The notes beneath the pieces are model-generated. The model saw nothing but the letters and a program-made list of their open reading frames with translations. It did no database searches and was not told where the DNA came from. Below are positions 1 through 43,233 of a stretch of DNA of 43,233 bases, piece after piece (position 1 is the stretch's first letter; every line of letters starts with the position of its first letter). Origin of the DNA: an uncultured Nitrososphaeraceae archaeon (GTDB taxonomy: Archaea; Thermoproteota; Nitrososphaeria; Nitrososphaerales; Nitrososphaeraceae); assembly GCA_963765895.1 (NCBI GenBank), contig CAVXZB010000001.1, positions 1 through 43,233 on the forward strand. Reading direction: 5' to 3'. The position numbers and the translations under genes were made by a program.

Positions 1-181
1 TCCTCTCCCACCACTTCTAGTCCAATAGGGACACGCCAATCATCTAATGAATATGGTAATAGTGGAGAAAATATGCTTTCCATTTCTCTTCTAAAGTTCT
101 CGAATATATCATCCATACTTGGCCTCGTTAGAGCCCGAGTTCTTTCCTATTGATACTATCTAGTTTTTCAGACTTTGACAT
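1..181 (-). CDS. N-terminal part of a probable Hsp20/alpha-crystallin family protein (runs off window, frameshifted)
   Basis: Minus strand reads MSKSEKLDSINRKELGL.../...RPSMDDIFENFRREMESIF. The 'MDDIFENFRREME' segment resembles small heat-shock protein N-termini. The core domain is not in the window. Confidence 0.4.
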
Positions 182-664
182 AATTTAATATAATTTATGA
201 ATCGTTACTATTTGAAAAGTTTGAGCGCACTGCGTTGCAATGACATACTACACAAGTGTAATATTATCTATTCTTTAAAGCATTTGGAGTCCACACGCCT
301 AGGTATAGGTGAGAAATACAGATTCAAATAATTTCTAATTTCTCTTGAAAGGGTTTGAACTATGGTCATAATGCTTGATATCCGGATCGATTAAGTCATT
401 AATCGGATGTACCATGACCAGGTACATTAAATTTAGGATTGTAATGCATAACCAATACATAATATCACATCCTATCATGGTCTAATCTGCAATATATTAA
501 AATTTTTGACTATCAAAGTCAATAAAGAATTAGAATGGAAAATGTATTCAAATGCGCTCAAAATATGAAGATAGTAGATAAGATTTATCGCAAAGTTAAT
601 AAAATAGTTTAAGGGGCTTTTGCCATTTTCCTACCATGAAATAAAATCATCTGCAAAGGAGCCT

Positions 665-1130
665 GAGTAGCTGATATGACCAGTGTCAGATGATTACGAG
701 GCAGACTTGACTGTTGATAATCCAAACCTCCAGACATTCATTGTTGTATAGTTTGGATTAACATCTCATTCTCTTTTGCTTTCTTCTTAAGGTTAGTCAT
801 ATCAACTGAAATTCAAAGTATTGAACTCAAGCATTCTAAAATGGTTTTGGAAGCTTTGGCATCAACAACATAGCCTGATGTTTCTACCAAAATGCAGGTA
901 CCATGCATTTCATGAAGCTTTGCAACACCAATAATTAGGTCATTCATCCCTGCCACAATGCTACCATTATTCATTAGAATAATGTTTTTTTCGTTAAATA
1001 TATTTAACATGTCTATATCCGTTGCTGCTCCAAATATACGTTGGCTATCCACAAACACCCCGGTAACGATGCTGCCATAGCAAAAAATTTTTTGTATTAA
1101 ACTTTCAGCATATTATTGCCGAACTTTGAT
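665..1130 (-). pseudogene. PAC2 family (proteasome assembly chaperone) remnant
   Basis: ORF 813..1058 has GSIVAGMNDLIIGVAKLHEMHGTCILVETSGYVVDAKASKTILECL, matching the PAC2 'G.cllgETsGy..Da.As..il' motif. It continues in another frame (VDMTNLKKKAKENEMLIQTI). The N-terminus is missing. Confidence 0.6.
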
Positions 1131-1172
1131 AAACTTGTTATAATATAGACAGAATATCTAAAAATTAACTAT

Positions 1173-1445
1173 TTATACATTTTCTGTGCCGGCTAATCGA
1201 GCTCGTTCTTTCCACATTTCTTCAGTACAAATATCAACTATATGATCATAATATGAACTTTCACTATGCTGAGGGCTAGAATCTGGAGCATAGAGTCCTG
1301 ACTGCCTTCCTACTAGATAGTCGATATATTTAACCATGGTAGATTGGTCATTATGCAAGTTGTGTATATGACGTTTTACACTGCTTTTTTGAGAAGACCA
1401 CATGCCACAAGCTGTACACACCCAATTAGGTTTCGATGCCTTCAT
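1173..1445 (-). CDS. C2H2-type zinc-finger protein
   Basis: WVCTACGMWSSQKSSVKRHIHNLH = C-x2-C-x12-H-x4-H. The ATG at 1445 (MKASK) is preferred over the GTG at 1481. Confidence 0.7.
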   Translation of the reverse strand: MKASKPNWVCTACGMWSSQKSSVKRHIHNLHNDQSTMVKYIDYLVGRQSGLYAPDSSPQHSESSYYDHIVDICTEEMWKERARLAGTENV

Positions 1446-1817
1446 TAACTCACCTGTGTAACGCGGTGCAACACTGTGCACACATCAGATTAATCTAAGT
1501 GCGTCCATTTAAACTTTCTAAGATAATTCGATTCGATGGTTAACAAGCATTTTGTCTAAGCCCCCTTGTCATGTTACAATTGAGCAAGCCCTTTTTGGGG
1601 ATATTCTTGTCTACAATTTAAGTGGTCTAAAATTCAATGACTTGTCTTTGCATTATTTGAGAGATCAATTTGTAGAACGACTCATCAAGCTACGTCGAGA
1701 TGCTGTTACTTAGATTCGGGTATACTATAATAATACTCTAAATTACCTACAAAATCAAAGCCATAAAGTCCACTCCAAGCGTGTTTAATAAGAGGAATCA
1801 ACTAAGCATATCGATAA

Positions 1818-3456
1818 ATGTTTTCTAAAATTGCTGATGTAGTGACTACTCTATCCAAAATAAAAGATAACGCAATAATTGCAATTTCGGGATTTAATAT
1901 GGCTACTACTCCAGAATACTTAATTCTTGAACTTTATAGACAATATATTGAAGGAGGACATCCAAAAAATATATTTATAATTTCAGACGCTCTCCCTGCC
2001 AGTCCTGGAAGAGCATTAGACCAAATAGCAGAAAAATTATTCAAAGAACCAAATCAGGAATTTCTTAGAGGTATTTTGATGCCGTTCTTGGGCTTTTCAC
2101 CATGGCTACAGAAGCTTGTAGCAGATAACAGAATAGAATGTTATGGATGGCCAATAGGGATCACCGCATACTGGTTTAGAGAGATATCAGCTGGAAGACC
2201 CGGCCTATTGACGAAGATAGGTGTAGACACGTTCCTAGATCCTAGGAAAGAAGGTGCAGTATTAAATGAACATGCAAAAAAGAATCTTTCATGCAGAGTT
2301 AGTGTACTTGATATTGAGGGAATAGACTACCTTCTATACCAGGCTCCAAAGCCAGAATTTGCTTTGATTAGGGCTTCTATATCTGATGAGAATGGTAATC
2401 TGTCATTGCAGGATGAGGGAATAAGAGGTACTGTTCTTAGTATCGCTCAAGCCGTTAAGGCAAGACCACGCCAGGGTGCAGTTGTAGCTCAGATCAGATG
2501 GATCACAAAAGCTGGTACGATGAATCCAAGGGATGTAGACGTGCCTGGTCCTTTGATAAATAACGTTGTAATTGCCCCAAAAGAATATCACTGGCAGAGT
2601 GCCACCATAGAGTATGATCCTAGGATCTCGTATAAGGTTATGCCTCCTATAACTGAAAACCTATTGAATGGCATCACTAAAACAACCTTGAAGGTCGATG
2701 AAAAAATAATATCCAGGAGGATCTTGTTGGAGTTGTTAAGATTATTCCAAGATAAACGAGATACAGTATTAGTCAATCTAGGAATAGGAATTCCAGCTTT
2801 GATCTCATTAGTTGCCACTCAGGAAGGTGTAACAGAAGTAATCGTACCAGTCCTTGAATCAGGTCCTTGGGGCGGTGTTGCTTTATCTGGAGATGACTTC
2901 GGATTAGCAGTAAGTCCTTTTGCACTCTCATCCATACCTGATGTATTCTCTAACTTCGAGGGTGGAATAATTGATGCCGCATCTCTTGGCTTTCTACAAG
3001 TCGATAAAAAAGGAAGTGTAAATCCATTTTATGCTCCCAAGAAGGATCTTTGGACCAGGCGGATTTCCAGTGATAGCCGGAGGGGTGCCTAGAATTTATT
3101 TTGCTGGCACCTTCACTACAGGAGGAACCGAATTTAGCATCTCAAGGAATAAGGTGAAAATAGTGCGCGAGGGTAAAATATCAAAATTCATTGAGAGCGT
3201 ATTTATGGTCGCATTTAGTGGACAGCAGGCTATAAAATATGGCCAAGAAATTCTCTATGTTACAGAGAGAGCGGTTTTTAGATTAACTAAAGACGGAATA
3301 GCTCTTGAAGAAGTTGCTCCTGGAATTGACATTGACAAAGATATAATACCTTATATGAGTTTTGAGCCGATTATACGAGGATCGGTAGGAGAAATGGATA
3401 ATAGAATCTTTAGTGAATCAATAATGGGTATTAGAGATGAGATCGCGCAAATATGA
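1818..3456 (+). CDS. Acyl-CoA:acetate/propionate CoA-transferase (YdiF-like, fused alpha/beta), one frameshift near 3030
   Basis: Motifs GRPGLLTKIGVDTFLDPR, DENGNLS, VNLGIGIP, ESG (catalytic Glu), LGFLQVDKKGSVN, then GPGGF and YVTERAVFRLTKDGIALEEVAPGID in the second frame. The break is at the T-run ccattttatg. Confidence 0.9.
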
Positions 3457-3978
3457 GACATGGTCTTAAAATCTCTTTAAGTAGTACGTAGATCTCAAGT
3501 ATACTAAAAGTACTCATTTAATTAGAATTGACTGAAATATTTAGTGAACATTCACTTTAAGTTTTTATCTACCCGCTTAATTTGCTGAAGGGGCTCATGA
3601 ATTGTTACATCACAAGAAAATAGATCAAGGCCTTCGATGTGTTTTTATTCTCTATAACCCTAAATATTCGAACACTGTGTACTTATAGTATAGTCATTTT
3701 TCTCTTGCGCCTTATGCGATTACTAACCGTCTTCAAATTTACTGCCGTATTGCAGGTCGTAATAACTAACCAGCAAAAATGCAGTGCATTACACTTTTTG
3801 TTTATTCAATGTTAAGTGCAAAGAAGAAATTTAACCGTATTAAGGTATATTTTGAACAATGCAGCAGAATACATCTACATTATAATTATTGATCATATTA
3901 ATATGTTGTTAATGTCTGCACTGCTCTGCATTGGAGTCTTAGATTACAAATAGTAGCTTTTAGTTAAGAGTGTAACCG

Positions 3979-4218
3979 ATGAGTAGAAACAATACTGGTT
4001 CAGAGTCAATATCTATATCTAGTATTATGGTTTCGGATTTGAAAACAGCTAAGGAAACTCAATGTATACAAGAAATTTATAGAACGATGATTGAAAATAA
4101 AGTTGTGAGTATCATTATTTTGGAAGATAGTACCTTTAATACTGAAGGCAACAGATCGCGAGATATTGTTACAGGTAGAGATATTGTTACTAAATCAAAA
4201 AATACTAGATGCTCTTAG
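3979..4218 (+). pseudogene. Truncated CBS-domain protein
   Basis: ISSIM...MIENKVVSIII...DIVTGRDIV resembles one degenerate CBS repeat, followed by an early stop. Confidence 0.5.
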
Positions 4219-4226
4219 CATCTTAG

Positions 4227-4637
4227 TTATTCAAGTCCACCATAAGTACAGATTGATATAAGACGCGATAACCACATTATATATATTCTGTAAACAAGAT
4301 ACCCAGGATCATAAACTGATTCATATGAATGCATTTCCATTCCAGATGATTTATCAATATTGCACGGGGTTTCATGGTACTTCTTTTTCTTTATCTCCCT
4401 CTCCTTCTCAATTTGTAGAACTCGCAACAGAGTCTCAAGACTAGTTCTATCATCAATGATTTTTTTAGTTTCTAAATCAAAAATTATCCCTCTTTCCTTG
4501 AATATCTCAAGTAATAATCGTCTCTTGTGCTCACTATTATCTTGAATTTCTTTTGTAGATTGAATTACTGTGCCTTCTTGCATATATGAATTAATATACT
4601 GAGGGTATGTAAAATATTGGTCTGCAATGCAATTCAC
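4227..4637 (-). CDS. Hypothetical protein
   Basis: Open frame with plausible charged composition. No recognisable motif and uncertain start. Confidence 0.35.
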   Translation of the reverse strand: MNCIADQYFTYPQYINSYMQEGTVIQSTKEIQDNSEHKRRLLLEIFKERGIIFDLETKKIIDDRTSLETLLRVLQIEKEREIKKKKYHETPCNIDKSSGMEMHSYESVYDPGYLVYRIYIMWLSRLISICTYGGLE

Positions 4638-5541
4638 TGCATACCATCAAATACTAAGACACTAAAACATTCCCTGCCTTTTTGTCTGTAATAGTACATA
4701 GTATGGGGCAGATGATGAGTGTTATAATGTATAATAATGCACTACTGCTACGTGGTTTCGTGCAGACGTAGACAAAATACACAATTACACTAAATGATAA
4801 GAGTTCGGGTAACAGCATATTCAGAAGTCCACAGTTTCTATTCAATAATGCTACACAACCTTTGAAATTTAATGAGACTGGCATCTTTGAAATTTTTGAG
4901 AATCTAAATAAGGATGTACCAAATTTCGTCATGATTGAGACGCTAACAGTTGCAAATCAACCTCATTCCTTAATCTCTGTCAGTAAAGAGAATTCCACAT
5001 CTGCCTTAATAGCCAAGCTTGGCGCCACTTATATTGATACTATTGATACTATTAGAACTTGTATGGTTCCTGCAAAAGACCTTAGTAAAGATATTGCCGC
5101 ATTGACAAATAGAGGATTATATGTTGACAGTACATTTACATACAAAGACGCACGAAGAGGCCAGAGAGGTACTGGCCTGAGCAGATATTAATAGTATGGT
5201 CTAAGTTCACACATGCCTCTAAACAAAGTAATATTGGCCGCTAAAAGGAATAACTCCCATCCTCCCATATAGCTAAATGGGACACATAATTTTTTCACAC
5301 TCAATTAGCCCACCTTTTTCGAAAATAAAATATGGCATACATTGTAACACATGTAGCTGCTTCTAATAGAATATCCTGGTTATCAAAATTGATTATCTCA
5401 TTCTTAAAGTAATTGAATATCCTAGTATAAAGTTACAGCACTAATTTCCTTAAATCTAATATAATAAGCAGTAGTCAAAAATGTAGTCCTACGAAATATC
5501 ATCATAGCCGTCATAACAGTGCAATTATTCTATGGTCAGGT

Positions 5542-5838
5542 GTGACCATTTTTTTCGTACTCTTGTTAACAGGTGTATTATTGCCAAAAGGATTTCAAAT
5601 AAATGAAGCTACCGCTAAAACGTGTACTAACGAGAATATTGGTCAAGCGACGACATCGTCATGTGGATCGCAAGTAGAATCAATCACGTTTATTTTGTCC
5701 TCCCCAGGCAACTATGCAAAGATAAAAGCAAACGCCGGAGATATATTAACGACACATGCAAACTCGAAAAGTTCTAATTCTGGAGGTAATGGCAGAGGTT
5801 CACAAAATGACATCCCATTTACTCTACCTTTCCCATAG
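5542..5838 (+). CDS. Small secreted protein
   Basis: Hydrophobic N-terminus, a Cys pair, a Ser/Gly/Asn-rich linker and a C-terminal DIPFTLPFP tail. Confidence 0.5.
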   Translation: MTIFFVLLLTGVLLPKGFQINEATAKTCTNENIGQATTSSCGSQVESITFILSSPGNYAKIKANAGDILTTHANSKSSNSGGNGRGSQNDIPFTLPFP

Positions 5839-6804
5839 ATATTAAAGTAATTTGTGAGTATGAATCTCTCTTTTGATATAGCTACAAATTCTGGTTATAT
5901 CTTAACGCTATTTGCCGGAACTTCCTTTCATACTATTTGATAACTTCGATTAGCGTAATCTCACTATAATGGATTATGTTATTATTTTGATTTTGATACT
6001 TCGGACTTCTGTATTTCCAATTTTGGCCTAGAGTCATAGGCGGATGGATGTCTCGCTCGCGGAGTAGGCATTGGTACTATGAATTAGTCCAAGTAAGTTT
6101 AAAAATGCAACTGCATAAGAAATTAGAAGCTACAGCCTGATTCGTTTTACCAGATTTGGAGAGCACCTGATCTTACCAAATTCCATTGGTATCAGAATGC
6201 ATCTGATAAATATAGCATGACTGCAGGCTGCAACTTGGTTTGTTGGTGGATAATCATGCCATATAACTAATATTTAAGTTGAATGACTGCAAAGCAGTGC
6301 AAAGCAGTCAGTCATTCATATAGTAGTCCTCTTTTAAATTCAGATTATCTATATGTTACTACAGATAGATAAATGTATCATGCTTAAAATCATGGGATTA
6401 CATGGTCACTACTTAAATATAGTTTAGAGGATAAACACAAAAACACTTTGTTGGGCAAGGTCAATATTCTTACATGGCTATGTTAGTACAGGATCACTTA
6501 CTATTCCCACACTGATTAAAGGTCTTTAGTCATCAGATAAGTATTGGCTTAGCAATGGTTGGCAAATATAGAGTTGTCAATTAAGCAGATAAGTTTCACT
6601 GTTTGTACCATCAAAAGGATTATGAATTCCATTTCAAGTCTAACCGTCAAAAAGCACAGTTACTTGATTGCTATGGCCGGGTCCATCTTGGTTATGGATG
6701 GCACAAATAATAGGTGCAATGCACTATCTGGCAAAGTACACGAAACAGATTTGTAGTAATTCGCACCAATTGTAGTGTGAGAAGTATGAAAAGGTGACAC
6801 TCCA

Positions 6805-7302
6805 GTGAGAATACAATCATCCAACAATTCCCGTATTCTTGACAAGCTAGATTACCAGATAATTAATCTTATGACATTAGGTTTTGAGAATAAAGCAATT
6901 GCCAATGAGTTAAAAATACCATTGAGCACAATGCAAAGAAGAACAAGACTTTTACTACGGTCTGGATACGTTAGCCACATATTTCAACTCAACTACAAGA
7001 AATTGGGATTAAAGAAAGGCCTACTTCATGTATATTTGCGTACTGGTAATATGAAAAAAATTGCTGACGATCTACTTTCTAGCGATGGTATAATGTCTGT
7101 TGGAGTTCATGTCGGAAACTCCGATATAGTTGCAGAATTTGTACATGAAGATACTGAACAGTTAGTGGATCTGATATCGTATGTAAAAGAGATGGATGAG
7201 GTAGAGAGGGTTCTGTGGTCTGAAGAAGTTTATCTGCTTGCTGGAAAAAAAGATAGTAGGACTTCAGTCTTGAAGAGAATAATTAATAGGAAGTTATCAT
7301 AA
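6805..7302 (+). CDS. Lrp/AsnC family transcriptional regulator
   Basis: LDKLDYQIINLM...NKAIANELKIPLSTMQRRTRLL (HTH), followed by a RAM-like domain with VHVGNSDIVAEF. Confidence 0.85.
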   Translation: MRIQSSNNSRILDKLDYQIINLMTLGFENKAIANELKIPLSTMQRRTRLLLRSGYVSHIFQLNYKKLGLKKGLLHVYLRTGNMKKIADDLLSSDGIMSVGVHVGNSDIVAEFVHEDTEQLVDLISYVKEMDEVERVLWSEEVYLLAGKKDSRTSVLKRIINRKLS

Positions 7303-8520
7303 ATCGGTCCATCTAAAGATGAGTTATAAACATCCCAATTTATTGAACACAAGTAAGAGTATTGTACTAAGCACGAATACTAGACCTATATATAGTAACT
7401 CAATTACCAATTAGTGACTAATGACTAATGACAGTAATATGCAGCACTACAATCAGTAAGGAGTGTTTGCCAGCATGACCACTAATACTTCTGCTAGCCT
7501 TACACAAGGGTAAAAAAAGCGCAGTCAGTTCAATCACTAGTCGGTCAAGCTACAATTCATTAGTCGTCTCTTTGCGATACTCGCCAGTTGGTCCATCTAC
7601 AGGTTAATCTTGAGATATTACTATACAACAATGGGACCATATAAAATAAAAATATAGTTGCAATATGATACTCGTGACAAGTCTCTATGTCGACCAGCCT
7701 CACCTAGATGCTAATGTAAGCTGTTTTGTAGACATCCGCTACTAGTGGCGGATCATTCCAAGACATAAAATGCCTCATCTTCCATCGAATGCTTATGAAG
7801 TGAGGGTCAGTTATTAGGAGCTGCTGCTTCAATTTCCCGCACACTATATCTCACCTTCGTTTCATCTCTGCTGATCTTTACTGTATAAATATCGCCCAAG
7901 AACCAAAAGCTTTTCATCTTAGTTTGTTAAGAGGCGAACAACTACTATCTAATCCAGTAGACTCCGTTTCACGTGATATTTATTATTGTTGTTCTCTGGG
8001 ACTTGTGTTGTCTGCCGATGGATAAGTCAGATTCCTGCTGTTTTTCCCTTGCATTCTAAGCACTCAATTTAACATCAAGAACCCAAGATTATTTTCAACT
8101 AAAGGATGCAACGTGGATAATCAAGTAACACTATCCGACTATGAAAAACTTAGAAGCTGGTGAATTAGGCTACAAATGATAATTTTGTTGCACATATACC
8201 AACTCACTTTAGAGAATTTTTATGTGGACTTACATCTTCTATAAATATTGCTGTTATAATAACAGCTTCGTAAGAGTACATTGCAATTAGCAACCTTTTA
8301 TTGAAGTCAGAGAAATAGAGTCGTGAGCCATTCACTTGTAATTTTGTTGTCTGTTTTTACTAGTTACCTCTATTGCAATAACAACAACGGCCCCAACTGT
8401 GTTAGCAACCAAGCATCAGAAAAATGCTAGCAACGACGAGAAGAGCAATATTAGTGGGGTAGTACTACCAGTAGTAGCGATAATGATAATGATAAGTCTA
8501 GTTCACACAAGAATAAGGCC

Positions 8521-8745
8521 ATGTCTAGCAATCCAGACCCTGATCACGATAGAGACATGAACTACAAGGCTTTGAATAGTTCCACATCTAACAGTACAGT
8601 ATCCCCAAACAGCGGCACAACCTCAACGACTACACCAACAAAACCAGTAGAATATAATGGGGAAGCAATTAAAGGCGGACCTATCGGAATATGTTCAGTA
8701 GGAGTAAAATCACCTTGCAATGGGCCAGCATTTGACCATCCATGA
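8521..8745 (+). CDS. Hypothetical Ser/Thr-rich protein, probably the C-terminal part of a frameshifted secreted protein starting near 8320
   Basis: Low-complexity S/T stretch and C-terminal CSVGVKSPCNG. A hydrophobic signal-like segment lies upstream in another frame. Confidence 0.35.
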   Translation: MSSNPDPDHDRDMNYKALNSSTSNSTVSPNSGTTSTTTPTKPVEYNGEAIKGGPIGICSVGVKSPCNGPAFDHP

Positions 8746-9179
8746 GAACAATAATTCACTGTCCACCGCCACCACGTTAAGAGGTTAAAATCTACAAACC
8801 AACCCTTTAAAATGCAGTTTAGCTACCAAACTATCTAAACTCATTGAAACAACGTATTTTAAATATCTGAGATTGATTTACTCTTCATCTGTGAAATTCT
8901 TCATCTGTATTAGACCTTGCTGCCTGAGACTACCTAATTTTTCCTAGTTCATAAAAAGCATTATTCTAGTTTCCTGTTAGATCGTATTGTCTGTTCTTTC
9001 ACCGCTTGCAATTGGGCTCCTTACGCTGCTCGCTAGATCGCTAATCTATGGCTTCTTACAGACGACCGGCTTCCATCATACTCGGATGTTACAAGAGTTA
9101 TTGATGAGATAACATACCGATGCACATTTTAGTATTTAGAGCATTTTTAAATAAATTATTTATGTAGTATAGTGTAGTT

Positions 9180-9550
9180 TTAACTTGTTAACTCATTTAT
9201 TATCTTTATCAGCTCTTCATTTTCAATTGGTTTTTGAATAAATTGATTTTCCTTTAGATCACTTAAAACATCTTTAAATGCTTTATAGTTAAATTTACTT
9301 GCTGTTAAAAACATACCTTAACTTTATTATCTATCTTTTTGATTTCTTTATATAATTCTACGCCATTCATTTTTTCCATTTTGATATCAATAATCAAAAG
9401 ATCGTACATTTCCTTTCTAAAATTCTCCAATGCCAAAAGAGGATCATCAAACGTATGAACTACAAATCTCTCGCCTTCCAAAACATTTGCTAATGTTAAA
9501 CAAATATCAGATTCATCATCTACAACCAAGATTTTCTTCATTTTAAGCAT
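9180..9550 (-). CDS. Stand-alone response regulator receiver (CheY-like), frameshift near 9307
   Basis: KILVVDDE...DLLIIDIKMEKMNGVEL...KVCF, continuing in another frame as LTAS...FIQKPIENEELIKII and stopping at 9180. Confidence 0.85.
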
Positions 9551-9899
9551 AGTCGATCAGTTTCCAAAGGCGAATAACTATCGATTATCCTTGATGAATT
9601 ATTTATAAAAAGTCTAGGATTCTTGAGAGGTACAGTGCAATCATATTATTGCAGTTTCTGATGAATTTCCATTCTTGCAAGTGATATTAGAATTGAGTAT
9701 TTTTTCACAATTATTCTCTAATAAATCCTCCCAGCTAACCAACTTGGCAAAGATATTTCTGAATTAGAGAGTCAATCTTTTGGAATTAACAACCAATATT
9801 CATTCATAAGTTTGTGTGGTAGGGATTCAACAGGTGAAGGAAGACAAACATCGAATGCTTCTGGTACTGATAAGTTTTGGTAAAGGCTTAAATGAAGTA

Positions 9900-10310
9900 G
9901 TATCCGCTCTGAACAAGATAGCATCTACAATGCCACATAGGAATTTTGTAGATGCCTTTAGCGAATCTCCTTTTTCAAAGGTTACCAGCGCATTAACAAC
10001 TTTCATACTGAAGCAACTGCTGCAGTTTTTTTTGTTCTCATGATTATGATTACCGTCCACATTAGACCTATTTTTTATATCTAATATATTTTTCGATTAC
10101 AATGTGATATTGCAGCTCATTATTGGCCATGATCTTGATTCTTAGAAAAGACTCAATAACCTGCTTGCCGCTTACCCCTCCTCTTAATTTGCTGAATGGT
10201 TCATAAACTATTGCATCAGGAGAAAACAGATTCATCAGGCGTTCAATATATTTATTCCTGATGAGTTCAAAGTATTCAAACACCATGTCTTCATCATTAT
10301 CGTATAGCAT
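9900..10310 (-). CDS. SnoaL/NTF2-like protein (interrupted); 3' boundary approximate
   Basis: YFELI...LMNLFSPDAIVYEPFS...GKQVIESFL is a SnoaL-like signature. The C-terminal strands (VVNALVTFEKGDSLKA) are in ORF 9827..10060. Confidence 0.6.
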
Positions 10311-10585
10311 CTTTTTGTCCTTCCTTACGATATTTCTAGCAGTCTTCAAAACTACTACCATATTATAGCTTGTGATAATTAGCTGGCAAGAATGCAGTGA
10401 GGTACATCTTTTTGTCGTTTAGGCAATATTATGTACACGATAAGATTGGTAGACGGCCAATCAATATACGGCAAGCTTTCAGATTATTGGCCCAGAAATA
10501 ATATATACATAGATCCTCATGATGAATTTCTGATGATAGGTACGTATCGCGTAGATAATAAAAGGAATAAATTTCCACGAACCCC

Positions 10586-10950
10586 TTGGATTTGACAGAT
10601 ATCCCAATCATAGATGCAGCAGCACATATTTTTAGACGACCATGTCTATTCGTAAATCCAACAGCTCAAATGTTACAAGTAGCGACATTTCTTGCTATAG
10701 GTCCTCAGATCTATGCAGATGGACTGATAGTAATCGACGATAAAAAGAAGCCTATCGGCAGAATTAGTAGCAAACATATTATCTCTAATATTGTAGATAT
10801 AGGATATCCAGAGTGTTTAGAATTAACTGCATTACAGATAATGGATGATTTTACTGAAAGTCTAGATAAGAATTCATCTTTAAGTGAAGTATTAGAGGTT
10901 TTCGACAAAACAAAATTTGCATTTATTCCTATAACGGAGATTAAACACGT
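10586..10950 (+). pseudogene. CBS-domain protein, 3'-truncated
   Basis: GLIVIDDKKKPIGRISSKHII...TALQIM...SLSEVLEVFDKTKFAFIPI. Similarity is lost after about 10945. Confidence 0.6.
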
Positions 10951-11357
10951 TCTAGTATGCCTTTTTTATTTTGAACGGGAATGTGTTTTCGGGTCCGAAA
11001 AGATACTCTGAGCTACTCTTTTTCTAAATACATTGGGTGGAAAAAAGCATTGGTTCAGAGATAACTCACTTATGACCACACTTATTACATGTTAGTGACA
11101 TGGAGTAACCTTGAACGCTGTAACCACCATAATGACGGATGACATTACTTCGTCTCTAATATTGTAACTCTCAAAGGTTTCAGTTTCACCCCAATAGAGT
11201 AATGATCTGCATGGAAACCTTTCCTTTTTCTTCTTGGTTTGACGCTACGAGTAGTCCACACATCTATTATCATGCCGGTATTACATTTTTCACATTGAAC
11301 GTAAATCTAAAATGATAAAAGAAACGAAAGTACCTTTTACATCTAGGCTCTAATTAT

Positions 11358-12147
11358 ATGCTGTCATATGGACTACTTACCAACCCTTCAATTGAATTAA
11401 TAAGCGAAATAACTAAAATATATGATCTAAATTTTGACTATGTGGAAATAGGTATAGAAAGCCCCGAGGGTAATCCAGACATAATTAATAAAAAGAATGA
11501 TAAGGATGTAATAAAAAAGCTGATTGAAAAATTCAAGCAAAAGCCTATTGCTCATACAGCCTATTGGTTTGATTTAGCTTCAGATTATGATTATGTTAGA
11601 CAAGCATGGATTCTTGAGGCATTAAGAGAAATTAAAACAGCAAGAAGACTAGGCATAGATCTAATAAATTTTCATGCTAACATAAATGGTATGTTTTATG
11701 AGGTAAAACGAAAAATAGTTTTGGATAACACGATTAAAAGTCTCAGAGAAATTGTTAGCCAAGCTAAAAAGCATAAAGTAGATGTAATGTTAGAAAATGT
11801 ACCTTTATCAAATGGAATACATAGTGTTGGTGAATTCAAATATATTATTGACAATGTTAATGGGCTATTTGTTCATCTAGATATTCCCCATGCTTTCACT
11901 TCAGGGGGAATGGCCTCAGTGATTGACTATATAAACACATTTGGAGACAAAATAATTCATATTCACTGGCATGATAACCATGGTCAGAAAGATGAACACC
12001 TACCTATAGGCGAAGGTTTCATAGACCATAAAATGACAATCAAAACACTAAAGGATATTGGTTACGATAAAACAATTACTTTAGAAGTTTTCACAAATAG
12101 TAACGATGCTAGAATCATCTGCAGATAAACTCAAAGCCATGTGGTAA
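11358..12147 (+). CDS. Sugar phosphate isomerase/epimerase family TIM-barrel protein (AP endonuclease 2-like)
   Basis: Metal-binding motifs MLEN, LDIPH, HIHWHDNHGQKDEHLPIGEG and ITLEV. A frameshift near 12112 gives the likely true end SADKLKAMW* at 12147. Confidence 0.85.
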
Positions 12148-12204
12148 GCTTACAATTAATACTTGCAATAAGAAACGGTAAATTCCGGATTAAGTCCTGT
12201 CGTT

Positions 12205-12548
12205 TGAATTTAAGATTCAAACTTGCTCAATTAGAAAATGCAAGCATTTAGAAAATGAGTTGGGATAAAGAATCATGCTCCATCCTACAGACTCATAATA
12301 CATCTCACCTTGACATTTCAAATATTCAATTTTAGTATGGTATAGTATGATATAATATTGTATAATGAGCGTGATTATATGCCTAATTTCTATATTGGTC
12401 TATTTTGCGGTATTTTCACAAGTGATAGGAAGTAAAAAGAAGGAATTGTTGCTGATTCCAATATGGAGATAGAAAAAATATGGATTTCTATCTATACTTA
12501 TTCTAGGTCAGGACATGGTATAAGTCAAAAGAGCTTGTTAGACTATCT
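12205..12548 (+). repeat. Dispersed repeat family, copy A
   Basis: Contains catcctacagactcataata, the invariant core TTTCAAATATTCAATTTTAGT (12316-12336), gtataatgagcgtga and ctgattccaata. Aligns by eye to 38480-38810 and 27251-27477. Confidence 0.9.
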
Positions 12549-12800
12549 ACAATGTCTACAGTCTCTTCGATATCTTTAGTAATATTCTCATCTACAGTTT
12601 CTGTGGTTACTGTAGATACTGTAGCTATTTTACATACCCTTATACCACGTACTCCTTTAGCAGTGTTAACAAACGCGTCTTCTATAATTATGCCTTTTGC
12701 TCTAAGATCTGTTTTAACCTCATTAATTCTTCTACTTAGCATAGCAGGTTATTAGGACACATTTTGTTAGTTGTATCAATCATCAAATTCTTCCTATTCT
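12503..12800 (-). pseudogene. 3' remnant of a plasmid/virus-type replication (primase/helicase-like) protein, with iteron-like repeats
   Basis: IDTTNKMCP..PAMLSRRINEVKTDLRAKGIII resembles the 'WPK.P..LSRRLNE.K..LR..GI.I' C-terminal motif of mobile-element replication ATPases. It ends in 9-bp repeats that translate as ATVSTVTT...TVDIVD. Confidence 0.5.
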
Positions 12801-12866
12801 AGATACGACAGCTATATGTCTCTAGTTATAACAAATTCTTGTATGATGTAGTTATTCATGTTGAAT

Positions 12867-14392
12867 TCAAGTCACACATTTTTCCGTATCTGGGTTAAAT
12901 GTTGTGTTTATAGGACATTCAGCTATGACCATGCCATCATGATATATTACCTGATTACTTTTAATATCTTTATTTCTATACAGACCTTCTTTTAGATATA
13001 CCATCTTATCATCAGTAGGTGCGGTTGTAAGATTATTTAAGGTGTTACCATGATATGGTTGAATCACGCTGGTACTTCCATTGATTTGCTTTATCCTTCC
13101 TTCCACTAACCCATCGCTTTTTGTGGACCATTTTATATGCACGAGAACATCATACCATATTCCTTGCTTTAGTGGTTCACTCCATCGATATCCACAGTTA
13201 GGAGGTGTTGTGTTAAAGCAGCCAATGCTATCATAATAGTGACTCATAACGCGAAGACTTAGTATATTTTTATTTAGATCGAATTCTACAGGAACCCCAT
13301 AAGTAAATGTTCCCTGGTTTCCAGTATGCCATTGTGTCCACACGTGCCAAGGCGAAGTAACGCTTGAACCAGGTAATTCGAAGCTGGGTGAAAACATTGT
13401 ATACCAATGGTACCACTGATTGCTTCCATCGTTAAACATATGTACATGTCCCGGGGAATCACAATATTTTAGCTCAGCTCGCACGCCGTTTGTTCCAGGA
13501 ATTGTTATTGCATTCTTTGTAAGTGTGACCTGAAGAGAATATTTACTAATACCTGGAGGATAAGTATTAGAACTTACTACATCTAAACGATTAGTTGGAT
13601 CGCTATACTCTGCGCAATTATTTTGACTAGTCGGCACTTTTGGGCCTTTAGTCCACTGACTTAGATCTCCGGTTTCGAAGTCTAGGCGTGTAAGTGATGT
13701 GGGATTGGAACCTACAGGAGAAGAAGAAGTACTATTCCATCCTGACCATGAACCATTACATCCAGCTGTTGCAGTAAAATAGTTATACCATATATTGTTA
13801 TCAGAGCCTCGAGCAAAAACATGCAAATCTTTAGAATTCCATGAAGTAACAGTCGGAGACGAAGTTATGTTAATATTTTTCGGATGGCCTACTTCTCCAG
13901 CATTACCCACATGAGTCCATGGCTCCCAATCCGTAGCACCTCCATTTGGATTGCAAAGTCGCCAAATGCCTTTATCAGATCCTGTTGCAAAAACATCTAA
14001 TGTCTTATTATTGATATCCCTTGAAATGGCTGCTGGCGACGATGTTATAAGTACGTTCTGAGGATGACCTGAAGCTCCTGGATTACCGGTAGACGTCCAA
14101 TTATGCCACATCGCCTGCGGATCCGTGGTATTTCTAAAATAGGGATTATTATAAACTGAACCATCAGAACCTAATACAAAAGCATTAAGATGGCCTGGTC
14201 CCCAATTAGACACGGAAGGTGGAGAAGAATTGCTACCTGGAGTAACAGCTGATATCGTGTGATAACTTGAACTAGCGCAAAGATGATAAGGGTCAATAAC
14301 GGCACTGATAATGCTAATAATAGGTTTCTATAATTAGAAGATAACTCAAAAATAAATCTATTCTTGGATAAAGACGCCACTTTTGTCTGCAT
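12867..14392 (-). CDS. Secreted protein: Trp-rich lectin-like beta-propeller blades plus C-terminal polysaccharide-lyase-like domain (frameshift near 14240)
   Basis: Signal-like segment in 14171..14392. Three repeats of S.P...S.....L.VFa.GSD..IW...W..W (fucose-lectin-like blades). Then DFETGDLSQW...RAELKY...WYHW...QWH...WYDVLVHIKWS..DG.VE...YLKEGLYR...IYHD (Polysacc_lyase-like jelly roll). Confidence 0.75.
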
Positions 14393-15076
14393 ATTAGTGT
14401 TTTAAGCTATAAAGGCATATCGGTGACAAACTCTTATACTTTTCCCTTATGTGGATATTATTAAGATGGAAATTCAGTCTTGACTAGACGGGTATTTCTA
14501 GGGACATATCAACTTGCCATCTAAAAATGGGTAGGAGAAAAATGCAGGTCAGAAATAAATAAAGGATTGCGGGTATTTAATAGAGGATGTCGAATAGGAT
14601 CGAGCTTACTGAATTCGGTCATTCTTCAAAAAGACAAATTTGACATACTCCAATGAGTCTAATGAAGCAGGTGTAGTGTAGTCTATCATATAAAATAGCG
14701 TAATTTATAGTCAAAATATAGCTCCCTGAATCTCAGCCACAATAGTAATTAAAAACCTGCATCGTCCTACATGTATTTCTTCTATTCCAACAATCTTGAT
14801 TTCGCATTGGCTCTGTCTGAGGCAATATTCGGTGCCATACTGCTAAGAATATGAGTGCTGAATAACCCTAAGCAAGTGACTACTAATTTTCTAATCGTTT
14901 CTGTTCAATTTCATGATCTTTTGTTCTTTATATTCTACAATACCAGAATGAAAATCGCTGTTTGATGCATCTTGCTCTGGGGCTAACAGAGTAACAACCT
15001 TCTACGTCTGTCTTCGATTTTGAACTTTATGTTACCGAGATCGAAAATATTTATCGATTTAGGAAAATAGAAGGTA

Positions 15077-15186
15077 CATCCTACTAATTCATAATACGTA
15101 TCACCTTGATATTTCAAATATTCAATTTTAGTAGTCTATAGTTTTGTATAATAAGCGTGAATAAATTGTCTGATCTCTAAATTAGT
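15077..15186 (+). repeat. Dispersed repeat copy B (left half); includes the left 75-bp direct repeat 15112-15186
   Basis: catcctactaattcataatacgtatcaccttgata followed by 75 bp identical to 27251-27325. Confidence 0.95.
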
Positions 15187-15231
15187 ATATTTATTATCCT
15201 TGAAATGCCTGTAGCTGTTTAGTCTTTCGCA

Positions 15232-15570
15232 AAAATGTAATTGTGCTATTGTATACTATGTATAATGAGCATGACTAACATGTCTAATTTCTAAATTAGT
15301 CTATTTGCGTATTTTAACAAACGATGAGAAGAAATAAGAAGGAGTTTGTTCCTGACTCCAATACTGGATACAGGATTGTTACTCCTATGTGATGAATGTG
15401 ATATATGTGATCCAGATTCATTATTCAAAGTATTGTCATAGATATCGTTGAAGTTGTTTTTGTTATGTGAAGTATTATTTTCTGTTTCATCACATACATC
15501 ACATACATCACATTGCGCTTTTCAGTTATCATCGTTAGTCCATGTGAGTACAAAGATTTCTCACTAACCT
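15232..15570 (+). repeat. Repeat sub-unit plus iteron arrays plus degenerate MCM 3' end (homologous to 38953-39140 and 39460-39610)
   Basis: 15232-15411 aligns to 38953-39134. The minus strand of 15470-15570 reads KVSEKS./VLTW...QCDVCDVCDETENNT, compared with MCM IVSEKPIVLKW...TCAACDICDEVNNT. Confidence 0.85.
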
Positions 15571-15671
15571 TCATAAAGATCCTTAGTTATAGTTTGAAAA
15601 AGAATGATATTTTCTAGGGATTTTTTGGGCATACAGGTATAAACATGGAACGTTACCCGATAATTGTAGTC

Positions 15672-15977
15672 CTACTGCATAGGTTTTGGCTTTAACATAA
15701 CTCTCATTCCACCCTCACCTTTAGCACTAACTACAAGTTTCAGTGCCCCTCCAGTTTCCATCATACCACTAATCCATAATTCAATAGATTCTACATGATA
15801 CTGTTTGAACCAATCAGCTATTGATTCCATACTTGTTGACAGGTGTTTTATTATCTCGCCACTACCGCCTTTTGAAATGTACTCATCATCTTCCTCTTGT
15901 TCATATTTTGGAAATGCTAGTTCTATCTTACCATTGTTTCTATTGCTATCGTCCTTATTGTCTATAGGATCTTCCAT
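15672..15977 (-). CDS. Small peptidase-co-occurring (Pepco/Trypco-like) protein
   Basis: 101 aa, acidic N-terminus, then YHVESIELWISGMMETGGALKLVVSAKGEGGMRVMLKP (Gly-rich alternating beta-strand pattern). Divergent from the caspase-like gene. Confidence 0.55.
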   Translation of the reverse strand: MEDPIDNKDDSNRNNGKIELAFPKYEQEEDDEYISKGGSGEIIKHLSTSMESIADWFKQYHVESIELWISGMMETGGALKLVVSAKGEGGMRVMLKPKPMQ

Positions 15978-16232
15978 AATTTTTAATCACGGACTAATTA
16001 TTTATAATTAAATTTGTTTGTCAATCTTATGATTATTAACAACTATTATGTTGGCAAAATAATTTTTCCGTATCATATGTTCAAATTGCTGCTGAAAAGC
16101 AGAGTATATTCTTATTTATTAATACCACATATTAAGAAGATTTAAATAATTACTTCGATTTACGGTAAATTATTGATTGAATTTGCTATGTCTATTTAAT
16201 GAAATAAAATTCAATGACAGTGAATGGGGGCT

Positions 16233-19200
16233 ATGACACTGCCAGAGGGCTCGGCTACTCCATCAGATCCCAAAGGTGATGACAATGTAACCTAAGATTG
16301 AGGCAAGTAAAGGGGTAGAACTAGCAACAACCGGAGACACCGCCGTAGGCGAGGGAAATAAAAAAGCATTGATAGTAAGTATTAGCTCTTATAAACATCT
16401 CCAACGTTTGGACTTTTGCCAAAAAGATGGCGAAGGAATGTGTCAACTTTTAGAAGCATTAGGTTATGAGATTCGGGGAAGATAATAGGCTGATAGGTGA
16501 AGTCACATATCAGAAACTAAAGAAAGCAATAATAGAGTTCTTTACAGGTAAGAATGTTAAATCTAAAGACACTTTACTCTTTTATTATTCTGGCCATGGC
16601 ATACCAGATGCATATGGAGATACCTATATTGCAACATCTGAGATAGATCCAGATGCTGTATATGATAGTGGTTATTCCTTCCACGATCTTACAAAGATGA
16701 TGAATATAAGTAAATCTAAAAGAATAGTTACAATCTTAGACTGTTGTTGTAGCGGAGCAGCTGGCATCACCAAAGGCAATGAGAATCAGGCTGGAGATTT
16801 AGCCAGAAATGCTATGGACATTAAGTCAAAAACTCTTGCCGAAGGAGAGGGCAAATGCGTTTTGGTTTAAGCCTTGCTACTCAAGTAGCCTATGGGAAAA
16901 AGGAAAACGATCACAGTGTATTTACCTACCATTTGATGGAAGGTCTAAGAGGAGCATCTATCGACAGAGAAGGGACTGTTACACCTCATTCTTTGGGTGA
17001 ATATGTATATGACAAAGTCACAGCAGCAGTAAAACAAAAACCTGTAATAAAGACTGAGGCATCAGGGAAAATTATACTTGCAGACTATCGAGGCTTGACA
17101 GCAAGGTCTTTACAATCTGAGTCAGATTCAGTCAAAGTGGATATTTCTTCGATTGTAGATGAAGGCAATCAGTGCGCTGAAAACTTTGACTATGAAAATG
17201 CCATTAGACTATATGATAGGGCAATAGTTCTAAATCCAAGAGATCATCATACTTATAATCATAAGGGCAAACTCCTTTTCTCACGGGGAAAATATGAAGA
17301 AGCTATCAAAGCATATGATGGAGCGATAGCTGCGAATTCTAAACATAGAGTTGCATATAATGGTAAAGGAGATGCACTGTTCGAGCTATCAATTTACAAA
17401 GAAGCTATTGAAAGCTACGATAAAGCCTTGGAGATTTATCCCAACTATTTTGAAGTACTAAGAGACAAGGGTTTGGCTCTCGACAGATTAGAAAGGTACA
17501 GAAGAAGCCATACAATACTATGATAAAGCCCTGAAGATAAATCCAAAAGATGATGAGGCTCCAAGGTATAAGGATAAGACAATTGATAAGTATGTAAAAT
17601 CTGAAAAAAATAAAGGTATTTCCTTTTACAAATATCTGCAAAGGTACAAGGAGGCTATAGAATGTTTAGATATTTCATTAAGTTATAACCCGCAAGATTC
17701 ACAAGTGTGTTATTATAAAGGCTTAGCATTTACTCGATTATCAAAATACGAAGACGCTATGCAATGTTATAATAAAGCATTAGAGATTGAACCTAAGAAT
17801 GTTGAAGCACTCATTGAGATGGGTAATTCTCTTAAAAGCTTGGATAGGTATGAAGAATCTATCAAGTACTATGATGAAGCCCTAAAAATAGATTCTAAAA
17901 AGATTAATGTGTGGATGGAAATTGGTAATTCAAGATCTTCGCTCAAGGATTATAAAGAGGCTATCATATGTTATAATAAAGTCCTAAAGATTGAACCTGA
18001 AAATGTTGAAGCACTTCTTAAGAATGGCGAAGCTCTTGTCAATTTAGAGAATTATGCAGATGCAGAAAAGATCTTTGATAAGGTTTTGAAATTACAACCA
18101 AAAAGTAAATATGCATTACACAGTAGAGGTCTATCACGTTTAAGACAGAGCAAATATGAACAAGCCAGAGCAGACTTTGATAAGGTCCTTGAATTCGAAC
18201 CTGATAATGTAGATGCAGTGATCAACAAAGGGGTTGCTCAATATAATCTAGCCGAATATGATGAGGCTATCGAGTGCTATGATAAAGCAATTGGGATTAA
18301 ACCGAAATCCACTCGGGCTATTATTTTGAAGGGTATATCTTTAGATAAAAAACGAAACTACGATCACGCTATTCAATGTTATGATGATGCGCTAGAATTA
18401 GAACCTGATAATGTAGATGCGTTATTTAACAAAGGTATAGATCTCTTTAATTTAAAAGAGTATCAGAAAGCCATAGACTGTTATGATAAAGTAAGTGAGA
18501 TAGAACCGAAAAATGCAGAGGCATTACATAATAAGGGGGATGCTCTTTACAACCTGGCCAAATATGATGAAGCTATTAGATGCTATGACAAGGTAATTGA
18601 AATAGAACCGAAAAATGCAGAGGCATGGAAGAGCAAGGCGCATGTATTGATTAAGACTGGTAACAGCGAAGTAGCATTACTAGCCATCGAGAAATCATTG
18701 GAGCTTGGACCGAATAATGGTGCAGGATTATATGATAATGGATCGATACTTAATAGCTTAGGAAGGTACCAAGAAGCGGTTGCTTCATTCAACAAGGTTT
18801 TGGAATTAGAACCGAACAACATTGCTACTTTGACTGAGAGAGGTATTGCCCTCAACAAGCTAAGCAGATTTGAAGAAGCCTTATCTGCTCTTGATAAGGT
18901 TTTGGAATTAGAACCGAACAACATTGCTGCTTTGACTGAGAGAGGTATTGCCCTCAACAAGCTAAGCAGATTTGAAGAAGCCTTATCTGCTCTTGATAAG
19001 GTTTTGGAATTAGAACCGAACAACATTGCTGCTTTGACTGAGAGAGGTATTGCCCTCAACAAGCTAAGCAGATTTGAAGAAGCCTTATCTGCTCTTGATA
19101 AGGTTTTGGAATTAGAACCGAACAACATTGCTGTACTAACAGATAGGGGTATTGCATTTATTGGTCTGCAAAAATTTGATGAGGGCATCAAGAGTCTTGC

Positions 19201-20041
19201 GAAGGCACTATTGGTTGATCCCAATAATATGTATGTACTTCGGGAAATCGGCTATGTATATGAATTAAAAAGTTCTAGTAGCAAAAAACTCCAATTAGCA
19301 ATTCAACCAACAATTGAGATAGATACTTCGTTCAGTAGTAAAGATTCCGACGTCCCAGATATTCCTTCAATTATGGATCAGGCAGTATGGTGCATTAAAA
19401 ACGAAGACTATGAAAACGCGATAGGGTGGTTTGAAAAGGCTATCGCTCTTAATCCGACTGATTCTCGTCCGTATAATAGCAAGGGCGATCTCCTTTTCAG
19501 GTTGTCCAGATATGAAGAAGCCATCAAGGCATATGACGCTGTAATAGCAATTGATCCAGAGAATTACACGTCATACAATAGAAAAGGTGATGCTCTTTTC
19601 AAGTTGTCCTTGTATACCGAAGCCATTGAATGTTATAATATAGTACTAGCGATCGACCCTGATAATGTAAATGCATTGACTAATAAAGGAAATGCTCTTG
19701 ATTACTTGGCCAATTATGAGGAAGCAGTCGAGTGTTATGATAAAGTTTTAAAGATACAGATAGATAATGAAATGGTTTTACGGAGCAAGAGAAAGTCACT
19801 TAGGAAAAAAGCCGTAAGAGATGTTAAAAGTCTTGCGACAAATGATACTTCAGAAATTCCACAGAGTACTGAAGATAGGCAAATATTGGATTCCTCTGAC
19901 ACTCCTGATGGTTACACTGATCAAACTAAATCCTCAATTTGGGACCAGAGCCGTGACAGCTTATCATTTTTTAAAAGGAAGAAGAAACAGCAGACAGCAA
20001 ACTGGGTAGCACATCCCACTAGGGGAAGAGGATATGAATAA
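16233..20041 (+). CDS. Caspase-family (peptidase C14, metacaspase-like) protease fused to a long TPR array; about 4 frameshifts
   Basis: KKALIVSISSY...LDFCQKDG (16321 frame), LLFYYSGHG (catalytic His), TILDCCCSGAA (catalytic Cys), HSVFTYHLMEGLRG, QKPVIKTE, then more than 20 TPR motifs. Breaks near 16290, 16473, 16865 and 17499. Start is tentative. Confidence 0.85.
18794..19133 (+). repeat. 102-bp tandem repeat x3.3 (near-identical TPR units)
   Basis: aaggttttggaattagaaccgaacaacattgct recurs at 18794, 18896, 18998 and 19100. Confidence 0.95.
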
Positions 20042-20139
20042 ACAATGAGGTTTAGACAATAATTCGTGGAGATTTTGAAATGTGGCTAAAAATATGAGCC
20101 ATATTTTTATTATGAACAAGATACCGTTCAGAGGACTAA

Positions 20140-21087
20140 GACCCTATCCGAAAAGTAGTTGATTTTAATTGAGTTATATGCAAACTGCCTTTAATCGATA
20201 AAGCTAAGCTGTACTGCACTTTCTTTTGAGATATATATTGATATCAGAGAATACAGGAGTTGATTTCTCCTACTCCGTACCTGACGTTATATGGGATAGG
20301 ATCATCACATTGCTTCCGTCACCGTCAATACTTAGGAGGAAGAAAAAGAAGACTGGTCGTCCAAGAATGGATGATAGGAAGGCTATGAGTGCTATATTCT
20401 ACATCCTACGTACAGGCTGTCAGTGGAATGCTCTACCGAGAAGTCTTGGTGCTTCTAGTACCTGTACATGATAGATTCCAGGAGTGGAGGAAAGCAGGTG
20501 TATTCAGGCATATGTGGATGGATGGATTGTCAGTCTACGATAGAACTAATAGAATAGACTGGAAATGGCAGGCTATTGATGGCGTTATTACAAAGGCACC
20601 TCTTGGGGGAAAAAAGCACAGGACCAAATCCCACAGACAGAAGTAAATAAGGTACTAAACGTAGTATTCTAGTAGATGGTAAAGGAATACCACTTGGTGT
20701 ATCTGTAGATGGAGCTAACAGACATGACATGAAGATGACCAAAGCAACACTGCAAAGCATAGTCATCTATAGACCTGAACCAACAATCAGATTAAAGCAG
20801 CACATGTGCCTTGACAAGGGTTACGACTTTCCAGAAGTATACGAATTGCTGGAAGAGTATGGATATACAATTCATATCCCATTAAGAGGAGAGAAAAGAA
20901 GAAGGCAGCAAAGTGATACCTGGATACAGAGCTAGACATTGGGTTGTTGAAAGAACTCACTCTTGGATGAACAGGTTTAGACGGTTGTTAATTAGATGGG
21001 AGAAAAAGGTAGAGAATCATATTGTATTGTTGCATTATGCTTGTACTTGGATCACTTACAGAAGAGCAAGAGTTTTCGGATAGGTTC
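20140..21087 (+). mobile_element. IS5-family insertion sequence, 948 bp, TAA target duplication; transposase disrupted
   Basis: TIRs GACCCTATCCGAAAA / TTTTCGGATAGGTTC, flanked by TAA at 20137-20139 and 21088-21090. Transposase motifs GRPRMDDRKAM..IFYILRTGCQW..LP, AIDG, LDKGYD and RHWVVERTHSWMNRFRRLLIRWEK. There is an in-frame stop (DRSK*GTKRS) and extra frameshifts. Confidence 0.95.
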
Positions 21088-21475
21088 TAAGATAGCTAGT
21101 CAAGTGTTGGCTGGCAATTATCTGCTCCCTACTGGGAACAAAATTGAATAAAAATCCATAAGGCTTTGTCTACTGTATTGGAATCAGGATCAATACCTTA
21201 TATTATTTATGAATAGCCTAATTTAGAAATAAGATGATTTATTCACGCTCATTATACCAGATTATACCAGACTATACCATACTATACCATACTAAAATTG
21301 AATATTTGAAATGTCAAGGTGAGACGTATTATGAGTGTAGGATGAAGCATAATTCTTTATTCTAACCTATTGTCTAGATATTACTGATTTCCAATTGAGG
21401 TATATTCAAATCTCAAATACCCTATATCTGTCGTTTATTCAAAAAGGAAAGAAAAACAATCCGAATTTGAGAGTC
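21088..21475 (-). repeat. Dispersed repeat copy C (inverted), interrupted by the IS5 element
   Basis: The reverse complement aligns to 38480-38815, with the core at 21291-21311. 21423-21473 also matches about 38217-38268. A 10-bp tandem tatacca(g/t)a(t/c) x4 lies at 21253-21292. Confidence 0.9.
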
Positions 21476-22230
21476 ATCTAGAAAGCGCACATATGGTATC
21501 TACAGACGTTCTAGTTAACCACTTTGCTTTTGTCGAGTCGTTATTGTTTAAGAGGACTACTGACACTAATGAAAAGACTGCATAGGTATAAAATAACTGA
21601 AAAAGGTGTCATCAGTTACTCCGAAATAGTAACGTATTAATACCAGTTCTCATAATACGTAGTAGTAGAATAACAGGTGGTATAAGAGATATGTTGCAAA
21701 TATTCGTAGACAAACCCGACAGAAATAATGCGATTATTTCTGGGAGACAAGTTCCAATCTATTGATGGTATCGCGTCCATCATGTGGTAATAAAGTGAAA
21801 CAGAGGAGATTCTAAGGAGATAGAAATGACTTCATTAGATTTAGAGGGAATAACGAGGTAATAGACAAATGGGCATTTTTCAAAAAAGACTCTATGAAAA
21901 TGACAAAATGTCTAAGTATTTTAGAGATGTAATTTCAAAATTTACAAACGAAGATAAAGAGCAAGCAACACGATTGGCCTGTATTATTGAGAATAAAGAT
22001 AGCCAACGAAGGGTTATACATATGAGGGTATAGCAAATGAACTATTTGGATATGACTGTATCGAAGTGTTAGAAAACGAAGAACTTGGAAATAAAGCCAG
22101 ATGTCATAGTTAGTACAACATCTAAATATCAATTATCTCTCAAATTCTCTTCTATTGAGGCCGACAGGTTCAACATGAATATCCAAATAGGGTCACTTCA
22201 CATATAATGATTTTAACATTTGTCACATCA

Positions 22231-23232
22231 TTAGTTGTGTTTTGTGTTTTTCGAGGAATTACTTCTTGTGTTTTTCAGTTTTTCTATTTTGTCAAAACAT
22301 ATTTTTGCTTCCATATATCGACCAAGTTTTTCGAGGTCTATTCCTTTATTATTCAAAGCATTGACATTGTTAGGATCTATTTCTAAAGATTTATCATAGT
22401 ATTGTAAAGCCTCAAGAGTTCTCCCTGCTTTATCTATGCATAAGCCTTTGTTTTCCCATGCATAGGCGTCGTTAGGATCTATTTTCAAAACTTGGTCAAA
22501 ACATTTTACCGCATCTTCATACCTTCCTATAGCGCCAAGAGCGTTACCTTTGTAATACCATGCCTCTGCATATTTATTATCAATCTTTACTGCCTCATCA
22601 AAAAACTCTATAGCTTCATCATATTTTGCTTGATTACTAAGAGCCAAACCTGTCTCTTTATATGCTAAAGCACGATTTGGATCATTTTTTACAGCCTCAT
22701 GAAAAGCCTTCATAAGTTCATCATGTCTTCCTAACATACGAAGAGTCACACCCTTCTTTTCCCATGCTGCTTTATACTTAGGATCTAGCTCTATGACTTT
22801 ATCAAAGCACACTAACGCTTGTTCATATCTTCCTATTTGACCAAGAACCTCACCTTTGTTGTACCATACTGCTTTATACTTAGGATCTAGCTCTATGACT
22901 TTATCAAAGCACACTAACGCTTGTTCATATCTTTCTAGCTTGAAAAGAGATGTACCTTTGTTAAGCCATGCATCAGCAAAATATGGATTTAGCTCTTTGC
23001 CTTTATCAAAAAACTCTATAACTTCATCATATTTTGCTTGATACAAAAGAGCCAATCCTATGTTATTGTATACTCTTGTGTAATTTGGATATATTTCCAA
23101 AGCTTTCTCAAAACACTTTATAGCTTCATCATATTTGCGTAATTGACCAAGAGCTGTTCCTTTGTTATACCATAGCATTGCATTCTCCGGAATATGTCCA
23201 CTACGATCCAATTTTACTATATGAATAAACAC
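22231..23232 (-). CDS. Tetratricopeptide-repeat protein (about 9 TPRs, no catalytic domain)
   Basis: Repeated W.NKG..L..LGRYE.A..CFDK.LE.DP motifs, with an internal about 63-bp duplication spaced 102 bp apart (22768/22870). Start uncertain. Confidence 0.9.
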   Translation of the reverse strand: MFIHIVKLDRSGHIPENAMLWYNKGTALGQLRKYDEAIKCFEKALEIYPNYTRVYNNIGLALLYQAKYDEVIEFFDKGKELNPYFADAWLNKGTSLFKLERYEQALVCFDKVIELDPKYKAVWYNKGEVLGQIGRYEQALVCFDKVIELDPKYKAAWEKKGVTLRMLGRHDELMKAFHEAVKNDPNRALAYKETGLALSNQAKYDEAIEFFDEAVKIDNKYAEAWYYKGNALGAIGRYEDAVKCFDQVLKIDPNDAYAWENKGLCIDKAGRTLEALQYYDKSLEIDPNNVNALNNKGIDLEKLGRYMEAKICFDKIEKLKNTRSNSSKNTKHN

Positions 23233-23300
23233 TTAATGTTATAAACATATACTATCAGCAAATGTTTATTATCATGAAATATTTATATTATCACCATACT

Positions 23301-24059
23301 GTGAGTATTAGCAAGCAATATATTAAAGAAATTAAGGACCAACTGGGCTACTCTGCAGTGTGGCTTCCCACGATAAATGTACGTCCTGGAGATGTAGGTA
23401 TGATTACAAACTACGAATATAGACCTGTTACTAATTTGTCAGCGTTAGGTATACCTTTTGAAATAGAGAAAGGAAATGTACAAGCTGAGTGTGATTACTC
23501 TTCACGCAACGCAGTTTCAGTTTCTATCAAGGCCGCAGGACAAATCCCATCACCTGGTTCAGCGCTTCTTCAAGGAGATGCAGGTATAAATGTAAAATTT
23601 GCAAAAAATAATGCAGTTCTATTTCGCTTATCTAGATGTAGTTCTACTGTTATAAAAAACCAAAACAGGTTAAAGGAACAGGTTCTAGATAGAAACAGAT
23701 CGCATAAATGGGATAAAAAATGGGTAGTAGTGATTGAAGCTGTAACCGCGGCAATGGCAACCATTATTACATCTCATGGAGATAACGCACAAATTGATTT
23801 AAAAGTTCAAGGTAATATAGGACAAGCTGAACTGGGTTTAATTAGTCTTGATGCAGGTTTTCAAATACTACAAGAATCAGATATTGCAATGAAAATTATC
23901 GCTTCAAAAAATCTCAGTCCTTTATTCAAAACCTCTACAGTACGAAAACCCTTCCTCCTATTCGGAGATGAGGACTTTATGGGCCCTCCTGAAAATGAAG
24001 TTGAATTTGGAACAGTAGATTATGAAGACTTCGAAGCTAAGATAGATGTTTTAATGTAA
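23301..24059 (+). CDS. Gasdermin-like pore-forming protein (about 252 aa)
   Basis: N-terminal helix then LGYSAVWLPTINVRPGDVG (compare prokaryotic/fungal gasdermin 'G...+..P.....PGD+'). Two amphipathic beta-hairpin regions, WVVVIEAVTA (compare 'fVVTeV..A'), LSPLFK, and a short acidic C-terminal tail. Convergent with the CHAT protease. GTG start at 23301 preferred; ATG 23262 possible. Confidence 0.7.
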   Translation: MSISKQYIKEIKDQLGYSAVWLPTINVRPGDVGMITNYEYRPVTNLSALGIPFEIEKGNVQAECDYSSRNAVSVSIKAAGQIPSPGSALLQGDAGINVKFAKNNAVLFRLSRCSSTVIKNQNRLKEQVLDRNRSHKWDKKWVVVIEAVTAAMATIITSHGDNAQIDLKVQGNIGQAELGLISLDAGFQILQESDIAMKIIASKNLSPLFKTSTVRKPFLLFGDEDFMGPPENEVEFGTVDYEDFEAKIDVLM

Positions 24060-24161
24060 TCGCTATAGAGGCCGCTAATTGCAAAGATTTTATGATCTAA
24101 TTTATTCAGGCAAAGATGTATTGTGTTAAATTAATAAATGATTTTCTTCCTTCTAATAGGT

Positions 24162-32618: not shown

Positions 32619-35277
32619 CAGTATTAGTCATCGTGGAACTACCTTTAACTTCTGAGGTTCTGATATTATTTGTCTTAGGTAAAGTATTTTCGTTAGCCGC
32701 ACGGATAACTGAAGAGTTAGTACTATGGTTATAACTGCTAGAATTAGTGGCAATATTTTGATTTATATATGGCCTGAATGAGTTTTTTATCGTATCTATG
32801 ATAGGCAGGTAATGATTGAATTGAGACAAGTATGACGCAAAATCTAGATTATACATTCGGTGATTCATTAATATAGTTGTTGTTTGCTCCATTCGTTCGC
32901 CTTTGGCAATTCCCAAAGTCTGTTCAGGGAGAGATTTATACCTGAATGTGAATTCGAAGGCAGGGTAGCCTGCAATTGTACTAGTATTTGTGTGAATTAT
33001 TTCTACGTTATTTGCTAGCATTTTCTTTTGATTATCGGTATTATTAAAGAAGTCAAAGTAATATCTAGGGGAATCTTTAAACGGCCAATCAGTTGCGGTG
33101 ACCGAAAAAGAAGTTGGAAGATTGCCTTCAGATGAGAATGGCTTAGAAGGTGAGAATGACACTACAGCAGGATCTGCCAAATTGTCATCAGATACACTGT
33201 TGTTATCATAAATATCTTGTCTATTCTCTATCCAATCAGAAGGGTATTGTAATTTAATGCCAAATGTGGGATTTATATACGTAGAGAAATTAGCATTGGC
33301 CTCAGAAGAGGTAGGTAATTTTTTGGGTACATAGTCATAGCCAGATTCTAATTTTTGTGGGAATATTGGCGATTTTTCTCTATTAAAACTATACCATCGT
33401 GTCTTATCACAATTATCAGAATAATCACACATTAAAAAGCTAATTGAAAACGGTACTGTGGAATTAATATATCGTGGTGTGATTCTATCTGGATTGTCTA
33501 CCAATAGTGGCCCCTTTGAATCTTTAGCATCGGTTGAATTAGATAATACTTGTTCACTCAAATCTGCTACTCCGCTTGGCCGCGCTATAGAAAGAAGTCC
33601 TTTGAAAAAGATTTTATCATGGCTAGCGAGACCAAACCATTCCTTAGGAATAGTCTTCTGTGGATTGACTTCAGGTCTAGCCCCCAAAAATACGAACTTG
33701 CCATCTTTATCAACTTCGTAAATCAAAGACAAGTCATTATCTTGATTTATTCTGCCATTGCTTGATTCTAATCTTACGGGAATGAATGCATATTTTCTTT
33801 CTCCATCGCTCTGAAATCTGACTGATGCTGGTACACATTTAGTTTCGTTGCATACTACCAAGATTCTGGGTTGTTTATATTGAAAATATCCGTGGGAGTC
33901 TATTGATGATGATGGCTCGATACTTTGAATATACATAAGATTATGACCCTTGGAAGAATTAGTTACTATTTGAGAATATACATTTGCTATATCTGAGCCA
34001 TATACGCTTGCCCTTACAATATTGCCTTCTCTTGTGGATTTGATTATTGGGGGACTGTTATCCGTAGTAATCATGGATCTTTGGGAATATAGCAGATTTA
34101 GCCATTCAGGACTTATAACAAATAGTTCGGATGAATTACTGTACTCATTTCTTAGTAACGGCATATAAACGGACAGTCCATTTGCACTTGGTCGTGCCTC
34201 GCCAGCAAATTTATAGATAATAGCCGCATTTATTAAATTTCGAACACTATTGGCCTCTGCCGATAGAAAAGGATATTTTTCTTTAACATTTATAAGGAGA
34301 TCAGAGAGATCAACAAAACCCGAGCTTCCAAGAGCGCTTTGACCGTAATGTTCTGTCGATTCAATAGATTTTGAAAGGCGTATAGCTGAAGGAAGATCAT
34401 ATATATTAGAAACAATTGCAGAAGATAAAGTATTCACAGCTCTAATTAATCCAGAAGTTTTTGACATGTCAATTACTGCTAAAGTTATCTCTTTATCTGC
34501 TCCGAAATCTTCAACTGTGGATAAATGTTTTGAACTCCTCAAATAAGAGTCCACTATAACCTTTCCTAGTGAACTGCCTGATTGACTTGAATCTGCTGAT
34601 AAATTCTGGATGATCGCTGTGTAATTCCAGCCCCATGTAGGTTCTACCTCTTCTGATGCAACCATATAATGAGTCGCATTCTGCAGACGAGTTGCTACTT
34701 CCAAGGAAGACATTGCACAGGCATCAAAGCCAATTAATTCAAATTTAGTATTTGTAACAAATTCCGATCTCAGAAAGGATTGTTTTAATTCTACAGGAGT
34801 TAGGATATCATTATGAAAATTAGGATCTTGACCAAAACCGTTCAGTCCACTTCCATGATCCCATAAAACGACTGCATACTTCTTAGCTGGAAAATTTGAT
34901 ATGGCCCAAACAATAAAGTCTGAAAGAGTTTTTGGATTACCCATATCTTTTTTTCCTAAATTAACTAATGTCTGAACCTTATTATGTAAAATTTTATGTC
35001 TTTGTACCACGGTAAAATCAATAAATCTTTTATCATTCAGCTTAGTTTGATTAGTACCGCCGCCAGTTTCAACTATTACATTAATTTTGGAGCTAGATCC
35101 AGGATTTTCCATTTGTTGTATATTTTTTGTTGCGGCATAAGATTTTGCTTCTAAATCTGAACCTATCATGTATACTAGTAGAGTATAGTCTGCAAGATTG
35201 TTAGCTGGTGGATTTATAGTATTAAATGATATTCCTTTGTGTAATGTATTAGGATATGCTTTGGTAGAGAGAGGCAT
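32605..35277 (-). CDS. Clostripain-family (peptidase C11) cysteine protease with PsbP-like C-terminal domain
   Basis: YTLLVYMIGSDLE, DMGNPKTLSDFI, PAKKYAVVLWDHGSG (His), LIGFDACAMSSLEV (Cys), YMVASEEVEP..GWNY, GLSVY.P, then TYINPTFGIKLQYPSDW. A signal peptide probably lies upstream (to about 35370) in another frame. Confidence 0.9.
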   Translation of the reverse strand: MPLSTKAYPNTLHKGISFNTINPPANNLADYTLLVYMIGSDLEAKSYAATKNIQQMENPGSSSKINVIVETGGGTNQTKLNDKRFIDFTVVQRHKILHNKVQTLVNLGKKDMGNPKTLSDFIVWAISNFPAKKYAVVLWDHGSGLNGFGQDPNFHNDILTPVELKQSFLRSEFVTNTKFELIGFDACAMSSLEVATRLQNATHYMVASEEVEPTWGWNYTAIIQNLSADSSQSGSSLGKVIVDSYLRSSKHLSTVEDFGADKEITLAVIDMSKTSGLIRAVNTLSSAIVSNIYDLPSAIRLSKSIESTEHYGQSALGSSGFVDLSDLLINVKEKYPFLSAEANSVRNLINAAIIYKFAGEARPSANGLSVYMPLLRNEYSNSSELFVISPEWLNLLYSQRSMITTDNSPPIIKSTREGNIVRASVYGSDIANVYSQIVTNSSKGHNLMYIQSIEPSSSIDSHGYFQYKQPRILVVCNETKCVPASVRFQSDGERKYAFIPVRLESSNGRINQDNDLSLIYEVDKDGKFVFLGARPEVNPQKTIPKEWFGLASHDKIFFKGLLSIARPSGVADLSEQVLSNSTDAKDSKGPLLVDNPDRITPRYINSTVPFSISFLMCDYSDNCDKTRWYSFNREKSPIFPQKLESGYDYVPKKLPTSSEANANFSTYINPTFGIKLQYPSDWIENRQDIYDNNSVSDDNLADPAVVSFSPSKPFSSEGNLPTSFSVTATDWPFKDSPRYYFDFFNNTDNQKKMLANNVEIIHTNTSTIAGYPAFEFTFRYKSLPEQTLGIAKGERMEQTTTILMNHRMYNLDFASYLSQFNHYLPIIDTIKNSFRPYINQNIATNSSSYNHSTNSSVIRAANENTLPKTNNIRTSEVKGSSTMTNTVAST

Positions 35278-36971
35278 TAAACTAACATGTGATCCTGGCT
35301 CAGAAAAATGATGGTGAATTGAAATAGGAGTAATGAAATGAGAAATATTGCTTTTCTAGATTTAGTCACAAGTTTTTGTTATTTGTAAGTTAGATATTAG
35401 GTTTTTCTTTAGCCGCCTTTAAAATGATATGATACGGATTAGCAAACTAAATTATGTAGACTAAGTATATGATTCTGGCATGGTGTTTAAATAACATCAT
35501 AGAAATCAGTTCAGGCTATAGATCAATTCTACATATAGTTACTTTGTTGTAATGGATTACACAAAGGCAATATATTCTCTACTTTACAAATACTAGGAGA
35601 AATTCAAAAACATGATCAACGCTGCCTTGTCAAAACGGTTTGCAATTCAAAAGATTGAAAAATCATGGCCATGTGATGATTTCTGTAAAGATTGATTATT
35701 AGTAAAAATGGACCTAGACAACTTACGTATAGTAAATTACATTTTTTATAGCTGATAACCGGCCAAAATGTTAATGGAAATTACGCTTGTGAATATTTAT
35801 TTGTGACAAGTCTGGCACTCGTCGAGGGCCGGAGGAAAATCTCATACCTTTTAGGACTTGTAGAATACTCGTAGAAGGTAATTAATATTCTTGATTTAAA
35901 GAACTACAAAAGCAAAGGCAGGACCTGGGTTGCGCGTCCTAGTTTATTAATTCAACAAAAGTACAAATAGTTATGCGAGCTTGACAATTCTTTTGGCGCC
36001 GAAAAATTATTACACTAGGTAGTCACCCAATCCAGACCTCACGTCTCTTATAGGAAGATTCTCTAGATATTGTGAGAATGGCCATAAAGTACTGAGCCTA
36101 TTCTGATACTAGACAAATGGTCATTGGTATAGATTGCCTGCCTTTCTTACTAGTGAACATCTATGTTTTTAGGGTGTAGAGAGGTTTATGACTCGGTACA
36201 ATAATCTACTATCAGATTTTCTTTAACTCTCAAACTTATGTTTCTAATTTAGCTTTAACCAATCATATTGGTCCTTATTTCCTAAATCTCATCTCGGTTC
36301 TATTTTATGCATACTTCATAAATTACCTGGTTGTTTTGATTGTTTAGATATGAAGATATATTATACATGTTCAACTAAAATTTGAGGGATTTAAATCTGA
36401 CAGAATAATAAAGAGAAGAAACCGAAGAACAGCAGAATAGTCATTACCGTATGTTATTCCTGTTAGTATATTCGAAGTCAGTAATTGTCTGTACCTCTTG
36501 ATGCATTTTTCCCTCTATAAGAAGAGCGTAGATGTGATCTTACCTAATTGGATTCAGTCATCAGTAACCGTAATTACATGACGTCGGTCTACCTACATCG
36601 CCTAGAAGAGATAGACTTGTTCTAATTATGGACCATAGGTTATTTAGCAGTACAAAACCTAACCTTAAGCATTTTACGTCATTTAATCTAACTGCCCGTG
36701 ATTTGAAACCTCATACTTAATACTGGTAAGACGCTAAAAAAGAGCTGAAGAAAAACCCGTCTATTTTACCTGCTGAATTTTTTTTCAAGGTTGTTAGTAT
36801 GTTTCAAAAATGCGAAATGGTATTATATAGTCTTAATTAATGTGGATAAGTAGAACTATCTAAATTAGGCTATATTGGCCACATATTTAAATATATGAAG
36901 TATTAAAGTAGCACCTTAAGATGTACTTATGACAAAAACTATCGTAGATCATTGGACTTTCGGCAAGTAAT

Positions 36972-38163
36972 ATGACCAAAGTTTTCATATCTCACTCTTC
37001 TGCAGACAAAGAATTTGCAATGAAACTTTATTCTTGGTTGAGAGATTTTCAATACATAGATGTTATCTGGATTGATACCAAAGAGCTAAAACCTGGTGTG
37101 AAATTTAAAGCTTTTCTTAATGATTTATCCAAATCTGATATAGTAATAGTTAGTGAGCAAAGAATCAGTAAAGTCCAAATATGTACAAGAGGAGATTGAA
37201 TATTCATTGCAGTGTCAAGAGAGAAAAGAAAAGATTGTTATTCCAATACTGTATAAAATAACACCCAAACAAATTCCTCTAAATGAAAAAATGAAAAAGT
37301 TATTAGAAAATATCTACGTTTCACTAGATGATACTCTTTTCAATATTCACAAGATAATTCCTTCACTAACACCTGATTACAATTATGTCGAGATTCCATT
37401 CGATAAGCAGTTTCATGTTGACCACTCTATATTAATTGATAATTTAAAACATGTTTCTGAAGAAAAACGAAAAATATGTATATTAATTAATCATGAGAGA
37501 TTCGATAAACAAATCTGGACGATCTTTAAGGAGCTGGCTGATAAGGATAAGTTCTCAGAAGCCTTACACGAGTTGGACATCTTCGGCAAAAACTTTTTGC
37601 CACTTTTTTGGATAAATACTTCATATTTTTTATCTAGATATATTCAATATACTTTGTCTAAAGAAGTTGCATATACTATGATTGCGAAGTCAATATTTAA
37701 TTTGTTCGAAGAGCTTCTGCATAGACTATTTTTACATATCTTTGATAAATTCATGTCTATTTCCATAGTAACTAGTAATAGGAGTAAGGAGATGAAAAAT
37801 AGAATGAGGTCATCTGTAGAATTTGTTACGCCGAGAGGAAACTATGACGGTTATTTTTGGTTTATGTGCAAAATATACTACGACGATAGCATTACACCAT
37901 ACGAATTGCAAGAATTCCATCTTAGTGGGAATACAGTAAAAAGAATAAAAGCATATGTCAACAGGCATAATTATCAAAGCACAATTCAGTATTTACAGTC
38001 GTATCCAGCAAACGAGATACTGGAATCAGATTGGCAAACAAAAATACTCCCACAATTCATGTCTTACGAGATCTTTAGTCCGACCATCGACTTTCATAGT
38101 GTAAATGACAATGATCTAAAGAACACTGGATTTGACATATTTGACTACGATAAATTATATTAG
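36972..38163 (+). CDS. TIR-domain protein with uncharacterised C-terminal domain (frameshift near 37150)
   Basis: KVFISHSSADKEFA..L...L.......WID..EL.PG...SDIVIV / SKESVKSKYVQEEI...VIPIL = prokaryotic TIR_2 with the catalytic-position Glu. Confidence 0.85.
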
Positions 38164-38479
38164 ATGATTTTTTAGAGACACTTGAACTGTAATAATATGT
38201 TTCAAGTTGGTCCTTTCTCTCAGATTCGGATTGTTTTTCTTTCCTTTTTGAATCAACGGCAGATATAGTGCCATTAGTCACGACCTCTCCTTTGATTAAT
38301 AAATTACCCTCTCAATTCTATCCAACAGTTTACTCAAAGTCATAAATGTTGTGATTGCTTCTGGTCCTAGGCATAGGGTATAAACTTGCGAGCATCTGAC
38401 AAATATTCGAGGTCATGTAATGTAAAATTGTCCAAGAACGAAACTATATTTTATATAGTCCTTGTTATCTCCAGAAGAG

Positions 38480-39140
38480 ATATTTGAGATTTAAACATTC
38501 CTCAATTGGAAATTGGTAATACCTAGAAAATATGTTGGGATAAGATTCAGGCTCCATCCTACTGGACTCATAATACGTCCCATCTTAACCTTTCAAATAT
38601 TCAATTTTAGTGTTGTATAGTCTCGTATAATGAGCGTAAATAATTCATCTAATTTCTAAATTAGGCTATTTAATAAGCTATTCATAAATTATAGAAAATA
38701 TGAGTCTGTACCTGACTCCAATACGGTAGATAGAGCCATATGGATTTTTTATCCGTGTTTGTTCCAAGTGGGGGGCCAGATAATTAACAGTCAATACTTG
38801 ACTAGTTGTCTTAGTACTCTTATCAGTATCTTATTCTTGTTGAGTCTGTTGCGAGTGACTTCCATTATGGTCTACTTTTTGCCGTTAGAACATGGATTCT
38901 AATCTGGTATTACTAGCTCACTAGAAATCCCTATATCATATTGTGTTTCCTCAAAATGTGATTTTACTATTGTATACTATTGTATAATGAGCGTGACTGG
39001 CTATGCCTGCTTTCTAAATTATTCTATTTGCGGTATATTCACGAGCGACGAGAAGCAATAAGAAAGGGTGATTCCTGACTCTAATATTGGATACTGGATG
39101 TTCAACCCTATGTGATGAATGTGATATATGTGATTCTGAT
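38480..39140 (+). repeat. Dispersed repeat, most complete copy E, with an internal second sub-unit (38953-39134)
   Basis: Core at 38591-38611. The block gtataatgagcgt...tttctaaatta...cctgactc.aata occurs twice (38625-38723 and 38982-39086). Lies directly downstream of the MCM gene. Confidence 0.9.
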
Positions 39141-39238
39141 TTACAGTTAAGTATTGCGTCGGTCTATGGTTATGCTTGGTTGGTTTCTTGTATCTGCGTT
39201 ACTGCTTTCTATCTTACCTGTTTGTATATGCATGCTTG

Positions 39239-41370
39239 TCAATTTTTCAATCCTTTGCAAGTATGCTCTAACATGAACCATTTATCGCCCTTGATACTAC
39301 AGTTTTCACATACCCATATGTCTGAATGTGGAGAAACGCGACTAATGTGTCCCGCATTACATGGACTTTCTTGTTGTAGTATATCTGATTCTTTTATACG
39401 ATTGCTACTACTATGTGCGGTATGTGATGCATGTGATATAGGTTCGTTCTTGAAAATATCGTATTGAATATCGTTACTATTATTTTCTTTGCTTAGATTA
39501 GTATTGTTTACTTCATCACATATATCACATGCAGCACATGTACCACCGTTATTGCCAGCTAACTCATGTTCTTTATCCCATTTCAAGACAATAGGCTTCT
39601 CACTTACTATAATTACCCGACTGTGATTTCGTAATCTTTCAATAATTGGTCTTATCTTACTATTTTCTCGCAGCTTGTGCTTGTCTCCTATATAGGATTT
39701 GACTCTTATATTCTTATCACATGCTATTTTTACAAGCTCTTCAAACTGCATTGCATAATACGAATCCTTTAGGATTTCAATACAGGTGTTGTAAGCTTCA
39801 TCGTTAGGATTTGTTTTGATGTTAACTACTTGTTGAAGCTGCTGTAATATTACGTTGTAAAGCTCCTGAGACTCATACGCATCTTCGGCGTCTACTATTG
39901 TCTTTAATTTTAGTCTAGCAATCATTTTAGCTATAATTATAAGTGATTCTAGTATCCTAGGTGAGCCATAACTTGATGCTATGTTGACATAAAACCCCAT
40001 TAGCATATGCTCTGCTTCTTTAGACAAGACAGGATTGAATCGCTTCGAATATTCTATATATTTTCTGAGATATTGTGTGTAGTCAGGAATTATTTTTCTG
40101 CCACATAAATCAAGTTTTTGCTGGCGTAGCTTCTAAGTTCCAATTTGTCCCTCATATTTCTAACAACAAATATCAGATCGAATCTATCTATCAATGGCTT
40201 TATGGCAGGAATCTCATCAAGGTTAACTTTTTCCGGATCATCCCATTCTCCGTTTAATGGATTAGCTGATGCAATTATCGCAGTCGGAGAAGATATTCTA
40301 GCATTAATTCCATGTTTATTTATTGTAAATGACTGTTCTTGCATTATACTCAGTAAGTGCTTTTGATCTTCAAAGTGCATTCTTCCCAATTCATTTAAAG
40401 CACACGTAGCACCCTTCGCTGCCGGGATAGGTCCAGTTCTTAAGATATGAGTTTCATCCTCCTTCTCAACAATTGCTGTAAGACTCTTGCCAGAGGAGTT
40501 CTCTGCACTTTCATACCTGCTGTTTGGAACTAATTCGATAGACCTTCTGAGCATCACTGATTTGGCAAGACCTGGATCGCCAATAATTAGAACATGAATT
40601 TTCTTCTGAGTTTCATCTTTGTTAGTAGAAGCTCCGCATAACAACATCCCTTGCTTTATCGTGTTATTACCAATGATGTCAGATGCAAACATGAAACCCA
40701 GTATATCAAGCACACTCATTTTTCGTCTTTTAGCAACTGTGACAAGTTTTTCAATTGCAGCTTTATCATGTGTAGTAATGATAATTTCGTGGCTGGATTC
40801 ATATTCGATAGTTTCTACATACAGAAATGCGACTGTGTCTTTTCTCGGAAGTGAGATTACGTGAATCTTCCCATTTATTGTAGCTATTTCGCCCAAGTGT
40901 GCATGTACTTCTATAGTATCATTATCAAATACTACAGCTTTCAGAGGATCGATGTCGCTGAATGTCTCTATGTCTTTAATCTCTAATACTATTGCATTAA
41001 CATATTCCAGCCTAGGAATTGCATGCCATGGTTGTCGTGCCACTGTGTAATCACTTTCTGCGTTAGAATTGCAATATTTGTTAGAACATTTGCTTGGTCC
41101 TTTCGTAATTGGTTGATATAGATTTGGTCTTTCGTCTGCAAAATTATGTTTCTGGCCTTCAAATATAATATTAGGAGTAACTTTCATTACATTGCCACAG
41201 ATTGCACACTCATATTCCTGACTTTTGATTATCTTCTTTAGCTTGGAGATTCCAGATATAATCCCCCTGACTCTAACACTTCCTGAGTGCAGCCTTACAC
41301 CTTGTGATACTGACATCTCATAATTGTCTGACGTAATGGTAGGGCCACTGATTACACCCTCTAATGTCAT
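39239..41370 (-). CDS. mcm: MCM-family replicative helicase of mobile-element type (frameshift near 40117)
   Basis: Zn finger CAIC...CSNKYC, ASDIIGNNTIK, Walker A IHVLIIGDPGLAKS, SSGKSLTA, Walker B CALNELGRM, MQEQSFTINKHG, IIASANP, DRFDL, LRKYIEY, SPRILESL..IA...ARL. Start MTLEG is placed at 41370 after GGAGG; the ORF track extends to 41577. Confidence 0.9.
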
Positions 41371-41376
41371 AGCTAA

Positions 41377-41381
41377 CCTCC
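41377..41381 (-). promoter_or_regulatory. Shine-Dalgarno-like GGAGG for mcm
   Basis: Minus strand GGAGG-ttagct-ATG. Confidence 0.5.
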
Positions 41382-41854
41382 ATGTAACTTTGTATGACAG
41401 GCCGGCTATGTGATAATACCTTTTGTTAATTCCTTCTAAGAGGACCTGTTCCGTTTCGGTTACTACCTTATCAAATTGATGTGGTAAAGATACTTTTAGT
41501 GCTCCAATTCTGTATACAATGATGGCGTAAAATCTGAAGTATTGATTATGAATACAGGCGGTGTAGTTGGATTCCATAAGTTGATACGATAAAGAACAAA
41601 TTCGGCTCGCTTGAAGTACTTTTGCGTGATTTCAAGAGTCTTCCAATTGATTATGCACTTTGCTGAGAGTTGATATATTCGTCATCCTTTATTGCTCCCG
41701 CGCTTAAACTATTTTTCCTAGTTTTGCTTATTGCTTTGGCTTTTATGTCTACTACAGATGGTAACTCAGGATATAGTAATGCTCCTACTCCAGTTGTCTT
41801 GTACCTGTATCCATGAAAATAATCAAGAAGGATATAATCTTCGACTTGGTTACA

Positions 41855-42061
41855 TTAACAACAATTACTATCAAGGTTGTCATTTCTGTTCCTCTTTAAT
41901 TCCGATGCACAATGCTCACACAGGTATAGAGTTATTACGCCCTGATCACCGACTTTTACGTTAACAGCAGTGGCCACTACTGATTTGCAATCGTAGACTT
42001 CGCAATATCCACCAAAATGTTTAACATGTATGCCATCAGTATAATAATTACCAGACATCAT
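41855..42061 (-). CDS. Small zinc-finger protein
   Basis: CEVYDC...LYLCEHC. ATGA overlap with the upstream gene at 42058-42061. Confidence 0.65.
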   Translation of the reverse strand: MMSGNYYTDGIHVKHFGGYCEVYDCKSVVATAVNVKVGDQGVITLYLCEHCASELKRNRNDNLDSNCC

Positions 42062-42330
42062 AGTGTATCAGGTATCACTCCTGGTATGCTGTATGCGACC
42101 GCTGCTTCAGCATGTGTAAGGCGACCAACCTGTTCATGCTGAAGTAGTATTTTCTTATCCATATTCGCGTTTCTGAGGATCCTGTTATTTCTTCTACAGC
42201 GTGGACAGCATGCAAAAAATATAGCATGTCCCTTATATCGCCATGTATACAGACAGTCTTTCCTTGAACAACTAATGATAACCCCGTTGCTATCATAGTT
42301 GGTGTCGCTCTTATTTCTATTCAGTAACAT
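42058..42330 (-). CDS. Small zinc-ribbon protein
   Basis: CSRKDCLYTWRYKG.....CCPRCR. First gene of the apparent mcm operon. Confidence 0.65.
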   Translation of the reverse strand: MLLNRNKSDTNYDSNGVIISCSRKDCLYTWRYKGHAIFFACCPRCRRNNRILRNANMDKKILLQHEQVGRLTHAEAAVAYSIPGVIPDTL

Positions 42331-42497
42331 CTCTGTTAGTAATATGTCATCTCTTACTTACTTAAATGAACATCGGAAAGTGATGAAATCCAAACGATAG
42401 ACAAACTTATCGGAAGTATCCCACTTTTTTGGTATTTGCTTATTGGTTTTGATATAGACAGCGTTATATCCAGAGAGATTAGAGCTTACAAAAAGAA

Positions 42498-42593
42498 ATG
42501 ACAGACCTATATTTTGCCACATTGCTAACTGTTATCTTTGTATTCGGTATTACGGTTATAGTTGCACTGAGGCTAACTGGAACTAGTATATAA
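42498..42593 (+). CDS. 31-aa single-TM peptide
   Basis: MTDLYFATLLTVIFVFGITVIVALRLTGTSI*, below the ORF-track cut-off. Confidence 0.4.
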   Translation: MTDLYFATLLTVIFVFGITVIVALRLTGTSI

Positions 42594-42598
42594 ACTAG

Positions 42599-42618
42599 AG
42601 GCGCTACGCGTAGCGCCT
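42599..42618. other. Perfect 20-bp GC-rich palindrome
   Basis: AGGCGCTACGCGTAGCGCCT is its own reverse complement. Confidence 0.9.
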
Positions 42619-43022
42619 ATGGCTAGGGTTGTTACCTTAGTCCATGTCGCATTACTGCTTACGTAGTGTAGATGCCATACCGTTCTTGTTTGTCCATAGC
42701 CTGCTGTCTTTACTGCGTTTAGGAAGTCTGTTCTAAATGCTATGTTGCTGACTGTTTATATCTTAATTAACGGTTAACCTATCAATGTAGCATAGAGGTA
42801 GTCAGGACGGCCGTCCTCGAGGTCATATGCTGGAAAAACCTCTGCTATAACCCACATTAGATTAAAGTCGCAGGACTAAGCATTTACTAATATTATACGA
42901 AACCAAAAGGCAAAACTATTGAGCTTTTTGTTTGTCGGCTGATAACTGCAAACGGCGACGCAAAAGAAACGACATTTATTTAAAGCAGTCAGTTAATTCA
43001 AATTATATGGTGAATTACCAAC

Positions 43023-43233: not shown

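Follow-up and report, generated by a model that had tools for sequence, protein, structure and literature searches.

A conserved small protein encoded beside C14 caspases in soil Nitrososphaeraceae: a putative archaeal protease-effector module

Introduction

What is the role of a 101-residue protein whose gene diverges from that of a caspase-like protease fused to a long array of TPRs? The question is raised by a locus in the window analysed here, a stretch of 43,233 nucleotides from the genome of a member of Nitrososphaeraceae. In many soils ammonia is oxidised mainly by members of this family and, to our knowledge, little is known about their defence against viruses. Modules consisting of a protease and a small pro-effector have been described from bacteria, and the workings of four of them were shown in a 2025 preprint (Evans et al., bioRxiv 10.1101/2025.11.14.688446); for ammonia-oxidising archaea, the literature searched contained no account of comparable modules. 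Here, we describe a small protein with a suggestive likeness to Pepco and Trypco1 that is paired, in Nitrososphaeraceae, with an EACC1-associated kind of caspase. The logic of a protease-sensor and a small effector fits the observations best and, on balance, the gene pair is likely to be a protease-effector conflict module that recurs, with a patchy distribution, in soil Nitrososphaeraceae.

The locus and the caspase-TPR gene

The following features were delineated in the window:

15672..15977, minus strand: small-protein gene, intact, 101 aa; the 'constant' partner of the caspase
15978..16223, no strand: intergenic spacer of ~246 bp separating the divergent small-protein and caspase genes
16224..17150, plus strand: C14 caspase domain, in three frames, with SGHG (His) and DCCCSG (Cys) kept
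16289, plus strand: frame change 1, at an AA run with one base that a near-identical contig from a soil metagenome lacks
16472 (16472-16487), plus strand: frame change 2, at a GGGG run with one base absent from the contig that lacks the change-1 base
16849..16870, plus strand: frame change 3, beside a T run within the caspase domain, without cover by a near-identical contig
17490..17523 (about 17500), plus strand: frame change 4, inside the TPR array, without cover by a near-identical contig
17150..20041, plus strand: TPR array, presumed sensor, with at least 19 TPR_1 stretches (Pfam)
18794..19133, plus strand: a single 34-aa TPR unit repeated in tandem and in frame, with 3.3 copies of 102 bp at 99% identity

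The divergent arrangement proposed in the first-pass annotation of this DNA was confirmed, with the spacer reaching up to the ATG at 16224; it presumably contains the promoters. Spacers of similar size (193-472 bp) were found in nine of the ten divergent loci from metagenomes. The same annotation had described a caspase fused to more than 20 TPRs. The catalytic motifs were indeed present, and 'about 20 TPRs' is a fair description, since Pfam recognised 16 TPR_1 stretches in a 778-aa piece and three in a 222-aa piece; a single fused gene was, however, not confirmed, as the reading frame is broken four times in the assembled sequence (frame changes were placed by comparison with 11 intact relatives, translation table 11). 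The longest intact caspase-TPR piece (17705-20041) extends to the stop codon of the gene, and the tandem repeat within it is a recent expansion of the TPR array. The window protease belongs to Peptidase_C14, as judged from the score of the 134-aa piece 16466-16870 (27.2 bits, cut-off 21.4) together with the SGHG/DCCCSG dyad motifs, in a gene that is frame-broken as assembled. Its nearest curated model was NCBIfam NF047832 ('caspase, EACC1-associated type'; 70.7 bits, cut-off 140).

Because the caspase-TPR frame is interrupted four times, the module is inactive as assembled, and this copy is a poor specimen. Removal of the bases at 16289 and 16472 restored an open frame of 214 aa from the ATG at 16224, and the near-identical contig indicates that alleles without the break occur in nature for at least two of the four sites. 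Assembly error across the whole genome was not supported as a general cause of the breaks, with five of five long housekeeping-type orthologues (full-length match at 55% identity or more required) found in a single frame; two accessory genes of the same genome were also frameshifted, and a local assembly problem may lie behind the breaks in the window. An Rfam scan of 13500-22500 gave no match, and a search of sequencing runs yielded no RNA match among those listed and DNA matches of a small share only.

A conserved family of small proteins

The 101-aa reading frame is a real gene, conserved well beyond chance: 358 proteins matched it at E<=0.01 with 67-85% identity, all named sources among them being Nitrososphaeraceae, and 167 representative clusters matched at E<=0.001. 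A profile search with family alignment A1 returned close relatives only among the matches listed. The distribution of the gene is patchy, as it was detected in 25 of 151 Nitrososphaeraceae genomes (including the unpublished genome G035), in three of 401 genomes sampled across the phylum and in none of 56 from a sister family (f2). Searches of plasmids by tblastn with the window protein and with its relative P0225 produced nothing useful, and the family was not captured by any Pfam, NCBIfam or PADLOC model.

The protein begins with an acidic segment (residues 1-43, net charge -8) that includes a conserved IELAFPK strand, followed by a low-confidence linker, a helix at residues 50-56 and four predicted strands, the last of which close with a conserved GEGG...LKPK. 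As first annotated, its C-terminus (...ETGGALKLVVSAKGEGGMRVMLKPKPMQ) has the Gly-rich strand-turn-strand pattern of a hairpin. Only 3-5 residues follow the last conserved strand, and across the family the distance from the conserved LKP(K/R) to the end of the protein is 0-5 residues. No transmembrane helix was detected: the highest 19-residue Kyte-Doolittle mean was 1.05, and a hydrophobic stretch of ~20 residues is absent. The AlphaFold2 monomer was of mediocre quality (pLDDT 65.9), and with this model Foldseek found no match in the PDB at E<=0.001; a sequence-profile search of the PDB returned chance matches only (E about 3). Prediction of a four-copy complex gave a median score of 0.33 against a mark of 0.42, which counts neither way on oligomerisation.

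Linkage to caspases

The expectation that homologues would co-occur with proteases was borne out. Among 49 metagenome loci, which are not independent of one another (at least four near-duplicate pairs), 30 carried a match to the C14 caspase HMM on the contig of the small gene; the caspase was co-directional and downstream in 19 of them (within about 534 bp in 18), divergent in ten and convergent in one. Where at least 1 kb was available on both sides (16 loci), the caspase was found in 12, and the remaining four were partial small-gene matches only. At the end of one locus scored as 'without' caspase (L069) lies the NHL tail of a convergent caspase, the one seen in its near-duplicate L071. Adjacency by chance, with the reading frame an unrelated small gene, is hardly credible against this count and against the 4.9-Mb genome of the window, in which two of only three caspase loci adjoin copies of the small gene; one of these copies is a decayed remnant directly upstream of the C87 caspase.

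In all 17 neighbouring caspase frames tested, the N-terminal domain was Peptidase_C14; behind it came repeats of the TPR, pentapeptide, NHL, Big_5 or PKD type, or nothing that was recognised. The small protein is the conserved 'constant' component, adjoining a C14 caspase with locus-variable C-terminal repeats. An intact pair is present in L037 (an 86-aa small gene, a gap of 89 bp and a 768-aa caspase-TPR protein). Should the proposed mechanism hold, the module would provide a compact pair (about 90 aa and about 700 aa) for biochemical testing. In one genome locus (L050), the place of the caspase is taken by a divergent 1220-aa trypsin-STAND-pentapeptide protein. Recurrent neighbours of the small gene were restricted to caspase/TPR genes and a MarR/SnoaL set, and no other effector gene recurred.

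Comparison with Pepco, Trypco1 and EACC1

Pepco and Trypco1 are small pro-toxins that co-occur with peptidases. Evans and co-authors characterised Pepco in the example of SsPepco with trypsin-Avs4, showing experimentally that toxicity depends on cleavage and that the protein is pre-assembled into beta-barrels, described as SDS-resistant 9-10-mers that are toxic once cleaved (bioRxiv 10.1101/2025.11.14.688446). The layout of Pepco and Trypco1 systems, with a standalone protein of ~100 aa encoded beside a Ser/Cys protease fused to variable sensors, is also that of the caspase loci and of L050, and the proteins share a beta-rich character, a Gly-rich turn and a C-terminal strand ending ...V.LK. 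Unlike Pepco, the archaeal protein lacks the disordered, charged or proline-rich C-terminal tail of ~20 residues that is cleaved in SsPepco, as well as the conserved Ile at the tail junction (I97 in SsPepco), and carries an acidic extension and a linker at its N-terminal side. In contrast to Trypco1, its partner is a C14 caspase, in archaea.

At the sequence level, the likeness is suggestive and below threshold. Even with the threshold set at E<=10, the window protein had no match among the Pfam, NCBIfam and PADLOC models; among 91 diverse relatives, weak matches to Pepco (7/91) and Trypco1 (4/91) occurred in a constant C-terminal register, and these two were the only Pfam families matched by more than two members of the 91-sequence family alignment, each NCBIfam family being matched only once or twice. 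The best scores among relatives were 18.0 bits for Pepco (PF24393, cut-off 27) and 17.2 bits for Trypco1 (PF19493, cut-off 24.6), so neither the window protein nor any of the 91 relatives reached a gathering cut-off. No Pepco above the cut-off was found in the 401 genomes of the phylum or in 13 cyanobacterial/actinobacterial plasmid records, and a word-based search from P0225, the relative closest to Pepco, retrieved five proteins, none annotated as Pepco. Genuine Trypco1 proteins, from Acaryochloris plasmid pREB7 and from 10 of the 151 Nitrososphaeraceae genomes, were used in its place. In hhalign comparisons with 12 of these, alignment A2 reached a probability of 21% (E 0.001, 36 columns) and A1 of 6.6% (E 0.0055, 34 columns), both in the C-terminal block; an unrelated control gave 0.3% (E 0.18) and a two-sequence Trypco1 template 0.6-1.7%. 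The family HMM had no match at E<=0.1 in the 12 genuine Trypco1 loci. Among ESM-Atlas clusters, the nearest were ones with Pepco or Trypco1, at scores of 0.86-0.89, which is a lead only. The earlier Pepco/Trypco-like assignment is weakly supported by these comparisons. The genuine Trypco1 genes of Nitrososphaeraceae have a trypsin-like reading frame directly downstream in 7 of 10 loci.

The EACC1 system, as described by Kaur et al. (2020, eLife, PMC7159879), comprises a small constant gene at the 5' side and a caspase with variable C-terminal domains at the 3' side, and is reported there from actinobacteria and, sporadically, proteobacteria. Its layout and logic match those of the archaeal loci, where a conserved small gene likewise accompanies a caspase whose C-terminal region is highly variable. 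In addition, NF047832, the EACC1-type model of NCBIfam, was the best model for all ten partner caspases tested, with full-length alignments; the scores (101-124 bits) were, however, all below the cut-off of 140, and the hosts are archaea rather than the bacterial lineages of EACC1. The small protein also lacks the single conserved transmembrane helix, with its small-residue patch, that defines EACC1.

Proposed mechanism and alternative explanations

We read the pair as a divergent archaeal variant of the known modules of protease and small pro-effector, nearest to EACC1-caspase in layout and to Pepco/Trypco1 in its small protein, and by this analogy the small-protein family is probably a protease-activated death effector. 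As in Pepco/Trypco1-protease and EACC1-caspase modules, the repeat domain would sense an invader or a stress signal, sensing would switch the caspase on, and the active caspase would cut the small protein; the cut could then convert a latent protein, beta-rich and probably oligomeric, into a death effector that damages membranes. As the protein ends 3-5 residues past its last strand and has an acidic N-terminal extension and a disordered linker, the N-terminal linker or the conserved LKPK at the C-terminus is a more likely place for the activating cut than a long C-terminal tail of the kind cleaved in the Streptomyces Pepco. Were the mechanism true, caspase-licensed cell death would extend to a major archaeal lineage. 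A bolder version, possible although we hold it doubtful, is that the proteins constitute an archaeal family in its own right, made up of pore-forming pro-toxins activated by caspases and related to Pepco/Trypco1 very distantly at most; licensing would come from loss of the acidic pro-segment at the N-terminus or from cleavage at the terminal LKPK, instead of from loss of a long C-terminal tail. In that case, soil ammonia-oxidising archaea would run a caspase-driven suicide immunity with swappable sensors (TPR, pentapeptide, NHL, Ig-like).

Another explanation, which we consider rather unlikely, is that the small protein acts on the caspase as a regulator, inhibitor, adaptor or chaperone; the caspase would then kill or signal through cleavage of other proteins of the cell. 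The tight adjacency of the genes and the high conservation of the small protein are as compatible with a binding partner as with a substrate. The small protein is more conserved than the adjoining caspase domain (67-73% vs 42-62% identity in L062, L065 and L074), and CATASP (CATRA-associated small protein) is listed as a 'caspase associated regulator component' among small caspase partners by Evans et al. (bioRxiv 10.1101/2025.11.14.688446). However, the Pepco/Trypco1 signal, weak but recurrent, points to the effector class, and the loci offer no other recurrent effector gene.

Homologues with 30-42% identity occur in other settings. In eight loci (L041, L043, L044, L046, L048, L051, L052 and L120), the small gene stands between MarR and SnoaL genes, followed by a gene of unknown function, and no protease was found in these conserved operons; in two further loci (L039 and L040), it lies beside CopD and RNA cyclase (RTC) genes. 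Because of these contexts, the family is not strictly tied to proteases, and its members may have a housekeeping or stress role outside defence, for example as small beta-rich binding proteins, with the caspase-linked members being one regulated use. We consider this unlikely for the protein in question: the subfamily to which it belongs (identity of at least 45%) is the one linked to caspases, the partners of this subfamily show the variable-sensor architecture typical of conflict systems, and the GEGG motif is degraded in the MarR-linked proteins.

It is very improbable that the small protein is a divergent EACC1, the constant component that is inserted into the membrane in the two-gene EACC1-caspase system; gene layout and the best caspase model agree with it, but the absence of a transmembrane helix from the small protein and the sub-threshold scores of the caspases speak against it.

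The gasdermin-like gene

In the effector reading preferred here, the small protein resembles bacterial gasdermin, in which a protease frees a pore-former, in the idea of release by proteolysis; it differs in having no sequence likeness to gasdermin. The window does encode a gasdermin-like protein (23262-24059), paired with a CHAT protease, and the first-pass annotation had placed both pairs on one cassette as parallel or cross-talking death pathways. This was not supported by their distribution: the gasdermin-like gene was found in only three of the 151 family genomes, the small protein had no match in the two others of these, and no CHAT gene was found in the 49 metagenome loci. The gasdermin-like gene is a separate, rarer module, with IS remnants between the two pairs. 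Both protease genes are frame-broken in the window, and the AlphaFold2 model of the gasdermin-like protein, built from a 3-sequence alignment, has a pLDDT of 35.4.

A frame-broken caspase-TPR gene beside an intact small gene

The window holds a frame-broken copy of a two-gene module, in which a caspase-TPR gene on the plus strand lies upstream of, and divergent from, a small gene on the minus strand. We read the pair as an archaeal, caspase-linked variant of known modules made up of a protease and a small pro-effector. What is new is the caspase-linked archaeal small family, which escapes current family models. The first-pass annotation, which had described a caspase-TPR protein and a Pepco/Trypco-like small protein as a second protease-effector pair beside a gasdermin pair, was confirmed in part in its observations and supported in part in its interpretation: the intact 101-aa ORF, the caspase motifs and the TPR array are present, but the caspase-TPR gene is not one unbroken ORF. 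The region has a G+C content of ~35%, and the named close relatives of the window's genes are Nitrososphaeraceae archaea.

15672-15977, minus strand: small protein, 101 aa, intact ORF
16466-16870, plus strand: caspase piece, Peptidase_C14 above the Pfam cut-off, with SGHG and DCCCSG
16855-17523, plus strand: TPR piece, 3 Pfam TPR_1 stretches
17705-20041, plus strand: TPR piece, 16 Pfam TPR_1 stretches
20226-21151, plus strand: IS5-family transposase remnants (DUF4096, E 9e-16) in several overlapping frames

Comparison with eleven relatives, an intact one of 768 aa and ten further neighbouring caspases, puts the frame changes at about 16289, 16472-16487, 16849-16860 and 17500. When public soil metagenome contigs were compared over 15600-17700, one contig of 271 bases matched the window except for a single substitution and two gaps of one base each. 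The gaps coincide exactly with the first two frame-change sites, 16289 and 16472; without those two bases, 214 codons are open from the ATG at 16224 to the third site. Since the depth of this contig is low (3.2), each gap singly could be an error, but it is unlikely that both restore the frame by chance. Near-identical soil-metagenome cover was not found for the third and fourth sites (about 16849-16860 and 17500). Intact caspase alleles exist in the environment, at two of the four sites at least. In the window's genome, all five long housekeeping-type orthologues compared (full-length match, ≥55% identity) are in a single frame, and two accessory genes are frameshifted. Frames are also broken in the IS element, in the CHAT-TPR gene nearby and in a second caspase, on contig 75, so that the window's caspase-TPR copy is either a decayed allele or locally mis-assembled. 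Within the array, a 102-bp unit corresponding to one TPR is repeated in 3.3 tandem copies, in frame and with 99% identity (18794-19133); the presumed sensor array was recently expanded here.

The ~1.3 kb 3' of the small gene (14393-15671) carry no ORF of ≥60 aa and gave no Rfam match; a 9-bp repeat, CATCACATA, occurs there in 2.9 copies at 15488-15513.

The small-protein family

On sequence grounds, the small protein belongs to a genuine family. A word-based search returned 358 relatives at E≤0.01, the top 120 of which share 67-85% identity with it and bear no Pfam domain, and an exhaustive phmmer search matched 167 representative clusters at E≤0.001. The consensus of alignment A1 (91 sequences) reads L.FP ... 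FK.Y.VD.IELWI.G..ETGG.TKL.VSA.GEGG.KV.LKPK. Distribution is patchy. The family was found in 25 of the 151 Nitrososphaeraceae genomes sampled (a count that takes in the unpublished genome G035), in 3 of 401 in a phylum-wide sample, and in none of 56 in the sister family f2. In the mediocre AlphaFold2 monomer (pLDDT 65.9), residues 17-22 form a strand and residues 50-56 a helix, which is preceded by a disordered linker (29-43) and followed by four strands. No transmembrane helix is present, and the net charge over residues 1-43 is -8.

Linkage with caspases

Homologues of the small gene do co-occur with proteases, so that the refuting outcome named in the first-pass annotation, a lack of such co-occurrence, did not arise. 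Among 49 metagenome loci gathered with a 22-sequence alignment of the family, at least 30 have a caspase match on the same contig (caspase HMM from sequences of this analysis), a lower bound because L069, scored as lacking one, ends in the NHL tail of a convergent caspase known from its near-duplicate L071; the loci are not independent and include at least four near-duplicate pairs from related samples. The caspase is co-directional and downstream in 19 of the 30 loci (within about 534 bp of the small gene in 18), divergent as in the window in 10 and convergent in one. With ≥1 kb available on both sides, 12 of 16 loci have a caspase, the other four being partial small-gene matches only.

All 17 neighbouring caspase ORFs scanned have Peptidase_C14 at the N-terminus; the regions behind it are TPR, pentapeptide, NHL, Big_5, PKD or unrecognised. 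Among the genome loci, L037 has an intact small gene and, 89 bp behind it, a 768-aa caspase-TPR gene, and at L036 the caspase is joined to Big_9 domains. Two other genome loci hold a divergent 1220-aa trypsin-STAND-pentapeptide protein (L050) or a PRTase-CE protein (L049).

Other loci speak against a strict protease link. Distant homologues (30-42% identity, about 90-125 aa) sit in conserved operons of MarR, small gene, SnoaL-like and unknown genes at eight loci (L041, L043, L044, L046, L048, L051, L052 and L120), in none of which a protease was detected. Two further members adjoin CopD and RNA-cyclase genes. Outside Nitrososphaeraceae, the phylum sample gave a single match, L119 (G174:C14); upstream of it are genes for an AAA_16-TPR (STAND-like) protein of 852 aa and for a radical SAM/SPASM protein, and the HMMs used here detected no protease. 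The caspase link is true of the subfamily including the window's protein, not of the whole family.

Relation to Pepco, Trypco1 and EACC1

The proposed likeness to Pepco and Trypco is consistent, with recurrent weak matches in one register, but unproven, and formal membership fails: profile cut-offs are not reached, and the window's protein itself matches nothing at E≤10 in Pfam, NCBIfam or PADLOC. In single Pfam scans, Pepco was matched by 7 of the 91 family members (best E 0.0043, 18 bits against a cut-off of 27) and Trypco1 by 4 (best E 0.0081), always with the family's C-terminal block aligned to the profile end. Every other Pfam family had two matching members at most. Repeated against NCBIfam as a picture of the noise, the scan gave 29 families, none matched more than twice. 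An ESM-Atlas feature search, a lead only, placed clusters bearing Pepco and Trypco1 nearest (scores 0.86-0.89).

No sequence above the Pepco cut-off was found in the 401 genomes of the phylum or in 13 cyanobacterial and actinobacterial plasmid records. Genuine Trypco1 was represented by two genes on the Acaryochloris plasmid pREB7 and by ten more, above the Pfam cut-off, in 10 of 151 Nitrososphaeraceae genomes (L132-L141), at loci apart from the small family. Against these 12 sequences, hhalign gave A1 a probability of 6.6% (E 0.0055) and a second family alignment, A2, one of 21% (E 0.001), both over 34-36 columns and in the C-terminal register of the Pfam matches; an unrelated control gave 0.3% (E 0.18) and a two-sequence Trypco1 template 0.6-1.7%. 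The small-family HMM had no match at E≤0.1 in the genuine Trypco1 loci. A trypsin-like ORF lies directly downstream of archaeal Trypco1 in 7 of 10 cases and a caspase beside it in none of 10; these loci are a module separate from the small family.

NCBIfam NF047832 ('caspase, EACC1-associated type') was the caspase model that best fitted all ten partner caspases examined; the alignments span the whole model, and the scores, 101-124 bits, stay under its cut-off of 140. As described by Kaur et al. 2020 (PMC7159879), the EACC1-caspase system comprises a small constant gene and a caspase with variable C-terminal domains, a layout mirrored by the window's family. EACC1 is defined by a transmembrane helix, which the window's small protein lacks. 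Two mechanisms are shown by Evans et al. (bioRxiv 10.1101/2025.11.14.688446): pre-assembled 9-10-mer beta-barrels of Pepco turn toxic once a C-terminal tail is cleaved off after Ile97 by the partner protease, and EACC1 makes pores when a caspase has cut away an inhibitory domain. We propose, by analogy, that firing of the repeat sensor would activate the caspase, which would cut the small protein, and that the product would then damage the membrane. Gene linkage and domain architecture are the only parts of this scheme observed here; sensing, cleavage, oligomerisation and toxicity of the pair are what we infer from the analogy. The licensing cut should differ from that of SsPepco, which has a long cleavable C-terminal tail, because the small family has none and shows instead a conserved terminal LKP(K/R) and an acidic N-terminal strand and linker.

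The gasdermin-like and CHAT region

The IS5-family remnants lie downstream of the caspase-TPR gene, between it and the gasdermin-like region:

22231-23232, minus strand: separate 333-aa TPR protein
23262-24059, plus strand: gasdermin-like 265-aa ORF, weak PADLOC bGSDM match only (E 5.4e-4)
24162-24797, minus strand: CHAT protease piece (E 3e-41)
24824-25009, minus strand: further piece of the TPR-CHAT gene
25006-26685, minus strand: further piece of the TPR-CHAT gene (TPR)

At least three frames are needed to read the TPR-CHAT gene, and the AlphaFold2 model of the gasdermin-like protein has a pLDDT of 35. The idea that both pairs form one cassette found no support: the gasdermin-like gene occurs in only 3 of 151 Nitrososphaeraceae genomes, neither of the two other holders has a small-protein match, and CHAT was matched in none of the 49 metagenome small-gene loci. 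The two pairs are independent modules that share one variable, IS-marked region by happenstance.

Other caspase loci in the genome

Only three caspase loci occur in the 4.9 Mb of the window's genome (G000), namely the window copy and the following:

G000:C87:60440-60745, 64238-64396 and 64493-66226: second module (L004)
G000:C75:7108-9601: third caspase locus, split over two frames

In the second module, an intact caspase-Big_9/cadherin gene of 578 aa has an intact small-gene paralogue (73% identity) 3.7 kb upstream; directly upstream of the caspase gene lies what is left of a decayed small gene, with an in-frame stop. No small-gene match was found near the contig 75 caspase. A 204-aa protein with no Pfam match is encoded within about 1 kb of small-gene copies at two loci (L004:11242-11856 and L045:4474-5088).
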